Below, one piece after another: positions 1 to 64,000 of a DNA stretch of 64,000 bases (positions are counted from its first letter, which is position 1; each line of letters starts with the position of its first letter). The notes beneath the pieces were generated by a model. The model worked only from the letters and a program-made list of their open reading frames with translations. It was not told the origin of the DNA and ran no database searches. Both the position numbers and the translations under genes were made by a program. Source of the DNA: Escherichia virus TH15; the sequence record MT446392.1; one strand, given 5' to 3'.

Positions 1-4
1 TAAA

Positions 5-385
5 ATGTATAAAGTGTACGCGGATTATCAGGCAAACCCATCTGACAAACCAGAATGTCAAATTGGGTGGGCGCATGACACCCTGCTTGAAGCGGTAGAT
101 AACGCCCAGAAATTAGGATATAGTTACGTAGATATTGTTCAACCATCTGGAACGGTTATTACTCTTGAAGAATTCAAGAATATCAAAACAAACTTTTTAC
201 TCTTTGCTGGCGATAGCTATTATCCCCGGGGCGGTTATGCAGACCTAATCGCAAAAGCCGCTACCGAAGATGAACTGCGTGATATCATTAAAGAAAACGA
301 GAATAAGCCTCAATATGGTTCTAACCGTTTTGACTGGTGGCAGATTGTTAATGCCAATACTCATACTATTGTTGATGAAGGTTGA
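5..385 (+). CDS. hypothetical protein
   Basis: 126-aa ATG ORF; stop overlaps start region of next gene. Confidence 0.55.
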   Translation: MYKVYADYQANPSDKPECQIGWAHDTLLEAVDNAQKLGYSYVDIVQPSGTVITLEEFKNIKTNFLLFAGDSYYPRGGYADLIAKAATEDELRDIIKENENKPQYGSNRFDWWQIVNANTHTIVDEG

Positions 386-387
386 TT

Positions 388-864
388 ATGAATATTAAAT
401 TTGGTCAGACCATCCCTAAAGGTTATGTGATTGAAATTGAAACCTGGGAAAATGATGGTGACAACTATAAAACCCAGACAATATTTGGTGTAGAAGAACA
501 AGAAATCCAGCAGTACAAATATATCCTGGAACTTTTTCAAGGCTCTCATTGTAACTATCCAGATAAATGTGGTAATTCAGAATGGGACGTAGTTAAAGAC
601 TTTCTTATCGCACACATTGAATCTGGTGTAAAATCTGGTCAATTAACTCCTGAATTCATTAACAAAACACTTTGTATTGAAAATCTGGAAAACCTGGTTG
701 AAGGTGACAACGGCCAGGAATTTGAATTATTGTGTTCTCTCCAGGAATTGCTGGGCGAGCCGGTGGAATATGATAGCGTTTTGCGCGTAGTTTCGTGGGT
801 AAAATTATACATCATCGAAGAAGAAATCCAAATACCAAACGTTAAAGCACTTAATATGCTTTAA
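388..864 (+). CDS. hypothetical protein
   Basis: Track start 382 is TTG; ATG at 388 follows GAAGG SD. Confidence 0.55.
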   Translation: MNIKFGQTIPKGYVIEIETWENDGDNYKTQTIFGVEEQEIQQYKYILELFQGSHCNYPDKCGNSEWDVVKDFLIAHIESGVKSGQLTPEFINKTLCIENLENLVEGDNGQEFELLCSLQELLGEPVEYDSVLRVVSWVKLYIIEEEIQIPNVKALNML

Positions 865-942
865 GAGTTATGTGTTATTATTAATAAGTACCCTCTATTA
901 CCAAAGGTTCTTCCCTCAAAGAACCTCTCATAATAGAATTAA

Positions 943-1016
943 GGCCCTGTAGCTGGACGGTCAAGCGAGCGACTCATAATCGCTGGATGGTGGTTCGATT
1001 CCACCCAGGGCCACCA
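943..1016 (+). tRNA. tRNA, anticodon CAT (Met or lysidine-type Ile)
   Basis: Cloverleaf: acceptor GGCCCTG/CAGGGCC, anticodon stem AGCGA/TCGCT loop CTCATAA, T-arm GGTGG-TTCGATT-CCACC, encoded CCA. Confidence 0.85.
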
Positions 1017-1150
1017 AACTTATTTTAAATTATCATGGCGATAGGTATTGTAGATGCGGTTCGATTCCGTCCGGGGTAAGTGCCCTAGCATGCTTGGAGC
1101 ATGAGTGACTTAATATTGGTGGTTCGAGTCCACCCCGCTATGAACAAACA

Positions 1151-1226
1151 CGAGGCATAGCTCAGAAGGAAGAGCAAGGACCTTCTAAGTCCTAGGTCGT
1201 AGGTTCGATTCCTACTGTCTCGACCA
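1151..1226 (+). tRNA. tRNA-Arg, anticodon TCT
   Basis: Acceptor CGAGGCA/TGTCTCG, D-arm AGCTCAG, anticodon stem AGGAC/GTCCT loop CTTCTAA, T-arm GTAGG-TTCGATT-CCTAC, CCA. Confidence 0.85.
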
Positions 1227-1540
1227 AACAAGAAACCGGGTCGCTACCGGTAAGTCGTCGGACTGAAGTTCCCTGTTTAAGGACTGACATTAATAAATCT
1301 TTATGTTTTGTTAATGACCCCTTATCTCACAGCTGAAACGGCGCACCTAATTATCGATTCGAGGAAATATCTTTGCCGTAAGCCGAGTGGCGTTTTTGAC
1401 GGAACGTTCGGATATGGTCGAGATATGGCCTTTTAAAAATATTGAGTAGCGTCAACTACTTGATAACCGGGTTCGAATCCCGGCGTATCGTACAAACACT
1501 TGCCTAGCAGGTGGAACCCCGACAAGGTTACCCTAGGTTA

Positions 1541-1571
1541 AAGCCCCTCCCGAAAGGTTGGGGCTTTTTTA
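1541..1571 (+). terminator. rho-independent terminator after tRNA cluster
   Basis: GC stem AGCCCC/GGGGCT then T6. Confidence 0.6.
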
Positions 1572-1577
1572 TAAATA
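1570..1577 (+). promoter_or_regulatory. T4-type late promoter TATAAATA
   Basis: Exact TATAAATA ~27 nt upstream of ATG 1604. Confidence 0.45.
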
Positions 1578-1603
1578 TAACGTACCCATAACTAAGGAAA
1601 TTT

Positions 1604-2158
1604 ATGAAACTTTTAAAATATCTAAGCTGGATTCTGTTAGTGCCACTGGATTTCATTTCAATGATTCTGGCTGTTATCCTTGCACCATTTGTAGTGCCGT
1701 TCCATAACAAAAAGACTGGTAAGCTTCCGTTCGGATTTGACTGGATGATGACATACGATAATCCAATTGATGGTGACCGTGGTCATGTTAAACGTTGGGA
1801 AAAAATCAGAAAATGGCCGTTAGGTGTTTACTTCCAGCGAGTGGCCTGGCTCTGGCGAAATAAAGCCTACAATTTTGCTTATCATAAGCTGGGTCGCGAT
1901 TGCGATTCTAAATTCCATTATAAAGGTAATCCTGATGTTGAATCGGGCTCCCCGGATAAAGCTCACCATGGCTGGCTCTGGATGTGGAATGATAATGCAT
2001 GGGGCGTGTTCGCTTCCGTACCTTATCTTAAAGTTGGTGGAATCACCTTTTATCTGCGCGTGTATTGCGGTTGGAAGCTCAAAAGTCTTCTGTCCCGTCC
2101 TATCCCGAAAGCTATGTTAGCCTTTCATATCAATCCCTTCCGTTTTTATAAGAACTAA
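1604..2158 (+). CDS. hypothetical membrane-anchored protein
   Basis: 184-aa ORF, N-terminal hydrophobic helix, AAGGAAA SD. Confidence 0.6.
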   Translation: MKLLKYLSWILLVPLDFISMILAVILAPFVVPFHNKKTGKLPFGFDWMMTYDNPIDGDRGHVKRWEKIRKWPLGVYFQRVAWLWRNKAYNFAYHKLGRDCDSKFHYKGNPDVESGSPDKAHHGWLWMWNDNAWGVFASVPYLKVGGITFYLRVYCGWKLKSLLSRPIPKAMLAFHINPFRFYKN

Positions 2159-2162
2159 TCGA

Positions 2163-2186
2163 ACCCGCTCCGGCGGGTTTATTTTT
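2163..2186 (+). terminator. rho-independent terminator
   Basis: Stem ACCCGC/GCGGGT then T-rich run. Confidence 0.55.
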
Positions 2187-2205
2187 AATATTTCTTCAAA
2201 AAGTA

Positions 2206-2235
2206 GTGTACATCCGGATTGACCGGGTGCATAAT
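2206..2235 (+). promoter_or_regulatory. T4-type early promoter
   Basis: -35 GTGTACA, 17-nt spacer, -10 CATAAT; A-rich upstream. Confidence 0.6.
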
Positions 2236-2285
2236 GATTCCATACTGAGTTACACACTGAATCACAAAAACTTTGGAGAAATAAA

Positions 2286-2711
2286 ATGAACTTTCTGACC
2301 CTGACCTCTGCATTCTCTGTTACCCGCATCACTAACAAAATGGTTGCTGATGAAGTATGTGAAATCTGCATTCGTGAAGATGCACTTATCCATCTGACTT
2401 CAACCCAAATTGTTGCCATCGCCAAGTCCCTTAATTCTGAACTGAAGGTAAACACCAAACAGTCAAAAGAATCCATCATTGAATTAATCCAAGCTGAAAT
2501 GATTGAATTCCCAATTGAAGAAGTTAAAGAAGAAAAAATCCAGTCCAAATCTGGTAACGCCCGTGACATTTGCTTCCAGGCATTTGCAGAAATTGATATG
2601 AATGATAATGCAGCTCGTCGCGCTCTGATTGATGACCTGGTTACTACCCATGATATCAAAAAGACTGTTGTTCAGTCTTATGCTTCCAACTTCCGCAAAG
2701 CTCAAAAATAA
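2286..2711 (+). CDS. hypothetical protein (paralog of 2795..3238)
   Basis: 141 aa; C-terminal NxAARRALID...VQSYASNFRK shared with next gene. Confidence 0.6.
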   Translation: MNFLTLTSAFSVTRITNKMVADEVCEICIREDALIHLTSTQIVAIAKSLNSELKVNTKQSKESIIELIQAEMIEFPIEEVKEEKIQSKSGNARDICFQAFAEIDMNDNAARRALIDDLVTTHDIKKTVVQSYASNFRKAQK

Positions 2712-2722
2712 TTGAGAAAAGT

Positions 2723-2752
2723 GTTTTACTTCCAAGTGGGATAGTGTATAAT
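2723..2752 (+). promoter_or_regulatory. T4-type early promoter
   Basis: -35 GTTTTACT, -10 TATAAT, followed by conserved leader. Confidence 0.55.
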
Positions 2753-2794
2753 TATCCCATACTGAGTTACCAAATAAACAAACGGGATAATAAA

Positions 2795-3238
2795 ATGAAA
2801 ACTTCAAAACTGGTTAAGTACGTTAAACTGGCATTAAACAACTCTTCTGAAGCTGAAGCGCAATCCGCAGCGCGTATGTTCTTCAAACGTCTGACAGCTG
2901 AAGGTATTTCATTTAACCCGGCAGTATTTGGTATCACTCGTGGCGAAGCTGCTAAACTGGCAACTCTGGCAGGTAAAATTTTTAAAGGTCTGAATGATGG
3001 ACAGGTTAAACCAGAAGTTAAACCTACTCCTAAAGCTGAACCAAAAGCTGAGTGTAAGGCACCTAAACGCTCCGGTATGAGCAACAAAGATTTATGCTAT
3101 GATATGTTCAAAACTGTTAATATGTCTAATGGTGCTGCTCGCAGAGCTGTTATTGATATGATTGTGCGTGAGTTTGGATTCAACAAAGCATCAGTTCAAT
3201 CTTATGCTTCCAACTTCCGCAAAGAATTTGAAATTTAA
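2795..3238 (+). CDS. hypothetical protein (paralog of 2286..2711)
   Basis: ATG at 2795 after GGGATAATAAA; track ATG 2744 lies inside promoter. Confidence 0.6.
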   Translation: MKTSKLVKYVKLALNNSSEAEAQSAARMFFKRLTAEGISFNPAVFGITRGEAAKLATLAGKIFKGLNDGQVKPEVKPTPKAEPKAECKAPKRSGMSNKDLCYDMFKTVNMSNGAARRAVIDMIVREFGFNKASVQSYASNFRKEFEI

Positions 3239-3245
3239 TTCAAAA

Positions 3246-3265
3246 AGGGGGTATACAAGCCCCCT
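3246..3265 (+). terminator. GC hairpin (terminator-like) containing a promoter -35
   Basis: Stem AGGGGG/CCCCCT, 8-nt loop holding GTATACA. Confidence 0.5.
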
Positions 3266-3280
3266 GCTTTAAGGCATAAT
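3251..3280 (+). promoter_or_regulatory. T4-type early promoter embedded in hairpin
   Basis: -35 GTATACA in hairpin loop, 17-nt spacer, -10 CATAAT. Confidence 0.55.
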
Positions 3281-3319
3281 GATTCCATACTGAGTTACCA
3301 AATAAAACTGGAGAATAAA

Positions 3320-3625
3320 ATGAAATTCATCATCAACCTGGCGCTTGTTGACTTTGATAAAACTGGTAATTTCGCATCTGCTGAAAATATGATTCGCAAC
3401 ACTAAGTTCAAAGTGCAAGTCCAGCAGGCGGTAGCAAAAGAGTTCTTTACTGATAAATTAACCCACGTTGTCAATCACCTGAATGTGCAAGTTAAATTCA
3501 CTCGTAAAGCAGAAACTACAGTTGAATTTGATTTTGAATGTCGTTACCATGATGAATATGTTCGCCGCATCCTTAATATTGTATCTGATGAACTTTACTA
3601 TGGTGTGCAGGAAAACAAAATCTAA
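3320..3625 (+). CDS. hypothetical protein
   Basis: 101-aa ORF with GGAGAATAAA SD. Confidence 0.55.
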   Translation: MKFIINLALVDFDKTGNFASAENMIRNTKFKVQVQQAVAKEFFTDKLTHVVNHLNVQVKFTRKAETTVEFDFECRYHDEYVRRILNIVSDELYYGVQENKI

Positions 3626-3629
3626 ATCA

Positions 3630-3659
3630 GTGTACGCTTTAACGGGAACATGATAGTAT
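3630..3659 (+). promoter_or_regulatory. possible early promoter
   Basis: -35 GTGTACG, 17-nt spacer, weak -10 TAGTAT; overlaps 8-bp inverted repeat GGGAACAT/ATGTTCCC. Confidence 0.35.
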
Positions 3660-3701
3660 GTTCCCTGGATAATAAAACATTAACCAACTGAAGGAAATAC
3701 C

Positions 3702-4295
3702 ATGAATACTTTAAAGAAACTTGTTGAATTCATCCGCTCCAAACTGGGTACTGCAATGGCACAAAACCTGTCTATTGAAGACCAATATACTAAAGCGGCA
3801 ACAACCCTGATTGACAAGATTACTGAGCTCCAGACTGCCCACGTTAAGTCTGTTAATGAAGAAAAACGCATCCGCGAGTTAGCGAATGAAAAAGACCAGC
3901 TCGCTGCTTCAAAAGAGCGTGAAATCCGTAAACTGATTGCTGATGGTGCTGATGTTCAGGTCCATGCTAAACTAGGTCTCCTGTATCGCCACACGGCTAA
4001 ACAACTTCGTAAGAAGGCAGATGATTATGTTGAAATGCGTAATGAAATTAAATTGAAAGTTAAAGAGCTGGATGATTCTCGTCAGGAACTAGCTGTTAAA
4101 CTGGAATACATCCGCGAAACTCGTAAGGTATCTGCCCTGGGTATTGCGACTGCAGATGATGTTGTTGAAATCGCTGCATTGACTAAGATTGATATTGAAG
4201 ACACTCTGATGCGTGTTGAAACCTTCAAAGGCCCACAGGTTGGTGTGGATACCACATCCGCTGACATTGAAGAATACATCAATTCACTTAAGTAA
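3702..4295 (+). CDS. hypothetical coiled-coil protein
   Basis: 197 aa, charged heptad-rich sequence, AAGGAAA SD. Confidence 0.6.
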
Positions 4296-4301
4296 GATAA
4301 A

Positions 4302-4318
4302 AGGGGGCTTTGCCCCCT
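4302..4318 (+). terminator. GC hairpin, weak terminator
   Basis: Stem GGGGGC/GCCCCC loop TTT; no strong T-run. Confidence 0.4.
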
Positions 4319-4338
4319 AATTGGGAGAGGAGAATATT

Positions 4339-4893
4339 ATGACTTCATACGATAATCTTATATCAAATGTAGAATGGTTTGGCGGCAGTGGTCTTGCCAC
4401 TGAAACTAATACAGTTCTTTATAGAATCCGTGGTGACCTAGGTTATTCCAATGATTTCTTAAGAAGAACAACTAGTCGGGGCGATACTACCAAATTACCT
4501 TTTATTTTTGCTTTGGCTGAAGACCTTTCTTTCGCAGATGCCTTGGAAATTATTGACGTGAATCTGGGCATTCAACGAGTGGAATTCGCTGGACTACGTT
4601 ATTCAGTGTATGCATTAAACGACCCTAGCGATTATAGACAACTTATTGATGCAGACGATGATTATCATTTAGTGTGTTATTTGATGTTAGAAAATGGTGA
4701 CCACTTTGGAATGGTTGACCGCCGTCCAACTTACTCTGATATTAAAAATTATGATAAAGATGAGCTTACTATTTTGGCTGCTGAGTATACATCAGAGAGT
4801 CGTAAGCAACAACGGAAGCTTAATCGTTTTATTACTGAATGTCGTGAATATGCTAAAGGGGTTCAAAATGCGAACGCTATATCTGCCAAGTAA
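4339..4893 (+). CDS. hypothetical protein, C-terminal FITECR tail
   Basis: Track start 4321 is TTG; ATG 4339 after GGAGAGGAG SD. Confidence 0.55.
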   Translation: MTSYDNLISNVEWFGGSGLATETNTVLYRIRGDLGYSNDFLRRTTSRGDTTKLPFIFALAEDLSFADALEIIDVNLGIQRVEFAGLRYSVYALNDPSDYRQLIDADDDYHLVCYLMLENGDHFGMVDRRPTYSDIKNYDKDELTILAAEYTSESRKQQRKLNRFITECREYAKGVQNANAISAK

Positions 4894-5227
4894 ACCAGAA
4901 AAATTTGTATACGCGGACAAGATTGATAAAGACCTTATGCCTCCATTTGGAGCTTTGTCCATGTGCATCGTTGGGGTTATAATGATGGTGCTTTGTGGGG
5001 ATATGGATATCATTAGTGTCGGAGTCGCCTGGACACTAATAATCGCAACTCCTTTTATTACAGTCCTGAGTATGATTTTGATAAATGTGTGGCATCAAAA
5101 TCATATGAATAAAGGATATCGTGGACGAGTTAAAGAGTGGGAACAAAAATGTGTTTCCCTACAAAAAGAGCACAAAATTAAATGTGCAGAAGAATTTATC
5201 AAGGAGGTTCGCAATGGAACGGCCTAG
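4868..5227 (+). CDS. hypothetical membrane protein, C-terminal FIKEV tail
   Basis: ATG 4868 after AAAGGGG SD; hydrophobic helices; overlaps upstream gene end. Confidence 0.5.
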   Translation: MRTLYLPSKPEKFVYADKIDKDLMPPFGALSMCIVGVIMMVLCGDMDIISVGVAWTLIIATPFITVLSMILINVWHQNHMNKGYRGRVKEWEQKCVSLQKEHKIKCAEEFIKEVRNGTA

Positions 5228-5567
5228 TCTTGCACTACATGTTTATCAATTGGCTGAATATGATATTGGTGCCAATTTATTATTAGGGATTGTTACCGCT
5301 ATGCTCGGGGGCTTGGTTGGCCTGGTAATGACCACAGTTATGGCTGCAATCGAGGGAGTCATGCCTATTGAGATGGGCTTCTTTATGATAATTGCTCCGG
5401 CTGTTGTAGCCTATTTTATCCCGGTTGTGTATGATATCTGTCACACAAACACCTTGAATGCTCCCATCCGTAAGAGATACGCTTTGGCAATGGCTGAGTA
5501 TAATAAGTTCCTGGACAAAACAAAACGTAATGAACTTGAAACCTTTATTAAGGAATGTAAATCATGA
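5214..5567 (+). CDS. hypothetical membrane protein, C-terminal FIKECK tail
   Basis: ATG 5214 after AAGGAGG SD; hydrophobic helices. Confidence 0.55.
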   Translation: MERPSLALHVYQLAEYDIGANLLLGIVTAMLGGLVGLVMTTVMAAIEGVMPIEMGFFMIIAPAVVAYFIPVVYDICHTNTLNAPIRKRYALAMAEYNKFLDKTKRNELETFIKECKS

Positions 5568-5854
5568 ATAAAATTGAAATCGCTATCCCTAAGTATTATG
5601 ATGAGAAATCTGCAGAAAAAGCTATCTATTCTCTTCTAAATAAGACTTCTGAAATTGAAACACATTGTGAAGAAATCGCTGATGAATATGGCATTGAATT
5701 CAGCACCGGCGATTACGGCACAGGTCGTACATACCACCCAGTCGGTTATGAATGCTCTGAATGGTTTACCCATCATATTGAAGCCAATGGCGGTCGGGTT
5801 GAAAATGGTGTTGTTACCGTTGGTGCTTGGGTCTCCTCTTCTGAGATGTGTTAA
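5564..5854 (+). CDS. small protein, WVSSSxxC-tail family member 1
   Basis: 96 aa; ends GAWVSSSEMC; ATGA overlap with upstream gene. Confidence 0.55.
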   Translation: MNKIEIAIPKYYDEKSAEKAIYSLLNKTSEIETHCEEIADEYGIEFSTGDYGTGRTYHPVGYECSEWFTHHIEANGGRVENGVVTVGAWVSSSEMC

Positions 5855-5863
5855 GGAAATGGT

Positions 5864-6145
5864 ATGATGAACGATTACAGTAAAAATAAAGAACTGGCCA
5901 ACGCAGTAAACGAAATCCATAAAGCTATTCGGCGCGCCGAGGAAATTGCAGACAAATATGAGACTCATTTTAATATATACCCTGCTCGCGGTATGGGCGG
6001 TGACTATTATTCTCCTGGCGCCTTGAAAGCTGACCTTGCTCATTGGGAAAACTACGGTGAAGCCCAATACGCCATTGTTAACCAACATGACTACACAACG
6101 GACCTTGAAAAAGGTGGTTGGGTTTCCTCTTCTTCTGAATGTTAA
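5864..6145 (+). CDS. small protein, WVSSSxxC-tail family member 2
   Basis: 93 aa; ends GGWVSSSSEC; TAAGGAA stop-SD junction. Confidence 0.55.
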   Translation: MMNDYSKNKELANAVNEIHKAIRRAEEIADKYETHFNIYPARGMGGDYYSPGALKADLAHWENYGEAQYAIVNQHDYTTDLEKGGWVSSSSEC

Positions 6146-6153
6146 GGAATTAT

Positions 6154-6351
6154 ATGTCCCGTGAATTAGATTGTGCAATCCGTACTGCTGCGGCAGCTAT
6201 TGAAAACGTTATCCAGATTTGCAAAGAAGAACGCGAAGAAGCTGATATCTATATTGACGGTCAGCGTAATCTGGAACAACATATTACGCTTTATAATGGT
6301 TGTATTACTATTAGTGGTACCTCTTGGGTGTCCTCCTCTTACGAATGCTAA
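6154..6351 (+). CDS. small protein, WVSSSxxC-tail family member 3
   Basis: ATG 6154 after TAAGGAA; ends TSWVSSSYEC. Confidence 0.55.
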   Translation: MSRELDCAIRTAAAAIENVIQICKEEREEADIYIDGQRNLEQHITLYNGCITISGTSWVSSSYEC

Positions 6352-6359
6352 GGAAATAA

Positions 6360-6587
6360 ATGACTACTAAAACTGTTAAAGAAATTGAAGACCAAATCCG
6401 TGCACTAATCTGTGAAGGTGAACAGCTGGCCGATAAAACTGGTGAATACTTTCATGTATATGCTGACAGTCTTCAACGATATATTCCTGCGGGCTGTCCA
6501 GAATATGAAGAATATGACTGGATTCGCGGTGATTATGGTATCCCAGAAGGTAAAGGTTTCTGGTACACCTCCTCTATGTCTTGCTAA
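6360..6587 (+). CDS. small protein, WxSSxxC-tail family member 4
   Basis: 75 aa; ends GFWYTSSMSC; TAAGGAA junction. Confidence 0.55.
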   Translation: MTTKTVKEIEDQIRALICEGEQLADKTGEYFHVYADSLQRYIPAGCPEYEEYDWIRGDYGIPEGKGFWYTSSMSC

Positions 6588-6596
6588 GGAATAAAA

Positions 6597-6821
6597 ATGT
6601 CTGATATTAATGAATTAGAAAAAGCAGCTCTTGAACTGGCTGCGCTGTATAAGAAAGTTAAAGATATGGCTTCTGCTCAAGATTTCGGTATTGAGCTCGA
6701 TGATTATGATGGCGAAGTTCGTCTTGAAGACTGGTTGAACAGCTCTTGTTATGGTGAAGAAGCTGGTCGAACCTTCGTTGCTCACCCGGATGGTAAAATC
6801 TGGTACCCGAGCAGCTGCTAA
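6597..6821 (+). CDS. small protein, WxSSC-tail family member 5
   Basis: 74 aa; ends KIWYPSSC; TAAGGAA junction. Confidence 0.55.
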   Translation: MSDINELEKAALELAALYKKVKDMASAQDFGIELDDYDGEVRLEDWLNSSCYGEEAGRTFVAHPDGKIWYPSSC

Positions 6822-6865
6822 AATTATCACAAGGATGTGATAGGAGGACTTATGCACAAGATTTA

Positions 6866-6895
6866 GTATACAAGTCTAAAGAAACATAGTATCAT
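6866..6895 (+). promoter_or_regulatory. T4-type early promoter
   Basis: -35 GTATACA, 17-nt spacer, -10 TATCAT. Confidence 0.5.
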
Positions 6896-6923
6896 TATCT
6901 CGTCAACTAATGAGGAAATCAAT

Positions 6924-7154
6924 ATGTGGTATTACGCCCCAATGGCTGATGAGCCTGTGAAAATTAGTCGCGCTAAGTTTACAAAGATTTACGGCCTCGT
7001 TTATAAGAAGTCTGATTACGGTGTTCGTTTTGAAGATGCACACTGTATCAACGACCCTTATAATGAAGACCTCTATGGCAAATTGGTTCCTATCGTTAAG
7101 GGGTCCGCCTCTGAGATGATAGATGAATCTAATATCTCTGCTGCTGAAATTTAA
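6924..7154 (+). CDS. hypothetical protein
   Basis: 76-aa ORF after TGAGGAAA SD. Confidence 0.5.
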   Translation: MWYYAPMADEPVKISRAKFTKIYGLVYKKSDYGVRFEDAHCINDPYNEDLYGKLVPIVKGSASEMIDESNISAAEI

Positions 7155-7172
7155 GTTACTGAGGAAAATATT

Positions 7173-8132
7173 ATGATGTTAGTTATTGGCTCTCGCGCAT
7201 TACATAACGCCGGTCTGATTGAAAGTAAGAAAATTGAAAACTCTGATTGGGATTTTATCGCTGACCAGGGTTCCTGGAACAGCTTTAAAACCCAGATGAT
7301 GGGGCAGCATGTTCATGTGGATAACCCAGATGTGCAAGCTTTTAAATGTATGCACAATGGTAAAGAAACTTATTTTGAAGCGTACATCGTCCGCGCACTG
7401 ACAAGTGTTCGTGAGTTGACTGATGAGTTGCAAGAGGAAGATTTTACTTCCAGTTATCGTCTGCTCAAATATGCAAAGGCAAATATTCAGAAAGACCGTC
7501 TATCTGGTTTTTACTGGGCGACCCCTGATATTTGTCTGGCAATTAAATTGTCTCATCGTTACCTGAAGAACAATCCATTCTTCCTGAAGACAATGAGCCA
7601 TATTAATTACCTTCGTAATAAGGGTGTTGTTCTTAATGATGAACTACAAAAAATCATGCAACAACGACAGGCAGAAACACTGTCATATAGTCACCCTAAA
7701 CTAGACGTGGGCAAGAAAACTTTCTTTAATGATACAATCTATACCCTTGACCATGACTCCATCCACGAGGCCGTGGCGCTTGCTGATAAGCCTGCATATA
7801 AGTTCTATATGAAGGATGATTCAGAAGTCATGACCTCACGTGAAAAATTTGAAGCACTCCCTGATGTTATTAAACTGGCAGGGGTTTATGAAGAAGCATG
7901 TGTGCTCGCTCTGGAGCGTTCGCAGGTTCCTAACGAGTTTAGTATCCCGGCCAGTCATAGCTTCCATATGGCTCTGGAAAAAGTCTGCACCTCCATTACT
8001 TCTGGATGGTTTCGTGAGTATGCCTGGGAACATTACCAGGATGTGGTTAATATGTACAACACCCTGGGTCGCGAAGACTATGTTAAACGTTTCAAGGCTA
8101 ACCAGCATTTAATTCGTCCTTTTTCAAAATAA
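7173..8132 (+). CDS. hypothetical protein with possible nucleotidyltransferase-fold motif
   Basis: 319 aa; N-terminal IGSRALH...SDWDF resembles GS...DxD. Confidence 0.6.
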   Translation: MMLVIGSRALHNAGLIESKKIENSDWDFIADQGSWNSFKTQMMGQHVHVDNPDVQAFKCMHNGKETYFEAYIVRALTSVRELTDELQEEDFTSSYRLLKYAKANIQKDRLSGFYWATPDICLAIKLSHRYLKNNPFFLKTMSHINYLRNKGVVLNDELQKIMQQRQAETLSYSHPKLDVGKKTFFNDTIYTLDHDSIHEAVALADKPAYKFYMKDDSEVMTSREKFEALPDVIKLAGVYEEACVLALERSQVPNEFSIPASHSFHMALEKVCTSITSGWFREYAWEHYQDVVNMYNTLGREDYVKRFKANQHLIRPFSK

Positions 8133-8134
8133 GT

Positions 8135-8164
8135 GTGTACAACCAAATGGGGCTATGACATAAT
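8135..8164 (+). promoter_or_regulatory. T4-type early promoter
   Basis: -35 GTGTACA, 17-nt spacer, -10 CATAAT. Confidence 0.6.
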
Positions 8165-8191
8165 GGTCCCACAATCAATGAGGAAAATATT

Positions 8192-8878
8192 ATGAACGGT
8201 CCTAAAACTTTTAATAGTCAAGCTCGTGCAGTTGGTGGTTTTGCACATAACGTACAAAATGACCAAATCAAAAATGAACCAATGTTCTTTAACTGTGATT
8301 TGAGTTTTGCTTGGGATAATGGTGGTCCAATCACTCGTAGCTTTATTGCCAATCTCCCAATTGATTGGACTAATCAACATGTTGTGTTTGATTCACGTGC
8401 GCATATGTTAATGCCAGGTTGGTATCCAGCTATCCCTGGCTATCATCATGATGATGTTCCTCGTCCACCCATTCCAACAGGACAACATTTTATTACTGCA
8501 GGACAACCTGATTATGACAATCCTCGCTATTTGTCTGAACACATTCTTGGTCTTGTTAACGCTGATGTGTGCCCTACCCATTTTGCTACAGGCGAAGCCA
8601 CCTTTAGTGAAATCCCAGAAGGTGAACTGATTTATCGCCAATGGCATAAAGAAGTTCTGGCTAAAATTGAATCAGGTGAATTAGAGCAATGGGAAGCTCC
8701 TGACCGCACACTCCTGCAGTTTAATTGTCATACCTGGCATACTGGTTCCCAGACAGTGCGCAATGGCTGGCGTTGGTTTGGTCGTGTATCTCGTAACACT
8801 GACCGTGTTAAAAATATTACCAATGAAATCCGCGTTAATGCCCAAGTATATCTGGAATTCCCTATGGAGGGATGGTAA
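8192..8878 (+). CDS. hypothetical protein
   Basis: 228-aa ORF after TGAGGAAAA SD. Confidence 0.6.
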   Translation: MNGPKTFNSQARAVGGFAHNVQNDQIKNEPMFFNCDLSFAWDNGGPITRSFIANLPIDWTNQHVVFDSRAHMLMPGWYPAIPGYHHDDVPRPPIPTGQHFITAGQPDYDNPRYLSEHILGLVNADVCPTHFATGEATFSEIPEGELIYRQWHKEVLAKIESGELEQWEAPDRTLLQFNCHTWHTGSQTVRNGWRWFGRVSRNTDRVKNITNEIRVNAQVYLEFPMEGW

Positions 8879-9453
8879 TGATGTATGAACCCGGTTGCAT
8901 GGGTGATATGAAAGGTCCACAAGGATGTGCAGGTATTCCAGTTCCAAGAGATGAATTTATGATTACCAAAAGATATTGGGCAAACCTTGATGATGGTGAT
9001 GAAGGAATCAAGGTGGAAAACGTTGATTGGTCGCACTGTAACCGTCATATGAAAGAGCTTTTGATTGAGGAATATAAAATGAAGCACATCGTTAAAGGTT
9101 GGCAACCAGAACCACATAAAGAACAAACACCTGACCCATTGATTTGTTATAGTGAAAAATATGGTTTTCGTACATGGAGCGATGAATATGACAAGTTGGT
9201 GTGCTCCAGGTTCTATGTTTGGATGGGAATACTATTTTTTCCAATCCTGTGGTTTTTCCTGACAACGAAAAATGACTTGCCAATTTGCGTATTCGGGGCA
9301 GCAGTATCTGCGGCCATTGCAGGTATTATCGCATCATTTTTGTGGACCTCTGTTATTGAAGTACCTTTTCGTATTTCTAAAGTTAAAAAGGTATATGACA
9401 ATATCACAAAGAAAAATACATTAAACTCTTTTATTGAGGAATGTCGTAAATGA
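8878..9453 (+). CDS. hypothetical membrane protein, C-terminal FIEECRK tail
   Basis: GGAGG SD then ATG 8878/8881; hydrophobic helices; tail matches 4339-5567 family. Confidence 0.55.
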   Translation: MMYEPGCMGDMKGPQGCAGIPVPRDEFMITKRYWANLDDGDEGIKVENVDWSHCNRHMKELLIEEYKMKHIVKGWQPEPHKEQTPDPLICYSEKYGFRTWSDEYDKLVCSRFYVWMGILFFPILWFFLTTKNDLPICVFGAAVSAAIAGIIASFLWTSVIEVPFRISKVKKVYDNITKKNTLNSFIEECRK

Positions 9454-9686
9454 GTATTGCAATTTATATTAAATCAGAGTCATGTGATTCTTACCTGTAT
9501 TCCTATGATAAAGGTACGCCCGAAGTTGAAATCAAAGATGATTTAGAAATTGACCTGGACTTGTTCCGCCCGATTTCTGAATACAGAGTTCAAACTTCTA
9601 GTAGTGAATCGCCATCAACAGAAACACGTATTGAAATTATTATGGCCGAAATCTTTAAAAAATCTTGGGAACGTGATGATGAGTAA
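9450..9686 (+). CDS. hypothetical protein
   Basis: 78-aa ORF, ATGA overlap with upstream gene. Confidence 0.45.
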   Translation: MSIAIYIKSESCDSYLYSYDKGTPEVEIKDDLEIDLDLFRPISEYRVQTSSSESPSTETRIEIIMAEIFKKSWERDDE

Positions 9687-10137
9687 GAAAAACGTGGTGA
9701 AAGAATTATCTGCTGGCATTATTTTCATGACTGAAGATAAAGAGTTATTCATGGGTCGTGTGACTGGTTCTCGCAAACCGGGTATGCCTGCACATAAATG
9801 GGATATCCCTAAGGGTCATGTTGAAGCCGGCGAATCCCCGATTGAAGCGGCTATGCGTGAATGTGAAGAAGAAACAGGCTTTACCCAGTATGACCCGGCA
9901 TTCTTAAAAGACCTAGGCGAGTTCCGTTATTCAGATAACAAAAACCTTCACCTGTTTTTGTACACGGTCCCGGTCGAGCATGAGCAATTCAGACATAGTA
10001 AATGCTCCGCATATCATACATTCCCGGATGGTAGTTCGGTCCCAGAGTTTGATGCATTTGCTCTGATTAAACCGAGTCAATGGCAATACGTAATGGGTAA
10101 ATCGATGTATAAGGTTTTGACTCAAATTTTCGGATAA
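9676..10137 (+). CDS. nudE: Nudix hydrolase (T4 NudE-like)
   Basis: Nudix box GHVEAGESPIEAAMRECEEETG; ATG 9676 after GGAACG; position upstream of e as in T4. Confidence 0.8.
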   Translation: MMSKKNVVKELSAGIIFMTEDKELFMGRVTGSRKPGMPAHKWDIPKGHVEAGESPIEAAMRECEEETGFTQYDPAFLKDLGEFRYSDNKNLHLFLYTVPVEHEQFRHSKCSAYHTFPDGSSVPEFDAFALIKPSQWQYVMGKSMYKVLTQIFG

Positions 10138-10148
10138 TAAATACACAT

Positions 10149-10904
10149 ATGAATTATCTAAAAATATATGAATCTTTAATAGTATCTGCTATTAAAAGAC
10201 CTCTTACACAAGGATACACCGAAAAACATCATATTTTACCGAAATCGATGGGTGGTAATGATTCTATTGATAATTTAGTTACCCTTACCGCCCGTGAACA
10301 TTTTATTGCACACTTATTATTGGCAAGAATTTTTAAGAATCGCGAAATGTGGTCCGCTGCATATATGATGGCTTCAACAAGTCTAACTAACTCGGATAGA
10401 CATAGATGCTCGTCACATTTATATGAATTATTGCGTAAACAAGCGTCGGTATATAATTCAGGTGAAAATTCTCCAAATTGGGGAATAAAACGTTCTGAAG
10501 AAACACGATTAAAAATGTCAATTTCAAAAATGGGTATCAGGAATCCAATGTACGGTATTCCACAATGTTTGGAACACTCTCATAAAATTAGCCTTGGTGT
10601 TACCGAAGCTTTTAAAAATCCAGAAATGAAAGAACGCCACCGTCAAAGTGTTTCTGGAGAGAATAATGGGTTTTATGGAAAAAAACATTCCGAAAAAAGT
10701 TTGGAAAAACAGCGGAATACAAAACGGAAAGGATTTCCTTGGGACAATTATTTGGAATTGTACCCAATTTGGGTTTCATTAAATTGCCCCAAGCATCCAA
10801 CATTCACAAATGAACTTGTTAAATTGGGATACCCCAAAAAGAAGCTTGTTCGAATAGTGGAAGAGTTTAAAAATGAATATATTCGAAATGCTACGCATAG
10901 ATGA
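10149..10904 (+). CDS. HNH homing endonuclease
   Basis: HNH motif [31 protein letters not shown]; inserted between nudE and e. Confidence 0.8.
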
Positions 10905-11361
10905 AGGTTGTAAATTAGATTTGTATAAAGATACCGAGGGGTACTATACCATTGGTATCGGGCAACTGATAACTAAGAACCCATCGAAAGATGTTGCTCG
11001 TGCCGAGCTCGACAAGCTCATGGGTCGCGTCTGTAATGGTCGCATAACCCAGCACGAAGCTGAAACATTGTTTAACCGTTCGGTCGAAAAAGCTAAAGCC
11101 GGAATATTGAGGCATCCTGTCTTAAAACCTGTTTATGATGTACTGGATGAAGTTCGTCGTTGTGCACTCATTAATATGGTATTCCAGATGGGTGTTGCCG
11201 GGGTTGCTGGTTTTCCTAAGGGACTGCGATTGCTCAAGGCCAAATCGTGGGAAGCTGCTGCTAAGGAACTGGCGGACTCAAGATGGTATAAAGTCCAGAC
11301 TCCAAACCGGGCCAAACGAGTTATTGAAACTTTCCGTACTGGAACTTTTGACGCTTATTAG
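10873..11361 (+). CDS. e: lysozyme (T4 gene e endolysin)
   Basis: Near-identity in N-terminal [12 protein letters not shown]...[13 protein letters not shown] to T4 lysozyme. Confidence 0.95.
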
Positions 11362-11390
11362 TTTACATCTCCAAACGATAGGGTTATAAT
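11361..11390 (+). promoter_or_regulatory. T4-type early promoter
   Basis: -35 GTTTACA, 17-nt spacer, -10 TATAAT. Confidence 0.65.
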
Positions 11391-11416
11391 GACCCTATCA
11401 ACTACGGAGAACAAAC

Positions 11417-11833
11417 ATGACTCGCATTAATTTAACCCTGGTATCTGAACTTGCTGACCAACACCTTATGGCTGAATACCGCGAGCTTCCTCGCGTGTTT
11501 GGTGCTGTTCGTAAGCATGTGCAAAATGGTAAAAAGGTGTCTGACTTTAAAATCCCATCATCTTTTCTTTTAGGAACTGGTCATGTCACCTTCTTTTATG
11601 ATAAGCTTTTGTTCCTTAAAAACCGTCATCAAGAACTTATTGCTGAATGTTTAAAGCGAGGGTTTAATATAAAAGATATTTCTACCCAAGATTTAAATGA
11701 TATTCCTGATGAATGGAAGAATGATTATCAACCATCAATCTGGTCAATTGAAATCAGTCAATCCAGACTGAATGAGAAAATTTCTCAAAAGCCTACCTGG
11801 TACAAATACTATGGGAAAGCTGTGTACGCTTAA
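11417..11833 (+). CDS. denV: pyrimidine dimer DNA glycosylase (endonuclease V)
   Basis: [34 protein letters not shown] matches T4 DenV. Confidence 0.95.
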
Positions 11834-11851
11834 CTAAAAAGGTTGTATAAT
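11822..11851 (+). promoter_or_regulatory. T4-type early promoter
   Basis: -35 GTGTACG, 17-nt spacer, -10 TATAAT. Confidence 0.65.
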
Positions 11852-11881
11852 GATTTTATCAACCAAACAATGGAATATAAA

Positions 11882-12145
11882 ATGAAAACTTATCAAGAAT
11901 TTATTACTGAATCTGCCAAAGCTCCTGCTGGTTCCTTTAAAGTCCGTGCCTTCGCTGGTGATGCTGAAGACTTTGGCTCACTGAAGCGCAACGGTTATTC
12001 TTTCTTTGGTGGTGATGGTAAAGAAATTGTTACCTATGCAAAACGTCGCGAAATCGCATTCGTGGTTGCTGGTAAGAAAGTATCCCCAGAAGATATTGAA
12101 GTTGACTTTGAGACCTTTGGTATTGTTTCTGGCGGTAAAGCTTAA
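11882..12145 (+). CDS. internal-protein-like (capsid targeting sequence)
   Basis: Starts MKTYQEFITE, matching the T4 internal-protein capsid targeting sequence MKTYQEFIAE. Confidence 0.6.
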   Translation: MKTYQEFITESAKAPAGSFKVRAFAGDAEDFGSLKRNGYSFFGGDGKEIVTYAKRREIAFVVAGKKVSPEDIEVDFETFGIVSGGKA

Positions 12146-12147
12146 CT

Positions 12148-12176
12148 GTTTACTTTATGATGGGATAGTGTATAAT
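12148..12176 (+). promoter_or_regulatory. T4-type early promoter overlapping the next start codon
   Basis: -35 GTTTACT, 16-nt spacer, -10 TATAAT whose last bases form the ATG at 12175. Confidence 0.55.
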
Positions 12177-12474
12177 GTTAACTTATCAAGAATTTATCAC
12201 AGAAGCCAAAGTTCCTAAAGCATTTCAAATTGGGGTTCAAGGCAATTTAGACCAACAATATGTTGATGCTATTGTAGCAAGCCTCGGTAAACAAGGGGTG
12301 CAAGTGGATTTGGTTGATTTTACCAAAGGCAATACTTTTAATATTGTTACATCTAAAGGTTCTTTAGCTAAAGTTAAAAAGGCCTTTGGCGTAGCACAAG
12401 CATACGAAATCGACCATTCTGAATTCGAAAATAAAGGTCGCCAGAACACAATTAAAGGCTCTGGTTCTTTTTAA
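12175..12474 (+). CDS. internal-protein-like (capsid targeting sequence)
   Basis: Starts MLTYQEFITE; paralog of 11882..12145. Confidence 0.55.
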   Translation: MLTYQEFITEAKVPKAFQIGVQGNLDQQYVDAIVASLGKQGVQVDLVDFTKGNTFNIVTSKGSLAKVKKAFGVAQAYEIDHSEFENKGRQNTIKGSGSF

Positions 12475-12570
12475 TAAAGGCAAACCGACCCTCTCCTCAT
12501 GAACGTCGTGTCCTCTGAGTGATGGACCTTTCCCTACCTGTAATAAGGTCGAGCCCGAGTGCGGTAAGGG

Positions 12571-12600
12571 GTTTACATTCGGATACATGGATGAATTAAT
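12571..12600 (+). promoter_or_regulatory. possible early promoter
   Basis: -35 GTTTACA, 17-nt spacer, weak -10 ATTAAT. Confidence 0.4.
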
Positions 12601-12638
12601 GTGCCAAGGAATGGCCCCAAAACCTTAAGAGAAACAAT

Positions 12639-13184
12639 ATGAGAACTTTTTTAACTGGACCTTATCTATCCCTGATGAATGCTTTTACCCACCATTCTGA
12701 TGCTCGAATAGAAGAACTTTGTAAGACCGATTGTTATATTCCTCCAATGGAAGTCTTGCTCAAAGAATACTGCACACTCCGTATGGATGGCGGGCGACAA
12801 TCAGGTAAATCTACTGCAGTAACTAATTTTGCTGCTAACTGGATTTATGACGGAGGTACAGTAATTGTCCTGTCTAATACCTCGGCTTATGCAAGAATTT
12901 CATCCGATTCTATCAAAAATGATTTTATTCGTTTTAGCGCGGAAGATATTCGTTACCGGCTTTTCCATGATTCATTACGTAGCTTTATCGGTAATAAAGG
13001 TTCTAAATTCCGTGGCCTTGCGCTTTCACGCGTATTGTATATAATTGATGAACCTATTAAAGCTCCTGATATGGACAAGATTTACGATATCCATATGAAA
13101 ACTGTACAACACTGCTGCCATGCTCATTGTTTTAAAACGGGTGAAACAGTTCGTCCTCAATTTTTTGTGATTGGAATGCAATGA
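12639..13184 (+). CDS. small P-loop NTPase
   Basis: Walker A GGRQSGKST and Walker B VLYIIDEP. Confidence 0.65.
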   Translation: MRTFLTGPYLSLMNAFTHHSDARIEELCKTDCYIPPMEVLLKEYCTLRMDGGRQSGKSTAVTNFAANWIYDGGTVIVLSNTSAYARISSDSIKNDFIRFSAEDIRYRLFHDSLRSFIGNKGSKFRGLALSRVLYIIDEPIKAPDMDKIYDIHMKTVQHCCHAHCFKTGETVRPQFFVIGMQ

Positions 13185-13537
13185 TGAATACTATCGAAGT
13201 TTTTGAATATTGTTATAGCAGCTCCGCTTGTAATAAAAAGGCCCTCGTAGAAAACTATGAGATATTCCATTTTAAACCTAAACGGTATCGTTTGACTAAA
13301 GGTCCATTCAAGGGACAACAGGTTCTCTGTACCGCACCAAATGAACGTCTGATGAATATCATTCCATATTTCAAAATGGAATTCATTGGCAGACGTTATA
13401 AAGGGCTAATCACTCAAAGCCTGATGGCTTATGGCTCTGATCCGATTTTGATGGAACAAACCGAATTTAAAAAGTTTTATACAGGTTCAGCCGTTTTAGC
13501 TGAACCTAAAGGCTTTACGGTGGCCCATCATGGCTAA
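13181..13537 (+). CDS. hypothetical protein
   Basis: 118-aa ORF, ATGA overlap. Confidence 0.55.
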   Translation: MMNTIEVFEYCYSSSACNKKALVENYEIFHFKPKRYRLTKGPFKGQQVLCTAPNERLMNIIPYFKMEFIGRRYKGLITQSLMAYGSDPILMEQTEFKKFYTGSAVLAEPKGFTVAHHG

Positions 13538-13748
13538 ATTGATTATCGAAGGTTCTGATGAAGCCTTGAAAAGATTCGTTGAATGGTTTAATGGCCCGGG
13601 CGAACAAGACTTTCTGGAAGTCTGGGACGGTGGTCAATGGAATGGTAAAGAAATGGTTTACCCAACTACCTATATCTCCGTGCAAGGGTGGACTGACAGA
13701 CTTCGTTTGGTAGAATATGATATCGCAACTGGCGAGGAAGTGAAATGA
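13530..13748 (+). CDS. hypothetical protein
   Basis: 72-aa ORF, overlapping start. Confidence 0.5.
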   Translation: MAKLIIEGSDEALKRFVEWFNGPGEQDFLEVWDGGQWNGKEMVYPTTYISVQGWTDRLRLVEYDIATGEEVK

Positions 13749-14008
13749 TTGAAGATATCAAAGGTTACAAGCCACATACCGACGATAAAATCGGTAAAGT
13801 GAACGCTATTAAAGATGCAGAAGTTCGTCTTGGATTGATGTTTGATGCTCTGATTGAAGAAGCATATATCTTGAAAGAAAATGAAACAGAGCAACAAACC
13901 AAAGAAGATATGGATGCAGTGCAGGCTCTTAAGTATGCTAAGCAACATCTAAAAGAAGCCAGCATGTGGGCATGTCGTGCAGTATTTCGACCCGAGGAAA
14001 AATACTAA
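13745..14008 (+). CDS. hypothetical protein
   Basis: 87-aa ORF, ATGA overlap. Confidence 0.5.
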
Positions 14009-14313
14009 TGGCGCAGATTAATTCTGGTTTTGGTTATGAGTTATCAACCGCTTCTCATCGCCGCATAAATGATTCCAATCCGTTTGGATTCACATCGAAA
14101 CAGCCAAAAATTCAAAGTCTAGACGATTTCCAGGAAGTTATTCGTAAGGCCTTTCAGGACTACGGGAACTATCTTAAAGAAGATTCAAACGACTGTCTTG
14201 AAGAAGATGAAATTGCTTACTACGAGCAACGCCTTGAACAGCTTAAGAATTTGCACGCTGTTCGTGCCGAAGTCTCACAATCATTAAATAAGCTAATTCG
14301 TTTTAAAGAATAG
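14008..14313 (+). CDS. hypothetical protein
   Basis: ATG 14008 after GAGGAAAAA SD. Confidence 0.5.
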
Positions 14314-14342
14314 TGTACAAGCAGGTTGAAATGAGTTATGAT
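14314..14342 (+). promoter_or_regulatory. T4-type early promoter
   Basis: -35 GTGTACA, 16-nt spacer, -10 TATGAT. Confidence 0.5.
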
Positions 14343-14369
14343 TATCCCATCAAACAAAAGGAGATAATC

Positions 14370-14828
14370 ATGACTACTATCGATTCAAGTGTTTACATTC
14401 GCCGCAATAAACTTCGTCGTATTTTTGAAACGGAGTTCCTCAAAATTAATAATGCTATCAACAAGGCTTGTAAAGAAGCAGGCCTTGAAGCATTCTTCAT
14501 TAAGTACAGTCCACACCTGTTGGACCGTGCAATCCAACGTGAAATTGACGAACAATATGTTTTTGACTTGTTTGGAAAAATCACACCACATGTAAAAGAA
14601 ATTGTTGAATTCCTGGAGATGAAACCACTCCCGGAAGTTGAAGCACAAATTGACCCGAATGTGAACTACCGTCCACTTCGTCTGGAAATCACAGACAAGA
14701 ACCTATGGTTAGGAATGACAGTTAACCCAGCTCTTCCTGGGAAGTCTCCAACCATGTGTTGTCGTATGGCGTTTGTTAACTCTAATCGTCTGGAAGGAAA
14801 AATTAGCACAAAAGTGATTTATATCTAA
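14370..14828 (+). CDS. regB: RegB endoribonuclease
   Basis: MTTIDSSVYIRRNKLRRIFETEF...HLLDRAIQREIDE matches T4 RegB; ATG 14370 after AAGGAG. Confidence 0.85.
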   Translation: MTTIDSSVYIRRNKLRRIFETEFLKINNAINKACKEAGLEAFFIKYSPHLLDRAIQREIDEQYVFDLFGKITPHVKEIVEFLEMKPLPEVEAQIDPNVNYRPLRLEITDKNLWLGMTVNPALPGKSPTMCCRMAFVNSNRLEGKISTKVIYI

Positions 14829-14838
14829 TGGGGAATTC

Positions 14839-15381
14839 ATGAAAAAAGTAATAGCCACTTTACTATTGACAGTTAGTATGTCTGCCCATAGCGTAGAGCC
14901 TACTTTCAGTAATGAACAGATGGAAAATCTTCAATATGCGTATGCATTTGGAGAACAGTTCCAGAAAAATGGTAAGTACAAAGAAAATCCGCACCAACAT
15001 AATGGTTTGGGATATATCATGGCTGGATTAACCTGGCAGGAAAGTTCTGCCGGGGTTAATACAGGATTAAATAAAGATAAGCATCATGCATATGGTATAT
15101 TCCAAAATTATCTTCCAACCGTGCGCGAGCGCGTAAAACAGGTTGGGTGGACAATGACAGATAAAGAAATAATCAAGATGATAAGCAAGAGAGAGAACAG
15201 TGCACGCTGGGCTTATATTGAGCTTTCATACTGGTTGAACATTCACAAGGGGGACATAAGAAAAACACTATCATCATATAACGCAGGGTGGAATGTGAAA
15301 GCTGGAAATACGTATGCTTCACAGGTCCTAGAAAAAGCTAACTACTTAAAATCACGAGGCCTATTAAAAACGGTGGATTAA
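14839..15381 (+). CDS. periplasmic lytic transglycosylase (SLT-like) with signal peptide
   Basis: Signal peptide MKKVIATLLLTVSMSAHS; motifs WQESSAG, AYGIFQ, SYNAGWN. Confidence 0.65.
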   Translation: MKKVIATLLLTVSMSAHSVEPTFSNEQMENLQYAYAFGEQFQKNGKYKENPHQHNGLGYIMAGLTWQESSAGVNTGLNKDKHHAYGIFQNYLPTVRERVKQVGWTMTDKEIIKMISKRENSARWAYIELSYWLNIHKGDIRKTLSSYNAGWNVKAGNTYASQVLEKANYLKSRGLLKTVD

Positions 15382-15741
15382 ATGGTAAGAGTCATAACTT
15401 TAGCCATAGGGTTAGTATTCAGCACGGGAGGAATAGCTTCAGTACAGAGCGATGATAATAATAGCATCATAGAATATGCAACGAGGACGGCCAAAGATTA
15501 TTGTGCATCAAGCAATGTGGATTGTGTAATCCAGTTTAGTGCCAAACTCACTGCTGCATATAAAGACGGTCAAAATGATGTTGAACACACTCTTATGAAA
15601 AAGAGTATTTTATCCAACAAATATGAAAAGAAACTATTTGAAATGGATTGTATTCTGTCGAGTGCCAAATATAAAGCGGCCTGCACCAGTATGGTTGACA
15701 GGTTAGTCGATTCCTATAACAGAGGATTGAACTCTAAATGA
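15382..15741 (+). CDS. hypothetical secreted protein
   Basis: 119 aa; hydrophobic signal-like N-terminus; several Cys. Confidence 0.55.
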   Translation: MVRVITLAIGLVFSTGGIASVQSDDNNSIIEYATRTAKDYCASSNVDCVIQFSAKLTAAYKDGQNDVEHTLMKKSILSNKYEKKLFEMDCILSSAKYKAACTSMVDRLVDSYNRGLNSK

Positions 15742-16202
15742 TTGTTAACTATATTAAGGGCGATATTGTCGCCCTTTTTCTCGAAGGAAACATCATAGCT
15801 CATGGCTGTAATTGTTTCCATACAATGGGTTCAGGCGTTGCTGGCCAACTGGCAAAGGCTTACCCAAAAATTTTAGAAATGGATAAGACATCAACTGAAT
15901 ACGGTTCCCGAGAAAAACTCGGTGATATGTCTATCGTTTTTAAACATAAACCAACTGGATTTGGTATGTGCTATAACCTTTATACCCAGTATGAACCGGG
16001 TCCAAATCTGGATTATGGTGCTTTAGTAAATTGCATGATAGAATTAAATCGACAAGCAGAATCCCTTTTGTTCAAGCCTGTGATTTATATTCCCAGGATT
16101 GGATGTGGTATTGCAGGTGGTGATTGGGATAAGGTTTCCCGGTTAATTGATATGTTTACTCCTGACATTGATTTGATAGTGGTGGATTATGAGTCAAACT
16201 AG
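15738..16202 (+). CDS. macro-domain-like protein (putative ADP-ribose binding/hydrolase)
   Basis: GDIV...GNIIAHGCN...GSGVAGQL and IPRIGCGIAGG resemble macro-domain motifs. Confidence 0.55.
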   Translation: MIVNYIKGDIVALFLEGNIIAHGCNCFHTMGSGVAGQLAKAYPKILEMDKTSTEYGSREKLGDMSIVFKHKPTGFGMCYNLYTQYEPGPNLDYGALVNCMIELNRQAESLLFKPVIYIPRIGCGIAGGDWDKVSRLIDMFTPDIDLIVVDYESN

Positions 16203-16395
16203 TATTCTTAAAAATGCTCACTGTGAAAAGTGTAAATGGCCAGTTGTTTTTGCTTTATGCAACGATGAAATGATATGTGATTTTGATTATTGGTGCTATT
16301 GTTCTAATAAAGGGTGTGTGAATCATGCAGGCGCCGGTTTCTATTCCGGGTTTCAACCGTATCCAGACTTTGTAAAACAAGGTGAACCGAAATGA
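16189..16395 (+). CDS. hypothetical Cys-rich small protein
   Basis: 68 aa with 9 Cys. Confidence 0.5.
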   Translation: MSQTSILKNAHCEKCKWPVVFALCNDEMICDFDYWCYCSNKGCVNHAGAGFYSGFQPYPDFVKQGEPK

Positions 16396-16577
16396 GTTTA
16401 AGTATTAGTCAGAAAAGTAGATTGTTTGAGCTTATCCATGAGCTTTTGGACGAGCATACGGAAGCGAACGCTTTTTATGATGAATACGGCCCGATAGATG
16501 CCGAACATCAGGAAGAATTTGCTAATCGGTTTGATGAGAAAGAAAACGAATTAATTGCTTATGTGAATACTCTTTAA
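16392..16577 (+). CDS. hypothetical protein
   Basis: 61-aa acidic ORF. Confidence 0.5.
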   Translation: MSLSISQKSRLFELIHELLDEHTEANAFYDEYGPIDAEHQEEFANRFDEKENELIAYVNTL

Positions 16578-16586
16578 GAAGGTGAT

Positions 16587-17159
16587 ATGGCGAGTTTAAT
16601 TTATCATTACGCAGCAATGAATGCAGGCAAAACAGCTTCATTGCTGACTGCAGCTTATTCCTATAAAGAGCGTGGAATGAGTGTGCTTTTGCTAAAACCT
16701 GTTATTGATAATCGGGACTCGGAATCTGAAATTAAATCACGTATTGGTATTAGCCAGGAAGCAAACCTGGTAACGGCCGACATGAACCTGTTTGAATTCT
16801 ATAAATGGGCCGAGTCTCAAAAGGATATCCATTGTGTCCTGGTTGATGAAGCTCAATTTTTGTTACCAGAGCAAATTGACCAGTTAGCACGAGTGGTTGA
16901 TAATTACAATATCCCCGTTATGTGTTACGGGTTAAGAACAGATTTTCGGGGTCAATTATTTCCCGGTTCAGCCAGACTTCTGGCTATTTCGGATAAACTG
17001 GTTGAATTAAAGGGCGTCTGCCATTGCGGCCGGAAAGCAACCATGACCGCTCGAGTAATCGACGGTGCTGCTGTAAAGGACGGCGAGCAAGTGTTAGTCG
17101 GTGGGAATGAATCGTACGTATCTTTATGCAGGAAACATTGGCTCGAATTGACAAGCTGA
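16587..17159 (+). CDS. tk: thymidine kinase
   Basis: P-loop NAGKTASLL, VDEAQF, C-terminal CHCGRKAT zinc ribbon. Confidence 0.95.
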   Translation: MASLIYHYAAMNAGKTASLLTAAYSYKERGMSVLLLKPVIDNRDSESEIKSRIGISQEANLVTADMNLFEFYKWAESQKDIHCVLVDEAQFLLPEQIDQLARVVDNYNIPVMCYGLRTDFRGQLFPGSARLLAISDKLVELKGVCHCGRKATMTARVIDGAAVKDGEQVLVGGNESYVSLCRKHWLELTS

Positions 17160-17166
17160 GGTCCTT

Positions 17167-17442
17167 ATGATATATAAGATTTGGACGTATATCTCTATTT
17201 TTGTTATTGCTGGAATTGCATTTATCCCCACACAAACAGATAGCGAGAGATATGAAAGGGAAATTGAAATAGTAGCAAGCACGTACCATTCTGTTAATAA
17301 AGAATGCCCGAATAAAAATGGAATAAATTTACAAAAAGCACATTATATGCTGACTGTTACTAGCCCAGTGCAAAGAATATGGGTTGATAGACATTTTTCT
17401 GATTTATTTGCAATATATTGTTTCAAGTTTAAAAGATTATAA
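17167..17442 (+). CDS. hypothetical membrane-anchored protein
   Basis: 91 aa, N-terminal TM helix. Confidence 0.5.
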   Translation: MIYKIWTYISIFVIAGIAFIPTQTDSERYEREIEIVASTYHSVNKECPNKNGINLQKAHYMLTVTSPVQRIWVDRHFSDLFAIYCFKFKRL

Positions 17443-17445
17443 ATA
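17438..17445 (+). promoter_or_regulatory. T4-type late promoter TATAAATA
   Basis: Exact TATAAATA upstream of rI. Confidence 0.4.
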
Positions 17446-17516
17446 CAGTTACTAACTAGTATTCCGCTATGTTAAGGCTGCAAAGCGTAATCATGACCAA
17501 CAATAAGGAGTCCTTT

Positions 17517-17813
17517 ATGGACCTTATTCGAGGACTTTCTCTAAGTCTATTACTAATGGGCTGTTTAGGCCCAAATCTGTCCTCTGCTACAGATGGTAAA
17601 TTTACCCAGTATGCAGATAGTGCGATGCAAATCTATTCGCAATTCAAAGAACCCAGCGTCGAGCAGTCCGAACAATTTTGGGCTTTTATTAAAACCGAAT
17701 GGAACAATAAGAGTCAATGTGTAAATGAAATCACATGTCAAATTGATGGCCGGGCTGCTGCAGTCGAATACGCTAAATTAATGAAGGTAAAATTGGAAGA
17801 TGAAATTCGATGA
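17517..17813 (+). CDS. rI: lysis inhibition regulator rI
   Basis: Signal-anchor then EQSEQFWAF...AAAVEYAKLMKVKLEDE resembles T4 rI; position next to tk. Confidence 0.75.
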   Translation: MDLIRGLSLSLLLMGCLGPNLSSATDGKFTQYADSAMQIYSQFKEPSVEQSEQFWAFIKTEWNNKSQCVNEITCQIDGRAAAVEYAKLMKVKLEDEIR

Positions 17814-18183
17814 TTTCGTAACAGGTCGTGGGTCTGAGGTGGATTCATACATTGGGTGGCTATTAACCTCTTTAGCATATTTTAAGTCCGCCCATCTTGA
17901 AACCAAAAGTTACGCCCGCCATAAAGCTTATGATTTCTACTTCACAGAAATCCAAGGTCCACTCGACCAGTTCAGTGAGCAATGGTTAGGTTACAGCGGG
18001 AAACAATACAAAGCTGCATTACCGTCCGCCTCGGACTTGCCGAAAGATACAATTTTGTTTTTAGATGAAATGATTAAAAGCTCGGAAAGAGTCTATAAAG
18101 TTGTACCCAAGGCTATTCAATCGACTCTGGACGATATCGTTGGAGTTTTCTTTCAGACTAAGTATCTGTTAACACTAGAGTAA
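17800..18183 (+). CDS. hypothetical protein
   Basis: 127-aa ORF overlapping rI end. Confidence 0.5.
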   Translation: MKFDDFVTGRGSEVDSYIGWLLTSLAYFKSAHLETKSYARHKAYDFYFTEIQGPLDQFSEQWLGYSGKQYKAALPSASDLPKDTILFLDEMIKSSERVYKVVPKAIQSTLDDIVGVFFQTKYLLTLE

Positions 18184-18190
18184 TTCAAAA

Positions 18191-18216
18191 GGTCTGCCTT
18201 CGGGTGGACCTTTTTT
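18191..18216 (+). terminator. rho-independent terminator
   Basis: Stem GGTCTGCC/GGTGGACC, loop TTCG, T6. Confidence 0.6.
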
Positions 18217-18225
18217 CATTTAGGG

Positions 18226-18255
18226 GTTTACATCCTCATAAAAAGGGTGTACTAT
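18226..18255 (+). promoter_or_regulatory. T4-type early promoter
   Basis: -35 GTTTACA, 17-nt spacer, -10 TACTAT. Confidence 0.5.
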
Positions 18256-18283
18256 TATCCCATCAACTACTGAGGAGAACACA

Positions 18284-18487
18284 ATGAGAATTAAAAATAT
18301 CAAGATTGATGCAGTTAATACTGGTGATGAGGTTGTTATCTATCTTAATGATTATGCAATCTTTATGGACAGTGCCACTGATGAAGAAGTGGTTGAACTC
18401 TTACAGAAAGCTCCATTTGAACTGTGTGAAGAAGATGCTACTCATCTTTCATCAGCAATTTTCTCATTATCATATGTGGTGGAATAA
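18284..18487 (+). CDS. hypothetical protein
   Basis: 67-aa ORF after CTGAGGAG leader. Confidence 0.5.
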   Translation: MRIKNIKIDAVNTGDEVVIYLNDYAIFMDSATDEEVVELLQKAPFELCEEDATHLSSAIFSLSYVVE

Positions 18488-18723
18488 TGAAACTTACAAA
18501 TACCATGGTTTCATTGGAATATGAAACCAATAATCATATTCTTGAAATTAAGATATTTGATGACAGAAGCATATTTGCTGATTACAGGGGGTACAGAATC
18601 CGCTTGGAAAAGGAACAGCTTAAAGATGTTGAGCTTTTTAAAGAAACATTAAAAAGTTGCGGGTGTAAACTGAAAAATACTCAAGTCCAAGAATTAATTT
18701 CTACCATTATCAAATACTGGTGA
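18487..18723 (+). CDS. hypothetical protein
   Basis: 78-aa ORF, TAATG overlap. Confidence 0.5.
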   Translation: MKLTNTMVSLEYETNNHILEIKIFDDRSIFADYRGYRIRLEKEQLKDVELFKETLKSCGCKLKNTQVQELISTIIKYW

Positions 18724-18726
18724 TAT

Positions 18727-18909
18727 ATGATTACTTTAGAACAAATTGAAAAAATTATTAAACTCGCTCGCGATATTGAAATTGACTCATATGAACTAGC
18801 TGTTGAACATTGCGAAGGATATTCATATTCTGGGATAGAGCAGTGCAAACGTGATTTAAATGGTTCTAAAGAAAAATTAGTCGCTTATCTAAACGAGTTG
18901 AAAGCATAA
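18727..18909 (+). CDS. hypothetical protein
   Basis: 60-aa ORF. Confidence 0.5.
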   Translation: MITLEQIEKIIKLARDIEIDSYELAVEHCEGYSYSGIEQCKRDLNGSKEKLVAYLNELKA

Positions 18910-19166
18910 TGGCTGTTGGATTTGCAAAAGATGGTGCTGAACAGTTAGAGATGGAAGCGGTTGTACAAGCCGCTATCACCCATGCGAGAGCACAGGTTTC
19001 AGTTGAAAGGGAGTCTGCTAAATTCTGTTTTGACTGCGATGAAAAAATTCCTGAAGCGCGGAGACAAGCGATTAAAGGTGTGATATATTGTGTTGGTTGC
19101 CAATCAATGCATGATAAAGTTTTTAAACGTGAGCCACGTAACTGTTGGCATAGGAGCATGAGATGA
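18909..19166 (+). CDS. TraR/DksA-family C4 zinc-finger protein
   Basis: CFDCDEKIPEARRQAIKGVIYCVGCQ C4 motif. Confidence 0.6.
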   Translation: MAVGFAKDGAEQLEMEAVVQAAITHARAQVSVERESAKFCFDCDEKIPEARRQAIKGVIYCVGCQSMHDKVFKREPRNCWHRSMR

Positions 19167-19258
19167 TTTACTATCTTGAACCTTGGGCTTGGTTAATAAT
19201 GGCTGTAGGGCCTGTTTTAATTGGTTTATTCTTTTCATGGTTAGCGAGGAAACTGTAA
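19163..19258 (+). CDS. hydrophobic micro-protein (31 aa)
   Basis: ATG after TAGGAGCATGAG; single TM helix; TAATG junction to next gene; below track cutoff. Confidence 0.3.
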   Translation: MIYYLEPWAWLIMAVGPVLIGLFFSWLARKL

Positions 19259-19473
19259 TGTTATACGACCCTAGTGGTAATTCTGAAAATGGTGTGATTG
19301 TTCTGGAGCCTGAGCATCCGACTGGTGATGTATACCGTACCGTTGAAGTGTGTGAATGTAATTTCGTTGAAGGAAATACCGGTGGGATTTCCATTGAGCA
19401 AGATGATGATGTTATTTACCTGGATGCAAGCCAAGTAGAAGCTCTTTATAGTATTTTAAAACATAACCGTTAA
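19258..19473 (+). CDS. hypothetical protein
   Basis: ATG 19258 after GCGAGGAAA; track start 19183 lacks SD. Confidence 0.45.
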   Translation: MLYDPSGNSENGVIVLEPEHPTGDVYRTVEVCECNFVEGNTGGISIEQDDDVIYLDASQVEALYSILKHNR

Positions 19474-19485
19474 GAGGAAATTAAA

Positions 19486-20040
19486 ATGATTATTGAAAAA
19501 TCTGGGTTGTTTGGTGACCTGACTGCCGATGTAATTGATAATGCAATCGTGCTTAAACAAGAAGATGATACAGTCGTTTTGACCATTCAAGATATTCAGA
19601 ACCTGTACGAGTTGTCTGTTATTGATGCAGAGCAGTATATTCGAACTCGTAATCGTGTCTTTAAAATTAACGATGAAGTTGTGGCTTGGTTGTATCGAGG
19701 TGAAAATGGCTTTAATCTGGAAACCGAATGGGCTTGTTTATCCATTAAAAACCGTTCAGAATTTTTAGAGAAAATTTTTAAACTCTTCCAAGAAGAGTGT
19801 GTACCTGAGCTCGAATGGAAAATCCCCGGTTGTGATGCTATTATACATTCAAGCGAAACCTTTGAAGGTGATGAAGAAGGTGATTATAATACTGAATTCA
19901 GTGTCTACCAATATCAAGGTCGCGATATGTTATCTATCATCCAGACCCACGGTGGTGAAGCTGAAGTAGTATTCACTAAAGACGAATTAAAAGTTCTGGT
20001 AAAATACCTGAACACTGTTATCCCAACTATGAACCCTTAA
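19486..20040 (+). CDS. hypothetical protein
   Basis: 184-aa ORF after AAGAGGAAA SD. Confidence 0.6.
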   Translation: MIIEKSGLFGDLTADVIDNAIVLKQEDDTVVLTIQDIQNLYELSVIDAEQYIRTRNRVFKINDEVVAWLYRGENGFNLETEWACLSIKNRSEFLEKIFKLFQEECVPELEWKIPGCDAIIHSSETFEGDEEGDYNTEFSVYQYQGRDMLSIIQTHGGEAEVVFTKDELKVLVKYLNTVIPTMNP

Positions 20041-20050
20041 GGAAAATATT

Positions 20051-20503
20051 ATGATTATCAATACAAACTCTTGGCACGCTAAATTACACGACCGTTTTTA
20101 TGACCGTCATTCTCGACCACACTCTTTGTGTGCTTACTTCTGGAAAATTGTATGGGCCTGTTTTGTTTGTGCAGGTTTTATTGGCAGTACAGTCTTCTGC
20201 TTAACTGTTGCAGGTGCTGGTGTATTGGAGCAGTTCTTTGTATTAAGTATTCCGGTTGGTTTAGGGCTAGGGTTTATTTTAGGACTGGCTACAATGGCTA
20301 TTATTCTGGCGGTAGTATTTGGTTTAATGTATGGTCTAATGAATTTATGGTCCTGGTATGATTTACGTAAAGAAGAAAAAGAATGGGAACGAATTAAAGC
20401 TGGGCGTGAAGGCCGAGAAACTAAAGAAAACGTTTTCATTCAATATATCAAAGCTCGTAAATCTAAGATGTGCCCGGTAATCCATTTTGAGGCGAAGAAA
20501 TGA
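20051..20503 (+). CDS. hypothetical multi-pass membrane protein
   Basis: 150 aa with several hydrophobic helices. Confidence 0.55.
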   Translation: MIINTNSWHAKLHDRFYDRHSRPHSLCAYFWKIVWACFVCAGFIGSTVFCLTVAGAGVLEQFFVLSIPVGLGLGFILGLATMAIILAVVFGLMYGLMNLWSWYDLRKEEKEWERIKAGREGRETKENVFIQYIKARKSKMCPVIHFEAKK

Positions 20504-21510
20504 GAACAGTTATGAAGGGCTATTTTGGCTCACATCTTTATGGAACAAGTACTCCGGAATCTGATGTTGATTTTAAAGAAATCTTTGTTCCACACCCACG
20601 TGACATTCTGTTAGGTACGGCTATGAACCATACCAACTTGAACACGAATAATACGGCATCCAAAAACACTAAAGACGATGTTGACCACGAGCTTTATAGT
20701 CTGAAATATTTCTTTAAACTGGCGGCTGAAGGCGAAACTGTTGCTCTGGACATGATTCACACTCCGGCTAACCTGGTAGTCAAATCCGATTTACCAGATG
20801 TATGGAAGTTTATCCAAGACAACCGTTCACGGTTCTATACGACCAACATGAAAGCATATTTGGGGTACGTCCGTAAGCAAGCTTCAAAATATGGTGTTAA
20901 AGGTTCTAGACTGGCTGCTTTACGTGGTGTACTGGCAATTGTTAACCAGATTCCTGAACAGTGGGTTGACTACCAAGAAGATGGTTCGACTAAACAACGT
21001 CGCACTAAAGTTGAAGATATTAAGCATCGTCTCCCAGAGAACGAATTCTGTGAATGGGTATTCCATAACCATGAGAAAACTGGCCCTCAAACGTTTTATA
21101 CTGTTCTCGGTCGCAAATACCAAACTACTTTGTCATTAATCGAGCTTAAGCAATCTCTGAATAAACTTGATGCTGAATATGGTGAACGTGCTCGTAAGGC
21201 TGAAGCTAACGAAGGTATTGACTGGAAAGCTCTGAGCCACGCTTATCGTGCTGGATATCAGTTGAAGGAAATTTATATGACCGGTGACCTTCAATATCCT
21301 TTACGAACAGCCCCATTTATCCTTGAAATCAAACAAGGGCTACATGCTTTTAAAGATGTACAGGCTGAACTTGAAGCTATCGTTGATGAAGTCGAAACTA
21401 ATGCCATCTGGGCTGCTAAGAACGGTATGCCCGATAAGGTAGACATGAAGTTCTGGGACAAGTTTGTTGAAGAGGTATATCTTGACAACCACAATTCCTA
21501 TTATTGTTAA
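20500..21510 (+). CDS. putative nucleotidyltransferase-fold protein
   Basis: N-terminal GSHLYGTSTPESDVDF fits GS-x(9-13)-DxD nucleotidyltransferase motif; ATGA overlap with membrane gene. Confidence 0.65.
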   Translation: MRTVMKGYFGSHLYGTSTPESDVDFKEIFVPHPRDILLGTAMNHTNLNTNNTASKNTKDDVDHELYSLKYFFKLAAEGETVALDMIHTPANLVVKSDLPDVWKFIQDNRSRFYTTNMKAYLGYVRKQASKYGVKGSRLAALRGVLAIVNQIPEQWVDYQEDGSTKQRRTKVEDIKHRLPENEFCEWVFHNHEKTGPQTFYTVLGRKYQTTLSLIELKQSLNKLDAEYGERARKAEANEGIDWKALSHAYRAGYQLKEIYMTGDLQYPLRTAPFILEIKQGLHAFKDVQAELEAIVDEVETNAIWAAKNGMPDKVDMKFWDKFVEEVYLDNHNSYYC

Positions 21511-21516
21511 ATTCTA

Positions 21517-21540
21517 AGGACCCTTCGGGGTCCTTTTTTA
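21517..21540 (+). terminator. rho-independent terminator
   Basis: Stem GGACCC/GGGTCC, loop TTCG, T6. Confidence 0.65.
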
Positions 21541-21552
21541 TTTTAAAAAGTA

Positions 21553-21582
21553 GTGTACAACAAGATGGTCATGAGGCATAAT
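21553..21582 (+). promoter_or_regulatory. T4-type early promoter
   Basis: -35 GTGTACA, 17-nt spacer, -10 CATAAT. Confidence 0.6.
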
Positions 21583-21622
21583 GATTCCATACTGAGTTAC
21601 CAAATAAAAACGGGAGAATAAA

Positions 21623-21829
21623 ATGTTAGAATTAATCAAAGCTGCTGGTGAAAAAGGTCTGATGGTTAACACTCGTGACCCTGAACAACGTCAAGCATTT
21701 GGTGAGTTAAAAGCCAAAGGTCTGGTTAAAGCATCCCTTGGTATTGGTAATGCTTTGCGTGTGACTTTGACCCCTGCAGGTAAAGCAATGTTCTTCCCTA
21801 AACCATTACCAAAACGTCGTCGCAAGTGA
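21623..21829 (+). CDS. hypothetical basic protein
   Basis: 68 aa, C-terminal KRRRK. Confidence 0.5.
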   Translation: MLELIKAAGEKGLMVNTRDPEQRQAFGELKAKGLVKASLGIGNALRVTLTPAGKAMFFPKPLPKRRRK

Positions 21830-21835
21830 GGAATT

Positions 21836-22138
21836 ATGAAAAAGTATGAAATTGACATGATTGATGCATGTCTTAAATCTGCTGACCATTTTAAGTTGAA
21901 AATGCACAAGTTAAGAGGAATGGTCAAAACTCCAGAAGAGAAGAAACGTTATGCTCTGAAGGAGAAATGTAAAGCTCTTATCATGATGGATAAGATGCAA
22001 ATGGTCGCCGCAGAAGCCCACAGGACAAGAAAAGCAGAGGCCCTTGGTGTTTATATGGCTGAACAGATTCATCGCGCACAGCAAGCCGTTAAGAGCGCCT
22101 GGTTCAGTGGCAGTGATGGTGAAAGAACTTTTAATTAA
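21836..22138 (+). CDS. hypothetical protein
   Basis: 100-aa ORF after GAGGAA. Confidence 0.5.
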   Translation: MKKYEIDMIDACLKSADHFKLKMHKLRGMVKTPEEKKRYALKEKCKALIMMDKMQMVAAEAHRTRKAEALGVYMAEQIHRAQQAVKSAWFSGSDGERTFN

Positions 22139-22140
22139 AT

Positions 22141-22170
22141 GTGTACACCAGTATGGGAGCGTGACATAAT
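22141..22170 (+). promoter_or_regulatory. T4-type early promoter
   Basis: -35 GTGTACA, 17-nt spacer, -10 CATAAT. Confidence 0.6.
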
Positions 22171-22208
22171 GTTCCTATACTGAGTTACCAAACAAACGGG
22201 AGAATAAA

Positions 22209-22733
22209 ATGGAAGCCAAATCAATCTTTAATCTGATTAATTACAATAATGGTAATTTTAAATCAGAAGCACAAAGCAAGTTCTTTAATGATGTTGCTTG
22301 TGCAGGTGAGATTACAGTATCAGGCGGTCAAACTTATAAAAACGCCTGGAACTGGATTGTAAATGTTGATTCAGTTGGTATTGTTGATGTGTATAAAAAC
22401 ACCAACAAAAACCGCTCTTTGTTCTGGTCAAGAGAGACTAATGCTGAGTATCAGGCAACAAGAGCAAAGAAAAATATGCCTACTGAATCTGATGTACAGA
22501 ACATCAAATCAGATATCCAATATTATGATGGTCTGATTGCTGAACAACAAGCAGTGCTTGATAAGTTCAATGAAATCAAAGCATGTAAAGAGATTCCTGA
22601 ATTCATGAGGGAATCAGTTAATGAACAATACAATCTCACTTCAGAGCGTATTGAAACCTATACCAAACAAAGAGCAGAGCGCCAGGTACTCCTTCAGAAG
22701 TTTGAAGAGCGTTTAAAGACGGTTCTCGCATAA
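22209..22733 (+). CDS. hypothetical protein
   Basis: 174-aa ORF. Confidence 0.6.
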   Translation: MEAKSIFNLINYNNGNFKSEAQSKFFNDVACAGEITVSGGQTYKNAWNWIVNVDSVGIVDVYKNTNKNRSLFWSRETNAEYQATRAKKNMPTESDVQNIKSDIQYYDGLIAEQQAVLDKFNEIKACKEIPEFMRESVNEQYNLTSERIETYTKQRAERQVLLQKFEERLKTVLA

Positions 22734-22759
22734 ACGCTTTATACCAAGGATGGTATAAT
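22733..22759 (+). promoter_or_regulatory. possible middle-type promoter (MotA-box-like)
   Basis: AACGCTTTA, 12-nt spacer, -10 TATAAT. Confidence 0.4.
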
Positions 22760-22796
22760 GGTTCTGACCTTTGATTAATCTATTGAGGAAAATAAT

Positions 22797-23210
22797 ATGT
22801 CACAAGCAATTAATGAAATTCGTTCTGAAGTTAAAAAAGCAGTTAAATTTAACAGTATTCCGAGCACTAAAGATGTGGTTTTAAATGTTTTATATATGAT
22901 GTGGAATAAGTTCAATGTTTGTACTAATTCTGCTGAATTCACTAAAATCTTTAATAAAACAACGGGCTTGCTTACATTAGAAGACCGAGTCATGAAATCT
23001 CTTCATCGTTCAGGTATGTTGTCTCGTGCTAATGCCAAAATTTTACTTAAAAATTATAATAAAGGTTATGACCTTTATGGTCGTGCGATTAGCACCATGA
23101 CATTTGATGAAGTGGTCAAAGACCTTCATACTAACCAACGCCGTTTATTGGCATTAGGTGCTCGTTTAGCAAGCGGTCAAGATAAACAAATGACCTTTAA
23201 AAACCAATAA
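22797..23210 (+). CDS. hypothetical protein
   Basis: 137-aa ORF after TGAGGAAAA. Confidence 0.6.
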   Translation: MSQAINEIRSEVKKAVKFNSIPSTKDVVLNVLYMMWNKFNVCTNSAEFTKIFNKTTGLLTLEDRVMKSLHRSGMLSRANAKILLKNYNKGYDLYGRAISTMTFDEVVKDLHTNQRRLLALGARLASGQDKQMTFKNQ

Positions 23211-23319
23211 TTCTTTAGATTATAAACTATTTAATGTTATTAAAGGTCAAAATGAAGGCGAATACAGTATTTCTTCTTTTAGTGGATGTCAATACGAAAA
23301 CTGGAAATTCCATCTTCGT

Positions 23320-23646
23320 TTGGCTTTGTCTGAACTCGAACATCATGGGGTTCTTACCTTCTATGATGTTAAAACTGGAGGCGTCCAGCGTATTAAACTA
23401 TGTCAAATTAAAGACCGAGTTGTAGTTGATAGTCCTTCAGAACAAGCTCCTAAAATGGAACCTGTTCCAGTGCGAAGCAATGAAAAATATTCAGAGCAAA
23501 TTGAGCTTTTCACTAAACAGATTGAAGAGCTTAACATCACCATCCAGCAGCAAGATGATGAAATTTTCCGTCTGTCAGGACTGAATAATGCAGCGAAAGC
23601 CGAACGTCAGAAACTGATGAACGTTATTAAATTGCTTAAGGATTAA
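23320..23646 (+). CDS. hypothetical coiled-coil protein, start unresolved
   Basis: Frame open from 23236 with no in-frame ATG; track start is TTG; nearby ATG 23252 is in another frame. Confidence 0.35.
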   Translation: MALSELEHHGVLTFYDVKTGGVQRIKLCQIKDRVVVDSPSEQAPKMEPVPVRSNEKYSEQIELFTKQIEELNITIQQQDDEIFRLSGLNNAAKAERQKLMNVIKLLKD

Positions 23647-23648
23647 TT

Positions 23649-23729
23649 ATGGAATGGCTTGCTGTTCTTGGTTATGTATTCGTTGCCACAGGTATTCTGT
23701 GGCTGATATTCTCAAATATTGTAGGTTAA
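23649..23729 (+). CDS. hydrophobic micro-protein (26 aa)
   Basis: Single TM helix; TAATATG junction to next gene. Confidence 0.3.
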   Translation: MEWLAVLGYVFVATGILWLIFSNIVG

Positions 23730-23730
23730 T

Positions 23731-23946
23731 ATGGAAATTGTAGGTTTTATTCTCCTTTACTTTATGTTAGGATTCATGACGACCATTATCATTCATAAAT
23801 CGGGTGATTGGAATCCAATCGAAATTGAATCAAGTTATGATGCAGTATTCATTACACTAGTATGGCCTCTGCTTTGGTTTGCTTTGGCAATTATGATGGT
23901 GTTTTGGCCTATTGCTAAATTCTATGAAAAATTATTTGGACTATGA
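23731..23946 (+). CDS. hypothetical membrane protein
   Basis: 71 aa, two hydrophobic helices. Confidence 0.5.
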   Translation: MEIVGFILLYFMLGFMTTIIIHKSGDWNPIEIESSYDAVFITLVWPLLWFALAIMMVFWPIAKFYEKLFGL

Positions 23947-23947
23947 T

Positions 23948-24847
23948 ATGAAAATTAAAACTCGCGCTGAATATGCTAGTAGTTATGAACCACATGACGG
24001 TCGTGTGACTCGTCTTATCGCAATGAATTCTTTGGTTAACTTTGGCAAAATCAAATCAGGTTCTGCTACCCAGGGGTATGGTCAACGTATTGTAAGAATT
24101 AACTCTCTGAATGATTACTGCCGCCGCCCAGCGTTTTTGTTTGGTGCCACGGTTCGTAAGAGTATCAAGGAAATTCTGGCCGGCGGATTTCGTATTCGCA
24201 AAGCTCCGGTTAACATCAAGAACTATAATTTTAACTCTGACAACTTGATTATCAATATCAAGAATGATGGTGTACAGATTAAGTTCAAACCAACTACCAA
24301 GGGCGATGTTGCTCTTTGTCATAACTTTAAAGAGGTTATGGGTATTGCGCTGTTTTATATGCGCCATGCTGTTGAATCGTACACGTTTGATGAAGATACA
24401 AATTATATCCACCAAACGGAAAAATTCCTCAAAACTATAGTCATTGATATTAAATTAACTAAAGAATATCTTTTGTCTTATGCTCCTTATCAAGAGAAAA
24501 ATGAACCAGAAGAGGAAAAGGAACCAGAAATGGAACGTATCCCTACCGCATCATATGGCCCAGCATTTGCAGGTCAGTTTAAATCTTACGACCAGACTAA
24601 AATTTCACCACTGGAAGTTAAAAATATGTATCAATGGAAAATCCAGCCAAACAGCTCTCTTGAAATCTTTAACCCACCAATGAAGCCTATTGAGAGCTAT
24701 CATGCTGATGCTATCCGGGAATCAGTTAACCGCTTAAATGGTCTGATTGAAGATGAGAAAAAGGGTATCCAGGATGTTCTGAATCGCATCAAGAATATGG
24801 AAAAACAACGCAATAAATTGCAAGCGGCAATCAAAGCATTAAAATAA
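23948..24847 (+). CDS. hypothetical protein
   Basis: ATG 23948 just after upstream stop; 299 aa. Confidence 0.65.
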   Translation: MKIKTRAEYASSYEPHDGRVTRLIAMNSLVNFGKIKSGSATQGYGQRIVRINSLNDYCRRPAFLFGATVRKSIKEILAGGFRIRKAPVNIKNYNFNSDNLIINIKNDGVQIKFKPTTKGDVALCHNFKEVMGIALFYMRHAVESYTFDEDTNYIHQTEKFLKTIVIDIKLTKEYLLSYAPYQEKNEPEEEKEPEMERIPTASYGPAFAGQFKSYDQTKISPLEVKNMYQWKIQPNSSLEIFNPPMKPIESYHADAIRESVNRLNGLIEDEKKGIQDVLNRIKNMEKQRNKLQAAIKALK

Positions 24848-24848
24848 T

Positions 24849-24878
24849 GTTTACTTCCAAGGATGGAGGGAGTATAAT
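24849..24878 (+). promoter_or_regulatory. T4-type early promoter
   Basis: -35 GTTTACT, 17-nt spacer, -10 TATAAT. Confidence 0.6.
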
Positions 24879-24905
24879 GAATTCCTACTTTATGAGGAGA
24901 ACACT

Positions 24906-25898
24906 ATGACACGTAATGAATATATCCAGGCCTTTAACTCAACTATCGACACAAAAGTAAAACCATTAATAGGTGAATCGGCTATCCTTTTAATTATCAA
25001 TTTCTGGTTAAATCAGATTGACTCGACAATTGTTGCATCTGGACGCTTCAAGAAAGACATTGCAACTATTGCGAGTCGTGCTGGTAACGATGATATCAAG
25101 AAAACTTTTAAAAGTTCCCGAGTCCTGGCATACCTGGTTAATAAAGACCTTCTTAACAAGTTTGGTGTTGAATCCAGACGTGGTAAAGGTACAATTGGAT
25201 ATCATTGGTTTGGCGATGTTGAAAAATACTATCTTGATAAACAAGGCTATACTGCTTCTGAATTCGCAAATTGTTGGGCTCGTGAATTCAGAGATAACAA
25301 AATGTCTATCATCAAATCAGCGACAAAATTGATGGGTGGTGATTTTCGCACTATCTCCCATTTGGCTGAGCACATGATAAATGTTAAAGATTCTGGTGAA
25401 AACCAGGTAATTATTGCAGTTAAGTATGAATTCTTTACGCCAGTGGCTACTCCAGAAAATGTCAAAAAGTACCTTGATGTTGCCTGTACGCTTACTCATC
25501 AGCTGCAGTGTGCACTTAATTATATGCGCACTGTTGAAAAAATTAAAGTAGACCCTATCACCAGTGCTCATGGTTGGAAAGGTTGGAAAATTGTGGTGAC
25601 ATTACGCGAAGTTAAATGTGCAAAGCAACCAACTGTTGCAGAAATCTATAAAAAGAAAAGTGAGGAAATTATGAATGCTCCGCATGAAGTTACTACCCTT
25701 GAAGACCTGATTGATAACCTGAATAATGAGCCAGTGAAACAAAAAGCGCCTGAAATTGTTGCCCTGGAAACAGCGTATAATGAAGCTCTTGCTGTTAATA
25801 AAAAGGCAACTGAAGACTATACAAAAGCCAAGCGACTTTGGGAAGAATCAACCAATCGTCTGGATAAACTGGAACAGGCTCTGGAGCTGTTGAAATGA
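24906..25898 (+). CDS. hypothetical protein
   Basis: 330-aa ORF after TGAGGAGAA. Confidence 0.65.
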   Translation: MTRNEYIQAFNSTIDTKVKPLIGESAILLIINFWLNQIDSTIVASGRFKKDIATIASRAGNDDIKKTFKSSRVLAYLVNKDLLNKFGVESRRGKGTIGYHWFGDVEKYYLDKQGYTASEFANCWAREFRDNKMSIIKSATKLMGGDFRTISHLAEHMINVKDSGENQVIIAVKYEFFTPVATPENVKKYLDVACTLTHQLQCALNYMRTVEKIKVDPITSAHGWKGWKIVVTLREVKCAKQPTVAEIYKKKSEEIMNAPHEVTTLEDLIDNLNNEPVKQKAPEIVALETAYNEALAVNKKATEDYTKAKRLWEESTNRLDKLEQALELLK

Positions 25899-26212
25899 AA
25901 AATCGTTTAAGAGAAGATATTGCTGCAGCCTCTAATACAGATTTATTGAAATTTATTAAAGAAGCCGAGCTCGATGAAATTAAATTGAATGGAAAAATTC
26001 ATGGCTGTGATGATTATAGCCGAGATATTCCTGATTGGAATGCTATTATTAAAATTGTCGAACGTCGTGAAAAAGCTTCTAAGAACGTTCCTAACTGTCC
26101 TATGTGTGGAACTGAACAAGTCCAGTTGATTCAATGGCGACATAATCCGCTTCAGTATAAATGTCGCATGTGTAAACACAAATTTGAGAGAGATGAAAAT
26201 GGCAAAGCGTAA
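25895..26212 (+). CDS. hypothetical zinc-ribbon protein
   Basis: CPMCG...CRMCKH motif. Confidence 0.55.
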
Positions 26213-26444
26213 AGAATATGTTGAGACCGCCGAAAGGGTGGTCCGTGAATTAACTCTGGCCTATTATAAAGAACACGGCAAATTTCCGGATAGTTATTCG
26301 GTATTGAAATCCGCTTTAACCCGTTCGTATAATAATATCCTTACTGAAGTGCATGATATCAGAAATGCACACCTTAAAGAAACTGGAACAGAGCTTGACC
26401 GCTCTGAAGTATTCAAACAAGTATTAGGAATTCAAGATGTTTAA
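26199..26444 (+). CDS. hypothetical protein
   Basis: ATG 26199 after GAGAGAGATGAAA. Confidence 0.5.
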
Positions 26445-26700
26445 AGTATATGGCTATGATTCAAACATTCATCGTTGTGTTTTCTGCGACAATGCAAAAC
26501 GTCTACTTGACGTTAAAAAACAGCCTTACGAATTCATCAACGTGATGCCTGAAAAAGGTGTGTTTGATGATGAGAAGATTGCTCAACTCCTGGCTGCACT
26601 TGGTCGCGAATCCCAAATTGGTTTGACTATGCCACAAGTGTTTGCTCCTGACGGAAGTCATATTGGTGGCTTCGACCAACTGCGAGAATATTTCAAATGA
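26437..26700 (+). CDS. nrdC: glutaredoxin/thioredoxin NrdC
   Basis: [24 protein letters not shown]... near-identical to T4 NrdC. Confidence 0.9.
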
Positions 26701-26864
26701 TTGAATTAATGTTGGGTGTTTTGTATCTTATCATTGGTATTGGTTATGCTAAGACCCTAGCTAAATTAGATGATTTCGGTGCAGGTGATTTTTGTTGGTG
26801 GCTGACGTCTATGATTTGTTGGCCTTTATTTCTGGTTGGTGCTTCATTCTGGAACTTTAAATGA
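26697..26864 (+). CDS. hydrophobic small membrane protein (55 aa)
   Basis: ATGA overlap with nrdC stop; two TM helices; below track cutoff. Confidence 0.4.
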   Translation: MIELMLGVLYLIIGIGYAKTLAKLDDFGAGDFCWWLTSMICWPLFLVGASFWNFK

Positions 26865-26886
26865 TTGACGAATTTATGGTGGAATT

Positions 26887-27195
26887 ATGATTGGATTAAA
26901 TGAACAGACTATTTTTCTAGGTGATGGTACCGAAGATGACCTAGAATATAAACTCTATGAATACATGGTAGCCCTGGCGAAAGAAGAAGGTATTGACTTT
27001 GCTGTGGCTAATCCATATGGCGAGAACACCGTTGTAATCGGTGGCACTGCTTATGAAGTCCAATGGCAATACGTTGGGCTTGAATCTGAAGAATATGAAG
27101 AAGATAAGCATGGCGATTGGCATCCGGTTGGTCCTTGGTATTGGGACGACGGCGAGCCTGATTTTGAAGTAAGTAGTTATTGGTGTGACCGTTAA
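26887..27195 (+). CDS. hypothetical acidic protein
   Basis: 102-aa ORF. Confidence 0.55.
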   Translation: MIGLNEQTIFLGDGTEDDLEYKLYEYMVALAKEEGIDFAVANPYGENTVVIGGTAYEVQWQYVGLESEEYEEDKHGDWHPVGPWYWDDGEPDFEVSSYWCDR

Positions 27196-27311
27196 GCCAT
27201 GGTATACCGCTCGATGGGAAACTGTCGAGCCAGAGGAACCGGTTTACAACGGTTTCGAAACAGAGTATAATGAACCTTCAAACAATGATTTAATCGATAT
27301 GGAGTTTGGAT

Positions 27312-27485
27312 ATGAGTACCAAAATTGAAGTTGGCCGTCACAAAGGCCGTTTAATTGAACATTCTCTTTACGAGTTGTCGGATTCTCGTAAGTTACCTGA
27401 TGAAGAATCTGCTTTAATTTTTGCCGCGGCAGATTATATTCATTGGCTTGAAGCCCAACTTCGCTTTTCTGATGAGGTCTTTTAA
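27312..27485 (+). CDS. hypothetical small protein (57 aa)
   Basis: GGAG SD; TAATG junction to next gene. Confidence 0.35.
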   Translation: MSTKIEVGRHKGRLIEHSLYELSDSRKLPDEESALIFAAADYIHWLEAQLRFSDEVF

Positions 27486-27754
27486 TGTTTTTAGAAATTG
27501 TTAATATTCATGCTGCTCAATCAGGTTTTATGAAAGAGCTTCAAGACGCGGGATTTAAAAATGGTGATGTTATCCAGGCGTTAAGACAACGTTTTGACCC
27601 TGATGTTGAATGTAATGTTTGGGACGTTGTTGAAGCAGATGAATACCTTTTTGATACCATAGAAATTGAAGGGTCATGGACCTGTATCACTGAGTATATG
27701 ATAATTGATAATGGTAACGTTGAATGCCATTATCCTTGTTTTAGGATTGTTTAA
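27485..27754 (+). CDS. hypothetical protein
   Basis: 89-aa ORF. Confidence 0.5.
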   Translation: MFLEIVNIHAAQSGFMKELQDAGFKNGDVIQALRQRFDPDVECNVWDVVEADEYLFDTIEIEGSWTCITEYMIIDNGNVECHYPCFRIV

Positions 27755-27930
27755 TGAAAACTAAATTAGTCTATACTGAAAAATTAAATGGTGCCAAGGT
27801 CTGGAAACTTCTTATCAAAGGAAGTCCTACCGACCAGTTTATGGCCACCTGTGTGGGATTGTATACTCGTCCTACCAAAAAGATGATTCGTCAATTTAAA
27901 CGGTTGCATCGCTCTTTCTATAATATTTAA
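27754..27930 (+). CDS. hypothetical small basic protein (58 aa)
   Basis: TAATG junction; below track cutoff. Confidence 0.35.
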   Translation: MKTKLVYTEKLNGAKVWKLLIKGSPTDQFMATCVGLYTRPTKKMIRQFKRLHRSFYNI

Positions 27931-27966
27931 TAAATACCCTTATCTAATAATGGTAGGGGTTAAATT

Positions 27967-29043
27967 ATGCAAGATTATGGCCATTGGTCTGTATTTGAAG
28001 AAGTTGACATTAAAAATTATATTGGGTTTGTGTACGTGATTACATTTGAAGACGGTCGCAAATATGTTGGTGCTAAAAAGATTTGGAAACGAATCAAAGC
28101 AGCTCCATGCACATTCAAGCGCGGTCCCAAAAAAGGTTTTGAAGAATCTGATTGGAAAACCTACACATCCTCATCAAATGAGTTAAACTCAATTCTGGAA
28201 AATGGTATAAAGCCAAAAGAAATGATTATCATGGGTTGGTATCCAACTTGGGGTAAAACACTTATGGCTGAAATGGAAATGCAACTAGCTAATGATGTTT
28301 TGCGAGACCCAATGTGGCTCAACAAACAGATTGGTGGTCATTTCAACCCCAACTGTTTTGATGATTTGACTCAAGATGATATTGCTCGATGGATTGAATT
28401 TGACAAAGGCAATGAACATGTTAATTGGCCTGTGATGTATAAAATGGGTCAGAAAACTAAATATGTTAAACCTGACGAAGTTGAAAATTATTTGGCGAAG
28501 GGTTGGCAGTTTGGGCGTTCTCGTTCAGAAAAGCATGGAATAATTACCAATTGTTCTTCGTATAAAATTTGGGATTACCAGACTGATACGGAAGTTGAAG
28601 TCGTTAACCAAACCGAGTTCGCGCAAGAAAATGAAATCTCTGCAAGTCATTTAACCAGACTGTTACAGGGTGATTTAGACCTAATTCAGGAACGTTGGGG
28701 CTTACCTCCGACCATTGCACGACAAAGATACAAATTTGCTTTGGCTGATGATAGTGTAAAATTTATATCGAACGCTGATGTTGAACAATATTTTGGTGTT
28801 GGTCGCGGTGGTTGTGCAAAAATATTAAAAGATGGAAAAATTAAAAAGTTGGTCGTGGAAGACAAAAAATCGCATAAAGCAAAACTTGCAACCATGGATT
28901 TAGTCAAAACAGTTCGACATGAAAAAGTTTCACAAATGGAATTAAACTTTTTCAAAGATATGGTTAATCCGCTATCTCAAACTGAAAGAGATAACTTAAC
29001 AGTATGGCTCGAAAGCTATATACAGTATTTAAAAAACAACTGA
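27967..29043 (+). CDS. GIY-YIG homing endonuclease-like protein
   Basis: N-terminal IGFVYVITFEDGRKYVGAKK GIY-YIG-like motif; 358 aa. Confidence 0.65.
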   Translation: MQDYGHWSVFEEVDIKNYIGFVYVITFEDGRKYVGAKKIWKRIKAAPCTFKRGPKKGFEESDWKTYTSSSNELNSILENGIKPKEMIIMGWYPTWGKTLMAEMEMQLANDVLRDPMWLNKQIGGHFNPNCFDDLTQDDIARWIEFDKGNEHVNWPVMYKMGQKTKYVKPDEVENYLAKGWQFGRSRSEKHGIITNCSSYKIWDYQTDTEVEVVNQTEFAQENEISASHLTRLLQGDLDLIQERWGLPPTIARQRYKFALADDSVKFISNADVEQYFGVGRGGCAKILKDGKIKKLVVEDKKSHKAKLATMDLVKTVRHEKVSQMELNFFKDMVNPLSQTERDNLTVWLESYIQYLKNN

Positions 29044-29181
29044 GGAAATCGCTCAAATGATTAATTTTTATGGCTACATATTTTATGCTTTAGCTGAATC
29101 TATGAATGATATTATCCGCCGCATGGGTGACGAGTATCCTTCTCAATGGCTATTCCTCGTAACCAATACAGGACCTTTCTA

Positions 29182-29397
29182 ATGAATAATTTTCGCAATG
29201 CGGCGGCAGATATCCTGGCAAACATAACGCTTGTGTTGTTCATCGTTTGTCTGCTTATTCTGGCTATCCCGTTTGGTTTGCTGTTTGTTATCATCGGTTG
29301 GTTAAGCACTAATCCTGGCCTCGAAAGCTCTGAATTCAACAAAAGAATCCAGGCTATTCATAATACCATTGCAAAAATGCTGAAGGTGAAAGAATGA
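29182..29397 (+). CDS. hypothetical membrane protein
   Basis: ATG 29182; TM helices. Confidence 0.45.
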   Translation: MNNFRNAAADILANITLVLFIVCLLILAIPFGLLFVIIGWLSTNPGLESSEFNKRIQAIHNTIAKMLKVKE

Positions 29398-29693
29398 AAC
29401 GTTTTGAAGAATATGTAGCTACTAATTGGACCGCATGGGACAAGTTCGGTGATGAATGGTACTTCCATGACTGTGACTTGGACCCGAAATTCTTTGCTGA
29501 TAAAGAAGAAGACCTTAAAGATATCTATGCTCTATCTGAGATTCATGGAATCAAACCGACGGTTTATTTCTCTTTCGACGACACTGGTTTCCTTGTACAG
29601 GTTTATGTCCCGTATGCAACCGCCAGCGATGAAGAAGTTATTAAAACCTGGAACTACCAAGGAGTGATTTCCTGTGGGCCAAAACTCGACTAA
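29394..29693 (+). CDS. hypothetical protein
   Basis: 99-aa ORF, ATGA overlap. Confidence 0.5.
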   Translation: MKRFEEYVATNWTAWDKFGDEWYFHDCDLDPKFFADKEEDLKDIYALSEIHGIKPTVYFSFDDTGFLVQVYVPYATASDEEVIKTWNYQGVISCGPKLD

Positions 29694-29991
29694 GATTGAA
29701 ATCTATGGTATCCCCGAAGAAGTCGGTCGATGCCCTGGTTGTATGCACGTCAGGAGCCTTCTGGGCTCCTTAAACCTTCCTTATACATTCTATTCAGTCC
29801 TTAACAAACAAGGCTCTGAAATCGCTTATGACAGGCCATTAATCGTGTCTTTGGCTAAGCGTGCTGGATATCCTACCCTTAACATTCGTTACCCAGTGAT
29901 TTTTGTCAATGATGAAAAAATGACCAATATTCCTGCCTTTAAAACAAAACTGATATCCCTGGGGTATGACCAGGACTTAATTGAAGATTAA
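29674..29991 (+). CDS. thioredoxin/glutaredoxin-like protein
   Basis: CPGC motif after first beta-strand; GTG start preceded by AAGGAG. Confidence 0.5.
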   Translation: MGQNSTKIEIYGIPEEVGRCPGCMHVRSLLGSLNLPYTFYSVLNKQGSEIAYDRPLIVSLAKRAGYPTLNIRYPVIFVNDEKMTNIPAFKTKLISLGYDQDLIED

Positions 29992-30013
29992 AAAGGGGTG
30001 TACAAGCCCCTTT
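29992..30013 (+). terminator. GC hairpin (terminator-like) containing a promoter -35
   Basis: Stem AAAGGGG/CCCCTTT with GTGTACA in loop. Confidence 0.5.
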
Positions 30014-30027
30014 GAATGATGTATCAT
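29998..30027 (+). promoter_or_regulatory. T4-type early promoter embedded in hairpin
   Basis: -35 GTGTACA, 17-nt spacer, -10 TATCAT. Confidence 0.5.
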
Positions 30028-30058
30028 TATCCCATCAACTACTGATGAGGAAAACAAA

Positions 30059-30241
30059 ATGGTTATTCAAGATAAAGAAATTAAAGTTGACCGGTATTAT
30101 TCTGTAAATGGCTATCCTGTACAGGTAACCAAAGTGACTGACCAAGATGTATGGTATCGTCCTTTGAAATGGCCTGATGCTCCGTTGATGGTGTGTGACC
30201 GTAGCTTGTTCAATACAGTTGCAAAAGGACCTAAATTATGA
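30059..30241 (+). CDS. hypothetical protein
   Basis: 60-aa ORF after TGAGGAAAA. Confidence 0.45.
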   Translation: MVIQDKEIKVDRYYSVNGYPVQVTKVTDQDVWYRPLKWPDAPLMVCDRSLFNTVAKGPKL

Positions 30242-30486
30242 GCCTTAAATTGCACGCAATGAAAAATATCATTACCCTTAATCTGGATGATGAGCGTCTG
30301 ATTTTTCTCACCATCACTGATAAGAATATTGAAATTGCAAATGGTCCTAAGACTTATTGTTGCCCAGTAAAAAATTGGAAGCATGTAACCTTTTTGTCCC
30401 TGGGCGAACGTCTGGAAGACCTTAAGTTGGATTTGGGTATCAAAGATATCCAGTATATCAAAAATCTTATTGACGCTAACTGCTGA
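30238..30486 (+). CDS. hypothetical protein
   Basis: 82-aa ORF, ATGA overlap. Confidence 0.5.
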   Translation: MSLKLHAMKNIITLNLDDERLIFLTITDKNIEIANGPKTYCCPVKNWKHVTFLSLGERLEDLKLDLGIKDIQYIKNLIDANC

Positions 30487-30493
30487 GGTAACT

Positions 30494-30787
30494 ATGGGTA
30501 AAACTATTCGTCGCAAAGAATTGTCTGTAAAAGATTTTTATTATTCAGGGCGTCGTCAGGCGCGCTGTGGTGTAAGTCAGGAACAAGTTGAAGAAAATAT
30601 CTTCCGTTCAGACAAATGGAAGCGTATGCGTGGTGTTGATTCAGAAGTTAAGAATGAGATGAATCGTCAACTGCGTAAAGAAGTTCGTCAGTTGAAAAAA
30701 GATGTGTACGTTGAGGATGATTTTGATTATAATACTTCTCATCGTGTTGCAAAGCGTAAATCAAATGAATGTTACCGTTATAGCTGA
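30494..30787 (+). CDS. hypothetical basic protein
   Basis: Track start 30470 is TTG; ATG 30494 after GAGG. Confidence 0.5.
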   Translation: MGKTIRRKELSVKDFYYSGRRQARCGVSQEQVEENIFRSDKWKRMRGVDSEVKNEMNRQLRKEVRQLKKDVYVEDDFDYNTSHRVAKRKSNECYRYS

Positions 30788-30794
30788 GGAAAAT

Positions 30795-30926
30795 ATGAAT
30801 ATCAAACGAATGTTTTTTAAGCAGGGGTTATACACTTTAAATGCTACTCCAAAGGGTGATACAACTAAGTGGTCAGTAAATGACTGGATTAAATTCATTG
30901 ATGAAAATGGCAATTGGAAAATTTAA
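30795..30926 (+). CDS. hypothetical small protein (43 aa)
   Basis: ATG after TGAGGAAAA; upstream part of track ORF overlaps previous gene. Confidence 0.35.
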   Translation: MNIKRMFFKQGLYTLNATPKGDTTKWSVNDWIKFIDENGNWKI

Positions 30927-31124
30927 ATGAATCCTGAATCTAAATTATCACAGCGAATTGCCGAATCTCGTCGTCAGTTCTTTGAAAATATGATGGCCCA
31001 AGGTATTGATGACGAAGTTTTTCTGAACTGGTTTTGGAATCACAAATATTCAAGCTGTTCAGGAGCAATATTAATATCCGTCGCATTGATGTATGAAGGA
31101 TGGAAAGCCGCTAAAGCGCAGTAA
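30927..31124 (+). CDS. hypothetical protein
   Basis: 65-aa ORF. Confidence 0.45.
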   Translation: MNPESKLSQRIAESRRQFFENMMAQGIDDEVFLNWFWNHKYSSCSGAILISVALMYEGWKAAKAQ

Positions 31125-31191
31125 AAACCAACGGGGTCATGGTATAATGACCCCAAGGATAATAAAATTTTAATTGAATGAGGAATATATC

Positions 31192-31518
31192 ATGACTGCA
31201 TCTATCACTAACACCATCGCTAATTTCGCATTTGCTAAAGTCAACACTCTGATGAAATCTGGTTTCGTTACTCCTGAGATTCTGGACCAGTGGGAAGGTG
31301 ATGTACAGAAGTTGATTATTGCAGAAGGTCAGACAATGGGTAAAGCACGTATTCGTGAAAGCCTTGTTCAGTATATCCTGAATGAATTTGATGTAGTAGC
31401 GTTTGGTCTGCCGCTCCCACGTGAAAACAAAGAAGTTTCTGACAAAGCCATCAAGCGCATGAATTCCCAGCGCAAGAAAGGTTTTGTTGACCTGAAAATT
31501 GTTAAGGGCGAGAAATGA
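31192..31518 (+). CDS. hypothetical protein
   Basis: ATG 31192 after TGAGGAA. Confidence 0.55.
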   Translation: MTASITNTIANFAFAKVNTLMKSGFVTPEILDQWEGDVQKLIIAEGQTMGKARIRESLVQYILNEFDVVAFGLPLPRENKEVSDKAIKRMNSQRKKGFVDLKIVKGEK

Positions 31519-31781
31519 TTAAAATTAAACTCTCTCATTATGAGAAAAACCTGGAAATGATTACTATGAAAGAAGAACTCCTAAATGATATCCGCTTTAC
31601 GGGTTACGCAGTTCAATTTAATGATGTTGGTGTCCTCCAGATTGAAGGCGACCACTTTATTATTGAATATGAATTCAAGCAGTATTGGTTGTATGCCAAA
31701 GATGAAGTTGGCGGGATTGATTATGTTGACCAGTTTGATAAGCTTGATGATGTTTTAGAAGCTGCCCAATTGGTGCACTGA
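31515..31781 (+). CDS. hypothetical protein
   Basis: 88-aa ORF, ATGA overlap. Confidence 0.5.
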   Translation: MIKIKLSHYEKNLEMITMKEELLNDIRFTGYAVQFNDVGVLQIEGDHFIIEYEFKQYWLYAKDEVGGIDYVDQFDKLDDVLEAAQLVH

Positions 31782-32047
31782 TGCACATCAATCATACAAT
31801 GATATCCGTCCAGGACCTGGGAACGTTTTGGGTGGATGAATTCATGAAAATAACATTCTTCCCACACGCAGAAGGGTATGGCTCCTGGGAATCTCATATC
31901 AGCATGTTGAATGAAGGTCAATACCGCAACGAGCATGACCGGCTGATGGAATTCATTAGTGATGCTGAGGTTATCCCTTATATTGACATCCACGAATTTA
32001 AGGCAATTATGGAGAAGGTCTTCCAGGCTTACTGTTTACTTCGCTAA
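31781..32047 (+). CDS. hypothetical protein
   Basis: 88-aa ORF, overlap with upstream stop. Confidence 0.5.
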   Translation: MHINHTMISVQDLGTFWVDEFMKITFFPHAEGYGSWESHISMLNEGQYRNEHDRLMEFISDAEVIPYIDIHEFKAIMEKVFQAYCLLR

Positions 32048-32072
32048 CGCTTTGTATCAAGGATGATATAAT
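32046..32072 (+). promoter_or_regulatory. possible middle-type promoter upstream of gene 55
   Basis: AACGCTTTG, 12-nt spacer, -10 TATAAT. Confidence 0.4.
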
Positions 32073-32095
32073 ATTCATATACTAAGTGAGGCGAT

Positions 32096-32653
32096 ATGAA
32101 CGAAATTAAATTAACCAAGAATAACTATGTAAATAATAAAGAGCTTCTGAAAGCTATTTCGGAGTGGAAACAGAAGCTGAATGCGAACACCGACCCAAAT
32201 AAAATTATTCGCCAGAACGATGTTATTGGTCTGGCAATTATGCTTATAGCCGAAGGTCTTAGCAAACGTTTCAACTTTTCAGGATATACCCAATCTTGGA
32301 AGCAGGAAATGATAGCGGACGGAATTGAGGCCGCAATAAAAGGTCTTCATAACTTCGACGAAACAAAATACGATAATCCACATGCTTACATAACAATGGC
32401 TTGCTTCAATGCTTTCGTTCAGCGTATCAAAAAAGAACGTAAAGAAATGGCAAAGAAATATAGCTACTTCGTCCATAACGTGTACGATTCACGTGACGAC
32501 GATATGGTGGCTCTGGCTGACGAAACATTTATCCAGGACATCTATGACAAAATGACACAGTACGAATCCTCCTTAGTTAAAGCGCCAGGGTCTGATAAGA
32601 GCGCCAAAGATAAAGAAGGTGATTTGGATTTTTTATATGGAACATCAATTTGA
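32096..32653 (+). CDS. 55: late-transcription sigma factor gp55
   Basis: [16 protein letters not shown]...[19 protein letters not shown] matches T4 gp55. Confidence 0.9.
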
Positions 32654-32870
32654 TATTACCGATTTTTTAGATAAAATCGAGGAAGACTTTACAGCGCTCC
32701 CATATTTCATTAAACTTTATCTGCGAGACATAAAAGGTCTTCCAATTGATATCGACCCTTTAAACGTCCGGAATCTGGAATTTACTTCACCGGATAATAA
32801 CGTTGATTACCGTTATCATGTGGATAATGCTAATCTATATTTTACAATTGAGTTAACTCCCAAGGATTAA
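32637..32870 (+). CDS. hypothetical protein
   Basis: ATG 32637 overlapping end of 55. Confidence 0.45.
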
Positions 32871-32871
32871 T

Positions 32872-33183
32872 ATGCAAGCTCCAGATATTTCTCAACTGAC
32901 CGATAAGCAGATTGAAGAAGCACAGGAACGTCTCGAAGAAGCGAACGCACTCGAAGCTACCAGCCAGGCAGCAAAGATTCTGAAAAAGAATGCTCGTGAA
33001 ATTGAACGCCTGAATAAGCATGCTCAAGGGGCAGTGCTGGAAAACAATTTTGAAGCATACAAATATGCTTTAGTTAAACTGCGTGGAATTTACCGCCAAC
33101 CAGTTACGGAAGACCTGATTAAGTTGATGTGGGAAACTACTCGCAAGCAAATTTGGGAAATCGTAAATGGCATTAGTAAATAA
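32872..33183 (+). CDS. hypothetical coiled-coil protein
   Basis: 103-aa ORF. Confidence 0.5.
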   Translation: MQAPDISQLTDKQIEEAQERLEEANALEATSQAAKILKKNAREIERLNKHAQGAVLENNFEAYKYALVKLRGIYRQPVTEDLIKLMWETTRKQIWEIVNGISK

Positions 33184-33367
33184 ACCTTTTAAACGGCTTC
33201 TTGTTGGAGCCGCTTTCAGACTTCGCTCATATGGTAATATCTGTATTAAGCAGACTGAAACCGAATACAAAATGATTGGCCAGTATTCTGACGGTATTTT
33301 TCAGATTGAGCCAGTAGCGAAGGTGTGGGTTGATTCACATCAACTTAAGAAATGGTGGCAAAGGTGA
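33167..33367 (+). CDS. hypothetical protein
   Basis: 66-aa ORF. Confidence 0.35.
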   Translation: MALVNKPFKRLLVGAAFRLRSYGNICIKQTETEYKMIGQYSDGIFQIEPVAKVWVDSHQLKKWWQR

Positions 33368-33459
33368 TAACATGGACGGCGGGCTAATGAAAGACGAACA
33401 TCCAGATTTTTAAGAGGTCATATGAATGACGAGTACGAAAAAGTTTAAGAGACTACGTT

Positions 33460-33633
33460 ATGATGAATTCGACGGATTTTGATAAGATTAAATCTGACAA
33501 AAATGAGATGATGCTTCAATTTGAAGCCGCTCGTATTAAAGCAGAAAATGAAGGTACTATTACCTATAAACCCATCAAGTTCAAGTCTTCTCATGAACCT
33601 CTGTATGGTGTATTAATTGGAAAGGAAGCCTAG
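33460..33633 (+). CDS. hypothetical small protein (57 aa)
   Basis: ATGATG start, weak SD; stop inside terminator hairpin. Confidence 0.3.
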   Translation: MMNSTDFDKIKSDKNEMMLQFEAARIKAENEGTITYKPIKFKSSHEPLYGVLIGKEA

Positions 33634-33646
33634 TGCTTCCTTTTTT
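33623..33646 (+). terminator. rho-independent terminator
   Basis: Stem GGAAGC/GCTTCC then T6. Confidence 0.6.
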
Positions 33647-33670
33647 GCTTTATAGTCGGGATGATAAAAT
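33644..33670 (+). promoter_or_regulatory. T4 middle-type promoter (MotA box)
   Basis: TTTGCTTTA, 12-nt spacer, -10 TAAAAT; upstream of gene 47. Confidence 0.5.
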
Positions 33671-33690
33671 GAACCAACTGAGGAGAACAT

Positions 33691-33834
33691 ATGGAATTAT
33701 TTTTAGGATATGTCGTGTTATTCATGGCATTCTACACATTCACACGAACTTGTTGGATAGGATTCTTTTCTACTCCTGACGGGTTCATCTCATTAATTTT
33801 ATTTTGCATTGCGATAACGGCGCTTGGCTTATGA
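33691..33834 (+). CDS. hydrophobic small membrane protein (47 aa)
   Basis: ATG after TGAGGAGAACAT; ATGA overlap with gene 47. Confidence 0.4.
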   Translation: MELFLGYVVLFMAFYTFTRTCWIGFFSTPDGFISLILFCIAITALGL

Positions 33835-34850
33835 AAATTTTAAATTTAGGTGATTGGCACTTAGGTGTCAAAGCTGACGACCCATGGGCTCAAAACATTC
33901 AACGCGATGGTATTTTACAGGCGATTGCATATTCCAAGGCAAATGGGATTAAAGTCTGGATTCAATATGGTGATATTTTTGACGTCCGTAAGGCCGTAAC
34001 GCATAAGACGATGGAATTCAGCCGCGAGATTATGGAACTCCTTCGTGAAGCAGGAATTACTATGCACACGATAGTCGGGAACCATGACATGAATCTGAAG
34101 AATAAGATTCATCCTAATGCTATCACTGAACTCCTGAATAAGTATGACCATGTTAAAATCTACGACAAGCCAACGACTGTTGATTTTGACGGTTGTCAGA
34201 TTGATATGATTCCATGGATGTGTGACGAGAACGCGACTGACATTCATCAACACATCAAAACTTCTGGTGCCGAATATTGCATCGGTCATTGGGAATTAAC
34301 TGGGTTTTATTTCTATAAAGGATTGAAATCTCACGGACTTGAGCCTGATTTCCTTAAGAAGTACAAGCAAGTTTGGTCTGGTCACTTTCACACCATTTCA
34401 GAAGCTGCAAACGTTAAGTACATCGGTACACCATGGACATTAACAGCAGGTGATGAGAATGACCCGCGCGGATTCTGGGAATTTGATACCGAAACCGAAG
34501 AGATGAAATTTATTCCGAATGAAACCACCTGGCATCGGAAGATTTTCTATCCAAACGAAACTATTAACTACGACGACTTCAAAGACTTATCAGTCCGTGT
34601 TATTGTAGAAAAAGTCGATAAAGACCTGACCAAGTTCGAATCTGAATTAGAAAAGCGTGTGCATGAATTGCGTGTTGTCAATAAGGTTGATAACAGTGTT
34701 GATACATCAGATTCCGAAGAAGAGTTAGACATAAAACGCTTAACTGATATGATGGCAGAATATATCGATGCATTACCTGATGCCAATGAGAAAGAATCAA
34801 AAGCTCTCAAAGCATTGGCCAACAAATTATATCTTGAGGTGCAACCGTGA
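33831..34850 (+). CDS. 47: recombination endonuclease subunit gp47 (Mre11-like)
   Basis: MKILNLGDWHLG, GDIFD, GNHD phosphoesterase motifs; matches T4 gp47. Confidence 0.9.
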   Translation: MKILNLGDWHLGVKADDPWAQNIQRDGILQAIAYSKANGIKVWIQYGDIFDVRKAVTHKTMEFSREIMELLREAGITMHTIVGNHDMNLKNKIHPNAITELLNKYDHVKIYDKPTTVDFDGCQIDMIPWMCDENATDIHQHIKTSGAEYCIGHWELTGFYFYKGLKSHGLEPDFLKKYKQVWSGHFHTISEAANVKYIGTPWTLTAGDENDPRGFWEFDTETEEMKFIPNETTWHRKIFYPNETINYDDFKDLSVRVIVEKVDKDLTKFESELEKRVHELRVVNKVDNSVDTSDSEEELDIKRLTDMMAEYIDALPDANEKESKALKALANKLYLEVQP

Positions 34851-35110
34851 GACTTTATGATTTTAATGAAGCGGGACTTGAACATATCCGCGAATGTGAT
34901 GTGGTTGACGATGATAACCAACCGAATACGATTAAGTATTGGTTTGAAGCCATTACTGACCGGGAAACCGGCCAACTTATCAAAGTCTATGTAGTCACTG
35001 ATTGGGCTGTAGAATTTAGCTTTAATGTAATGGAAGATGATACTCCAGAGACATTAATTCATATGGCTGAATCATGTATCAAGGATGCTTATTACGATGA
35101 AGACTTTTAA
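34847..35110 (+). CDS. hypothetical protein
   Basis: 87-aa ORF between 47 and 46. Confidence 0.55.
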   Translation: MRLYDFNEAGLEHIRECDVVDDDNQPNTIKYWFEAITDRETGQLIKVYVVTDWAVEFSFNVMEDDTPETLIHMAESCIKDAYYDEDF

Positions 35111-36779
35111 GCTAAAGAAAGTTATCTATAAAAATATCATGTCAGTTGGAGCGCAAGCAATTACGGTTCAACTTGATAAAGTCCAGAAAACTCTGGTGAC
35201 CGGTAAGAACGGTGCAGGTAAATCAACCTTCCTTGAAGCCGTTACATTTGCATTGTTTGGTAAGCCTTTTCGTGATGTTAAGAAAGGGCAGTTGATTAAC
35301 TCGAGCAACAAAAAAGATATGCTCGTTGAATTGTGGATGGAATATGATGGAAAAGAATACTATATCAAGCGTGGGCAAAAACCCAATGTTTTTGAAATCT
35401 CTTGTGGCGGTGAACGTCTTGATGAATCTGCCAGCAGTAAAGACTTCCAAGCAGAATTTGAACAGCTTATCGGAATGTCATACGCCAGTTTCAAACAGAT
35501 TGTCGTGCTCGGCACAGCTGGATATACCCCTTTCATGGGCCTATCCACTCCTGCAAGAAGAAAACTTGTCGAAGACCTGTTAGAGGTTTCTGTACTGGCG
35601 GATATGGATAAGCTGAACAAATCTCTTATCCGTGAAGTCAACAGTCAAATCCAGGTGATTGATGTTCAGCATGATGGTGTTGTGCAACAGATTAAAATCT
35701 ACCAGGACAACGTTGAAAAGCAGAAAAAATTATCAGGTGATAATCTGCTGCGGTTGCAAACGATGTATGATGATTTGGCTTCAGAAGCTCGTGATATCAA
35801 ATCAACGATTGATGAAGCAACGACAAGATTGACCGAGATTATTTTGGGCGAAGACCCTGAACAGGAACTGACGAAAGTCAAGCAAGAATCGTTCCTGATT
35901 AAATCGAAAATCGATAGCTTCCGTAAAGTAATCGGTTTGTACGAGAAAGGCGGTTGTTGCCAAACGTGTTTGAGTCAATTGTCGCCAGGAGACTCCATAG
36001 TCCCCAGGATTGAGACAAAGATTGAAGAGTATAATCGTGAGTCTGATAGCCATAAAGCTCTCCAGGCCTCCATTCAGGAGCGATTTGATGCGTACGCTGA
36101 AGCAAGACAAAACCAACGTACAATAGCTCAAGAGATTCAAACTAAGAAACAAACATTAATCCAGACTGTGGATAAAGCTAAAAAGGTTAAGACGTTAATT
36201 GAACAAGCTAAGTCTGAATTCATTGACCATGCCGATGATATTAAAACGCTTCAAGACCAGCTTGATAAAATAGTCAAACAGAAATCTGACCTTGTTATGG
36301 AAAAATATCAACGTGGTATCTTAACTGATATGTTGAAAGATTCTGGAATCAAAGGCGCGATTATTAAGAAATATATTCCTATCTTTAATAAGCAAATTAA
36401 TGCTTATCTGAAAGTTATGGAAGCTGATTATAGTTTTACGCTTGATGAAGAATTCAACGAAACAATTAAATCTCGTGGGCGTGAAGACTTTAGCTATGCA
36501 TCATTTAGCCAGGGTGAAAAAGCTCGTATCGATATTGCATTGTTGTTTACATGGCGTGATATTGCTGCGAAAGTATCTGGTGTGCAAATTAGTACGTTGA
36601 TTCTGGATGAGGTCATGGATTCAGCCACTGACGCCGAAGGCATCAAAGCTATCCAGGCAATTATCAATAAATTAGAAGGTCAAAACGTGTTTATCATTAG
36701 CCATCGTGAACACGACCCAGAAGCATATGGGCAGCATCTTCAAATGAAAAAAGTTGGTCGATTTACTGTTCTGGAATGA
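35097..36779 (+). CDS. 46: recombination endonuclease subunit gp46 (Rad50-like ATPase)
   Basis: Walker A GKNGAGKST, coiled coil with CxxC hook, C-terminal signature/Walker B; ATG 35097. Confidence 0.9.
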   Translation: MKTFKLKKVIYKNIMSVGAQAITVQLDKVQKTLVTGKNGAGKSTFLEAVTFALFGKPFRDVKKGQLINSSNKKDMLVELWMEYDGKEYYIKRGQKPNVFEISCGGERLDESASSKDFQAEFEQLIGMSYASFKQIVVLGTAGYTPFMGLSTPARRKLVEDLLEVSVLADMDKLNKSLIREVNSQIQVIDVQHDGVVQQIKIYQDNVEKQKKLSGDNLLRLQTMYDDLASEARDIKSTIDEATTRLTEIILGEDPEQELTKVKQESFLIKSKIDSFRKVIGLYEKGGCCQTCLSQLSPGDSIVPRIETKIEEYNRESDSHKALQASIQERFDAYAEARQNQRTIAQEIQTKKQTLIQTVDKAKKVKTLIEQAKSEFIDHADDIKTLQDQLDKIVKQKSDLVMEKYQRGILTDMLKDSGIKGAIIKKYIPIFNKQINAYLKVMEADYSFTLDEEFNETIKSRGREDFSYASFSQGEKARIDIALLFTWRDIAAKVSGVQISTLILDEVMDSATDAEGIKAIQAIINKLEGQNVFIISHREHDPEAYGQHLQMKKVGRFTVLE

Positions 36780-36802
36780 GCCTCTTATTGAGGCTTCATT
36801 TT
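36779..36802. terminator. bidirectional terminator hairpin between convergent genes
   Basis: Stem GAGCCTC/GAGGCT(T)C with T-rich flank. Confidence 0.5.
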
Positions 36803-37501
36803 GCAGTTATCAAAATGCCAACGTTTCATATTAGCTGGTGTACCGACTACATTACAGTGTGGACACTGAATTTTGGGGTCCACCTTTTTCTTCCGGTTTG
36901 GATTGGATTTGCAGAATTGTCGGTGAGTGGATATAACACACTTTTTACCTTCAATACCACAAAATTCACAAGTTAAAATTTCATGTTTAGCTTGTTTTAA
37001 TCCTACTGAAATTTTTTGCTTTCGTTCTTCTGAAATAGTATGAACAACCTTGTTTGGACCTTTGGAACAGTTATCAAAATGCCAACGATTCATATTGCCA
37101 ACGAGACCGGTTTTTCCACAATGTGGACATTCAACTCTCGGTTTTAATTTGGCAGATTCTGACATTTTCTTTCTGGTTTCATCGGAGAAAATTTTATTTT
37201 GTTGAGCTTCCAAGTTTTTACGACGAAGCCATCCAAATAATTTGTTTTTGCTTCTGTCGGTGTTTGGTGCAGAAACTGTCATCATGCGTGCGGCATAGAC
37301 CAAAGAAGCATTATTTGGATGCATTTTGACCAACAGTTGATGACAAACGAAATGTTCCTCGGGAGTTAAATCAACAAGATTTGAAGCGTCGTCTGCCCCA
37401 CCCATACAACGGGGTATAATGTGATGACTTTCAGAGTATGTGGTTAATTTGCGATTCAATGCTCTGCTAATAAGCTTTTGGTAAATGATGTTATAATTCA
37501 T
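36785..37501 (-). CDS. HNH homing endonuclease with zinc-finger repeats
   Basis: SESHHIIPRCMGGADDASNLVDLTPEEHFVCH plus repeated CPHC...WHFDNC; start at internal ATG with AAGGG SD. Confidence 0.7.
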   Translation of the reverse strand: MNYNIIYQKLISRALNRKLTTYSESHHIIPRCMGGADDASNLVDLTPEEHFVCHQLLVKMHPNNASLVYAARMMTVSAPNTDRSKNKLFGWLRRKNLEAQQNKIFSDETRKKMSESAKLKPRVECPHCGKTGLVGNMNRWHFDNCSKGPNKVVHTISEERKQKISVGLKQAKHEILTCEFCGIEGKKCVISTHRQFCKSNPNRKKKVDPKIQCPHCNVVGTPANMKRWHFDNCKMKPQ

Positions 37502-37541
37502 ATCAGACCCTTGTTTGATACTGCAACGGATAATATTATTT

Positions 37542-37733
37542 ATGAGCAATTTTTTAACCGGGCAGCATTTACTGGCTGTCCCCGAAATTAAACGATATGT
37601 GTTAGTTAATACCTTTTCGAAAGATGAACACCTAGTTACTGAACGTGACTTACAAAACGCTTTCGGTGAAGAATATGTTAAAATAATCGCGAACAGACAC
37701 AAAGCCTGGTTCGCATATGAATACTTTGATTAA
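37542..37733 (+). CDS. hypothetical protein (uncertain)
   Basis: 63-aa ORF in divergent intergenic region; weak SD. Confidence 0.3.
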   Translation: MSNFLTGQHLLAVPEIKRYVLVNTFSKDEHLVTERDLQNAFGEEYVKIIANRHKAWFAYEYFD

Positions 37734-37756
37734 TTGAATTGAATAGAGAGAATATT

Positions 37757-38164
37757 ATGAACAACGTAACTGCTAAAGATATCCAAGTTAAAACCATCCG
37801 CACCGACGCTAACCCACATAACCAAAACCGCATCCGTAAATCCTGGGTCCTGGCATGTGATGAAGTATCTGCCACCCGTCTGAAATCACTTCCTCAAGAA
37901 GTTAAATTTATGTTGTATGGTGTTATTGATACTGATGTATCTGATAAGTGGATTGAACTGATGCAACGTCATTACACCGAATCTCTGGCAGCTGGTGCTA
38001 AACTGGTTATCGACCGTGACGGCTCCGAACGTCTAGAAGATGATTACTGTGTTGACTTCGATGACCACCTGGTCCAAGCTGGTTCTATTATTGCTGCGCA
38101 ACTTCCAGAGTATATTGAATCTCTTCCGGAAGCTATCCGCAAACAAATGGCAGTTGTTGCGTGA
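37757..38164 (+). CDS. rpbA: RNA polymerase-binding protein RpbA-like
   Basis: Position between 46 and 45 as in T4, similar size; not sequence-verified. Confidence 0.45.
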   Translation: MNNVTAKDIQVKTIRTDANPHNQNRIRKSWVLACDEVSATRLKSLPQEVKFMLYGVIDTDVSDKWIELMQRHYTESLAAGAKLVIDRDGSERLEDDYCVDFDDHLVQAGSIIAAQLPEYIESLPEAIRKQMAVVA

Positions 38165-39048
38165 ATTTGATTTATAAAATAACCTTTATAACAAGGGAAC
38201 AAAATAACGAATTCCCTTGTTATTATATTGGTTCAAAGGTTGATGCGACATTTAACGGTCAAAATATTCTCGACAAAAATAATAAAATTTATACAGGTTC
38301 TCCGAATTCAAAATACACTAAGCTGTATAATGAATTGATTGATAGAGGTGACTATATTGTTACTATCATTGGAGAAACAAAGCAGGACCCAAGAAAAATA
38401 GAAAATATTTTTCAAATGTCAGTTAAAGCTGTAACCAATGAGAAGTACTTTAATAAAACGTATGCTCACGACCAAAGCCGGTATGATGCTCCTGGATATG
38501 CTCCATACCGAAACTTGAAAACAGGTAAAGTCGTTAAATTGCATCCATCTGAACTTACATCTGATTATGTTGGTGTTCGTAAAGACTGCTCAATTTCGGA
38601 TAAGCACATTCAAGCAATTAAAGACTTTCAAAAAGAATATTGGACTGCCGAAGCTCGACAAGCAAGGTCTATTGAAGTCAAAAATCGTTATAAAGATGCC
38701 GAGTATGCTTTAAAATTCAAAGTTATAATGAATACATCTGAAGTATACGAAAAATATTTAAAATCAATTACTGAATATTGGAATAATTCAGATAATAGAA
38801 TAAAGGCTTCAAAACGAGCAACTGAAAGAAATGCTAGTCCTGAGTTTAAAGAAAAATTTAGGAAATCCAAAGCAAGGGGAACCTGGTTGCAGTATGAAGA
38901 TGAACTTAAAACATTGTGGAATGCTTTAGGTCAACCGGGGTATATTAAGTTTAGAAAACACGCCATTGAACATGGGTTTAATGATGAAAATTATCAGGGT
39001 GCAATCCGGTCCTGGTCAAATTATTATGTTAATAGGAAAATGAAATGA
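38161..39048 (+). CDS. GIY-YIG homing endonuclease-like protein
   Basis: N-terminal IYKITFITREQNNEFPCYYIGS motif; GTG/TTG start; inserted between rpbA and 45. Confidence 0.65.
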   Translation: MNLIYKITFITREQNNEFPCYYIGSKVDATFNGQNILDKNNKIYTGSPNSKYTKLYNELIDRGDYIVTIIGETKQDPRKIENIFQMSVKAVTNEKYFNKTYAHDQSRYDAPGYAPYRNLKTGKVVKLHPSELTSDYVGVRKDCSISDKHIQAIKDFQKEYWTAEARQARSIEVKNRYKDAEYALKFKVIMNTSEVYEKYLKSITEYWNNSDNRIKASKRATERNASPEFKEKFRKSKARGTWLQYEDELKTLWNALGQPGYIKFRKHAIEHGFNDENYQGAIRSWSNYYVNRKMK

Positions 39049-39740
39049 AATTTAGTCGTGACACCATCGCAGTTCTGAAAAACTTCACCTCCATCTACTC
39101 TGGCATTATGCTTAAGCCGGGTAATACCATCTTGACTCGTTCCGTAACTGGAGCGTCATATGGCGAAGCCGAAATCAATGATACAATTGACTTTGAAGCT
39201 GCGATTTATGACCTGAACGGCTTCTTAAGTATCCTGGGCCTGGTAACTGACCAAGCTGAAGTATCTCTAGCTGAAGACGCATCAAACATCATTATCAAAG
39301 ACCAACGTTCAACGATTCACTGGCCTGCAGCAGACCCGAGCACTATCGTGTTCCCTGCTAAGAAGATTCCTTTCCCGGTAGCTAAGGTTATCTTCGACCT
39401 GAAAGGCAGTGACCTGCAGCAGCTTCTGCGTGTGGCTGGTGGTTTGTCTCTGGATACTTTTGCAATCACCAACAAAGACGGTAAGATTGTTATCCATGGT
39501 TATAACCAGCTCGAAGATAAAGAATTAGCGCGTCCATTGTATTCCCTGGTGTGTGGTGATTACGAAGGTGATGCAGCGTTTAAATTTATCATTAACAAAC
39601 TGAACATGAAAATGATTCCGGCTGATTACCGTGTTATGCTTTGGGCGAAAGATGATAAATTTGCTACGAAGTTTGAAGGCACACAAGCAAGTTATGTGAT
39701 TGCAATGGAACAAGGCTCTAGCCACGAATTCCAAGATTAA
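39045..39740 (+). CDS. 45: sliding clamp gp45
   Basis: 231 aa; extensive match to T4 gp45 (IHWPAADPST, FIINKLNMKM, LWAK). Confidence 0.95.
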   Translation: MKFSRDTIAVLKNFTSIYSGIMLKPGNTILTRSVTGASYGEAEINDTIDFEAAIYDLNGFLSILGLVTDQAEVSLAEDASNIIIKDQRSTIHWPAADPSTIVFPAKKIPFPVAKVIFDLKGSDLQQLLRVAGGLSLDTFAITNKDGKIVIHGYNQLEDKELARPLYSLVCGDYEGDAAFKFIINKLNMKMIPADYRVMLWAKDDKFATKFEGTQASYVIAMEQGSSHEFQD

Positions 39741-39743
39741 TAA

Positions 39744-39761
39744 ATGGGGCTTCGGCCCCAT
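39744..39761 (+). terminator. GC hairpin with UUCG loop
   Basis: Stem ATGGGGC/GCCCCAT; no T-run. Confidence 0.4.
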
Positions 39762-39794
39762 GGAGTATTGAGTAGAAACTAATGAGGAAAATAT

Positions 39795-40754
39795 ATGTTA
39801 ACGGTTAATGACAAAGAATTCATGTGGGAACAAAAATACCGCCCAGGTACATTATCAGAGTGTATTCTGCCGGCTCATGATAAAGAAACATTAGAGGCGA
39901 TTGTTAAAAAAGGTTTGATTCCTAACTTGATTCTGGTCAGTAGTTCCCCTGGTACTGGTAAGACAACAGTTGCGAAAGCTATGTGCGCGGATACGAATTC
40001 TGATATGCTGTTTGTTAACGGCTCCGATTGCCGAATTGACTTTGTGCGTAATGAATTGACTCGCTTTGCATCATCCAAATCAATCGAAGGACGCCGTAAG
40101 GTAATCGTGATTGACGAGTTCGACCGCGCGGGTCTGGCGGAATCCCAGCGACACCTCCGTAGTTTCATGGAAGCTTATTCAAGCAACTGTTCTATCATTA
40201 TGACCGCGAACAACATCGATGGTATCATCACTCCATTGCAGTCCCGTTGTCGTGTGATTAAATTCGGTGAGTCAACCGATGAAGACCGCACCTCCATGCT
40301 TAAGCAGATGATTCATCGTTCAGTGGCTATCTGTAAGAACGAAGGTGTTGAAATCGAAGACCTGAAAGTTGTTGCTGCCCTGGTTAAGCATAACTTCCCG
40401 GACTTGCGTAAGACAATTAACGAGCTTGACCGTTACTCTGCGAAGGGTGTTATCGATTCTGGTATCTTAAGTATCGTGACAAATAATCGCACTCCAATCG
40501 ATGATGTGATTGATGCCCTTAAAGACCGTAACTTTAAAGTTCTTCGTGGTCTGGCACCGAAATTTGCAAACGATTATTCAAACTTCATTGCCAAGCTCGC
40601 TGATGAAATGTATGGCAAACTGACTGGTGCAAGCATCATCCGTATGTATGAAATTGTGGGTGAGAACAATCAGTATCACGGGCTGGCAGCGAACACCGAA
40701 GTTCACCTGACCTACTTGTTTGCTCAACTGGCTGGGGAAATGAAATGGCTGTAA
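39795..40754 (+). CDS. 44: clamp loader large subunit gp44
   Basis: AAA+ Walker A SPGTGKTT, Walker B VIVIDEFD, SRC motif. Confidence 0.95.
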   Translation: MLTVNDKEFMWEQKYRPGTLSECILPAHDKETLEAIVKKGLIPNLILVSSSPGTGKTTVAKAMCADTNSDMLFVNGSDCRIDFVRNELTRFASSKSIEGRRKVIVIDEFDRAGLAESQRHLRSFMEAYSSNCSIIMTANNIDGIITPLQSRCRVIKFGESTDEDRTSMLKQMIHRSVAICKNEGVEIEDLKVVAALVKHNFPDLRKTINELDRYSAKGVIDSGILSIVTNNRTPIDDVIDALKDRNFKVLRGLAPKFANDYSNFIAKLADEMYGKLTGASIIRMYEIVGENNQYHGLAANTEVHLTYLFAQLAGEMKWL

Positions 40755-41323
40755 GTCTCTTTGATGATGACGTTCAATTAAACGAACATGAGGTTGCGTG
40801 GAAATCACGCGACTTTAACAAAATTCAGGAATTGTCTGATTCATACAAAGAGAAAGCCGAAAATGAATTGTTTGCGATTCTTAATGATGTCACCGTGAGT
40901 AAAAAGCCTCGGTGTCTGATTCAATCGGAAAACTATAATAAATTTTGGTTGGACAATGCCCTGAGCCAACATGTTGATTGTATTATGCAGGTCAATGTGA
41001 TGAACTTAATCGGGGCCGGGTTAACAGACCAGCAGCATTACAATTATCTGTTGCATGCAGTTCCACAAGGCAAGCGTTATGGCAAATGGGCGAAGGCTGA
41101 GCCGGATGTAGTCAGCGTCCAGCTTGTGTTAAAGCTTTTAATGAAATATTATACAATTAATGCAGATGATGCTTTGATGTATATGGAAACATTGAAAGTC
41201 AAAGGTAGTCTTAAAGATGTTTTGAAAAAGACAAAGGGTCTGGTGACGGATGAATTCTTAAAGACCGTTACCAGTAATGTGAAAGAACAAAAAGAAATTA
41301 AAAAACAAATATTGGAATGGTAA
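40745..41323 (+). CDS. 62: clamp loader small subunit gp62
   Basis: 192 aa directly after 44 with overlap; T4 synteny. Confidence 0.85.
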   Translation: MAVSLFDDDVQLNEHEVAWKSRDFNKIQELSDSYKEKAENELFAILNDVTVSKKPRCLIQSENYNKFWLDNALSQHVDCIMQVNVMNLIGAGLTDQQHYNYLLHAVPQGKRYGKWAKAEPDVVSVQLVLKLLMKYYTINADDALMYMETLKVKGSLKDVLKKTKGLVTDEFLKTVTSNVKEQKEIKKQILEW

Positions 41324-41324
41324 A

Positions 41325-41693
41325 ATGATTGAAATTACATTAAAGCAACCTGAAGACTTCCTGAAAGTTAAAGAAACTCTGACCCGTATGGGCATCGCAA
41401 ATAATAAAGACCGTGTGCTGTACCAGAGCTGTCACATCCTCCAAAAGCAAGGTCGTTACTATATTGTTCACTTCAAAGAAATGCTGCGCATGGATGGCCG
41501 CCAGGTGGATATTGATGGCGAAGACTATCAGCGCCGTGATTCCATCGCTCAACTGCTCGAAGACTGGGGCTTAATCGCTATCAAAGAAGAAGAGCATAAT
41601 GAATTGTTCGCAGTAACAAATAACTTCCGTGTTATCTCATTCAAACAAAAAGACGACTGGAAGCTCGTGGCCAAATATACAATTGGAAATTAA
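41325..41693 (+). CDS. regA: translational repressor RegA
   Basis: MIEITLKQPEDFLKVKETLTRMGIANNKD... near-identical to T4 RegA. Confidence 0.9.
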   Translation: MIEITLKQPEDFLKVKETLTRMGIANNKDRVLYQSCHILQKQGRYYIVHFKEMLRMDGRQVDIDGEDYQRRDSIAQLLEDWGLIAIKEEEHNELFAVTNNFRVISFKQKDDWKLVAKYTIGN

Positions 41694-41694
41694 T

Positions 41695-41913
41695 ATGAAT
41701 ACTGAAATTAAACAAGAATTGATGAATGACATTAAAGTTGCTTATGGATTGACTGAAGACCAGACCGTATTTGACCTTGATGAAGATTTACAGCTAGAAT
41801 TCCAAAAAGAATTTGAAAGGGCTGTTAATCCAAACTGCAAAGTTTTCCAAGCCGTTATTAAAACTATTACATCCGAAGGCGTAAGGTATACTCGTCATGC
41901 GGTAGAAATTTAA
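41695..41913 (+). CDS. hypothetical protein
   Basis: ATG 41695 overlapping regA stop. Confidence 0.5.
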   Translation: MNTEIKQELMNDIKVAYGLTEDQTVFDLDEDLQLEFQKEFERAVNPNCKVFQAVIKTITSEGVRYTRHAVEI

Positions 41914-41916
41914 AGC

Positions 41917-41937
41917 AAAGGGACTTCGGTCCCTTTT
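41917..41937 (+). terminator. rho-independent terminator
   Basis: Stem AAAGGGAC/GTCCCTTT loop TTCG. Confidence 0.6.
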
Positions 41938-41998
41938 GTAGTATAATAGCGTCAAGTCATAAAACAAAAGTCAATCACTCGACTATAAAGGAAACCAA

Positions 41999-43522
41999 AT
42001 GCAAGAATTTTATTTAACTATCGAACAAATCGGTGACAACCTGCTCGAACGGTACATTGACAAGAATGGTCATGAACGTGTTCGTGAAATCCCTTATGCT
42101 CCATGCTTGTTTATGCATGCTCGCGAAGACCAGGCTGCAAAGTATACAGACATCTATAATAAAGGTTGTGTGAAAAAAGAATTCGATTCCATGCGTGATG
42201 CATCCCAGTGGATGAAGCGCATGAACGATATGGGCCTCGAAGCTATGGGTATGGACGATTTCAAACTCGCGTACCTGAGCGACCGTTACCCACATGAAAT
42301 CAAATACGATTCAAGTAAAATCCGTGTGGCTAACTTCGATATCGAGGTGACATCTCCTGATGGGTTCCCTGAGCCGTCTGAAGCACGTCACCCTATCGAT
42401 GCCCTGACGCACTATGATTCGGTAGACGATAAATTCTATGTCTTTGACCTTTTGAGCTCGCCATACGCCACTGTGGAGCAATGGTCTATTGATATTGCTG
42501 CTAAGCTGCAGGAAGATGGCGGTGATGAAGTCCCCGAAGAAATCCTGGAAAAAATTGTTTATATGGCTTTCGATTCAGAAGAAGAAATGCTCCAGCAGTA
42601 TTTGGTATTCTGGAACGAGAAAACTCCGGTTATGTTAACTGGTTGGAACATCGAGAAATTTGATATTCCGTATATCTACAACCGCATTAAAAATGTATTT
42701 GGTGAAGCTACGGCCAAACGTCTGAGCCCACATCGTCGTACAAAAGTTAAAGTCATTAACAACGGCTTTGGTGAAGAACAAGAAATCATTCAGATTCTGG
42801 GTATCTCTGTTCTGGATTATCTGGACCTGTACAAAAAGTTCAGCTTCACAAACCAACCGTCTTACTCGTTGGACTATGTTGCGGAATCTGAGCTGGGTGT
42901 TGGTAAACTTCCGTATGATGGCCCGATTTCTAAATTACGTGAATCCAATCACCAGCGATACATCAGCTATAACATCATTGACGTTTATCGTGTTGTGCAG
43001 ATTGACCGTAAGCGACAGTTCATTAACCTGAGCCAATCGATGGGTTATTATGCAAAGATGCAGATTCAGTCTGTATTCAGCCCAATCAAAACTTGGGATG
43101 CGATTATCTTTAACAGTCTGAAGACTCAAAACAAGGTTATCCCTGAAACCAAATCACATGTTCGTCAATCGTTCCCTGGTGCATTTGTTAAGGAACCGAT
43201 TCCGAACGCATACAAATATGTAATGAGCTGTGACTTAACATCTCTGTATCCGAGCATCATCCGACAGATTAACATCAGTCCAGAAACGATTGCCGGGTCA
43301 TTTGCACCAGCCCAGATGCACGAATACATCGCAGGAACTGCTGACCGTCCATCTGATGCATTTAGTTGTGCGCCAAATGGTATGATGTATTTTAAAGATG
43401 TTGCGGGTATTATTCCGACAGAAGTTGAGAAAGTTTTTAATCAACGAAAAACCGAAAAGAAAAAGATGTTGGCGGCACAACGTAATAGTGAATTGATTAA
43501 AGAAATTTTACATGGAAAATAA
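41999..43522 (+). CDS. 43: DNA polymerase gp43, N-terminal fragment
   Basis: 507 aa: 3'-5' exonuclease region and pol motif A (DLTSLYPSII); ends where the endonuclease gene begins. Confidence 0.9.
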   Translation: MQEFYLTIEQIGDNLLERYIDKNGHERVREIPYAPCLFMHAREDQAAKYTDIYNKGCVKKEFDSMRDASQWMKRMNDMGLEAMGMDDFKLAYLSDRYPHEIKYDSSKIRVANFDIEVTSPDGFPEPSEARHPIDALTHYDSVDDKFYVFDLLSSPYATVEQWSIDIAAKLQEDGGDEVPEEILEKIVYMAFDSEEEMLQQYLVFWNEKTPVMLTGWNIEKFDIPYIYNRIKNVFGEATAKRLSPHRRTKVKVINNGFGEEQEIIQILGISVLDYLDLYKKFSFTNQPSYSLDYVAESELGVGKLPYDGPISKLRESNHQRYISYNIIDVYRVVQIDRKRQFINLSQSMGYYAKMQIQSVFSPIKTWDAIIFNSLKTQNKVIPETKSHVRQSFPGAFVKEPIPNAYKYVMSCDLTSLYPSIIRQINISPETIAGSFAPAQMHEYIAGTADRPSDAFSCAPNGMMYFKDVAGIIPTEVEKVFNQRKTEKKKMLAAQRNSELIKEILHGK

Positions 43523-44210
43523 ATTGCATTTTGTGTATAAAATTACAAATAACATTAATGGTAAAATTTACATCGGTGTTCACAGCACCGATGATATTAA
43601 TGATGGATATTTGGGCAAAGGTACTTTAATTCAGAAAGCTATTAAAAAATATGGGAAATCTAATTTTAAAAAGGAAATTTTGGAATTTTTCGAGGACCGC
43701 ACTTCAGCCTTTGACAAAGAGCGAGAGCTTGTAACCAGAGAATTTGTCAGTTTGACAACAAACTATAATTTAAAAACTGGCGGCGAAGGTGGTGCAATGT
43801 ATGGTAAAACCAATCCGATGTATGGTCGAACATATAGGAAGTCGGAATCAGAGAAGACCCAAATTTCGTTGCGATTTAAAAATGTTCCCAAAACCAACCA
43901 GCACAAACAAAACCTATCCAATTCATTACTCGGTAAACCCAGACCGGACATCGCTGAGAGACAGCGCGGATTGTTACCCTGGAATGTTAATTCTATTCGC
44001 AATAACAAAACCAGACTAAGAAAATTCGCCGACCTGGATATTATTTTCGATTATTGGTCTAGTCATAAATGTGGTGTTAAAGCATTAGCGAATTGGTATC
44101 AACTGGCGACGTATAATGAATTAGCATCCGTTATGCGATTCATTAAAAAGTATGGTGACCCGCGACTGAATGGTGATTGGAAAAAATTTAAGGCTGACTA
44201 TGAATATTGA
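43512..44210 (+). CDS. GIY-YIG homing endonuclease inserted in gene 43
   Basis: N-terminal HFVYKITNNINGKIYIGVHS GIY-YIG motif; overlaps both polymerase ORFs. Confidence 0.75.
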   Translation: MENKLHFVYKITNNINGKIYIGVHSTDDINDGYLGKGTLIQKAIKKYGKSNFKKEILEFFEDRTSAFDKERELVTREFVSLTTNYNLKTGGEGGAMYGKTNPMYGRTYRKSESEKTQISLRFKNVPKTNQHKQNLSNSLLGKPRPDIAERQRGLLPWNVNSIRNNKTRLRKFADLDIIFDYWSSHKCGVKALANWYQLATYNELASVMRFIKKYGDPRLNGDWKKFKADYEY

Positions 44211-45375
44211 TTATAATGCTGATTTTACAGAAGAACAAATCGAATACTTAAAAACTTTGTCTAAAGATGAATTGGAACACCATTTATACAATTCTCAAAT
44301 GGCTGAAGTAGCTGCAAACACCGCGCAGATTAACCGTAAACTGCTTATCAATAGCTGTTATGGTGCTCTGGGCAATATCTGGTTCCGTTACTTTGACCTG
44401 CGAAATGCAACTGCGATTACATCTTTCGGGCAACTTGCATTGCAGTGGATTGAGCGTAAAGTTAACGAATACTTCGATAGTGTTTGTGGTACAAGTGGTG
44501 AGACTTACGTATTCTATGGCGATACTGACTCCATTTATATCCAGTGCGATAACCTGATTAAAAAGGTTGGTGGTGAATCTAAATTCCGCGATACAAACCA
44601 CCTGGTTGACTTCATGGACAAGTTTGCAAAAGACCGTCTGGAACCGGCAATTGATAAAGCTTTCCGTGAACTGGCCGAATACATGAACAATAAACAGCAC
44701 CTTATGTTTATGGACCGTGAAGCGATTGCATGTCCTCCGCTGGGTTCTAAAGGCGTGGGTGGATTCTGGACGGCGAAGAAGCGTTATGCGTTGAACGTGT
44801 ATGATATGGAAGGCACACGATATGCTGTTCCGAAACTGAAAATTATGGGTCTGGAAACTCAAAAGTCGAGCACTCCAAAAGCATGTCAGAAAGCTCTGAA
44901 AGAATGTATCCGTCGCATGCTGCAAGAAGGTGAAGAATCTCTGCAGACATACTTCAAGGAATTCAATAAGGAATTTAATGAGCTTAACTACATGACCATC
45001 GCAGGTGTATCATCGGTTAACAACATCCAGAAATATAATGAGGGCGGTTTCCCTGGATTTAAGTGCCCGGCTCATATCAAAGGTGTGCTTGCATATATGC
45101 GTGCAACTAAAGGGCTGAAGACTGTTCCGCAAATCATGGAAGGGGAAAAGGTGTATGTGCTTCCTCTTAAAGTTGGTAATCCGTTTGGCGAAACCGTGAT
45201 TGCGTGGCCATCAGGGATTGAACTCCCGATTGAAATTCGTGACCAAGTCTTGCAGTGGATGGACTACAACACACTGTTCCAGAAGACTTTTGTTAAGCCA
45301 TTGACAGGGTTCTCTGAAGCAGCTAAGGTTGATTACGAGAAAAAAGCATCTCTTTTTGATATGTTTGATTTTTAA
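44200..45375 (+). CDS. 43: DNA polymerase gp43, C-terminal fragment
   Basis: 391 aa: pol motif B KLLINSCYGALG and motif C YGDTDS; 507+391=898 aa, the length I recall for T4 gp43. Confidence 0.9.
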   Translation: MNIDYNADFTEEQIEYLKTLSKDELEHHLYNSQMAEVAANTAQINRKLLINSCYGALGNIWFRYFDLRNATAITSFGQLALQWIERKVNEYFDSVCGTSGETYVFYGDTDSIYIQCDNLIKKVGGESKFRDTNHLVDFMDKFAKDRLEPAIDKAFRELAEYMNNKQHLMFMDREAIACPPLGSKGVGGFWTAKKRYALNVYDMEGTRYAVPKLKIMGLETQKSSTPKACQKALKECIRRMLQEGEESLQTYFKEFNKEFNELNYMTIAGVSSVNNIQKYNEGGFPGFKCPAHIKGVLAYMRATKGLKTVPQIMEGEKVYVLPLKVGNPFGETVIAWPSGIELPIEIRDQVLQWMDYNTLFQKTFVKPLTGFSEAAKVDYEKKASLFDMFDF

Positions 45376-45377
45376 GT

Positions 45378-45407
45378 GTTTACAATGGCAAAGGATTGCC
45401 GTATGAT
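45378..45407 (+). promoter_or_regulatory. T4-type early promoter
   Basis: -35 GTTTACA, 17-nt spacer, -10 TATGAT. Confidence 0.5.
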
Positions 45408-45447
45408 TACTCCATCAATTACTGATGATTAACTTAAGGATATTAAA

Positions 45448-45690
45448 ATGGAAACATTAATTGCGGGTACTGTTGTTCTTGGTGCTGGTTCTTTCTTCTT
45501 GGCTGCACTGACCTATTTTCTACCGTGGATTATCGCGCTACTGCGTGGAACCAAAAGTAATTGCGGAATCTTCTTTGTTAACCTTCTGTTAGGTTGGACA
45601 ATGGTTGGGTGGTTTATTGCGTTTATTTGGGCACTCGTTGCTGAACGTAAATCAAACGCACAGTTAATTATCATCAAGGAAACCAAATGA
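45448..45690 (+). CDS. imm: small membrane protein, Imm-like
   Basis: 80 aa, two TM helices, adjacent to 43 as T4 imm; not sequence-verified. Confidence 0.45.
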   Translation: METLIAGTVVLGAGSFFLAALTYFLPWIIALLRGTKSNCGIFFVNLLLGWTMVGWFIAFIWALVAERKSNAQLIIIKETK

Positions 45691-45830
45691 AGATAATTAC
45701 AATTATTGTACTGATTGCATTTTTTAGTATGTCAATCTATTGGGCAATAATGACTCCGCATATGATTCCAACTTTAATTTTGGGTTGGATATTTTTGGGA
45801 CTCCAAGCCCGTTATGAATGTTTTAATTGA
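45687..45830 (+). CDS. hydrophobic small membrane protein (47 aa)
   Basis: ATGA overlap with imm-like gene; below track cutoff. Confidence 0.35.
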   Translation: MKIITIIVLIAFFSMSIYWAIMTPHMIPTLILGWIFLGLQARYECFN

Positions 45831-45840
45831 GGAAAATACA

Positions 45841-46344
45841 ATGAAAAAGTTAGCTATCGCAGCTGTTATGCTGCTATCTGGTTGTGCTTACCAGGGTGAT
45901 GTAGTTAATGTCAGTGAAATTGGTAAAGCGCGAATTGCTGCAGACCGTCAGGTGCATAATGGTTCCTTTGATTTCAAAGGTGGTACTGGGCTTATCTACA
46001 AACGCGACAATAGTCAGTGTGGAAATAACTGCGCGAAATATGCTCAACAAGAAATTGAGTACAAACGCGAGCAAGCTGCGAAGCATGATGAAGTAATCGC
46101 TAAATTAGAAGCAGAAACTAAGCGACAAAATGACTTGGATACTGTTAACCAGATTTCACAGGTCTGCATGTCTTACATCAATATGCAGATAAACATCATG
46201 CGCGCGGAAGCTTATCAGGCAGCGGAGACTGGTTCTCCAAAAGCCAATGAGTATCGCGATATGTATCAGCGTTCTGCTCAAAATCGTCTGAGCTATATTA
46301 ATAAATGTGTGGCTAAAGAGAAAGCCCGCCAAGGTATTAACTAA
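45841..46344 (+). CDS. putative lipoprotein
   Basis: ATG 45841 after TGAGGAAAA; signal peptide with lipobox LLSGC. Confidence 0.6.
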   Translation: MKKLAIAAVMLLSGCAYQGDVVNVSEIGKARIAADRQVHNGSFDFKGGTGLIYKRDNSQCGNNCAKYAQQEIEYKREQAAKHDEVIAKLEAETKRQNDLDTVNQISQVCMSYINMQINIMRAEAYQAAETGSPKANEYRDMYQRSAQNRLSYINKCVAKEKARQGIN

Positions 46345-46348
46345 CATT

Positions 46349-46376
46349 AATTGCTCTAAAAATACAGTGATATAAT
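46349..46376 (+). promoter_or_regulatory. T4 middle-type promoter (MotA-box-like) for uvsX
   Basis: ATTGCTCTA, 13-nt spacer, -10 TATAAT. Confidence 0.5.
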
Positions 46377-46429
46377 TATCCTATCTTAAACCTGTGAGAA
46401 AAATATAATGGTGCCTATGGAAAAAATGA

Positions 46430-47608
46430 ATGTCTATTGCAGATTTGAAATCCCGTTTGATTAAAGCTTCTACATCCAAAATGACCGCGACTCTTACCAA
46501 GTCCAAGTTTTTTAATGATAAAGATGTAGTTCGTACAAAAATCCCGATGCTGAACATTGCAATCAGCGGTGCACTAGATGGTGGTATGCAGTCAGGTTTG
46601 ACTATTTTTGCTGGTCCGTCAAAACACTTTAAATCCAATATGGGTTTAACGATGGTCTCTGCATATATGAACAAATACCCCGAAGCAATCTGTTTGTTCT
46701 ATGATTCAGAATTTGGTATCACAGAAGCCTATCTGCGTGCAATGAAAGTAGACCCGGAACGTGTTATTCATACACCAATCCAGTCGGTTGAACAATTGAA
46801 AGTTGATATGGTTAACCAGCTTGAAGCAATTGAGCGTGGTGAAAAAGTCATTATCTTTATTGACTCAATCGGTAACATGGCGTCGAAAAAAGAAACAGAA
46901 GATGCGATGAACGAAAAAGTCGTTGGTGATATGACTCGCGCTAAATCCCTGAAATCTCTGTTCCGTATTGTTACCCCATATTTTAGTATCAAGGATATTC
47001 CTTGTGTCGCGGTTAACCATACAATTGAGACGATTGAGATGTATAGCAAAACCGTTATGACCGGTGGTACAGGTGTTATGTATTCTGCGGACACCGTATT
47101 CATTATCGGCAAACGCCAGATTAAAGAAACCGGTAAAGAGCTTGAAGGTTTCCAATTTGTACTGAACGCCGAAAAATCTCGTATGGTCAAAGAGAAAAGT
47201 AAATTCTTCATTGATGTAAAATTCGATGGTGGTATTGACCCGTATTCTGGCCTGCTTGATATGGCAATGGAAATTGGATTTGTGGTGAAGCCGAAAGTTG
47301 GTTGGTATAACCGTGAATATCTTGATGTTGAGACCGGTGAAATGGTCCGCGAAGAAAAATCATGGCGAGCAAAAGATACTAACTGCACTGAATTCTGGGG
47401 CCCGCTGTTCAAGCACGAACCTTTCCGTGATGCAATCAAACGTCATTACCAACTGGGTGCAATCGATAGCAATGCTGTTGTTGATGCCGAAGTTGATGAG
47501 CTTATTAGTTCGAAAGTTGAAAAATACTCTGCACCAGAAGGCAAATCAAAACCATCTGCGGCAGACATCGAAAACGATTTAGATATGATGGAAGACCTTG
47601 ATGAGTGA
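46430..47608 (+). CDS. uvsX: recombinase UvsX (RecA-like)
   Basis: 392 aa; long identical stretches to T4 UvsX (KSRLIKASTS, FAGPSK, KSKFFIDVKFDGGIDPYSGLLDMA). Confidence 0.95.
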   Translation: MSIADLKSRLIKASTSKMTATLTKSKFFNDKDVVRTKIPMLNIAISGALDGGMQSGLTIFAGPSKHFKSNMGLTMVSAYMNKYPEAICLFYDSEFGITEAYLRAMKVDPERVIHTPIQSVEQLKVDMVNQLEAIERGEKVIIFIDSIGNMASKKETEDAMNEKVVGDMTRAKSLKSLFRIVTPYFSIKDIPCVAVNHTIETIEMYSKTVMTGGTGVMYSADTVFIIGKRQIKETGKELEGFQFVLNAEKSRMVKEKSKFFIDVKFDGGIDPYSGLLDMAMEIGFVVKPKVGWYNREYLDVETGEMVREEKSWRAKDTNCTEFWGPLFKHEPFRDAIKRHYQLGAIDSNAVVDAEVDELISSKVEKYSAPEGKSKPSAADIENDLDMMEDLDE

Positions 47609-47942
47609 TATCGATTTATCTGATTTAGATAATTTCGAGAAAGATGCGGAGGGAGCTAAGGCTCCTTCTGTGCCTTACTACGAAAAAAGTTTGGAGATTA
47701 TCCGGCAATCCATGGGAACTGTACGACAGGAAATTCTGTTATCACTTCCCGATGGGTCCAGTCACATCGTGTACGTAACCGGAATTAAAATTGAACCATC
47801 TGGAAAAGTTTCAGTTGATTTCGGCACCCCTTCTGAAGACCGCAAAGCGGAGCTTGCAGTGCATGTAGAAAAGTGTGTTACAATGCAAATACAAGATGAA
47901 ATTGATAAGATTAAAATGAAAAAGAGGTGGTGGAAGTGGTAG
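47601..47942 (+). CDS. 40: gp40-like protein
   Basis: Size and position between uvsX and 41 as T4 gene 40; ATG 47601. Confidence 0.5.
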   Translation: MSDIDLSDLDNFEKDAEGAKAPSVPYYEKSLEIIRQSMGTVRQEILLSLPDGSSHIVYVTGIKIEPSGKVSVDFGTPSEDRKAELAVHVEKCVTMQIQDEIDKIKMKKRWWKW

Positions 47943-49366
47943 AAACTATTTTATCCCAGCTACTCTTTAACAAGGAATATTTTGTTAAAGTCTGGCCATA
48001 TCTGAATAATACATATTTTGAAAAGGGTCCTGCGAAGACCCTTTTTAATACGATTAACGAACATGTAAAAGAATATCAAGCAGTGCCAACTAAGACTGCA
48101 CTTGATATCGCGCTCGACGGTTCTGACCTTTCTGAAGTTGAATATGAAGGCACAAAGAAACTCTTAGGAGTCCTGGCCGATACTCCAGAAGACCAGGAAT
48201 GGTTGGTCAGAGAAACCGAGAAGTATGTACAGAAGTCTGCGATGTTCAATGCCACATCCAGGATTATCGAAATCCAGAGTAATGCCGAACTTCCGAAAGA
48301 TAAGCGTGATAAACGAATCCCGGATATCGGGGCTATCCCTGACATTATGCGCGATGCATTGTCTATTTGTTTTGACTCTGCTCTGGGCCATGACTGGTTA
48401 AACGATTACGAAGCTCGATTCCAGACTTATCTGAACAAATCGAAGAAAGTTCCGTTCCGTATTAACATCCTGAATAAAATTACGAAGGGTGGAGTTGAGT
48501 ACGGTACAGAGAACGTTTTACTAGCCGGGACAAACGTCGGGAAATCCCTTGGACTCTGTTCATTAGCCGCTGACTATCTTCAGACTGGTCATAACGTTCT
48601 TTATATAAGCATGGAAATGGCTGAAGAAGTATGTGCCAAACGTATTGATGCCAACTTGCTGGATGTGTCTCTGGATGATATTGATGAAGGTCATATATCA
48701 TGGGCGGAATATAAAGCTAAGATGGAAAAATGGCGTGCTTCCGGGACTCTCGGGACTCTGAAGATAAAACAATATCCAACTGGGGGCGCGCATGCGGATA
48801 CCTTCCGTGCATTACTGAACGAGTACAAACTGAAGCAAGGATTTGTACCAGATGTGATTATTGTTGACTACCTGGCAATCTGCGCAAGCTCAAGACTGAA
48901 AACGTTTACCGAAAACAGTTACGGCCTGATTAAGATGGTTGCAGAAGAACTTCGTGGTCTGGCGGTCGAGAAAAATGTGGTCCTATGGACCGCGGCGCAG
49001 ACAACCAGGGGCGCGAACGTTGCAGCTGAGATTGATATGGCTGACATCGCAGAATCCTTTGGTATTGCTCACACGGCTGACTTTATGTTGGGTGTTGTTG
49101 AGACCGAAGAATTCGCTCAAATGGGACTGCAGTTAATCAAACAGCTTAAGTCTCGTTATGGCGATAAGAACTACTATAATAAATTCAAGATGGGTGTTAA
49201 GAAAGGTAATCAACGCTGGTATGAGGTTGATGATGATTCAGCTCCTAAACAAGGCCCTACGGTGAAAGAAGCCACTGGTGAGATGAATCGTCAGGCTGAA
49301 ATGAATAGACAAACCAGGGTCAACAGGAGCGACCTGGATGACCTTGCCGCTCAAATGAAATTTTAA
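47936..49366 (+). CDS. 41: replicative DNA helicase gp41
   Basis: DnaB-like; Walker A AGTNVGKS; GTG at 47936 gives MVETILSQL matching T4 MVEIILSHL. Confidence 0.9.
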   Translation: MVETILSQLLFNKEYFVKVWPYLNNTYFEKGPAKTLFNTINEHVKEYQAVPTKTALDIALDGSDLSEVEYEGTKKLLGVLADTPEDQEWLVRETEKYVQKSAMFNATSRIIEIQSNAELPKDKRDKRIPDIGAIPDIMRDALSICFDSALGHDWLNDYEARFQTYLNKSKKVPFRINILNKITKGGVEYGTENVLLAGTNVGKSLGLCSLAADYLQTGHNVLYISMEMAEEVCAKRIDANLLDVSLDDIDEGHISWAEYKAKMEKWRASGTLGTLKIKQYPTGGAHADTFRALLNEYKLKQGFVPDVIIVDYLAICASSRLKTFTENSYGLIKMVAEELRGLAVEKNVVLWTAAQTTRGANVAAEIDMADIAESFGIAHTADFMLGVVETEEFAQMGLQLIKQLKSRYGDKNYYNKFKMGVKKGNQRWYEVDDDSAPKQGPTVKEATGEMNRQAEMNRQTRVNRSDLDDLAAQMKF

Positions 49367-49374
49367 AATATTTT

Positions 49375-49397
49375 AAAAGGGGCTTACAGCCCCTTTT
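49375..49397 (+). terminator. terminator hairpin containing a promoter -35
   Basis: Stem AAAAGGGG/CCCCTTTT, loop CTTACAG. Confidence 0.6.
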
Positions 49398-49411
49398 TCT
49401 TATGTTATAAT
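49383..49411 (+). promoter_or_regulatory. T4-type early promoter embedded in terminator hairpin
   Basis: -35 CTTACA in loop, 17-nt spacer, -10 TATAAT. Confidence 0.5.
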
Positions 49412-49437
49412 GACCCTATCAACTACTGGAGAATAAA

Positions 49438-49755
49438 ATGAAAACTATTGATTGCAAAGCGGAATACAAAGTTTATTATCATGGCTCAAGCTCTAATGCT
49501 GGAATCCAAAATATGCTTTGCCCTCCTGATGCAACTGGTGTTCTGTCAGAAGTTGGGCGCAAGAAAAATTTAGGGCGTGTGTTTTTTACTGAAGATATTG
49601 GTTTGGCACGTATCTATGCAGGAAGAGCAGCTCGTTCAGTGGGAGGAGAACCCCGTCTTTATCGTGTGATTGCACCTGTTGATGTGGTTTGTTTAAATGA
49701 TACTAAAGGCGCAACAGTTTATCACGCAGACTGGGCGTTTTGTGAGGAAATCTAA
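49438..49755 (+). CDS. hypothetical protein
   Basis: 105 aa; ends EEI with GAGGAAATCTAA forming SD of next gene. Confidence 0.55.
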   Translation: MKTIDCKAEYKVYYHGSSSNAGIQNMLCPPDATGVLSEVGRKKNLGRVFFTEDIGLARIYAGRAARSVGGEPRLYRVIAPVDVVCLNDTKGATVYHADWAFCEEI

Positions 49756-49968
49756 ATGTATAAATTAGAGAACGTAGTGTTTATTGGTTGGTTTGAAAAT
49801 GGTAATATGTTTACCAAAGAAACCGCGCTGGATGTTAGTGACCAAAAAATGATTGAATGGGTTACGGTGCAGTATGCAGAGGTGAATAATGCGCTGGTGA
49901 AAGCCTTTGTTAATGACAATAAAGTTTTTGAATGTGATTATCGTATCCACTTATCTGAGGAAATCTAA
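49756..49968 (+). CDS. hypothetical protein
   Basis: 70 aa; NALVKAFVNDNKVF shared with next gene; ends EEI. Confidence 0.5.
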   Translation: MYKLENVVFIGWFENGNMFTKETALDVSDQKMIEWVTVQYAEVNNALVKAFVNDNKVFECDYRIHLSEEI

Positions 49969-50310
49969 ATGGCTTTTAATCCAGAAGACCGCGTAAAAGT
50001 AACAATCAAAGTGAGTGCTGTTGGCGTTCCATCTTTTGAGCGCTCAAGTATGTTCCATCCCGCAGGTATTCACTGGTATGTTCAGAAGACTGCTGATAAC
50101 TATAATGCGCTTGTTGAAGCTTTTGTTGATGACAAGCTAATTCATAAAGTAGACATGCGTAAGGGTACCGCATTGCGTAATCTGATTTTGACCGTTGAAG
50201 CGCAACTGTTAAATGAAGAAATCTGCCTTACTGATATTGAAGCAGCTCTTCATATTGCACGTGCTGAATATTACAACTTGACCGGTTTTTCAGTTGAAGG
50301 CGAAAAATAA
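49969..50310 (+). CDS. hypothetical protein
   Basis: 113 aa; paralogous core NALVEAFVDDKLIH. Confidence 0.5.
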   Translation: MAFNPEDRVKVTIKVSAVGVPSFERSSMFHPAGIHWYVQKTADNYNALVEAFVDDKLIHKVDMRKGTALRNLILTVEAQLLNEEICLTDIEAALHIARAEYYNLTGFSVEGEK

Positions 50311-50340
50311 GTGTACAACAAAGGGATAATGCAGTATATT
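50311..50340 (+). promoter_or_regulatory. T4-type early promoter
   Basis: -35 GTGTACA, 17-nt spacer, -10 TATATT; flanked by 9-bp inverted repeat AGGGATAAT/ATTATCCCT. Confidence 0.5.
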
Positions 50341-50368
50341 ATCCCTATCAACTACTGAGGAGATTGAA

Positions 50369-50662
50369 ATGAAAAAGTTATTAATCGCGGCAATTCTTAC
50401 CGTAGCATCATGTGGTACAGCTCCTGTAACCGCTGGACTTGATAAAGACCTTTGTGAGTGGTCTATGACTGCTGACCAGACTGATGTTGAACATCAGATT
50501 TATGCTGATATCATGAATATTACTAAACGTGACCGCCCAGATATGGTTAAAGAAGTATCTGACCAACTGGCTTCTGGCGACGTTATGCAGTATAACTATG
50601 TTCTGTATTGCGATGCTTCATTTGACAACAGCAAGATTGTTCAATGGGTTACAGGTGAATAA
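50369..50662 (+). CDS. putative lipoprotein
   Basis: Signal peptide with lipobox TVASC. Confidence 0.55.
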   Translation: MKKLLIAAILTVASCGTAPVTAGLDKDLCEWSMTADQTDVEHQIYADIMNITKRDRPDMVKEVSDQLASGDVMQYNYVLYCDASFDNSKIVQWVTGE

Positions 50663-50663
50663 A

Positions 50664-51104
50664 ATGATTAACAGAAATTTAGTTATCAAAAAACTTCGTT
50701 GTAAAAATCAAAATGCACAGGCATACAGGATGTTTTGGAGCGACGACCCCATCCAATACCTGGGTTATTTTCTTGTTGATAGTGATAATAGAATTACGTT
50801 TGCTCATAAACTTCTTAACAAAGAATTAAACCATTGGCAAGAACTTATTGCGGTCAAGTCTAAATTATTTTCGCGCAATACAATGCACCAATTGGTTTAT
50901 TTTTTCGCTGATGGTATTCCTGACAAGGTTGAATTTGATGGGTTTGAATTTAAAGACATCAACCCTGATAATGAATTGAATGACAGTATTGTTAATATGG
51001 GTATCCCGGGTAAGTACATCAAAAACAGTCTTTTGAAACTTCTGGAAACTCCTGTATATTCAGTTGACGACCAAATTTTTAATGCCTTCATGAAGCGAGA
51101 TTAA
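50664..51104 (+). CDS. hypothetical protein, C-terminal DDQIFNAFMKRD tail
   Basis: ATG 50664 after GGTGAATAAA; track ATG 50529 overlaps upstream gene. Confidence 0.55.
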   Translation: MINRNLVIKKLRCKNQNAQAYRMFWSDDPIQYLGYFLVDSDNRITFAHKLLNKELNHWQELIAVKSKLFSRNTMHQLVYFFADGIPDKVEFDGFEFKDINPDNELNDSIVNMGIPGKYIKNSLLKLLETPVYSVDDQIFNAFMKRD

Positions 51105-51105
51105 T

Positions 51106-51465
51106 ATGAGTTATTATAATTTTCTGAATTTTGAACTGGTGAGCAATAATGATGGTAATGCCCGTTATGAATTTCGTGAGCCTCGGTTTAATCAGGCGAT
51201 TGGTTATATTATCGTTAAAGATGATGTTATCATAAAGGCTCGCTCATTTATGGTAATGAGTGGACCTTATGAAGATACTCGTGGCTATCCATTTGATAAA
51301 AAGAATGTACGCGATTGTGCAGCATGGATAACCGGAAACCCTGAAATTGGGGTCATGATATCTACTGAAGCAAATGACATTCTGGAAGGGGCTTGGGTTA
51401 AAGCTCAAGAACTGCCTACTGATATTGATGACCAGATTTTTAATGCCTTCATGAAGCGAGGTTAA
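51106..51465 (+). CDS. hypothetical protein, C-terminal DDQIFNAFMKRG tail
   Basis: 119 aa; last 12 codons repeat those of previous gene. Confidence 0.55.
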   Translation: MSYYNFLNFELVSNNDGNARYEFREPRFNQAIGYIIVKDDVIIKARSFMVMSGPYEDTRGYPFDKKNVRDCAAWITGNPEIGVMISTEANDILEGAWVKAQELPTDIDDQIFNAFMKRG

Positions 51466-51466
51466 T

Positions 51467-51688
51467 ATGTTTGTTTTGACCCAATTCTCTAAAGCAATAT
51501 ATAGTTACTCTTGTCAGTGGGAAGTCTTTATTGATACTCCTTCGCCTAAGTATGGTGTTTTTGGACGAGTAACTACACAAGCTTACGTTGCGCGACCGAC
51601 TAAACGTCAGATTCGTAAGCTTAAAAAGGCACATCGTCAATTGATTAAAAGAAGGGAACAATATGAGTGCAATGTGTACGGGCTCTAA
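51467..51688 (+). CDS. hypothetical basic protein
   Basis: 73-aa ORF. Confidence 0.45.
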   Translation: MFVLTQFSKAIYSYSCQWEVFIDTPSPKYGVFGRVTTQAYVARPTKRQIRKLKKAHRQLIKRREQYECNVYGL

Positions 51689-51854
51689 GATTTCGGTCTT
51701 CCAGATTTTTGAAGAATATGAAATCGTGTCGCAAGACCAAGAAGCAATCCATGTTATCGCTGATGATGGTGTTACCTGGATTATTCCATTGTATCATGAA
51801 GACACTTATGAAGTGACTGATGCAAATGGTGATAAAGCTATCTTCGTTGTATAA
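51663..51854 (+). CDS. hypothetical protein
   Basis: 63-aa ORF. Confidence 0.4.
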   Translation: MSAMCTGSKISVFQIFEEYEIVSQDQEAIHVIADDGVTWIIPLYHEDTYEVTDANGDKAIFVV

Positions 51855-51857
51855 ATA
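51850..51857 (+). promoter_or_regulatory. T4-type late promoter TATAAATA
   Basis: Exact TATAAATA 17 nt upstream of ATG 51874. Confidence 0.45.
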
Positions 51858-51873
51858 GCGGAAAGGGGGTGTT

Positions 51874-52041
51874 ATGAAAACATTCAAAGATTTTATAAAC
51901 GAAGATATGGTTGCAGGTGATGCAGGTGGAAACCCAACTAATATCGCAACAGGTACCACTTCCGGGGCAGTTGTCAATAAAGGCCCTGAACAAATCCCAT
52001 CAAAAAAGCGTAAGAATAAAGACGATAAACCTACAGTATAA
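51874..52041 (+). CDS. small protein with capsid-targeting-like N-terminus
   Basis: 55 aa starting MKTFKDFINED after GGAAAGGGGG SD; below track cutoff. Confidence 0.4.
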   Translation: MKTFKDFINEDMVAGDAGGNPTNIATGTTSGAVVNKGPEQIPSKKRKNKDDKPTV

Positions 52042-52058
52042 TGGTCCTTCGGGGCCAT
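52041..52058 (+). terminator. GC hairpin with UUCG loop
   Basis: Stem ATGGTCC/GGGCCAT. Confidence 0.4.
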
Positions 52059-52073
52059 TGAAATGAGGAAACT

Positions 52074-53102
52074 ATGTCATATATTGATAGAGAATTTGCA
52101 ATCAGAGCTTTATCGTATCAACCACGTTATAGAGAAGTCACCGGGAGCACATTTAAGGCAAACTGTCGTTGTAAGGTTTGCGGTGACTCCCAGAAAGATT
52201 CACACAAGGCCCGATTCTGGGCGTATACCAATCCGTCTGATGGTGCGGTTTACGTGAAATGTTTTAACTGTGACTACTCCACGCATATAAGCAAATACAT
52301 AAAAGAGTTTGAGCCGGATTTGCACCGGGAATATATGGTTGAGAAGTACAAGGAAAACGCCTTCGGTCGACAACGTAATGAAGTTGCAGAAGCTCCGAAA
52401 GAACAAGAAAAAACTCCGGTTATTGAAGAGCTTGCTTTTTGCGAAAGAATCGATACTTTACCAGAAGAGCATCCGATAGTTAAGTATGTAAAAAGTCGGT
52501 GTATTCCGAGCAATGTTTGGAACCGGTTATGGTTTACAAACAAATGGCCTGCATTAGTTAACTCCGTTAATCCTGGGACGTATAAGAATGAAACGAATGA
52601 ACCACGCTTGGTTATTCCTATCTTCAACGGCAAAAAAGAAATCGAATCTTTCCAAGGACGAGCTCTTCGCAAAGATGCACCACAAAAATATATCACAATC
52701 AAAGCTCACCCAGAAGCTTCCAAAGTCTACGGAGTAGACAAGATTGATGAGCGCAAACGTGTGTGGGTAATGGAAGGTCCGATTGATAGTTTGTTTATCC
52801 CTAACAGCATTGCGATAACTGGCGGCACATTGTCATTGGAAGCGGTTCCTTATCCAGAAACCAGAGTATGGGTAATGGACAACGAGCCAAGACATCCTGA
52901 TACGATTAAACGTATGAAGAAGCTCGTTGAGGCTGGTGAAGCCGTTATGTTCTGGGATAATGCGCCATGGCATACAAAAGACATAAATGAGATGGTTAAA
53001 TCAGAAGGGGCAACCCCTGAACAAATCGAATCATATATGGCTGATAACGTTGCCCAAGGGTTGATGGCAAGAATGCGACTTTCGAAGTACGCAAAAGTTT
53101 AG
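52074..53102 (+). CDS. 61: DNA primase gp61
   Basis: 342 aa; zinc-binding CRCKVCGD...CFNCDY, C-terminal TOPRIM; matches T4 gp61. Confidence 0.9.
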   Translation: MSYIDREFAIRALSYQPRYREVTGSTFKANCRCKVCGDSQKDSHKARFWAYTNPSDGAVYVKCFNCDYSTHISKYIKEFEPDLHREYMVEKYKENAFGRQRNEVAEAPKEQEKTPVIEELAFCERIDTLPEEHPIVKYVKSRCIPSNVWNRLWFTNKWPALVNSVNPGTYKNETNEPRLVIPIFNGKKEIESFQGRALRKDAPQKYITIKAHPEASKVYGVDKIDERKRVWVMEGPIDSLFIPNSIAITGGTLSLEAVPYPETRVWVMDNEPRHPDTIKRMKKLVEAGEAVMFWDNAPWHTKDINEMVKSEGATPEQIESYMADNVAQGLMARMRLSKYAKV

Positions 53103-53299
53103 GAAGGGATTCCGGTAAAGTAACCGATGATGGAATGGATATGCTCCATTGTGACCTGGGGTAAGATAACCCCTTGTGTTGCGGCGATAGGCACAACCAG
53201 TAAGTTCCATAGGAAAACATCAAGAGCTAAAAAACCCATGATAAGCTTCTTGTCTTTCTTACTGGTTAATTTCCATATCTGATAGAATAATGTTCCCAT
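53099..53299 (-). CDS. small hydrophobic membrane protein (antisense paralog B)
   Basis: Minus strand; start at internal ATG with GGTGGA SD; paralog of 53308..53505. Confidence 0.45.
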   Translation of the reverse strand: MGTLFYQIWKLTSKKDKKLIMGFLALDVFLWNLLVVPIAATQGVILPQVTMEHIHSIIGYFTGIPS

Positions 53300-53307
53300 A
53301 ATTCCAC

Positions 53308-53505
53308 CTATACAAGGCCGATTAATGCCAGTGAAACATCTACAACTGATTCGAAGGCAACGACTGGAAGCACAAGACCGTGCGCCAGTGCAATCGGTGC
53401 TACAATAAAGTTCCATAAAAGAACTATACCTAGCACAGAAAACGTCAGAATCATTCGCTTGCGACTGCCTTTGATGGCTTGAATTAAACTAGAAAGTTTT
53501 AGCAT
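53308..53505 (-). CDS. small hydrophobic membrane protein (antisense paralog A)
   Basis: Minus strand; strong SD AGGAGG 4 nt before ATG; 65 aa, two TM helices; no + strand ORF here. Confidence 0.5.
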   Translation of the reverse strand: MLKLSSLIQAIKGSRKRMILTFSVLGIVLLWNFIVAPIALAHGLVLPVVAFESVVDVSLALIGLV

Positions 53506-53524
53506 ACATCCTCCTTTCTTTTAT

Positions 53525-53551
53525 TTATGCTTCAACTCAATATGATATAAT
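53525..53551 (+). promoter_or_regulatory. T4 middle-type promoter (MotA box) for gene 56
   Basis: TTTATGCTTCA, 11-nt spacer, -10 TATAAT. Confidence 0.5.
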
Positions 53552-53587
53552 TAACATACAAACAACATGAATTGATAAGGAAAAATA

Positions 53588-54106
53588 ATGGCACATTTTA
53601 ATGAATGCAGTGGTCTGATTACTGGTGTTGATAAAGCTGAAGAAGCTTATTTTAATGCTCTGATTCACGAAGATAAAGACCCTCTGCAAGTTATGCTTGA
53701 TATGCAGAAATCATTGCAGGTTCGTCTGGCTAATGACCGCGAATATTGCTATCATCCAGATAAACTGGCCACTGCGGGTGATGTTGTTGCCTGGATGCGT
53801 GAACAAAAAGATTGTATTGATGACGAATTCCGTGAACTTCTGACATCCCTTGGTGAAATGTCCAAAGGTGAAAAAGATGCGTCGGCTGTGTGGAAAAAAT
53901 GGAAAGCTCGTTACCAAGAAGCTCAAGCCAAGCCAATTTCTGAAATGTCTCCTGAAGACCAGCTTGAAATTAAATTTGAACTAATTGACATTATGCACTT
54001 TGTATTCAACATGGCTATTGGCCTTAATATGTCAGCAGAAGAAATATTCAAGCTTTATTATCTGAAGAATAAAGCCAACTTTGAGCGTCAAGACAACGGT
54101 TATTAA
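53588..54106 (+). CDS. 56: dCTP pyrophosphatase gp56
   Basis: MAHFNECSGLITGVDKA...REYCYHPDKLATAGDVVAWMREQKDCIDDEFRELLTSLGEMS near-identical to T4 gp56. Confidence 0.9.
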   Translation: MAHFNECSGLITGVDKAEEAYFNALIHEDKDPLQVMLDMQKSLQVRLANDREYCYHPDKLATAGDVVAWMREQKDCIDDEFRELLTSLGEMSKGEKDASAVWKKWKARYQEAQAKPISEMSPEDQLEIKFELIDIMHFVFNMAIGLNMSAEEIFKLYYLKNKANFERQDNGY

Positions 54107-54109
54107 TGA

Positions 54110-54117
54110 TATAAATA
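54110..54117 (+). promoter_or_regulatory. T4-type late promoter TATAAATA
   Basis: Exact TATAAATA ~32 nt upstream of soc. Confidence 0.55.
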
Positions 54118-54148
54118 CATCTGTAATTAAACAACAAAGGAGTTTATT

Positions 54149-54382
54149 ATGGGTGGTTTCGTTAATATCAAAACCTTTACGCATGCAGCTGGTGAAGGTA
54201 AAGAAGTTAAAGGTACCGAGGTTTCGGTTCCGTTTGAAATCTATTCTAATGCGCATCGTATTGCTAATGCTCATTATCAGACTTTCCCTTCGGCGGTAGC
54301 GGCCTACTCAACTGTGGTCACTGATGCTGCTGACTGGAAGACCAAAAACGAGGCAATGTTTACGCCGACTGCTATTGTTTAA
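54149..54382 (+). CDS. soc: small outer capsid protein Soc
   Basis: GFVNIKTF...AHYQTFPS..AAYSTV matches T4 Soc. Confidence 0.8.
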   Translation: MGGFVNIKTFTHAAGEGKEVKGTEVSVPFEIYSNAHRIANAHYQTFPSAVAAYSTVVTDAADWKTKNEAMFTPTAIV

Positions 54383-54384
54383 TT

Positions 54385-54410
54385 AAAGGGAACCTTCGGG
54401 TTCCCTTTTT
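54385..54410 (+). terminator. rho-independent terminator
   Basis: Stem AAAGGGAACC/GGTTCCCTTT loop TTCG then T-run. Confidence 0.65.
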
Positions 54411-54433
54411 GCTTTTAATAGAGATGGTATAAT
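54408..54433 (+). promoter_or_regulatory. possible middle-type promoter
   Basis: TTGCTTTTA box-like, ~10-nt spacer, -10 TATAAT. Confidence 0.35.
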
Positions 54434-54458
54434 TATTTCAATTACAGAGGAGAATACT

Positions 54459-54656
54459 ATGTTAAACCGTTGGATTAAACCAAATAAAACTTTAGATGAA
54501 GTTATTGCCCATGATGTCCATTTTAAGTATGGCCTGGGTGTGTTTGATGAGGTTATCGTACATTCATTCATGATGCACGATGATGATTCTTTAGAATTCA
54601 ATATTGAAATCCGTTGTGATGATGGTAAAGTTGAATTTAAACGAGGTTTCCTATGA
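54459..54656 (+). CDS. hypothetical protein
   Basis: 65-aa ORF after AGAGGAGAA. Confidence 0.5.
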   Translation: MLNRWIKPNKTLDEVIAHDVHFKYGLGVFDEVIVHSFMMHDDDSLEFNIEIRCDDGKVEFKRGFL

Positions 54657-55000
54657 TTAGTTGGCTCAAGAATTTATTCAAGACTAAACCAGGTGAAGGT
54701 GTGGTTCCTATTGCGCCATCGGATGTTAAACTAAGAGAATATGTTTACATGGGTGATGGTATGATGGAAGAAGTTATTCGTCAACCAGAAAAAGCTGGTA
54801 ATGTTGGCACAGGTGCATTGCCGTTGAATTCTAAAAAGTTAAAAGAACATTTGGATGCTCGCCGTACAAGTCATATCGGTACTACTTCGATTGTGGTGAC
54901 TGCGGCTGCGGTTAGTTCGTGGACAGGTGATTCATCTTATTCATCTTATTCATCATATGATTCAGGAAGCTGCGATTCGTCTTCCAGCTCGTGTGATTAA
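54653..55000 (+). CDS. hypothetical protein with Ser/Tyr-rich C-terminal tail
   Basis: 115 aa ending SSYSSYSSYDSGSCDSSSSSCD. Confidence 0.5.
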   Translation: MISWLKNLFKTKPGEGVVPIAPSDVKLREYVYMGDGMMEEVIRQPEKAGNVGTGALPLNSKKLKEHLDARRTSHIGTTSIVVTAAAVSSWTGDSSYSSYSSYDSGSCDSSSSSCD

Positions 55001-55195
55001 ATGAGAATTACAAGTTGGCTTAAAGATTGGTTAGTTACTCCAGGGATTGATGATTCCTGGGTAGCCCGAGCCGAGGAAGAAATGCAACGTGAAGCCGAAG
55101 AATGGGCTGCTAATGGTATTAAAGCCATGCAGGAAAAGAAGACTGAACGAGCAGCCCTTAAACTGATGCGTGATATCTACGGAGATAAATCATGA
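55001..55195 (+). CDS. hypothetical protein
   Basis: 64-aa ORF. Confidence 0.45.
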
Positions 55196-55341
55196 CACAA
55201 GAAGAAGCTGAACGCCAGGCAAAAGAAGCACTGGATTTGCTTTTGAAAATTGGCAGTAAAATGATGGAAGAAAACGAAAAGTACATCAAGGAAAATAAAG
55301 TTCCTGATGGTCCATTAGTCGGTAAGAGGAAAACATTATGA
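55192..55341 (+). CDS. hypothetical small protein (49 aa)
   Basis: ATGA overlaps both neighbours. Confidence 0.35.
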
Positions 55342-55826
55342 AAGTATACGAATTAGAATTTTACGTCCGTGATTCGGCAGGCCAAACACGACCTTACGAT
55401 GCAACAGCCTGTCTTATCTTTGCATATAATGGCATGGATTCGGTTACTGAGTTGGAAACAAAATTAATGAACCTGACGATGCCAGAAAATGTCACGATGA
55501 AGGTATTTCATAACAAAAACGTTAATGTGGCTGAAGGGTGTCCGTTTACTGTTTCCGAAGCTCTACACATCAAAGGCTATCGCCACCCGGACCCATATGC
55601 AGAAGGTACTGCGGATATTTTCTATAAAGATAGAGATAAAATGGCCACTGAACGACTTAAAGGTCGCACATATCTGATTTCCACTACCGACGACCTTGCT
55701 GAAGTTGAACGTCAGATTTGGAAGCACTTTGATATTGGTCTACGCTTTACTTTAACAGAAGAAGCTATTCAAGATACTAAAATGCGTGCTCGTATGTATG
55801 GTTACGGTCCGATTGGTGGTTACTAA
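55338..55826 (+). CDS. hypothetical protein (mrh-position)
   Basis: 162 aa; position between soc and the ART genes corresponds to T4 mrh; not sequence-verified. Confidence 0.55.
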
Positions 55827-56002
55827 TGGATTTATTTGAACTTTTTGAAGAGCCTAAAGCGCATACGGAAGCCCGTGTGGACCTAGTTGACGAACTTGAT
55901 GCGATTATACAGAAGCATGGTTTTAGTCTCCCATTGGAAGTTCTACGCGACCTGGCCTCATATTACGACGACCCACCTCCGTGGGCACCATGGGGGAAAT
56001 GA
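55826..56002 (+). CDS. hypothetical small acidic protein (58 aa)
   Basis: TAATG junction; below track cutoff. Confidence 0.3.
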   Translation: MDLFELFEEPKAHTEARVDLVDELDAIIQKHGFSLPLEVLRDLASYYDDPPPWAPWGK

Positions 56003-56235
56003 TGAACTGGTTAACAAATATTCCCACATCGGCGCAGGATATCGACCGTAAACACGCTCATAAGGAAATCGAGCAACAAAAAATTAATCGTGTACAAAGG
56101 CTTAAGATTGAATCCGAGACAATTAAAGCCAAACGACCAACAGAATCGAAAAGTTCTTACTCATCATGCCAATCCCCAATTGGCATGGCCGCAGACATCG
56201 CTATCTTCGGCGTCCCACTTGGAGTATTTAAGTAG
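55999..56235 (+). CDS. hypothetical protein
   Basis: ATG 55999; track start 55981 is GTG. Confidence 0.4.
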   Translation: MMNWLTNIPTSAQDIDRKHAHKEIEQQKINRVQRLKIESETIKAKRPTESKSSYSSCQSPIGMAADIAIFGVPLGVFK

Positions 56236-56264
56236 TTTACTTACTCCCCTCCTAATGACATAAT
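56235..56264 (+). promoter_or_regulatory. T4-type early promoter
   Basis: -35 GTTTACT, 17-nt spacer, -10 CATAAT. Confidence 0.6.
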
Positions 56265-56291
56265 GGCCTTTCTTACAACAGAGAGGCCATT

Positions 56292-56852
56292 ATGAACATC
56301 ATCAAATCTGATACCGAACCCAACCAGTTAAAATTTAGTGAAATGGAGATAGCTTCATTGTTTGAATGTCGCACATCAAAGGTTGACAAAACCTTGCATT
56401 CAAACGTCAACTCAATCATCAAGTCAAGGTTATCTGTACCTGATACAGTCTTGTATCGCGGGGTTACCCAGCAAGAGATTGATTTGTTAGATGAAGCAAA
56501 AGAATCAATGCAACCTTTTGAATTTGGAAGAATAACTTCCTTTACAGAAGACTACGGTATTGCCAGGGATTTTGCTGCAATGGAATATGTGACAAGGACT
56601 ATCGTCAGATTGAATCAGACCAAAGCTTTTTGTTACCATGATGCGATGCGCAAAATCGCGCTTGATGTTCCACTGGAATTCTTCAATACTGCTTCTGGTT
56701 CCAAACAGGCAGCTACATTAAGGCGTGAAGAATACATGGACATGATTGATTCTGAGCTTGAATGGTTTGTTCCAGTTGACCAGAAATACGTGATAGTTGA
56801 TGCTGGATTTGTTGGTGATTATTATGTTCTTGACTGTGTACAAGAACAATAA
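56292..56852 (+). CDS. ADP-ribosyltransferase-like protein (ModB position)
   Basis: R-S-E-type motifs: LYRGV, TSFTED, SELEW; T4 synteny soc-mrh-modB-modA-srd. Confidence 0.6.
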   Translation: MNIIKSDTEPNQLKFSEMEIASLFECRTSKVDKTLHSNVNSIIKSRLSVPDTVLYRGVTQQEIDLLDEAKESMQPFEFGRITSFTEDYGIARDFAAMEYVTRTIVRLNQTKAFCYHDAMRKIALDVPLEFFNTASGSKQAATLRREEYMDMIDSELEWFVPVDQKYVIVDAGFVGDYYVLDCVQEQ

Positions 56853-56865
56853 GACACGTTAAGAT
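56836..56865 (+). promoter_or_regulatory. possible early promoter
   Basis: -35 GTGTACA inside upstream coding end, weak -10 TAAGAT. Confidence 0.35.
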
Positions 56866-56896
56866 GTTCCTATCAACTACTGATGAGGATAATAAA

Positions 56897-57511
56897 ATGC
56901 TGTACACTGATGACGTTTTGAATGGAATTATTGACACTGCCGCTTCTAGTGAGTCTTTTCGTGACCAATGTCAAGCAGAGATTGATGCTCTTTATACAGA
57001 TAATGAGCAATCAGTACTCTGGCAGTGTATGGAAAATAAACCCGACCTGATTCAAGAAGACTTAACCAGGATTATCCGCAACAATCTGACTAAAGAAATT
57101 CCTACAAAATTGTATCGTGGGATTTCGCAGAAAACCATGGAATACCTGGAATCAGAAGGGTGTGTTGGCGGGATTATCAACTTTGACAGAGTGATGAGTT
57201 TTTCCAGGGACTGGCAGGTTGCAAGAAATTTCGCATCATATAGCTTCTATGGTACAAGGAATATTTTCTGCATAAACAATGCACCTTATGCGTATAACTA
57301 TCAGGAAGCAATCTTTAAAATGATTTGCGGCGCTCCTCCTGAAGAGTTCAATGGTGCATATCCAGAAGCAACCAGGAAGTCAAACTTACACCTGGTTAAT
57401 GATGAGGATGAGTTTATGTTTCCCGCTGGGACTACGCTTCGCGTAGATTTAATTGAGACACACCCATTGAATAACCTGTATACTGTTTGGCATTTAACTG
57501 TTTTGAACTAA
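56897..57511 (+). CDS. ADP-ribosyltransferase-like protein (ModA position)
   Basis: LYRGI, MSFSRD, EDEF motifs; ATG 56897 after TGATGAGGATAATAAA. Confidence 0.6.
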   Translation: MLYTDDVLNGIIDTAASSESFRDQCQAEIDALYTDNEQSVLWQCMENKPDLIQEDLTRIIRNNLTKEIPTKLYRGISQKTMEYLESEGCVGGIINFDRVMSFSRDWQVARNFASYSFYGTRNIFCINNAPYAYNYQEAIFKMICGAPPEEFNGAYPEATRKSNLHLVNDEDEFMFPAGTTLRVDLIETHPLNNLYTVWHLTVLN

Positions 57512-57570
57512 CTAAAGACCTTAGAACCATTATACACAGTAAAAATAAAAGCGTTAAAGGTGAAAAAGTA

Positions 57571-57599
57571 GTGTACATAAAAGATGAATAGTGTATAAT
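57571..57599 (+). promoter_or_regulatory. T4-type early promoter
   Basis: -35 GTGTACA, 16-nt spacer, -10 TATAAT. Confidence 0.6.
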
Positions 57600-57646
57600 G
57601 ATTCCGTACTGAGTTATTCAATCGTCCGTAAGATGAGAAAAATATC

Positions 57647-58393
57647 ATGACTTTATCAAAAACCAAAACGCTGAAAGTTAAACGTCGTCTGGAACACACT
57701 CAAGCTTCTGCTAAACGTCGCGGTAAGGACTTTAACCTGGATTTCAATTACCTGGTTAACATTCTTGACCAAAAAGTTTGTGCTTATTCTGGTGAAGCAT
57801 TTAATAACTCTATTGAAGGTGAGAAGTTATCATTAGAGCGTTTTAACAATGATATTGGTTATATCAAAGGTAATGTTATTCCTGTTAAAAAGAAATACAA
57901 TACCATGCGTTCTGATTGGTCCCTGGGTGAGCTTAAACAACGTCGTGATGATGTTGCTGTAAAAATTGCTCGCCCATCTGCCAAGAAGATTGAAAAGTTA
58001 AATCTGACTTCAGAGAAATGGGAACAGATTAAAAAGTCATACAACCATATAAAGAACATCCAGCACAAACGTGAGAATCGCGTTAAGCATTATGCCCAAA
58101 TGAGTAAATCAGAGCAGTCAAAAGAAAACCAATTAAAAATGGTTGCTCTGAAGGCTCGCATTGATGGTTCCCGTATTGCGGAAGGTCATGAGCTTACTAA
58201 ATTGAACGTCTTACTCAAAGGTAATGACTGGAAAGTTACCAAGAAATTAACTGATGCTGAAACGCTTTTTGATTGCTATGATAAAATCATTCAAGGTCTT
58301 GAGCGTTTTGAGAAGATTGGTTTTATTGGTAAATTAAAACTGAAACGTGGTCTACCTTTGAACGCGTCAATTTTTAAACTGATTAGAGGTTAA
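57647..58393 (+). CDS. hypothetical basic protein (srd-position)
   Basis: 248 aa between ART genes and dda, where T4 srd lies; not sequence-verified. Confidence 0.5.
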   Translation: MTLSKTKTLKVKRRLEHTQASAKRRGKDFNLDFNYLVNILDQKVCAYSGEAFNNSIEGEKLSLERFNNDIGYIKGNVIPVKKKYNTMRSDWSLGELKQRRDDVAVKIARPSAKKIEKLNLTSEKWEQIKKSYNHIKNIQHKRENRVKHYAQMSKSEQSKENQLKMVALKARIDGSRIAEGHELTKLNVLLKGNDWKVTKKLTDAETLFDCYDKIIQGLERFEKIGFIGKLKLKRGLPLNASIFKLIRG

Positions 58394-58394
58394 T

Positions 58395-58694
58395 GTGATG
58401 TACTACGCTTATGTATTGGTTTACAAAGATAAGGATGGATTTGAACATCCATTGGAGTATGATGGGAAGGTTACCTTGTATACCACAAAGTTCGCCGCGG
58501 ATTATGAACTTGCCAACTATTCATACACCACAAAAAGATATTTAAGTATGGGACGTATTGAAACTTTGTACATTCCAAGAAAATGGTGGTTTGATAAGCG
58601 GGAAACCAAAACTGTGTTCCCTACAGAAGACCGTGCAAGAGAACTGAAATTGGTTTTAGATACTGTTAATGTTAAGCGAGTAAAATTGGCATGA
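58395..58694 (+). CDS. hypothetical protein
   Basis: 99-aa ORF. Confidence 0.5.
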   Translation: MMYYAYVLVYKDKDGFEHPLEYDGKVTLYTTKFAADYELANYSYTTKRYLSMGRIETLYIPRKWWFDKRETKTVFPTEDRARELKLVLDTVNVKRVKLA

Positions 58695-60019
58695 TTAAAT
58701 TTGAAGACTTGAACACAGGACAAAAAGAAGCTTTTGATTATATCACCCAAGCTATTCAGCGACGTTCAGGGGAATGTATCACTCTGAATGGTCCAGCTGG
58801 TACAGGTAAGACTACTCTGACAAAATTTGTCATTGACCACCTAGTACGTAATGGAGTTTTGGGAATTGTGCTTGCTGCACCAACTCACCAGGCAAAAAAG
58901 GTTTTATCCAAATTGTCTGGTCAAACAGCGAATACAATCCATAGCATCCTGAAGATTAACCCAACCACATATGAAGACCAAAACATTTTTGAACAGCGCG
59001 AAATGCCTGATATGTCAAAATGTAATGTTCTGATTTGTGATGAAGCAAGTATGTATGACGGGCCTCTGTTTAAGATTATTTGCAATTCTGTTCCTGAGTG
59101 GTGTACCATTCTTGGGATTGGTGATATGCACCAGCTGCAGCCAGTTGACCCAGGAAGCACACAGCAAAAGATAAGTCCATTCTTTACACATCCTAAGTTC
59201 AAACAGATTCATCTGACTGAGGTCATGCGAAGCAATGCTCCTATCATTGAAGTGGCGACAGAAATTCGTAATGGTGGTTGGTTCCGTGATTGCATGTATG
59301 AAGGCCATGGTGTACAAGGTTTCACCTCACAAACCGCTTTAAAGGATTTCATGGTAAACTATTTCAGTCATGTAAAAGATGCTGATATGTTGATGGAAAA
59401 CAGGATGTATGCGTACACGAATAAATCAGTTGAAAAACTGAATAATATTATTCGTCGCAAGCTCTATGAAACGGATAAAGCATTTTTACCGTATGAAGTC
59501 CTGGTTATGCAAGAGCCGCACATGAAAGAGCTGGAATTTGAAGGTAAGAAATTCAGCGAAACCATTTTTAATAATGGTCAGTTGGTTCGTATCAAGGATT
59601 GCAAATACACTTCCACCATTCTCCGTTGTAAAGGGGAATCGCACCAGTTGGTAATTAATTACTGGGACCTGGAAGTTGAGTCAATTGATGAAGATGAAGA
59701 GTATCAGGTTGACCGTATCAAAGTTTTACCAGAAGACCAGCAACCAAAATTCCAGGCATATCTGGCGAAAGTTGCTGATACATACAAACAGATGAAAGCT
59801 GCTGGTAAACGTCCAGAGTGGAAAGACTTCTGGAAAGCACGCCGGACCTTCTTGAAAGTTCGTGCTCTTCCAGTCAGTACAATCCACAAGGCGCAGGGTG
59901 TTTCAGTAAACAAAGCATTCATCTATACTCCATGCATCCATATGGCTGAAGCTTCATTAGCGAGCCAGTTGGCTTATGTAGGAATCACACGAGCGAGGTA
60001 CGACGCATATTATGTATAA
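58691..60019 (+). CDS. dda: DNA helicase Dda (SF1B)
   Basis: Walker A GPAGTGKTT, LICDEASM, C-terminal KAQGVSV; matches T4 Dda. Confidence 0.9.
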   Translation: MIKFEDLNTGQKEAFDYITQAIQRRSGECITLNGPAGTGKTTLTKFVIDHLVRNGVLGIVLAAPTHQAKKVLSKLSGQTANTIHSILKINPTTYEDQNIFEQREMPDMSKCNVLICDEASMYDGPLFKIICNSVPEWCTILGIGDMHQLQPVDPGSTQQKISPFFTHPKFKQIHLTEVMRSNAPIIEVATEIRNGGWFRDCMYEGHGVQGFTSQTALKDFMVNYFSHVKDADMLMENRMYAYTNKSVEKLNNIIRRKLYETDKAFLPYEVLVMQEPHMKELEFEGKKFSETIFNNGQLVRIKDCKYTSTILRCKGESHQLVINYWDLEVESIDEDEEYQVDRIKVLPEDQQPKFQAYLAKVADTYKQMKAAGKRPEWKDFWKARRTFLKVRALPVSTIHKAQGVSVNKAFIYTPCIHMAEASLASQLAYVGITRARYDAYYV

Positions 60020-60251
60020 GGTATATAAAGAAGATTTAGATAATCTTATCTACGGTATTCATGATGCCGTTGAATTTTACGAAGATAATCCGACTATCGT
60101 CCAACAGGGCAATTATGTTTTACTGGAACTGAGTCTTATCCAGAAACGTATGGCTGCGATTGAATATTTTAACAATGAAGAGCCAGGGATTTTTATCTCT
60201 GACTATGTTGCTGGTGAAATTCAGAAATTAAAAGAGATGTGCGATGATTGA
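60012..60251 (+). CDS. hypothetical protein
   Basis: 79-aa ORF. Confidence 0.5.
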   Translation: MYKVYKEDLDNLIYGIHDAVEFYEDNPTIVQQGNYVLLELSLIQKRMAAIEYFNNEEPGIFISDYVAGEIQKLKEMCDD

Positions 60252-60927
60252 TGCTATTATTGACTTTGAAACTCTGGGAAACGGCTCGAAGGGAGCCGTT
60301 ATTGACCTGGCTCTGATTACATTTGAATCTGACCCTGCTATTGTGGAATCGTTCGAAACTCTGGTTAATCGCGGTAAACGAATTAAGTTCAGCCTAGAAT
60401 ACCAGAAAGGTAAACGTCTGTTTGACACAACAACTATGGGTTGGTGGAAAAAGCAATCTCCAGAAGCTCGTGTTAACCTGGCGCCGACGGCACAAGATGT
60501 TGATACTCTGACTGGTATCCAACAAGCGATTGATTATCTGAAGGGTAATGGAATTAACAAATACGAAAGCCTTATGTGGTGTCGTGGAATGTCTTTTGAC
60601 TTCCCGTTGTTTGTTGACCTTATTCGCGACCTGCAGCGCAATGAGGGTATCCCTGAGCGCGAATTGAATACCTATGACCTGGAACCAGTTGTATTCTGGA
60701 ACCAGCGAGATATCCGAACAGCAATCGAAGCACTGTCACTCGTCCGTAAGATGTGTGAAACTCCGTTACCGAAGGGGACTTTGGATGGATTTGTAGCGCA
60801 TGATAGTGTGCATGATTGTGCGAAAGATATTCTTATGTTGAAGTACGCCCAGCGCTATGCTCTTGGTTTAGATGAAGTTCCTGCCGAAGAAGATGCAGAC
60901 CCGTTATCTTTACCAAAAAAACGATAA
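60244..60927 (+). CDS. dexA: exonuclease A (DEDD family)
   Basis: 227 aa; IIDFETLG, HDSVHDCAKD; matches T4 DexA. Confidence 0.9.
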   Translation: MIDAIIDFETLGNGSKGAVIDLALITFESDPAIVESFETLVNRGKRIKFSLEYQKGKRLFDTTTMGWWKKQSPEARVNLAPTAQDVDTLTGIQQAIDYLKGNGINKYESLMWCRGMSFDFPLFVDLIRDLQRNEGIPERELNTYDLEPVVFWNQRDIRTAIEALSLVRKMCETPLPKGTLDGFVAHDSVHDCAKDILMLKYAQRYALGLDEVPAEEDADPLSLPKKR

Positions 60928-60933
60928 AAAGTA

Positions 60934-60963
60934 GTGTACAAGGCCAATGGAAAGAGACATAAT
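60934..60963 (+). promoter_or_regulatory. T4-type early promoter
   Basis: -35 GTGTACA, 17-nt spacer, -10 CATAAT. Confidence 0.6.
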
Positions 60964-60994
60964 CATCTCATCAACTACTGATGAGGAAAACAAA

Positions 60995-61252
60995 ATGATT
61001 ACTTCTTTTAAAATTGGTCAACAATATGAAATGTCTGCTATTCAAGCTGCTGAAGCAGGTCTGACCAAAGCGTTTGAATGTGCATTTACAAATATTCGTG
61101 GTAAAATCTTTACTGTCAATAAAGTTGCAGTATATGATAAAGAAACAGACATGAACAAAGGCATCTACCTGAACGTGTCAAACGCAAAAGGTCGTCGTGA
61201 AATTATGGTTGTGCAACCTAATCAACTAGCGATGTTCAACGAGGTGGCATAA
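60995..61252 (+). CDS. hypothetical protein
   Basis: ATG 60995 after TGATGAGGAAAACAAA. Confidence 0.5.
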   Translation: MITSFKIGQQYEMSAIQAAEAGLTKAFECAFTNIRGKIFTVNKVAVYDKETDMNKGIYLNVSNAKGRREIMVVQPNQLAMFNEVA

Positions 61253-62007
61253 TGAAACCAGAATTTATTGACTTTGATATCACAAGCATGTATGTTTGCC
61301 CAATTAAACCATTAAAACTTGAGAAACAAAATATGACTATTGAAATTAACAAAACTTATCATCTGATTGAACCTATTATTCAAAACGCAGCTATGATTTC
61401 TGGGTATGAAACTCTGACTGATGCTTTAGGTGAAGGTGAATTTGTTGTTGAAACTTTTGTAAAAAGTAACTGGTTTGATAAAGCATATATTTTGCATGCC
61501 CGTCGTCTGGATACTAATGAAGTAGAAAAAATTATGGTTTATGAAGCTGAGATTGAACTTTTCAAAGAAGTTGAAGAAACTCCTATTAAAGTTGGTAAAA
61601 CATATCAGCTTATTGAAGATGATAGTCAGTTTGGAAAGACTGTCGCACTGCATGCAGGTTGGCGTGTGCTGAAAGGTATTTTTGGATTTACTCCATTTAC
61701 CGTAAAAACAGTTAAGTACCGCACTCACTTAAGCATCTTTGAATTTACTGCAGTCAATGAATCAGGCGAGCATCTTGAAGCTATCCTTTACCCGCGTGAA
61801 TCTGTACTGCTGGAAGAAGTTAGCGAGCTGGGTGACCCTATTGACTTGCTATGTAAACCAGTTCAAATCAAACGCCCATTTAACAGTTCCATTTGTGGTT
61901 GGGTAACAGACCAGTGGATTGAAGATGGTGTTGAACTCCTGAACGTCGTCCATGCTGGTGAATTTACTGTTGTCCCGCGTTCCATGGTTGTTCAAATTTT
62001 TAATTAA
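61252..62007 (+). CDS. hypothetical protein
   Basis: 251 aa; C-terminal GWVTDQWIEDGVELLNVV shared with next gene. Confidence 0.6.
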   Translation: MKPEFIDFDITSMYVCPIKPLKLEKQNMTIEINKTYHLIEPIIQNAAMISGYETLTDALGEGEFVVETFVKSNWFDKAYILHARRLDTNEVEKIMVYEAEIELFKEVEETPIKVGKTYQLIEDDSQFGKTVALHAGWRVLKGIFGFTPFTVKTVKYRTHLSIFEFTAVNESGEHLEAILYPRESVLLEEVSELGDPIDLLCKPVQIKRPFNSSICGWVTDQWIEDGVELLNVVHAGEFTVVPRSMVVQIFN

Positions 62008-62012
62008 GTTTA

Positions 62013-62042
62013 GTGTACAAACTCTTGGGGCCAGAGTATAAT
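62013..62042 (+). promoter_or_regulatory. T4-type early promoter
   Basis: -35 GTGTACA, 17-nt spacer, -10 TATAAT. Confidence 0.6.
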
Positions 62043-62084
62043 GGTCCCACTGGAGAATAAACTTATTAACCAAGAGAGAAAATT

Positions 62085-62639
62085 ATGAAAGTTGAAGCTG
62101 GCGAAATCGCTCGTGTATCCAAAAAATCTCGTTCAAGAGCTGCTGGACGTTTTGTTGAGGTTGTCGGTATTCGTACTAATTTAGTAGGCGGAATTAAAGA
62201 AGTTAAAGTGCGCATCATTCCTAAAAATGGTCAGACTGAAACTCAATTCGCTTACGTGCATCCTAAATTCCTGGAATCAACCGAATTTACTGGGTATATC
62301 GCTCCTGTGGTTGAAGAAGTTGAATCCCATGATGGATACGTATGCGAAAGCAATGATATTCGTGGTGTGATTGCCCAAGACGTTGAAACCATTGACCAGT
62401 CTCATGTTGGGGTTGATTTTAAATGGAAATTAGGTAAAGGTGTCTTTTTTGTTTCGCCTAAGCCATTTGAATACATTTGCAAGTATGGTCCGACTTATGA
62501 AACCACTAGTATGTCTGGTTATATCACAGACCAATGGGTTGAAGATGGGGTTAAACTGTATAATATTGTGTTCCTTGGTACCTTTAAGGTAATTCCTGAA
62601 AGCTTTATCGTTGAGTATGCTGATATTCATTTTGCTTAA
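62085..62639 (+). CDS. hypothetical protein
   Basis: 184 aa; C-terminal GYITDQWVEDGVKLYNIV paralogous segment. Confidence 0.6.
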   Translation: MKVEAGEIARVSKKSRSRAAGRFVEVVGIRTNLVGGIKEVKVRIIPKNGQTETQFAYVHPKFLESTEFTGYIAPVVEEVESHDGYVCESNDIRGVIAQDVETIDQSHVGVDFKWKLGKGVFFVSPKPFEYICKYGPTYETTSMSGYITDQWVEDGVKLYNIVFLGTFKVIPESFIVEYADIHFA

Positions 62640-62689
62640 ATTATAAAATAATGATAGGGTAATTTTGCCCTATCAATGAGGAGAATATT

Positions 62690-62914
62690 ATGTTCAATGA
62701 AGATTGTGTGACCACTTCCCTGACCGCTGAAGAGTTTTGGGACACCGCTGAAAGTGATAAAGTGATTGTTAAGAAAAACATCAATGAGTTTCTTTGCACA
62801 ACTGATATCATTTATGTGTATGAAAATAAAGACGCACAGCTACCAAGCTATGCTTTGTTCCGCGAAGAGTCAGAAGATGGTACAGATTTTTGGAAGGAGA
62901 CTTATAATGTCTAA
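62690..62914 (+). CDS. hypothetical protein
   Basis: 74-aa ORF after TGAGGAGAA. Confidence 0.45.
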   Translation: MFNEDCVTTSLTAEEFWDTAESDKVIVKKNINEFLCTTDIIYVYENKDAQLPSYALFREESEDGTDFWKETYNV

Positions 62915-63266
62915 ATTTGAAACTGATAAATGGTATTATTTTAAAGACAATGCTTCTGAAAGTAGATTCCGTTTGTTATGCACGGATAATGATAATATAG
63001 CTGATGCTATAATCAATGGCGAAGGGTTTAGACCAGTCAAAATTGAAGGTGGCGATGTGTATAAAATAGAATTGTCAACCGGTGGGATGGAGAGTCTATT
63101 CATAACAGAAGAGGAATTCCATTTCTTTGAAGAAGAAAAAGATGACGGCGATGAAGAAACTGAAGCTCCAGAAATCACTGCATTCCCATTGACTAAAATC
63201 ACCATTAGTAATAATGAAGAAGCCTGGTCAGTTTTCCAGATGTTGAAAGCACACTTTAAGGAATAA
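62907..63266 (+). CDS. hypothetical acidic protein
   Basis: ATG 62907 after GGAGACTTATA. Confidence 0.5.
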   Translation: MSKFETDKWYYFKDNASESRFRLLCTDNDNIADAIINGEGFRPVKIEGGDVYKIELSTGGMESLFITEEEFHFFEEEKDDGDEETEAPEITAFPLTKITISNNEEAWSVFQMLKAHFKE

Positions 63267-63273
63267 TTTAGAG

Positions 63274-63447
63274 ATGCCACTTTATGATTACAAATGTCAA
63301 TCCAAAGACTGTGCGAAAGAATACGAAAAAATCAAGAAAATCTCTGAAAGAGATAATGATGTTTGCCCTGATTGCCATCGGCTGGCTGTTCGGCTAGTCT
63401 CGGCCCCTAAACATGTTAATGGCGGGTTTTACGACCTGCTTAAATGA
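63274..63447 (+). CDS. FmdB-like zinc-ribbon small protein (57 aa)
   Basis: MPLYDYKCQSKDC...CPDCH pattern; below track cutoff. Confidence 0.4.
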   Translation: MPLYDYKCQSKDCAKEYEKIKKISERDNDVCPDCHRLAVRLVSAPKHVNGGFYDLLK

Positions 63448-63453
63448 GGAAAT

Positions 63454-63714
63454 ATGAAATATATTAATCGTTCTATCGCCGGGCTGGTTTTGGCTGTTTC
63501 ATTGGCTGGTTGTACTGACGCAGATAATGCCGTTCGTGTATTAGATGCAAACGGCTATGAGCAAATCCAAATCACCGGATATAACTGGTTTGGATGCTCT
63601 AAAGATGATTTCCAGCATACTGGTTTTACAGCAGTGGGTCCAACTGGTAAGAAAGTTGAAGGAACTGTTTGTTCTGGATTGTTGCTCAAGAACAGTACCA
63701 TCCGATTTGAATAA
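63454..63714 (+). CDS. putative lipoprotein
   Basis: Signal peptide with lipobox LAGC. Confidence 0.55.
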   Translation: MKYINRSIAGLVLAVSLAGCTDADNAVRVLDANGYEQIQITGYNWFGCSKDDFQHTGFTAVGPTGKKVEGTVCSGLLLKNSTIRFE

Positions 63715-63720
63715 GGCCTT

Positions 63721-63747
63721 ATTGCTTTAAAATATGTGACTTATAAT
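63721..63747 (+). promoter_or_regulatory. T4 middle-type promoter (MotA box)
   Basis: ATTGCTTTA, 12-nt spacer, -10 TATAAT. Confidence 0.45.
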
Positions 63748-63753
63748 ACCTCC

Positions 63754-64000
63754 ATGAACTTAAAACAATTTATTGAAGAAAATCTTTTAACTAAAAATCC
63801 GAATAGACTAAACGGAAATTTATTTAAAAATGATTTAGAATTTGCAAAGAAATTTTGGGAAAAACATCCCGAGGAAGCAAATGCCTTTAGAGCAGAAGCA
63901 CTGGAATGTCAGGGAGGTAAAAGAGAACAACATCCGTATAACGAGGTCTGTTATCGTATTTTACATGATATAAAAGGGAAAGTCCTGTGTAAGTGTGGCA
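63754..64000 (+). CDS. hypothetical protein, 3'-truncated by window end
   Basis: Frame open to window end; ATG only 6 nt after the -10, so start uncertain. Confidence 0.35.
   Translation, partial: MNLKQFIEENLLTKNPNRLNGNLFKNDLEFAKKFWEKHPEEANAFRAEALECQGGKREQHPYNEVCYRILHDIKGKVLCKCG

Follow-up and report, generated by a model that had tools for sequence, protein, structure and literature searches.

Why do two neighbouring genes that differ over most of their length finish in almost the same letters? The question is raised by gene A (50664..51104, plus strand, 146 aa) and gene B (51106..51465, plus strand, 119 aa) in the 64-kb stretch of DNA analysed here, which we call the window and which belongs to a Gaprivervirus, an SP18/JS98-like T-even phage. 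Both open reading frames are present as a preliminary description of this DNA had listed them, and each ends in DDQIFNAFMKR, followed by D in gene A and G in gene B, then by TAA, a single T and the ATG of the next gene. That description had left two readings side by side, a C-terminal peptide conserved for interaction or targeting and a recombination footprint.

Results

The repeat and the 61.2 locus

A repeat search over the window delimits a 45-nt repeat (51064..51108 and 51425..51469, both on the plus strand) whose copies lie 361 nt apart, start to start, and agree in 42 of 45 positions. The near-exact repeat of about 36 nt noticed earlier is therefore present but longer, beginning 5 nt before position 51069 and running through the ATG of the following gene. 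Copy 1 comprises the end of gene A (V-DDQIFNAFM-KRD, TAA), the T and the ATG of gene B; copy 2 comprises the end of gene B (I-DDQIFNAFM-KRG, TAA), the T and the ATG of a DUF7279 gene. Two of the three mismatches are synonymous (GAC/GAT and CAA/CAG) and the third is the D/G change, so the tail once described as 12 identical codons has 11 residues the same in both genes and a twelfth that differs. The nine codons of the invariant peptide DDQIFNAFM occupy 51066..51092 (plus strand) in gene A and 51427..51453 (plus strand) in gene B, where they correspond to the invariant columns D108–M116 of the B-family alignment. When up to three mismatches are allowed, a 26-nt core of the repeat has exactly two sites in the window, against none in 100 shuffles.

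The locus is bounded upstream by spackle (sp; 50369..50662, plus strand; Pfam T4_Spackle, E = 1.4e-43). Gene B is adjoined on the 3′ side of its tail by the DUF7279 gene (51467..51688, plus strand; PF23945, E = 3.3e-20), and further downstream lie a homolog of gp61.1 (51874..52041, plus strand), with a translation close to that of T4 and T2 gp61.1, and the primase gp61 (52074–53102). The order sp – A – B – 61.1 – primase is that of T4 and places A and B in the position of AdfA; in T4 and T2 it is gp61.1 that follows the tail directly. The two genes, between spackle and primase, lie in the published "anti-TA island", where dmd is found too, joined in T4 by tifA and adfA (PMC11257639; bioRxiv 10.1101/2022.04.14.488369).

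Gene A, the upstream or "internal" cassette of the pair, is of the JS98 gp030 type and matches PHROG 8539 over its whole length (residues 1–146 on 1–145 of 145, E = 1.6e-91). We place its start at 50664, while the program-made list of open reading frames begins the same frame further upstream; the body of the protein is followed by an extended conserved end, KYIKNSLLKLLETPVYSVDDQIFNAFMKRD. Its orthologs were found in 85 phage records of Gapriver- and Dhakaviruses. Gene B, the downstream or "terminal" cassette, is of the T2 "gp61.2" type and matches PHROG 4122 (residues 1–119 on 3–118 of 118, E = 2.3e-52); its tblastn matches come from 335 phage records, nearly all of T-even phages, with about 45% identity in Tequatroviruses. 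Neither PHROG family has an assigned function, and none of the PADLOC models matches either gene. The Pfam search gave no match for gene A at E ≤ 0.1 and no family above cut-off for either gene, apart from a match of gene B to AdfA (PF23813; 21.4 bits, E = 1.8e-4) that stays below the 27-bit cut-off and covers the tail only (profile positions 195–211 of 211).

At both junctions stop and start are separated by 1 nt. In the internal type (51096..51108, plus strand; CGA GAT TAA T ATG) gene B has a weak Shine–Dalgarno-like GAGA overlapping the final two codons of gene A, and in the terminal type (51457..51469, plus strand; CGA GGT TAA T ATG) the final two codons of gene B contain a Shine–Dalgarno-like GAGG for the downstream gene; both are putative ribosome-binding sites. 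The form "KRD + TAATATGAGT" was present in every upstream member of A–B pairs and the form "RG + TAATATG" in the last member of every array, regardless of the gene body.

Distribution and selection of the tail peptide

The consensus of the tail is (S/x)(I/V)DDQIFNAFM(N/K)(R/K)(G/D) and a stop codon, then TTAATATG; written out, the peptide reads PSIDDQIFNAFMNRG. A search of related phages for the same tail on other genes, as had been proposed, was successful: it is also C-terminal in T4 AdfA (gp61.2, 208 aa) and in T2 gp61.2, and RB69 AdfA ends in it as well, as read from a published primer (PMC11257639). By sequence, then, the tail can be identified with the end of the proteins of the known AdfA/gp61.2 group, which contains the anti-DarT factor; the first reading of this DNA had missed this identity. 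PHROGs 8539, 4122 and 3781 cross-match at their ends only.

Tail DNA was located in 753 places of 556 phage records. A profile search of 1.84 billion representative proteins returned nine matches at E ≤ 0.001; seven of the eight inspected were small T-even proteins of the 61.2 locus or fragments thereof, and the ninth, a protein of 1057 aa, was aligned solely to the non-tail part of the profile. A word-index protein search yielded six matches with a 40-aa tail profile and eight with full-length B, all of them close or fragmentary, and a pattern scan of IMG/VR gave 16 loci. Two of the related records look disturbed: phiD1 contains ambiguous bases as well as part of an extra copy, and DCP80 is rearranged.

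The sequence DDQIFNAFM is encoded by all 44 tails compared (28 loci), a set that spans at least four T-even genera (Tequatro-, Mosig-like, Dhaka- and Gapriverviruses) and three gene types. Within the core, the DNA of these tails varies at 6 of 8 degenerate third positions and at 0 of 19 other positions (Fisher P = 9.5e-5). Since the variation is confined to synonymous sites, selection acts on the peptide and not on the DNA, and the substitution pattern thus shows purifying selection at the amino-acid level. In the B family, where the bodies are 46% identical, no invariant block is longer than the tail. The collection as a whole suggests a 61.2-locus set made of AdfA, T2-type B, JS98-type A and at least two further variants, with divergent bodies and one invariant 9-residue peptide. 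The protein g037c of fPS-65 (157 aa) had been considered as an additional body type and was dropped; it has the AdfA body signature in its sequence and is apparently AdfA called from an internal start.

Recombination at the tails

Tails in the same array position differ by 1.24 per 36 nt when the bodies are different and by 1.25 when the bodies are the same, while tails of the same body differ by 2.14 in different positions and by 4.74 in different genera; the pairs are not phylogenetically independent, and the significance attached to these comparisons is descriptive only. As this comparison of genomes shows, the DNA of the tail goes with the lineage and the array position and not with the gene body. 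In the present phage the tails of A and B both use the rare codons GCC and CGA, and they agree in 8 of 10 degenerate codons, where 4.7 agreements would be expected (P = 0.035).

Genomes with one and with two cassettes are related by clean indels of one period (352, 361, 358 and 358 nt) whose ends lie inside the tails. In T2 a 14-nt relic of a tail is retained upstream of B, and AdfA has been lost by a 615-nt deletion at the microhomology TGAATA. The aligned genomes thereby show that different phages have lost or gained exactly one cassette by homologous recombination between tails or by microhomology at tail ends, and the repeat, judged from where these events end, is demonstrably a site of recombination. 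The footprint reading proposed at the outset is to this extent correct, the tail DNA tracking position and lineage and the indels ending in tails, but the peptide is also under selection and the two readings are not alternatives. T4 looks like an AdfA–B arrangement that has lost B, and T2 like one that has lost AdfA.

Predicted structure and probable relatedness of the bodies

In the AlphaFold2 model of gene B (mean pLDDT 81) a beta-rich globular body (residues 1–100, pLDDT about 90) is followed by a linker (101–108, below 50) and the tail helix (107–117, about 50). The gene A model has a mean pLDDT of 65.8, with strands at 5–11, 19–25, 31–38, 43–49, 88–91 and 94–96 and helices at 71–82, 116–126 and 134–144. 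The tail is thus predicted as a helix detached from the body by a disordered linker, the underlying alignments being shallow (10–12 sequences), which the low pLDDT may reflect. The linker varies between families in sequence and in length, from about 7 to more than 15 residues. Purifying selection on the peptide and its predicted detachment partly support the other half of the original proposal, that of a peptide conserved at the C-terminus for interaction or targeting, and fit a peptide of the docking type.

The statement that genes A and B are unlike over most of their length holds for BLASTP, which aligns their last 27 residues only, but the proteins are probably alike in kind. Both models have the same order of elements (four beta strands, alpha, beta, alpha and the tail helix), and an N-terminal beta-hairpin motif, G-h-h-h-V-x-[DN]-[DN]-x-I-h, is common to A, B and AdfA. 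When the tails were removed, hhalign related B to the N-half (P = 3e-4) and the C-half (P = 2e-3) of AdfA, A to the N-half of AdfA (P = 5e-3) and A to B (P = 0.046). Foldseek with the B model retrieved gene A of VR25 (E = 3e-5, TM 0.58; the identical tail raises the 3Di+AA score) and AdfA-type proteins (E = 3.4e-5 and 1.4e-4, in a score that includes the identical tail); with the A model it retrieved an AdfA-type protein (E = 1.4e-4, the tail again contributing to the score) and did not return B. The TM values of the two models against AdfA-type proteins were 0.40–0.54. Because of the shared order of strands and helices and the weak profile and fold similarity, A and B are probably diverged paralogs, the statistics for homology of the bodies being weak.

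Discussion

The interpretation that we favour, with a probability of about 75%, is that the repeat is an AdfA-group tail carried by two diverged, modular tandem cassettes, kept as a peptide and acting as a recombination joint. The repeat would then encode the conserved C-terminal tail of the T-even gp61.2/AdfA group, and A and B would be two tandem and strongly diverged cassettes of this group. Each protein would be modular, consisting of a fast-evolving globular body with the hairpin motif, a variable linker and the invariant amphipathic helix DDQIFNAFM, and the final two or three codons would double as the ribosome-binding site and the stop/start junction for the next gene. On the model of AdfA and DarT1 the bodies may be specificity modules for different host toxins, while the constant tail may be a docking peptide for a common partner or may be required for activity in another way. 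As a by-product, the tail would provide 40–45 nt of portable homology for shuffling, conversion and deletion of cassettes.

The nearest known counterpart is AdfA itself. It binds DarT1, with His164 as the specificity residue, and T2, which possesses the B type alone, has been treated as a phage without an adfA homolog (PMC11257639). A and B resemble AdfA (PF23813) in their place after spackle, in the tail SIDDQIFNAFMNRG, in the stop/start junction and in the N-terminal hairpin motif, and their bodies show a weak profile and fold similarity to it. They differ in that AdfA has 208–216 aa and seemingly contains the hairpin motif twice, as compared to 146 aa in A and 119 aa in B; neither protein attains the 27 bits of the Pfam cut-off or matches the domain over its length, and neither has an alignable equivalent of His164.

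Several other explanations have to be weighed against a portable docking peptide, and the most serious of them is that the tail is an integral structural element which packs against the N-terminal beta-sheet of the protein that carries it, being kept for folding or stability. Conservation across A, B and AdfA is limited to the hairpin motif and the C-terminal helix, as would fit an intramolecular contact, and the low pLDDT, coming from shallow alignments, is weak evidence against it. Nevertheless, the contrast in the B model between the linker (below 50) or helix (about 50) and the body (about 90), together with the freedom of the linker to vary in length and sequence between families, points away from such packing. 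In a two-hybrid assay AdfA-T18 (pUT18, the primers placing T18 after the tail) is reported to associate with DarT1 (PMC11257639), a result which also speaks against it, showing only that a free C-terminus is dispensable for the DarT1 contact. We regard the structural role as unlikely, though it deserves to be taken seriously.

Much less probable is a pure footprint, i.e. DNA recently copied between genes that has no role as a peptide. It would account for the indel ends in the tails, for the rare codons that A and B share and for the fact that their tails are closer to each other within a genome than the tails of the same gene are across genera. Six synonymous sites have, however, diverged across four genus groups while none of the 19 non-degenerate positions has changed in the 44 tails, which indicates long-term amino-acid selection, and the tail is invariant next to B-family bodies that are 46% identical. 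We also consider it very unlikely that the repeat is essentially a nucleotide-level signal, kept either as the target of a homing endonuclease or as an element that regulates the next gene, be it a promoter, an RNA structure or a translationally coupled ribosome-binding site. The GAGG or GAGA placed 5–6 nt before the next ATG and the 1-nt gap would suit such a signal, as would the RNA around copy 1, which is less structured than its shuffles (z = +2.2), as expected of an open initiation region; but such a signal accounts for the last 10 nt or so only, and third-position variation in the 27-nt core speaks against a constraint on DNA or RNA. A search for sigma-70-like promoters and for terminators gave no site common to both copies, no conserved RNA structure was detected at the tails (fold z-scores +2.19, +0.85, −0.87 and +0.24), and the only Rfam hits in 49300–52200 were two sub-threshold sRNA matches at the terminator that follows gene 41. 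A MotA-box-like arrangement, TGCCTTCA followed after 11 nt by TAATAT, was dropped by eye as an imperfect box with synonymous variation between lineages. That the repeat arose by a sequencing or assembly error is practically inconceivable, since the A–B tail pair is found in at least seven other phages (SP18, PSD2001, VR20, VR25, VR7, DCP80 and UGJNEcP4), each independently sequenced; the repeat is real and not specific to this record.

If the tail is indeed a docking peptide, the question of its partner arises. T7 gp2.5 and gp4 are unrelated proteins with similar acidic C-terminal tails that dock on the T7 DNA polymerase; this is an analogy of principle only, as the phage, the sequence and the partner are all different. 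The known epitopes for gp45 are short hydrophobic/acidic motifs situated at or near the C-terminus of T4 gp43, gp55 and gp33 and in a loop of T4 DNA ligase; the gp55 motif is borne on a divergent flexible linker, and the motifs of gp43, gp55 and gp33 are interchangeable (PMC2988020, PMC6212786). The 61.2 tail is likewise one short C-terminal hydrophobic/acidic motif behind a variable linker on several proteins. It differs in sequence, DDQIFNAFM as against LDFLF in T4 or LFDMFDF (SLFDMFDF in the RB69 type; for the motif definitions see PMC6212786), and in being constant between T4 and this phage, whose polymerase motifs differ. The polymerase in the window ends in KKASLFDMFDF, and the IFNAF of the tail shares with its LFDMF only h-F-[DN]-x-F, a pattern chosen post hoc for which a rough estimate gives about 0.6 chance hits expected. 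Since hydrophobic/acidic C-terminal epitopes of an analogous kind are found on the polymerase and gp55 of this phage, the gp45 sliding clamp is the most attractive candidate if the tail docks on a hub of the phage replisome. AdfA, A, B and the variants would then be interchangeable "warheads" against different host toxins, one address tag would bring them to replicating DNA, and the DNA of the tag would be the joint at which they are swapped. This is a speculation that we ourselves consider improbable.

From the practical point of view, a peptide of 14 residues together with tail-deletion alleles offers a precise and cheap handle on the common partner or requirement. Few phage inhibitors of toxin–antitoxin defence have been characterised, and AdfA, whose mechanism is only partly understood, is among them; genes A and B occur in hundreds of T-even genomes and may be nominated as candidate anti-defence factors.

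The locus also shows how, in nature, a coding repeat under selection can at the same time be the joint at which cassettes are gained, lost and converted, and by such a joint the 61.2 configurations of T4, T2 and their relatives may be explained as deletion derivatives of the AdfA–B arrangement. In the dmd–tifA region of T4, amplifications and deletions arose during laboratory evolution at fortuitous microhomologies of 6–10 bp (Srikant, Guegler and Laub 2022, eLife; bioRxiv 10.1101/2022.04.14.488369). The neighbourhood is the same, short direct repeats bound the events in both cases, accessory anti-toxin genes are gained and lost, and the AdfA deletion of T2 took place at a microhomology of 6–7 nt; at the 61.2 locus, however, each cassette ends in a selected coding repeat of 40–45 nt, and the events are polymorphisms found in nature. 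The PeSL cassettes of T4-type phages are reportedly intergenic early promoters with stem-loops, forming short repeats at gene boundaries in hyperplastic regions, and are said to have been proposed as mediators of modular gene shuffling. The 61.2 tail repeat is, by contrast, coding and has neither promoter nor stem-loop, and hence is not a PeSL. A PeSL-like pair may lie nearby, at 49406–49444 and 50335–50375.

The shared tail and the genes that carry it

Between 47.9 and 54.1 kb the window has the T4-type gene order, which runs from the helicase gene gp41 (47927–49366) through the phrog_2110 gene (49438–49755), dmd (49756–49968), a dmd-like paralog (49969–50310), spackle (50369–50662), gene A (50664–51104; 146 aa, JS98 type), gene B (51106–51465; 119 aa, T2 type), a DUF7279 gene and a phrog_3249 gene to gp61.1 (51874–52041), the primase gene gp61 (52074–53102) and the dCTPase gene gp56. 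By megablast the phage is a Gaprivervirus with 95–99% identity to TH54, PSD2001, VR20 and SP18. The region has been named the anti-TA island, holding dmd, tifA and adfA (Srikant et al.).

The preliminary description, according to which two adjacent genes carry the same repeated tail, was borne out. The two repeat copies (51064–51108 and 51425–51469) are identical at 42 of 45 positions with a spacing of 361 nt, and the window contains two occurrences of the 26-nt repeat core where none would be expected. In both genes the final DDQIFNAFMKR is completed by D or G, and the TAA stop is followed by T and the ATG of the next gene. The BLASTP alignment of A with B is limited to the last 27 residues. 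Hereafter, this C-terminal peptide is called the tail, the remainder of each protein the body, and each gene of the 61.2 locus ending in the tail a cassette, which is terminal if it is the last of the array and internal if it lies upstream.

The tail also marks the AdfA (anti-DarT factor A)/gp61.2 group. The match of the Pfam AdfA profile PF23813 to gene B is confined to the last 17 profile positions, below cut-off, and cross-matches among PHROGs 8539 (A), 4122 (B) and 3781 are restricted to the C-terminal ends. Direct translation shows that T4 gp61.2 (AdfA, 208 aa) and T2 gp61.2 (108/118 aa, B type) both terminate in SIDDQIFNAFMNRG*, followed by TTAATATG and gp61.1, and a published primer sequence gives ...IFNAFMNRG as the C-terminus of RB69 AdfA (PMC11257639). 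In the same study AdfA(R164H) binds DarT1, one residue switches specificity, and T2 is treated as having no adfA homolog (PMC11257639). Our literature search, covering some but not all journals, retrieved no paper on the shared tail and none tying the T2-type or JS98-type genes to AdfA.

A profile HMM of the tail, run exhaustively against 1.84 billion representative proteins, yielded nine proteins at E ≤ 0.001. Eight were inspected; the ninth (1057 aa) matched the non-tail portion of the profile only. Seven of the eight are 61.2-locus proteins or fragments thereof, namely the A type (146 aa, and a fragment of 64 aa), the A-related variant P0017 with a different middle region (143 aa), the B types of Gapriverviruses (119 aa) and Tequatroviruses (118 aa), the further B-like variant P0019 (125 aa) and AdfA (210 aa). 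The remaining one is a fragment of AdfA, 41 aa long. Among the phage genomes of the collection, 556 records contain tail DNA, at 753 places in all, so that about one third of T-even genomes have two or more copies; B-type genes were matched in 335 phage records and A-type genes in 85.

Selection on the peptide

DDQIFNAFM is encoded by all 44 tails drawn from 28 loci. Within the core codons, six of the eight degenerate third positions are variable as against none of the 19 other positions (Fisher P = 9.5e-5), the synonymous variants being GAT/GAC (twice), CAA/CAG, ATT/ATA, GCT/GCC/GCA and TTT/TTC; since only degenerate third positions vary, the conservation acts at the amino-acid level. An explanation of the core at the nucleotide level is unsupported: we found no stable or conserved RNA fold at the tail (z from −0.9 to +2.2), no Rfam family and no promoter- or terminator-like site shared by the two repeat copies. 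The three residues after the core vary as [NK][RK][GD], and their codons overlap a Shine-Dalgarno-like GAGG/GAGA and, at the boundary with the next gene, the TAA-T-ATG junction, suggesting a dual use of these codons.

Probable relatedness of the bodies

All types have an N-terminal motif in common (GYIIVKDDVII in B, GFIVVKDNFIL in T2, GYFLVDSDNRI in A, GFIMVQNNKII in P0017, FVFVKNNEII and GGIFVKDNRI in AdfA). After the last 16 residues had been taken off, hhalign aligned B weakly with each half of AdfA (N-half P = 3e-4, C-half P = 2e-3), A with the AdfA N-half (P = 5e-3) and A with B (P = 0.046). Foldseek searches with the B model returned AdfA-type proteins (E = 3.4e-5 and 1.4e-4) as well as the A ortholog of VR25 (E = 3e-5, TM 0.58 over 140 columns). 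With the A model, which was weaker, one AdfA-type match was obtained (E = 1.4e-4, TM 0.40), but B was not retrieved. No solved structure was convincingly like a body. Common ancestry of the bodies, though unproven, is probable. AdfA (T4, L003, 3133–3759, minus strand, and the other AdfA sequences) has this hairpin motif twice, FVFVKNNEII at about residue 40 and GGIFVKDNRI at about residue 130, and could have arisen by fusion of two B-like units.

In the AF2 model of B (10 sequences) the body has a pLDDT of about 90 (E6–15, E18–25, E30–38, E41–47, H65–76, E82–85, H87–101), the linker 101–108 falls below 50, and the tail is predicted as a separate helix (107–117, pLDDT about 50). In the A model (12 sequences, mean pLDDT 65.8) the elements follow one another in the same order, and residues 134–144 form a terminal helix. 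Linker length and sequence vary freely between families. Read from the sequence, the tail hydrophobics I, F, F and M at i, i+1, i+4 and i+5 make the helix amphipathic. Such an anatomy is that of a peptide on a tether and not of an element of the core, although the shallow alignments leave room for its packing onto the body.

Recombination at the tails

Spackle is followed by AdfA and 61.1 in T4, G8 and fPS-65, by B and 61.1 in T2, and by AdfA, B and 61.1 in RB68, KIT03, QOTSP, L020, phiD1 and, with AdfA frameshifted, Elenatom; it is followed by A and DUF7279 in JS98 and other Dhakaviruses and also in VR26, and by A, B and DUF7279 in the Dhakavirus UGJNEcP4 and in the Gapriverviruses including the window phage. 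The tail DNA tracks array position and lineage, not the gene body. The Tequatrovirus terminal tail is GAT GAC CAA ... AAT AGA GGT TAA TATGAAAAC on AdfA (T4) and B (T2, RB68, KIT03) alike, and internal AdfA tails are GAC GAT CAA ... AAT AAA GGT TAA TATGTATAG. Internal tails of the Dhaka/Gapriver group always have AAG CGA GAT and terminal ones AA(T/C/G/A) CGA GGT, and the terminal B tail of UGJNEcP4 is identical to the A tail of the A-only phage IME281. Mean differences per 36 nt were 1.24 for different bodies at the same position, 1.25 for the same body at the same position, 2.14 for the same body at different positions and 4.74 for the same body in different genera, figures that are descriptive because the compared pairs are not independent. 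Both tails of the window carry the rare codons GCC and CGA, and they agree at 8 of 10 degenerate codons, where 4.7 would be expected (P = 0.035).

In four pairwise alignments, two-cassette phages differ from one-cassette relatives by a single clean indel of exactly one period with its ends within the tails: 352 nt (UGJNEcP4 vs IME281), 361 nt (window vs VR26) and 358 nt (KIT03 vs T4 and RB68 vs G8). In VR26 the indel ends lie at TTAATATG, in the other three pairs at the 5' tail edge. Relative to KIT03, T2 has a 615-nt AdfA deletion from the spackle end (GGTGAATAAT) to the tail end (ATGAATAGAGG) and keeps a 14-nt tail relic, TAGAGGTTAGTATG, ahead of B. In the simplest history the Tequatrovirus ancestor would have had AdfA-B, T4 losing B and T2 losing AdfA; here we infer deletion rather than insertion, and the tails are the joints under either polarity. 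Recombination and gene conversion occur at the tail-coding DNA.

Yersinia phage phiD1 (L021, 1864–3400) has AdfA (ending MNRD), B, a 33-aa B remnant, a second B and then 61.1. The record has ambiguous bases, and the arrangement stems either from a genuine duplication through the tails or from a population that was mixed or misassembled. In Escherichia phage Elenatom (L024, 660–1282) a frameshift splits AdfA into ORFs of 98 and 64 aa upstream of an intact B, and this appears to be a natural adfA pseudogene. Escherichia phage DCP80 (L029, a 140,978-bp record) has four tail copies and an A-B pair directly followed by opposite-strand clamp-loader genes; the record looks rearranged or misassembled.

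Possible role of the tail

The preliminary description offered an interaction or targeting peptide and a recombination footprint as alternatives. Each was partly right and the two are linked: a constant, selected C-terminal peptide is carried by divergent cassettes, and its coding DNA is the recombination joint. The feature brings together kinship with the AdfA family, an epitope shared at the C-terminus, and the turnover of cassettes by short homology in the anti-TA island of T4. On the model of AdfA and its target DarT1, the bodies may be specificity modules against host toxins; the tail could be a tethered helix that docks on a common partner, or be otherwise needed for activity, and the next cassette would take its ribosome-binding site from the last codons of the tail.

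Among analogues, the one documented best is the hydrophobic and acidic epitope with which gp43, gp55 and gp33 of the same phages dock on the clamp. The C-terminal motifs of the three proteins are interchangeable, and that of gp55 follows a divergent 17-residue segment (PMC2988020, PMC6212786). With the polymerase C-terminus of the window, KKASLFDMFDF, the tail has only h-F-[DN]-x-F in common. Docking of the tail on the sliding clamp is unlikely, because this pattern was drawn up post hoc and because the polymerase motif differs between T4 and the window phage without a matching change in the tail.

Other features of the island

The phrog_2110 gene is the first island gene after gene 41 in Gapriver- and Dhakaviruses; its 105-aa protein, which the JS98 annotation likens to RB69 ORF040c, had no Pfam or PADLOC match. 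The dmd gene (70 aa, Pfam Dmd E = 4e-20) lies directly 5' of its 113-aa paralog, of which residues 34–64 match Dmd weakly (E = 1.7e-3), and a 34-nt segment is 85% identical between them (49886–49919 and 50102–50135; NALVKAFVNDNK and NALVEAFVDDK). With them the island contains another pair of anti-toxin-type genes that lie in tandem and have diverged. The phrog_2110 gene (...CEEI*) and dmd (...SEEI*) share at their ends (49738–49758 and 49951–49971) TGAGGAAATCTAAATG, which runs from the last codons through the stop to the next ATG and is a junction repeat of the same kind as the 61.2 tails but shorter. A repeat of about 39 nt, TATA(A/T)T..CCCTATCAACTACTGGAGA.T.AAATGAAAA, is found upstream of the phrog_2110 gene (49406–49444) and spackle (50335–50375); it holds a −10-like hexamer and a ribosome-binding site, its first copy is preceded by a strong terminator-like hairpin after gene 41 (49375–49397), and it may be a PeSL-type promoter cassette. 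Elsewhere in the window the DNA polymerase gene is in two ORFs of 507 aa (41999–43522; PHROG DNA polymerase E = 1e-196) and 401 aa (44170–45375; E = 1e-159), separated by a 232-aa homing-endonuclease ORF (43512–44210; phrog_314, E = 1.4e-45).

What the first reader, a model, noticed from the sequence alone, without database searches (positions are those of the whole stretch)
51850..52041. Late-promoter-driven micro-protein with a capsid-targeting-like N-terminus
An exact T4 late promoter TATAAATA (51850..51857) precedes a 55-aa ORF with a GGAAAGGGGG Shine-Dalgarno that begins MKTFKDFINED, resembling MKTYQEFIAE. The remainder is Gly/Thr/Lys-rich and ends in a basic patch. This could be a small packaged internal peptide.
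Basis: inference. Interest (0 to 1): 0.45.

Follow-up and report, generated by a model that had tools for sequence, protein, structure and literature searches.

The report
Stand-alone capsid N-terminus copy, gene 61.1
The 55-residue ORF is a real, strongly conserved T4-family gene (61.1, function unknown) that turns out to be a free-standing copy of the major capsid protein's maturation-cleavage site and N-terminal 'fist', preceded in this phage lineage by a conserved late promoter, so it is probably a small head-assembly peptide cut by the prohead protease, although nobody has yet looked for it in particles.

Summary
The ORF 51874..52041 is the ortholog of T4 gene 61.1 (PHROG 1823, E 1e-32) and lies directly upstream of primase gene 61.

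New here:
- Residues 2-46 are 42-46% identical to major capsid protein gp23 residues 55/57-99/101. This stretch covers the gp21 cleavage site (LTE|A) and the N-fist/N-arm of mature gp23*.
- gp23 is the only match in a search of all PDB sequences (E 5e-5).
- A hydrophobic-x-Glu motif lies at the homologous position in 154 of 159 family members.
- The core is under strong purifying selection (dN/dS 0.02-0.24).
- Exact TATAAATA lies 13-32 nt upstream of the start codon in six divergent lineages with different upstream genes. T4 itself lacks it.
- All four TATAAATA in the window sit just upstream of + strand genes, including soc and rI.
- A 150-160 aa long form with an extra N-terminal helical domain occupies the same locus from KVP40-like phages to Salmonella and Yersinia phages.

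In T4, 61.1 is transcribed early, the protein was not detected, and the gene is dispensable.

The best reading is a prohead-associated, gp21-processed peptide. This is an inference and has not been shown.

The parts
51850..51857 (+). Exact T4-type late promoter motif TATAAATA. It contains the stop codon (51852..51854) of the upstream ORF. The predicted transcript start is near 51863, which would give a leader of about 11 nt.
   Evidence: It is conserved at -21 to -35 from the 61.1 start in VR7, L004-L009, L013/14, L017/18, L022 (TG1), L061 and L068, in different flanking sequence. The start site is inferred from the usual T4 late-promoter geometry and has not been mapped.
51860..51869 (+). Shine-Dalgarno-like GGAAAGGGGG, ending 4 nt before the ATG.
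   Evidence: Relatives have AGGAG or GAGG at the same place.
51874..52041 (+). Gene 61.1 ortholog, 55 aa (5.8 kDa, pI 9.2).
   Evidence: PHROG 1823 at E 1e-32. 98% identical to P0001. Annotated '61.1' in VR7 and SP18. dN/dS 0.02-0.24.
51874..51903 (+). Codons 1-10, MKTFKDFINE. This is a CTS-like decapeptide ending in the I-x-E prohead-protease motif. It aligns with gp23 residues 56-65 (..AFGSFLTE), which lie just before the gp23 cleavage site.
51904..51987 (+). Codons 11-38, DMVAGDAGGNPTNIATGTTSGAVVNKGP. This is a homolog of the N-fist and start of the N-arm of mature gp23* (AEIGGDHGYNATNIAAGQTSGAVTQIGP). It is the most conserved part of the family.
   Evidence: BLASTP E 2e-10 against T4 gp23 and 1e-9 against VR7 gp23. 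hhalign probability 91%. gp23 is the only match among all PDB sequences, E 5e-5. Invariant columns.
51988..52038 (+). Codons 39-55, a Lys/Arg-rich tail (EQIPSKKRKNKDDKPTV). A basic patch is conserved in the family. It aligns with gp23 ..AVMGMVRR.
52039..52060 (+). RNA hairpin with a 9-bp stem and UUCG loop. It includes the stop codon and has no T-run.
   Evidence: -16.8 kcal/mol, z -3.5. No terminator call. Relatives have hairpins of other sequences at the same place, some with a T-run.
51663..51854 (+). Upstream 63-aa ORF (PHROG 3249, like RB69 ORF033c). Its last sense codon and stop form part of TATAAATA. Context only.
52074..53102 (+). Gene 61, DNA primase. It is the invariant downstream neighbour of both short and long 61.1 forms. 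Context only.

Best explanation
The ORF encodes gp61.1, a small protein conserved across the T4 family. [quoted passage not shown]

It has three parts:
1. A decapeptide that resembles both the internal-protein capsid targeting sequence and the last residues of the gp23 propeptide. It ends in the I/L-x-E site used by the prohead protease gp21.
2. About 28 residues homologous to the N-fist and start of the N-arm of mature gp23*.
3. A lysine-rich tail.

Proposed mechanism:
- In this phage the gene is read through from early promoters. Late in infection it is also transcribed from its own TATAAATA promoter.
- The disordered peptide associates with the assembling prohead through the same contacts that the gp23 N-terminal region makes inside the unexpanded prohead (scaffolding core).
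- gp21 cuts it after Glu10.
- This leaves a 45-residue basic peptide (4.6 kDa, pI 9.3). The peptide either stays with the head and DNA or modulates gp23 N-terminal contacts during maturation.

What is shown and what is inferred:
- Shown: gene identity, homology to gp23, conservation of the cleavage-type motif, purifying selection, and conservation of the promoter motif.
- Inferred: late transcription, prohead association, cleavage, and the fate and role of the product.
For: Identity and synteny.

Homology to gp23:
- 46% over 37 aa against T4 gp23 (E 6e-9).
- 44% over 45 aa for the window protein against T4 gp23 57-101 (E 2e-10).
- 42% against the near-cognate VR7 gp23 55-99 (E 1e-9), with hhalign probability 91%.
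- The family profile hits only gp23 among 177,635 PDB sequences.
- tblastn with a long-form member also hits gp23 genes in phage genomes.
- A KVP40-like pair reaches 23 of 37 identical residues.

Cleavage motif:
- Glu10 aligns with gp23 Glu65, the known gp21 site.
- 154 of 159 family members have hydrophobic-x-E zero or one residue before the core, and 128 of these have L or I.
- gp21 prefers I/LxE (PMC12991175). ITE and LTE sites in Alt are reported in PMC5694885.

CTS likeness: 6-8 of 10 positions. It is specific within the window, the only other matches being the two internal head protein genes.

What the gp23 region does: gp23* residues 66-105 are disordered and lie inside the unexpanded head, where they probably contact the scaffolding core. 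Head-length mutations map there. After expansion the region forms the N-fist and N-arm and part of the Soc binding site (PMC9546572 and PMC9958956).

Disorder: AlphaFold gives pLDDT below 50 for the module in the long form and pLDDT 62 with pTM 0.15 for the short form.

Late promoter:
- Exact TATAAATA is conserved in six lineages with three or more different upstream contexts.
- All four window copies precede + strand genes, including the head gene soc and the lysis-inhibition gene rI homolog, which I recall as late-expressed in T4.
- A hairpin or terminator follows the gene in most lineages, which would make a self-contained unit.

Selection: dN/dS 0.02-0.24.

Dispensability in T4 fits an accessory head component. 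By my recollection the internal proteins, Soc and Hoc are likewise non-essential.
Against: - No direct evidence places gp61.1 in proheads or virions. The T4 time-course proteomics did not detect it, and its T4 transcript is classed early.
- T4 and T6-type phages have TATGAATA instead, and no TATAAATA anywhere in the 41-61 cluster. Late-promoter drive is therefore not universal. However, T4 ipIII also has an early-type promoter and an 'early' transcript class, yet it is packaged.
- The predicted late leader is very short, about 11 nt here and 7-9 nt in JS98-like phages.
- The gene always sits in the replication cluster next to primase, not with head genes or the internal-protein locus.
- Unlike the internal proteins, its 'mature' part is highly conserved.
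- The hydrophobic-x-E motif and the N-terminal similarity could be kept for reasons other than cleavage, for example common ancestry with gp23.
- Some short forms lack any CTS likeness (L017/L018 begin MTLLEKYKQSLSE).
Confidence: 0.5

Rival explanations
1. Cytoplasmic mimic or decoy. gp61.1 is not packaged. It acts in the cytoplasm as a soluble copy of the gp23 cleavage junction. It could be a competitive substrate or buffer for free gp21 protease, whose activity is sensed by some CBASS CD-NTases through an LPE-containing disordered loop. Alternatively it could be a decoy for a host factor that recognises the gp23 N-terminus.
For: - The gene lies among small accessory genes between genes 41 and 61 (dmd, 61.4, sp, 61.2). 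From memory, several of these are counter-defence or exclusion factors in T4.
- The T4 transcript is early.
- The protein is disordered.
- It carries an exact copy of the natural gp21 site context.
- Host CBASS senses gp21 activity at I/LxE-type sites (PMC12991175).
- The gene is dispensable in laboratory hosts.
Against: - The family is conserved with fixed synteny across T4-like phages of many host genera: Vibrio, Aeromonas, Acinetobacter, Sinorhizobium and enterics (844 phage records). Counter-defence genes are usually patchy and fast-evolving, whereas this core has dN/dS 0.02-0.24.
- The conserved late promoter would be late for a pre-emptive decoy, although it does match the timing of gp21.
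- No PADLOC or defence-linked evidence was sought or found.
Confidence: 0.15
2. Assembly modulator that is not retained. gp61.1 competes with the gp23 N-terminal region for its partner (scaffold gp22, or neighbouring gp23 subunits) and tunes prohead nucleation, head length or expansion. It does not become a stable head component.
For: - It is homologous to exactly the gp23 segment where the head-length mutations A66D, A94V and G97S map, and which is thought to touch the scaffolding core.
- Late-promoter conservation.
- The unexpanded head has 14-17 A openings through which small cleaved peptides leave.
Against: - No head-morphology phenotype is known.
- T4 61.1 knock-down and insertion mutants are as fit as wild type.
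- With present data this cannot be told apart from the main explanation except by the fate of the product.
Confidence: 0.2
3. Replication-linked function. gp61.1 is an accessory of the primase-helicase (gp61/gp41), or its ORF mainly serves translational coupling into gene 61. On this view the similarity to gp23 is incidental to function.
For: - The gene is invariably placed immediately upstream of gene 61, and often right after gene 41, from KVP40-like phages to T4.
- In T4 the gene 61 start is 2 nt after the 61.1 stop.
- The basic tail could bind nucleic acid.
Against: - In most lineages a stable hairpin, sometimes with a T-run, and a 30-130 nt spacer separate 61.1 from gene 61. Coupling is therefore not general.
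- The protein sequence, not just the ORF, is under strong constraint.
- The constrained part is the gp23-like module.
- A late promoter is not expected for a primase cofactor.
- From memory, T4 primosome reconstitution has not required it. I did not verify this here.
Confidence: 0.1
4. Relic. The ORF is a decaying fragment left by a partial duplication of gene 23 and has no function of its own.
For: It is a short fragment homologous to an internal piece of a large gene. It is dispensable in T4.
Against: - Synonymous sites are saturated while the core is nearly invariant.
- Hundreds of intact copies exist in phages of many genera.
- The start, Shine-Dalgarno sequence, promoter motif and downstream hairpin are conserved.
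Confidence: 0.02

Closest known systems
T4 gp61.1 (NP_049649, UniProt P39228; PHROG 1823) and its long form (PHROG 2086; 'gp61.1' of KVP40, phi-pp2, Aeromonas phage 65, Yersinia phiR1-RT)
   Same: Orthologous. It is 72% identical to T4 gp61.1 over the full length. It has the same size, the same position immediately upstream of primase gene 61, the same three-part layout, and the same conserved core MVAGD..GG....I..G.T.G.V.NKGPE.
   Different: - The window lineage has an exact TATAAATA and a hairpin flanking the gene. T4 has neither.
- The upstream neighbour differs: an RB69 ORF033c-like ORF here, 61.2 in T4.
- Long forms carry an extra helical N-terminal domain of about 105 aa, with no PDB fold match.
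- The family has no described function.
T4 major capsid protein gp23, residues about 56-101: end of the propeptide, the gp21 site LTE65|A66, and the N-fist/N-arm of gp23* (PDB 6uzc, 7vs5, 5vf3)
   Same: Sequence homology of 42-46% over 37-45 residues without gaps. The Glu of the cleavage site and the Gly/Asp/Asn/Thr-Ser-Gly/Gly-Pro positions of the N-fist align.
   Different: The ORF has none of the HK97-fold body and gives no Pfam hit. The region after Gly-Pro is replaced by a Lys/Arg-rich tail. It is encoded about 85 kb away from the head genes in T4-type genomes.
T4 internal proteins IPI/IPII/IPIII and the polymorphic internal proteins, which carry the capsid targeting sequence MKTYQEFIAE (PHROG 2667; window genes at 11882 and 12175)
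   Same: A small basic protein with an N-terminal decapeptide matching the CTS at 6-8 of 10 positions and ending in I-x-E. In T4 the first 30 nt are 24/30 identical to ipIII.
   Different: - No homology beyond the decapeptide (no PHROG 2667 hit).
- The mature part is highly conserved rather than hypervariable.
- It is not in the internal-protein locus.
- Packaging is untested.
- The decapeptide also aligns with an internal segment of the long form (..IFKELPLFE|D), so it probably arose by truncation rather than by acquiring a CTS.
T4 late transcription units embedded in early regions, such as soc and rI
   Same: TATAAATA lies 16-31 nt upstream of the start codon on the coding strand and often overlaps the preceding stop codon.
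   Different: The gap to the ATG (16 nt) is shorter than at the other three window sites (23-31 nt). No transcript mapping exists.

Membership tests
T4 gp61.1 family (PHROG 1823) | Significant full-length sequence match to the family profile | tested here: met
   E 1e-32, residues 1-52 matching profile positions 1-52 of 54. 72% identical to T4 gp61.1.
T4 gp61.1 family (PHROG 1823) | Position immediately upstream of primase gene 61 on the same strand | tested here: met
   61.1 ends at 52041 and gene 61 starts at 52074. The order is the same in T4, VR7, TG1, KVP40-like and L061 loci.
CTS-bearing T4 internal head proteins (IPI-III and polymorphic internal proteins) | N-terminal capsid targeting sequence close to MKTYQEFIAE | tested here: inconclusive
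   6 of 10 positions here, 7 of 10 in T4, 8 of 10 in T6-type orthologs. The window's real internal head proteins score 8-9 of 10. How much divergence the CTS tolerates was not established here.
CTS-bearing T4 internal head proteins (IPI-III and polymorphic internal proteins) | gp21 cleavage motif (I/L-x-E) at the end of the targeting sequence | tested here: met
   I8-N9-E10. The motif is present in 154 of 159 family members. This is the sequence motif only; cleavage itself was not tested.
CTS-bearing T4 internal head proteins (IPI-III and polymorphic internal proteins) | Physical presence in the prohead core or virion, and injection with the DNA | not testable with these tools
   No proteomic record was found. 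The protein was not detected in the T4 infected-cell time course.
CTS-bearing T4 internal head proteins (IPI-III and polymorphic internal proteins) | Homology of the mature part to internal head protein families, or location in the hyperplastic internal-protein locus near gene e | tested here: not met
   No PHROG 2667 hit. The gene lies about 40 kb from the window's internal head protein genes. The mature part is conserved rather than polymorphic.
Major capsid protein gp23 (HK97 fold, Pfam Gp23) | HK97-fold body (P, A and I domains) | tested here: not met
   The protein has only 55 residues. No Pfam or NCBIfam hit at E up to 10. AlphaFold pTM 0.15.
Major capsid protein gp23 (HK97 fold, Pfam Gp23) | Propeptide/mature junction with the gp21 site, followed by the N-fist sequence | tested here: met
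   Ungapped alignment to gp23 57-101, E 2e-10. gp23 is the only PDB match.
T4-type late promoter (gp55/gp33/gp45-dependent) | TATAAATA on the coding strand shortly upstream of a gene | tested here: met
   51850..51857, 16 nt before the ATG.
T4-type late promoter (gp55/gp33/gp45-dependent) | Conservation of the motif in diverged relatives beyond the flanking sequence | tested here: met
   The exact motif is present in six lineages with different upstream genes. One- or two-mismatch versions (GATAAATA, CATAAATA, AATAAATA, TTAAATA, TATGAATA) occur in the others, including T4.
T4-type late promoter (gp55/gp33/gp45-dependent) | Mapped late, gp55-dependent transcript 5' end | not testable with these tools
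   No data exist for this phage. In T4, which lacks the motif here, the transcript is classed early.
Intrinsic terminator (for the hairpin at 52039..52060) | G+C-rich hairpin followed by a T-run | tested here: not met
   The hairpin is present but no T-run follows, and the scan found 0 terminators. Some relatives do have the T-run.

The most novel reading that the evidence does not exclude
gp61.1 is a detached piece of the capsid protein that is used in trans. After gp21 removes its first ten residues, the free N-fist-like peptide takes up N-fist-type contacts, or inner-surface scaffold-type contacts, at lattice positions where no gp23 N-terminus is available. Such positions would lie next to the gp24 vertices or the portal. 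There it would act as a separately encoded 'cement' or plug. This could also account for some of the unassigned density reported under the vertex protein in the expanded T4 head (PMC9546572). A virus encoding a stand-alone copy of its own capsid protein's N-terminal arm as a structural accessory would be a new kind of head component.
Probability: 0.1. Interest if true: 0.8.

Novelty: new variant of a known kind. Interest (0 to 1): 0.5.

Why it matters
T4 head assembly is one of the best-charted assembly pathways in virology, and its parts list is regarded as essentially complete. This gene is small and conserved from KVP40-like vibriophages to T4, and is found in at least 844 phage records. 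It copies the exact gp23 segment that is cut by the prohead protease, contacts the scaffold, carries head-length mutations, and later forms the N-fist and part of the Soc binding site.

If it is a prohead-targeted substrate, several things follow:
- It adds a component to that parts list.
- It offers a natural minimal model for how gp21 and the scaffolding core recognise the gp23 N-terminus.
- It links the internal-protein targeting sequence to the gp23 propeptide junction.
- It may supply a second short tag for loading cargo into T4-based nanoparticles.

If instead it acts in the cytoplasm as a gp21-site mimic, it bears on the newly described immune sensing of phage protease activity. Either way the hypothesis is directly testable with standard T4 tools.

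Tried and rejected
- Pfam and NCBIfam scans of the window and T4 proteins at E up to 10 gave no hits.
- A PDB Foldseek search with the long-form model gave nothing significant.
- A BFVD search returned only uncharacterised viral proteins.
- The profile search of 1.84 billion representatives returned only family members, short, long and about 250 aa, plus one repetitive 1126-aa protein that I treat as spurious. None has a known function.
- Literature searches for gp61.1 or gene 61.1 found only gene lists.
- I tested whether 61.1 co-varies with its cognate gp23. A small identity matrix was inconclusive: the KVP40-like pair is closest at 23/39, but that gp23 is simply nearer the family consensus. 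I do not claim co-evolution.
- I considered TATAAT at 52037..52042 as a sigma-70 or middle promoter for gene 61. There is no acceptable -35 element or MotA box, and the scan did not call it. This is left open.
- I considered the hairpin as an intrinsic terminator. There is no T-run in this phage.
- I considered the antisense 137-aa ORF 51645..52058. It matches no family, and the + frame is the one under selection.
- I tried to retrieve the coordinates of the Gol peptide of gp23, which triggers the Lit protease, to test for overlap. The paper is not held. From memory, Gol lies just C-terminal to the region copied in 61.1, but this is unverified.
- The raw count of TATAAATA is at chance. Only its placement and conservation carry weight.
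Full report
**1. Observation**

- TATAAATA is at 51850..51857.
- GGAAAGGGGG is at 51860..51869.
- The ATG is at 51874 and the TAA at 52039..52041.

The product is MKTFKDFINEDMVAGDAGGNPTNIATGTTSGAVVNKGPEQIPSKKRKNKDDKPTV (55 aa, 5.8 kDa, pI 9.2). The stop codon of the upstream 63-aa ORF (51663..51854) lies inside the TATAAATA.

The number of exact TATAAATA in the window is at chance: 4 found against 4.98 expected. With one mismatch it is 108 against 121 expected. The placement, however, is not random. All four copies are on the + strand and lie 16-31 nt upstream of a + strand start codon. Those starts belong to:
- a 184-aa PHROG 2143 protein at 1604;
- the rI lysis-inhibition homolog at 17469;
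- the ORF in question;
- soc at 54149.

With about 4% of placements qualifying, four of four has a chance of about 3e-6.

**2. Identity**

The window is from a T4-like coliphage of the VR7/SP18 group. This stretch is 98.5% identical to phage TH54 and 93.6% identical to VR7, a Gaprivervirus.

The ORF is the ortholog of T4 gene 61.1:
- It matches PHROG 1823 at E 1e-32.
- It is 72% identical to T4 gp61.1, MKTFKEFIKEDMVAGDSGGNPENISIGTTSGAVVNKGPEQIPKKKKEESKEKEE.
- It lies directly upstream of primase gene 61 (52074..53102), as in T4.

It is a real coding gene. Across eight diverged orthologs the 29-codon core has dN of 0.03-0.2 while synonymous sites are at or near saturation, giving dN/dS of 0.02-0.24. 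The 137-aa antisense ORF matches nothing.

**3.

Some database entries call relatives 'major capsid domain-containing protein'. Direct comparison explains why.

| Comparison | Region of gp23 | Identity | E-value |
|---|---|---|---|
| T4 gp61.1 residues 2-38 vs T4 gp23 | 57-93 | 46% | 6e-9 |
| Window protein residues 2-46 vs T4 gp23 | 57-101 | 44% | 2e-10 |
| Window protein vs VR7 gp23 (near-cognate) | 55-99 | 42% | 1e-9 |

The alignments shown are ungapped. The profile-to-sequence comparison gave 91% probability. A profile of the family searched against all 177,635 distinct PDB sequences returns only T4 gp23 (6uzc and others, residues 58-94, E 5e-5) and nothing else at E up to 1. tblastn with a long-form relative also picks up gp23 genes in phage genomes.

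The aligned gp23 segment is ..AFGSFLTE65|A66EIGGDHGYNATNIAAGQTSGAVTQIGPAVMGMVRR. It comprises:
- the last residues of the 65-residue propeptide;
- the site cut by the prohead protease gp21;
- the '25-residue N-fist' and the start of the N-arm of mature gp23* (PMC9958956; PMC9546572).

According to those structural papers:
- gp23* residues 66-105 are disordered and located inside the unexpanded head.
- They probably contact the scaffolding core.
- They carry the head-length mutations A66D, A94V and G97S.
- On expansion they move to the outer surface. There the N-fist contacts four subunits and helps form the Soc binding site.

**4. The cleavage-type motif**

Glu10 of the ORF aligns with gp23 Glu65. 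The motif I8-N9-E10 fits the I/L-x-E preference of gp21 (PMC12991175; ITE and LTE sites in Alt, PMC5694885).

Among 159 family members with a recognisable core, 154 have hydrophobic-x-Glu zero or one residue before the core. The hydrophobic residue is L in 101, I in 27, M in 13, F in 7, V in 5 and A in 1. This holds in short forms with quite different N-termini, such as MTLLEKYKQSLSE|MVAGD, and in all long forms.

**5. The CTS resemblance**

T4 ipII and ipIII both begin MKTYQEFIAE. Matches to this sequence are:

| Protein | Positions matching (of 10) |
|---|---|
| Window ORF (61.1) | 6 |
| T4 gp61.1 | 7 |
| T6-type gp61.1 (MKTYKEFIKE) | 8 |

In the window only two other ORFs reach 5 of 10. They are the true internal head protein genes at 11882 (MKTYQEFITE) and 12175 (MLTYQEFITE), both PHROG 2667. 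The resemblance is therefore specific.

The same decapeptide also aligns with gp23 56-65 (aromatic-x-x-F-[IL]-x-E) and with an internal segment of the long form (..EIFKELPLFE|DMVAGD). The short form therefore looks like an N-terminal truncation of the long form. Its CTS likeness may reflect a shared propeptide-junction ancestry rather than acquisition of an internal-protein tag.

**6. Family breadth and the long form**

An exhaustive profile search found 52 cluster representatives at 50% identity: short forms (50-70 aa), long forms (130-165 aa) and a few of about 250 aa.

The long form has these properties:
- It corresponds to PHROG 2086.
- It has a conserved N-terminal domain..YAYKFIRLMQKPFTEWxAY..GIID..G.VLKRP.T.EEK..YT.FH...
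- AlphaFold predicts this domain as a confident helical domain (pLDDT about 90 for residues 20-60). The gp23-like module is disordered (pLDDT below 50).
- It has no PDB fold match.

Long forms occupy the same locus upstream of gene 61 in:
- JM10-like coliphages (L016);
- Salmonella S16-like phages;
- Yersinia TG1;
- Serratia and Citrobacter phages;
- KVP40/phi-pp2 (159-aa 'gp61.1');
- a marine-type contig (L061).

tblastn finds the family in 844 phage records from at least ten host genera. The short form folded alone is of low confidence (pLDDT 62, pTM 0.15), with a short helix at residues 4-8.

**7. The promoter and the transcription unit**

Exact TATAAATA lies 13-32 nt upstream of the start codon in the following lineages:
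- the window/VR7 lineage;
- JS98-like phages (L006-L009, L026, L065, L068);
- the L013/L014/L075 lineage;
- L017 and L018;
- Yersinia TG1 (L022);
- L061.

The motif is embedded in unrelated flanking sequence and follows at least three different upstream genes. The codon before the stop varies (GTA, ATA, CTA, TTA) while the motif is kept. Other lineages carry near-matches at the same place: GATAAATA, CATAAATA, AATAAATA and TTAAATA. T4 and T6-type phages have TATGAATA. T4 has no TATAAATA on either strand between positions 16.5 and 22.5 kb.

Directly after the stop, most lineages have a stable hairpin. Here it is 52039..52060, with a 9-bp stem and UUCG loop (-16.8 kcal/mol, z -3.5). Its sequence differs between lineages, and in some a T-run follows. 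Here there is no T-run and no terminator was called. The anatomy is that of a small self-contained late unit. With the usual late-promoter geometry (from general knowledge of T4 late promoters) the leader would be only about 11 nt, which is short.

**8. Experimental knowledge about T4 61.1**

- In a time-resolved omics study the transcript is classed 'early' and the protein was not detected. ipII and ipIII are also 'early' transcripts with 'late' proteins (PMC9697503, Table S2).
- T4 ipIII has an early-type promoter and no TATAAATA. Lack of a late promoter in T4 therefore does not argue against packaging.
- CRISPRi-ART knock-down of 61.1 gave no fitness effect ('Not Fit', PMC11879866 supplement).
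- HIDEN-SEQ scored it non-essential, with 13 of 13 sites hit (10.1101/2025.11.20.689424 supplement).
- I found no functional study and no virion-proteome record.

**9. Interpretation**

Firmly shown:
- the gene is real;
- it is 61.1;
- it is a paralog of the gp23 propeptide junction and N-fist;
- the protease-type motif, the core and, in many lineages, the late-promoter motif are conserved.

The most economical mechanism is as follows. The disordered peptide uses the same contacts as the gp23 N-terminal region to join the assembling prohead. gp21 cuts it after Glu10 (or after the equivalent Glu in long forms, releasing the N-terminal domain). This leaves a 45-residue basic peptide (4.6 kDa, pI 9.3). 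Whether that peptide stays in the head, leaves through the capsomer openings, or takes up N-fist-like contacts cannot be decided here. I give this head-associated reading about 0.5.

The rivals are:
- an assembly modulator that is not retained (0.2);
- a cytoplasmic mimic or decoy of the gp21 site or of the gp23 N-terminus, topical because CBASS CD-NTases sense gp21 activity (0.15);
- a primase-linked role suggested by the invariant synteny (0.1);
- a relic (0.02, contradicted by selection).

**10. Comparison with known systems, and novelty**

It is a member of the gp61.1 family (criteria met). It is not a capsid protein, because it lacks the HK97 body. It is not a member of the internal-protein families: the mature part has no homology to them, the locus is wrong, and it is conserved rather than polymorphic. 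It may still work like the internal proteins as regards targeting and processing.

The gene itself is annotated in many genomes. Its similarity to gp23 surfaces only in automated names. I found no paper that describes the similarity or any function. I rate it a new variant of a known kind: a prohead-protease substrate or targeted head peptide built from a detached capsid-protein N-terminus. Interest is moderate (0.5). It would be an unexpected addition to a very well-studied assembly pathway and is easy to test, but every functional step is still inferred and the gene is dispensable in the laboratory.

Noticed in passing
window 52037..52060 (and the same position in L006-L016, L026-L077): The stop codon of 61.1 is embedded in TATAAT (TATGAT in some relatives) and is followed at once by a hairpin. 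The hairpin sequence differs between lineages: GGTCCTTCGGGGCC here, GGCTCTATTAATTTAGAGCC, GGCCTTAGAAATAAGGCC and GGCTCTCATATCGAGAGCC+TTTTT elsewhere. T4-type phages lack it. It could be a 3' end or stability element for a late 61.1 RNA, or a 5' element of a gene 61 transcript.
   Followed up: partly
window 11882..12145 and 12175..12474: Two adjacent internal head protein genes (PHROG 2667) carry targeting sequences MKTYQEFITE and MLTYQEFITE. The second starts ML rather than MK. Upstream there is a TATAAT-type (early-like) element, not TATAAATA.
   Followed up: partly
window 50529..51104 and 51106..51465: Two tandem ORFs end in the same motif, DDQIFNAFMKR(D/G), which is also the C-terminus of T4 gp61.2 (..DDQIFNAFMNRG). 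They look like tandem 61.2-like paralogs.
   Followed up: no
L019 2989..3186 and L020 3001..3186: Contigs that do not look T4-like encode 61-65 aa proteins with the same layout as 61.1 (MK[ST]FK[DQ]F..ED, GPTNV.SG, GEPGV, KKRK). They sit next to endolysin and spanin genes. Neighbouring ORFs also begin MKTFKQL.. and MFNFREFLNEG... The module may therefore be used outside the T4 family.
   Followed up: partly
L061 1028..1765 (also P0035, P0064, P0058): Versions of about 250 aa have an extra C-terminal domain after the basic patch. That domain begins MNEV..F.QF, another CTS-like start, as if a downstream gene had fused. L061 has TATAAATA at -32 and lies between helicase gene 41 and primase gene 61.
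   Followed up: partly
window 1570..1577 and 1604..2158: The fourth exact TATAAATA precedes a 184-aa hydrophobic-N-terminus protein of unknown function (PHROG 2143). By the same logic this protein is predicted to be late.
   Followed up: no
L021 3015..3497 versus L024 295..990: In the KVP40-like lineage the 61.1 module and a gp23 N-fist are 23 of 37 identical (EAVVAGDSGG..IASGETTGAVTNIGP against EAVVDGDHGS..IASGQTTGAVTNIGP). This is closer than the T4 pair. The two sequences come from different phages, and a small identity matrix did not establish co-evolution.
   Followed up: partly
L025 289..951 (Synechococcus phage S-RIM2 gp23): The cyanophage gp23 keeps the LTE site, but the following segment (TLQTTGYTGGDTATGPVAGFDP) lacks the N-fist motif shared by gp23 and 61.1 in enteric and Vibrio phages. 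Whether cyanophages also lack a 61.1 homolog was not checked.
   Followed up: no

Follow-up and report, generated by a model that had tools for sequence, protein, structure and literature searches.

Few viruses have been studied as thoroughly as T4, whose lysis and exclusion systems are described in textbooks. T-even phages already carry a holin gene, t; the antiholin RI of T4 has a periplasmic part of roughly 70 aa, and proteins of the HK97 gp15 type are single-pass and encoded among tail genes. The proteins closest in sequence to those analyzed here form the family phrog_2024, whose members are annotated as hypothetical proteins (RB69ORF029w, RB32 ORF030w, VR7ORF033w, and VR26 gp031/gp032), and a tandem pair of them is already annotated in VR25 and VR26. 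The T4 ORF of this family, which encodes 66 aa at 17738-17938, is missing from the T4 reference annotation, and the JS98 and PEi20 reference records likewise do not annotate their family member. A full-text literature search (T4 small or unannotated proteins, transcription, ribosome profiling, and ORF and PHROG names) returned no paper on phrog_2024, and the T4 multi-omics paper does not mention the ORF at the 61/56 locus.

The window analyzed here is the whole 64,000-nucleotide stretch of Escherichia virus TH15 (MT446392.1). In this window, two members of the family, ORF A and ORF B, lie in tandem on the minus strand between primase gene 61 and dCTPase gene 56. The features of the locus are as follows.

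53308..53505, minus strand: ORF A, 65 aa (MLKLSS...), T4/RB69-like subfamily of phrog_2024
53099..53299, minus strand: ORF B, 66 aa, JS98/Marfa-like subfamily of phrog_2024
53510..53515, minus strand: Shine-Dalgarno sequence AGGAGG of ORF A, 4 nt 5' of the ATG, read off the sequence
53304..53308, minus strand: GGTGG ribosome-binding site of ORF B, overlapping the last base of the TAG stop codon of A
53522..53529, minus strand: putative late-promoter core CATAAATA, the T4 consensus TATAAATA with C at -13
53006..53018, minus strand: weak hairpin resembling a terminator, AGGGGTTGCCCCT and then a T-rich run, within the 3' end of gene 61 at a distance of 80 nt downstream from ORF B

A sequence-only reading of this DNA had claimed that the gap between genes 61 and 56 (53102 to 53588) has no ORF on the plus strand. 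The plus strand there holds just two chance ORFs, of 51 and 27 aa, and a plus-strand gene in the gap was rejected, since the pattern of differences by codon position is that of minus-strand coding. The consensus AGGAGG that it had placed 4 nt before the ATG of the upstream gene was found at 53510-53515 (minus strand), and the Shine-Dalgarno sequence of ORF A is AGGAGG or GGAGG in nearly all orthologues. ORF B starts at an internal ATG (53299) within a mechanically called ORF at 53099..53416 (minus strand), which is exactly the Met at which the orthologues of single-copy phages begin. The full 105-aa ORF was rejected as the true gene B, because its first 39 aa come from the +1 frame of A and single-copy orthologues lack them. 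The intergenic gap between A and B is 8 nt, and the stop codon of B overlaps that of gene 61 by 4 nt, so that the two genes are convergent and overlapping. When credible minus-strand ORFs were defined as those of at least 60 aa that lie mostly outside plus-strand ORFs and have homologue or motif support, A, B, and an HNH-type endonuclease gene (36785..37501, minus strand) were the only ones in the 64 kb, in agreement with the earlier claim.

The profile searches showed that A matches phrog_2024 with E = 2e-24 (residues 1-65 on profile positions 1-65) and B with E = 6.4e-28 (residues 1-64). By sequence, A and B belong to this uncharacterized family. The core W-N-x4-P-x-A-x3-G-x2-L-P-x4-E/D was found in both proteins, and its W, N, P, A, G, LP, and E/D positions are nearly invariant across the 155 unique phrog_2024 sequences, with Trp present in 155/155 and Asn in 153/155. 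Absence of the ORFs from related phages, together with absence of a minus-strand transcript, had been named beforehand as grounds for abandoning the idea. This does not apply, since tblastn searches with three queries yielded family members from 702, 126, and 692 phage records (overlapping sets). In a profile search of 1.84 billion representative proteins, only 14 clusters matched, all of 33-69 aa except one repetitive 449-aa protein, which we regarded as a spurious match. All T-even lineages examined have the gene converging on the 3' end of gene 61 (seen in T4, T2, RB69, VR7, VR26, Kanagawavirus, and three divergent metagenomic T4-like contigs), and the spackle gene lies within ~3 kb of it in all T-even loci. 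Unrelated tailed phages share the conserved core with the T-even phages, and in non-T4 phages the family member directly follows the tail-fibre genes, a setting within a late module.

A and B are genuine protein-coding genes, with dN/dS values of 0.12-0.32 (0.16-0.32 for ORF A in comparison with VR7, VR20, and EAWsc9). Between B and its orthologues from other genera, synonymous sites are saturated (pS 0.80-0.97) at a pN of 0.13-0.19, and the differences by codon position are, for example, 15/4/43. BLASTP aligned A with B at 41% identity over 41 aa (E = 2e-9). Together with the phrog_2024 matches, these values uphold the claim that two small hydrophobic paralogs are encoded as real genes on the minus strand. 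They also bear on the idea that the ORFs are incidental and that a late antisense transcript silences or terminates transcription of gene 61 and read-through into gene 56. The convergent arrangement with overlapping stop codons in nearly all lineages, as well as weak hairpins on both strands near the gene 61/B junction, would fit such a transcript. However, the strong purifying selection on the protein at saturated synonymous sites, the residues invariant across 155 sequences, the conserved strong Shine-Dalgarno sites, and the presence of the family in phages that have no convergent gene 61 arrangement all argue against it. We therefore regard this explanation as very remote; an antisense effect cannot be the main function of the locus, although it is possible as a side effect.

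The T4 late element is of the TATAAATA type, lacks a -35 element, and precedes the transcription start by ~6 nt, and its consensus and tolerated variants have been listed (PMC2988020). Deviations at -13 are the commonest variants among the listed T4 late promoters (PMC2988020). The CATAAATA at 53522-53529 (minus strand) agrees with this type of element and predicts a transcription start near 53516 (minus strand), with a leader of just ~11 nt. The C in place of T at -13 and the shortness of this leader count against a late promoter here. The element falls in the 53506-53587 region, which the sequence-only reading had named as the promoter region of a minus-strand transcript running against the flow, which here is that of early and middle genes; the finding of a candidate late-promoter core there is consistent with that proposal. 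The motif ATAAATA is depleted in the 64-kb window, with 8 copies vs 22.8 +/- 4.8 in shuffles. All 8 copies precede a start codon ATG and 2 of them are on the minus strand; one precedes soc, which is known to be a late gene and so provides a positive control. Across all the T-even lineages checked, NATAAATA is found 14-21 nt before the ATG of the family gene, and its position is kept although the flanking sequence varies between lineages. When dam or other genes intervene before gene 56, the ATAAATA-type motif stays with the small ORF. A search for a sigma-70-type promoter on the minus strand at this locus found none, and no separate ATAAATA lies upstream of ORF B, suggesting that B would be co-transcribed with A. 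With a conserved late-promoter core before A and a motif that is depleted in the window and there always precedes start codons, A and B most likely form a late bicistronic operon, and the conserved motif predicts their expression late in infection. The hairpin at 53006..53018 (minus strand) may mark the end of this late transcript; terminator-like sites numbered 2 in the scanned region vs 1.6 expected, which is not significant alone. A T4 dRNA-seq preprint reports 150 phage TSSs.

The relationship between A and B was analyzed by sequence identity. Overall, A and B are only 26% identical, whereas A reaches 46-48% identity with the T4 and Mosigvirus proteins and B 76-80% with those of Dhakavirus and Marfa. 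A recent duplication in place was rejected, because each protein is closer to those of other genera than to its neighbor. Judged by these identities, A is the T4/RB69 type and B the type of the related genus Dhakavirus, two deeply diverged alleles of one locus that probably do the same job. In about 20 related Gaprivervirus genomes, B is broken by at least 5 independent lesions, and A is intact in all the Gaprivervirus records surveyed. Since most relatives of this phage have inactivated B and kept A, the pair looks like a gene replacement caught midway. The tandem arrangement, in which B is lost recurrently, is also a clear natural case of one allele replacing another at a fixed locus of a phage.

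Diverged allelic types that are swapped between genera and stacked in tandem are typical of specificity or conflict genes. They would fit a late superinfection or DNA-entry factor that blocks or senses ejection of the genome of a related phage, or that feeds the lysis-inhibition signal. Such a factor would resemble the single-pass exclusion proteins encoded beside tail genes in temperate phages, and the predicted single-pass N-in/C-out topology, the position directly after tail-fibre genes in non-T4 phages, and the proximity of spackle in all T-even loci are in line with this analogy. However, Imm and Sp, the known exclusion proteins of T-even phages, are early, and A and B have only a late-type promoter. 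Moreover, the subfamilies differ very little in the best-conserved part of the protein, suggesting a constant rather than a diversifying target, and no sequence similarity to exclusion families was found. We consider a superinfection role unlikely.

Only residues ~18-41 of both A and B are hydrophobic enough to span the membrane, as indicated by hydropathy analysis, and the length of this hydrophobic core is 18-24 residues. The N-terminus has a charge of +5 and the C-terminus one of 0 to -2. The last ~24 aa, which range from hydrophobic to amphipathic and contain 0-1 basic residues, include E/D, H, Q, K, or PP throughout the family and have a Hessa sum of +4 to +9 kcal/mol. A second transmembrane segment was rejected. 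The AlphaFold model (mean pLDDT 71) places helices at 3-13, 15-41, and 51-61, that is, one long helix (15-41) followed by a loop and then a short helix. The description of the proteins as double-TM did not hold, given the single hydrophobic segment at ~18-41, the unfavorable energy of the C-terminal part, and the one long helix of the model. These features point to a predicted N-in/C-out topology with a conserved ~24-aa periplasmic tail. The transmembrane segment of ORF B holds a conserved Asp (Hessa sum +3.3 kcal/mol), and in some subfamilies the segment is only marginally hydrophobic or rich in Gly/Ala/Ser/Thr.

At the end of the segment, the pattern P(-5)-x-A(-3)-x-[A/S/T](-1) fits a signal-peptidase site, in a protein whose core is long and carries the invariant W-N, and the protein might be cleaved or released there. 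In its full form, this idea takes the N-terminal ~41 residues as a long cleavable signal peptide or a releasable signal-anchor, and the product as a free, hydrophobic, slightly acidic periplasmic peptide of ~24 aa. The basic n-region, the hydrophobic core, the invariant Pro at -5 before the conserved tail, Ala at -3 in 152/155 and Ala/Ser/Thr at -1 in 152/155 sequences, and the weak hydrophobicity or Gly/Ala/Ser/Thr richness of some subfamilies are all compatible with it. Nevertheless, the invariance of Trp and Asn in the core is not expected in a disposable signal peptide, a core of 18-24 residues is in the signal-anchor range, and Thr, which occupies -1 in 59/155 sequences, is a poor cleavage residue. 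Release of a free peptide therefore appears distinctly improbable.

The sequence-only reading had suggested holin- or antiholin-like, superinfection-exclusion, or toxin-like factors; profile and structure searches for functional relatives yielded no functional match. Neither A and B nor the T4 homologue and one Kanagawavirus homologue matched anything in Pfam, NCBIfam, or PADLOC, and a Pfam scan of 18 diverse members gave chance-level membrane matches only; the best holin match, GTA_holin_3TM, reached E = 0.081 in 2 of the 18 members, and none was significant. Neither the Pfam nor the PHROG scans revealed similarity of the family to T, RI, spanins, or any holin family, and the name "holin" on two public homologue records was rejected as unsupported. 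A profile search of PDB sequences returned only weak matches to acetylcholine-receptor transmembrane helices (E = 0.08 or worse), and Foldseek of the AlphaFold model against viral structures returned family members only. The Rfam search of the A/B region gave no match, and no antisense RNA gene was found at the locus. Because of the phage late promoter and the fixed synteny, a toxin-antitoxin-like role is unlikely.

The same core occurs in T-even phages and in unrelated tailed phages, which favors a host target over a phage partner. The proteins could accordingly be imagined to inhibit a host inner-membrane protein (a defence effector, a protease, or an envelope-synthesis enzyme) through the outer half of the transmembrane segment and the periplasmic tail. 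A polar residue within the helix, the Asn, would suit a specific contact between helices, and the T4 61.x region next to the locus contains what we take to be several anti-defence genes. Against this, the PADLOC scan and the searches of characterized families gave no match, and late timing is unusual for counter-defence genes, so that we give inhibition of a host protein only a small chance.

The explanation that best joins these results is a late minus-strand operon that encodes single-pass inner-membrane proteins, is undergoing allele replacement, and has a late role in the envelope; we consider the chances of this joint account to be about even. Under this late-operon account, gp55-RNA polymerase would transcribe A and B late from CATAAATA at 53522-53529 (minus strand), the transcript leader would be very short, and B would be translated just after A stops. 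Each product would be an inner-membrane protein of ~65 aa with a predicted cytoplasmic N-terminus that is basic, a single transmembrane helix containing the invariant Trp-Asn pair and the invariant Pro, and a ~24-aa periplasmic tail with the conserved G-x-x-L-P-x4-E motif. The membrane-embedded Asn could then drive helix-helix association at the periplasmic face of the inner membrane, either with the protein itself (oligomerization) or with a partner. The product would act on the envelope in the late phase of infection. Speculatively, lysis timing is the most likely option for this envelope role, and our leading guess is that the product tunes holin T-dependent lysis timing. Against a lysis role stand the lack of similarity to T, RI, spanins, or any holin family, the lack of a charged C-terminal tail, and the fact that, to our knowledge, the ORF at the 61/56 locus has not been reported from the extensive rapid-lysis (r) mutant screens of T4. 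The marginal hydrophobicity of the transmembrane segment in some subfamilies, the Asp within that of B, and the pattern resembling a signal-peptidase site likewise count against the joint account. More broadly, the family may represent an unrecognized, nearly universal late envelope component of the enterobacterial T-even phages, perhaps a new player in the control of lysis or lysis inhibition that acts either as a releasable or cleaved membrane segment delivering a ~24-aa peptide to the periplasm or by binding a conserved inner-membrane protein of the host, a proposal that we put forward tentatively and consider rather doubtful.

A gene with a conserved locus in hundreds of T-even genomes and its own predicted late promoter, which is absent from the T4 annotation, is a cheap and well-defined knockout target. 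Should lysis timing, exclusion, or host range prove to depend on it, a model system supposed to be complete would gain a further component, whereas a deletion without phenotype would leave one more conserved hypothetical gene.

In comparison with known systems, A and B share with holins (T4 T, T7 gp17.5, and other small holins) the small size, the single transmembrane segment, and apparent late expression. However, holins have a charged cytoplasmic C-terminal tail, whereas A and B have none and are predicted to be N-in/C-out; they also lie beside primase and dCTPase genes and not beside an endolysin or spanin gene. Type I toxins (Hok and TisB) are similar in size and hydrophobicity, but A and B have a putative phage late promoter, a strong ribosome-binding site, and a locus fixed in lytic phages. 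T4 Imm and the HK97 gp15-type morons are likewise small inner-membrane proteins, and the non-T4 family members are located among tail genes; Imm differs in being early, whereas A and B have a late-type promoter only, and no Pfam/PHROG similarity was detected. The T4 antiholin RI is, like A and B, a small T-even envelope protein whose N-terminal membrane segment is weakly hydrophobic and whose C-terminal part lies in the periplasm, but it is encoded at another locus, A and B have no Pfam/PHROG similarity to it, and their tail is only ~24 aa. The phrog_2024 members, from which A and B show no structural difference, have the same sequence family, size, 56-61 position, and opposite orientation.

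The window segment 52000-54200 matched the Gaprivervirus phages VR26 and VR7 at 93.7% and 92.9% identity, and by the annotation of these phages, the flanking genes are gene 61, encoding DNA primase, and gene 56, encoding dCTP pyrophosphatase. Therefore, the window is part of a T4-like (Tevenvirinae) genome, given in the early/middle transcription direction. Between 53102 and 53588, only chance ORFs were found on the plus strand, and the minus strand carries the following reading frames.

53308..53505, minus strand: ORF A, 65 aa (mechanical ORF list)
53099..53416, minus strand: ORF B, raw ORF, 105 aa (mechanical ORF list)
53099..53299, minus strand: ORF B, gene as read, 66 aa (MGTLFYQIWKL...), from an internal ATG at 53299

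The 66-aa form of ORF B was adopted because its orthologues in single-copy phages begin exactly at the equivalent of the 53299 ATG, with a Shine-Dalgarno site before it. ORF A has the Shine-Dalgarno sequence AGGAGG with the ATG 4 nt further on; that of ORF B is GGTGG, overlapping the TAG stop of A, and the two genes are 8 nt apart. Alignment of A with B gave 41% identity over 41 aa (E = 2e-9). Apart from A and B, the sole minus-strand gene in a scan of the whole window was an HNH-type endonuclease at 36785..37501. The ORF list, Shine-Dalgarno sites, and alignment agree with the sequence-only reading, which had placed a minus-strand gene pair here; its further claims, that the plus strand lacks a credible ORF between gene 61 and gene 56 and that one HNH endonuclease is the only other minus-strand gene, were borne out as well.

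A and B are genuine genes. Among close relatives, dN/dS was 0.12-0.32. Against orthologues of other genera, B gave a pS of 0.80-0.97 (synonymous sites saturated) and a pN of 0.13-0.19. Read in the minus-strand frame, most differences are in the third codon position, as in a 15/4/43 split seen for B against other genera. Both proteins matched the profile of the uncharacterised phage family phrog_2024 (A, E = 2e-24; B, E = 6e-28). Selection on the A and B proteins is too strong to agree with an explanation in which the locus acts only as an antisense RNA, with incidental proteins.

By tblastn, A has relatives in 702 phage records (Tequatrovirus, Gaprivervirus, and others), B in 126 (Dhakavirus and T4-like phages of Klebsiella, Enterobacter, Salmonella, and Edwardsiella), and the RB69 type in 692; the three record sets overlap. 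When 1.84 billion representative proteins were searched with a profile, only 14 clusters were returned, all of 33-69 aa except one 449-aa protein, so the family is compact and phage restricted. A and B are thus a tandem double form within an already known, uncharacterised phage gene family, which close relatives already annotate as hypothetical: the copies in RB69 (ORF029w), VR7 (ORF033w), and VR26 (gp031/gp032) are annotated, and all source names of members are "hypothetical protein" or evident mislabels. Unsupported names include "DNA packaging ATPase" (UPEC01, SAKp28, and P8), "putative head morphogenesis protein" (T2), "holin" (OE5505), and "holin family protein" (EAWsc9); in SHP1, 04086, and dhabil, the sole feature where the match lies is called "thymidylate synthase" or "dCTP pyrophosphatase." In the T4 reference NC_000866.4, a 309-bp gap between dam and gene 61 has no annotation, and it holds a 66-aa homologue (MVQKLMALVNAIKG...) at 17738..17938 on the plus strand (3239-3439 of the compared T4 locus, L003), with AAGGAGG before the ATG and GATAAATA upstream. 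This exact sequence is deposited only as raw-read assemblies. Family copies in JS98 (NC_010105) and PEi20 (about 1986-2171 of its locus, L023) are likewise unannotated.

Identity was 46-48% between A and the T4 protein and those of the RB69 type, 26% between A and B, and 76-80% between B and the proteins of Dhakavirus and Marfa; each copy is therefore nearer to single-copy genes of other genera than to its neighbour. Full-length Gaprivervirus matches were sorted by matched length and translation. A was intact in all of them, and B was intact in the window, VR25, VR26, P479, TH41, TH44, UPEC01, and MN01. In about 20 other phages, B was broken by at least five different lesions.

VR7: +1 frameshift
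VR20: -2 frameshift
DK-13, RZ: 26-nt deletion
SP18 group: ~97-nt deletion
EAWsc9 group: 3' part lost

Such repeated loss means that B is dispensable where A is present, and it is also consistent with a replacement model, in which a T4/RB69-type allele (A) would have been put upstream of a resident JS98-type gene (B) that is now decaying. Within Kanagawavirus, different subfamily types occur at the gene 61 locus: ZX14 is B-like (62-66% identity), and the type of Kosakonia phage 305 and PEi20 is 33-38% identical to ZX14, suggesting that alleles may be exchanged between genera at this locus.

Upstream of the family gene, the late-promoter core ATAAATA ends 14-21 nt before the ATG in every T-even lineage, in surroundings that cannot be aligned from one genus to another. 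In T4, the late promoter reads TATAAATA; a list of 50 T4 sites has 32 perfect ones, 9 with A at -13, and a remainder that mostly shows another single deviation (PMC2988020). At -13, the family promoters carry T (Marfa-like and some Kanagawavirus genomes), A (Dhakavirus and RB69), G (T4 and T2), or, in the window, C. The window contains 8 copies of ATAAATA versus 22.8 +/- 4.8 in 100 dinucleotide-preserving shuffles (100/100 with at least 8 copies), an about threefold depletion, and all eight lie 5-35 nt upstream of an ATG.

1571, 10137, 17439, 27930, 51851, 54111, plus strand: ATAAATA sites
37543, 53528, minus strand: ATAAATA sites

As a positive control, one copy precedes soc, a known late gene (ATG at 54149). 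On the minus strand, the two copies match the two gene units one to one, lying before ORF A and before the HNH gene, and a search for sigma-70-type promoters near ORF A on that strand found none. Where dam or other genes part the small ORF from gene 56, ATAAATA travels with the small ORF and is thus no mere side effect of the gene 56 promoter. From this motif evidence, and since B has no ATAAATA of its own, we infer that A and B would form a bicistronic late operon whose transcript starts near 53516 and has a ~11-nt leader. On the gene 56 side, TTATGCTTCA, 11 bp, and then TATAAT lie at 53525-53551 on the plus strand, 37 nt upstream of gene 56, matching the MotA-box middle-promoter consensus (PMC2988021). 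The MotA box shares 4 nt (53525-53528) with the minus-strand late core, and 53525-53551 is predicted to be a compact back-to-back divergent promoter region.

The eight sites also provide a simple late-promoter map of the window. Another ATAAATA copy, besides the one at soc, lies before a small ORF (ATG about 51874) that itself sits immediately upstream of gene 61. The HNH unit (36785-37544; ATG at 37501, MNYNIIYQKL...) has CATAAATA at 37537-37544, 35 nt before the ATG, and shares its late-promoter variant with ORF A. Similar MotA/late-core arrangements were seen in RB69, Dhakavirus, and contig L025, and the T4 record itself notes that the oriA origin is primed by the gene 56 transcript. Two further regions were noted. 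Window 33368-33803 (436 nt) has plus-strand ORFs of at most 57 aa, with a gene 47-like nuclease ORF starting downstream at 33804. Window 865-1603 (739 nt) has no ORF of at least 50 aa within it on either strand; it holds two tRNA genes, and ARAGORN and Rfam, the latter at gathering scores, identified nothing in 1227-1570.

943-1016: tRNA-Met
1151-1226: tRNA-Arg

The family gene adjoins the 3' end of gene 61 in T4, T2, RB69, VR7, VR26, three Kanagawavirus genomes, and three divergent metagenomic T4-like contigs. The two genes converge in these genomes, usually with a 4-nt overlap at the gene 61 stop codon, and the far-side neighbours differ between genomes: gene 56, dam, homing endonucleases, and small ORFs. 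In non-T4 tailed phages, two divergent members share an identical order: a tail-fibre or tail-tip gene, a 94-aa protein with an N-terminal hydrophobic segment and a coiled coil, an endonuclease VII gene, and then the family member. All of these genes lie on the structural-gene strand, an arrangement that agrees with a late-module gene.

Trio behind tail-fibre genes, family member last (compared phage loci):
L028, 3260-4210
L030, 4263-5153
L031, 2486-3376

In both L030 and L031, the family member faces a convergent GIY-YIG homing endonuclease gene, with a 30-nt overlap. The analysis adds a late promoter that is conserved, a locus that is fixed across genera, a gene missing from the T4 reference, and an apparent replacement in progress; T4 offers an easy test system for the function of the family.

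The proteins carry five Lys/Arg in the N-terminal ~17 residues and none in the C-terminal ~23, where one or two acidic residues occur. The sequence-only reading had called them double-TM proteins; only residues ~18-41 are hydrophobic enough for a membrane span. The best 19-mer by a simple Hessa sum gave -1.1 kcal/mol for A and +3.3 kcal/mol for B, which has a conserved Asp there, and the C-terminal part gave +4 to +9 kcal/mol, with E/D, H, Q, K, or Pro-Pro present family-wide. AlphaFold2 (28-sequence alignment) placed helices at 3-13, 15-41, and 51-61 with a mean pLDDT of 71. The topology is likely single-pass, N-in/C-out, with a ~24-aa periplasmic tail, rather than two TM segments. Among 155 unique family sequences, W (155), N (153), and, six residues later, P (155) are nearly invariant, as are A (152), G (153), L-P (P, 153), and E/D (152). 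These positions sit in the outer helix half and tail, and the N-terminus is variable. Asn within a membrane helix drives helix-helix association in model helices, which by analogy suggests that family proteins may oligomerise or bind a membrane partner. With the conserved surface on the periplasmic side, the mode of action is probably helix-helix contacts. The helix ends in a P-x-A-x-[A/S/T] pattern that is compatible with signal peptidase I under its -3/-1 rule, and the protein might be cleaved or released; the invariant W-N within the hydrophobic core, however, argues against a disposable signal peptide, and we consider a released periplasmic peptide improbable.

Library and structure searches gave no functional lead for the family, and literature searches found no paper on it. 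The analysis supports the prediction of a small inner-membrane protein made late. Among known T-even late membrane functions, lysis control is the obvious candidate and is ranked first, as a tentative and rather doubtful assignment. A late exclusion or ejection-sensing role is unlikely, and inhibition of a host inner-membrane protein is similarly hard to credit. The "holin" label of two public records is not supported: holins have a charged C-terminal tail, whereas the family protein has none; its predicted N-in/C-out orientation is opposite to that of T7-type small holins; no holin family matched it; and the T-even phages that carry it already encode holin T.
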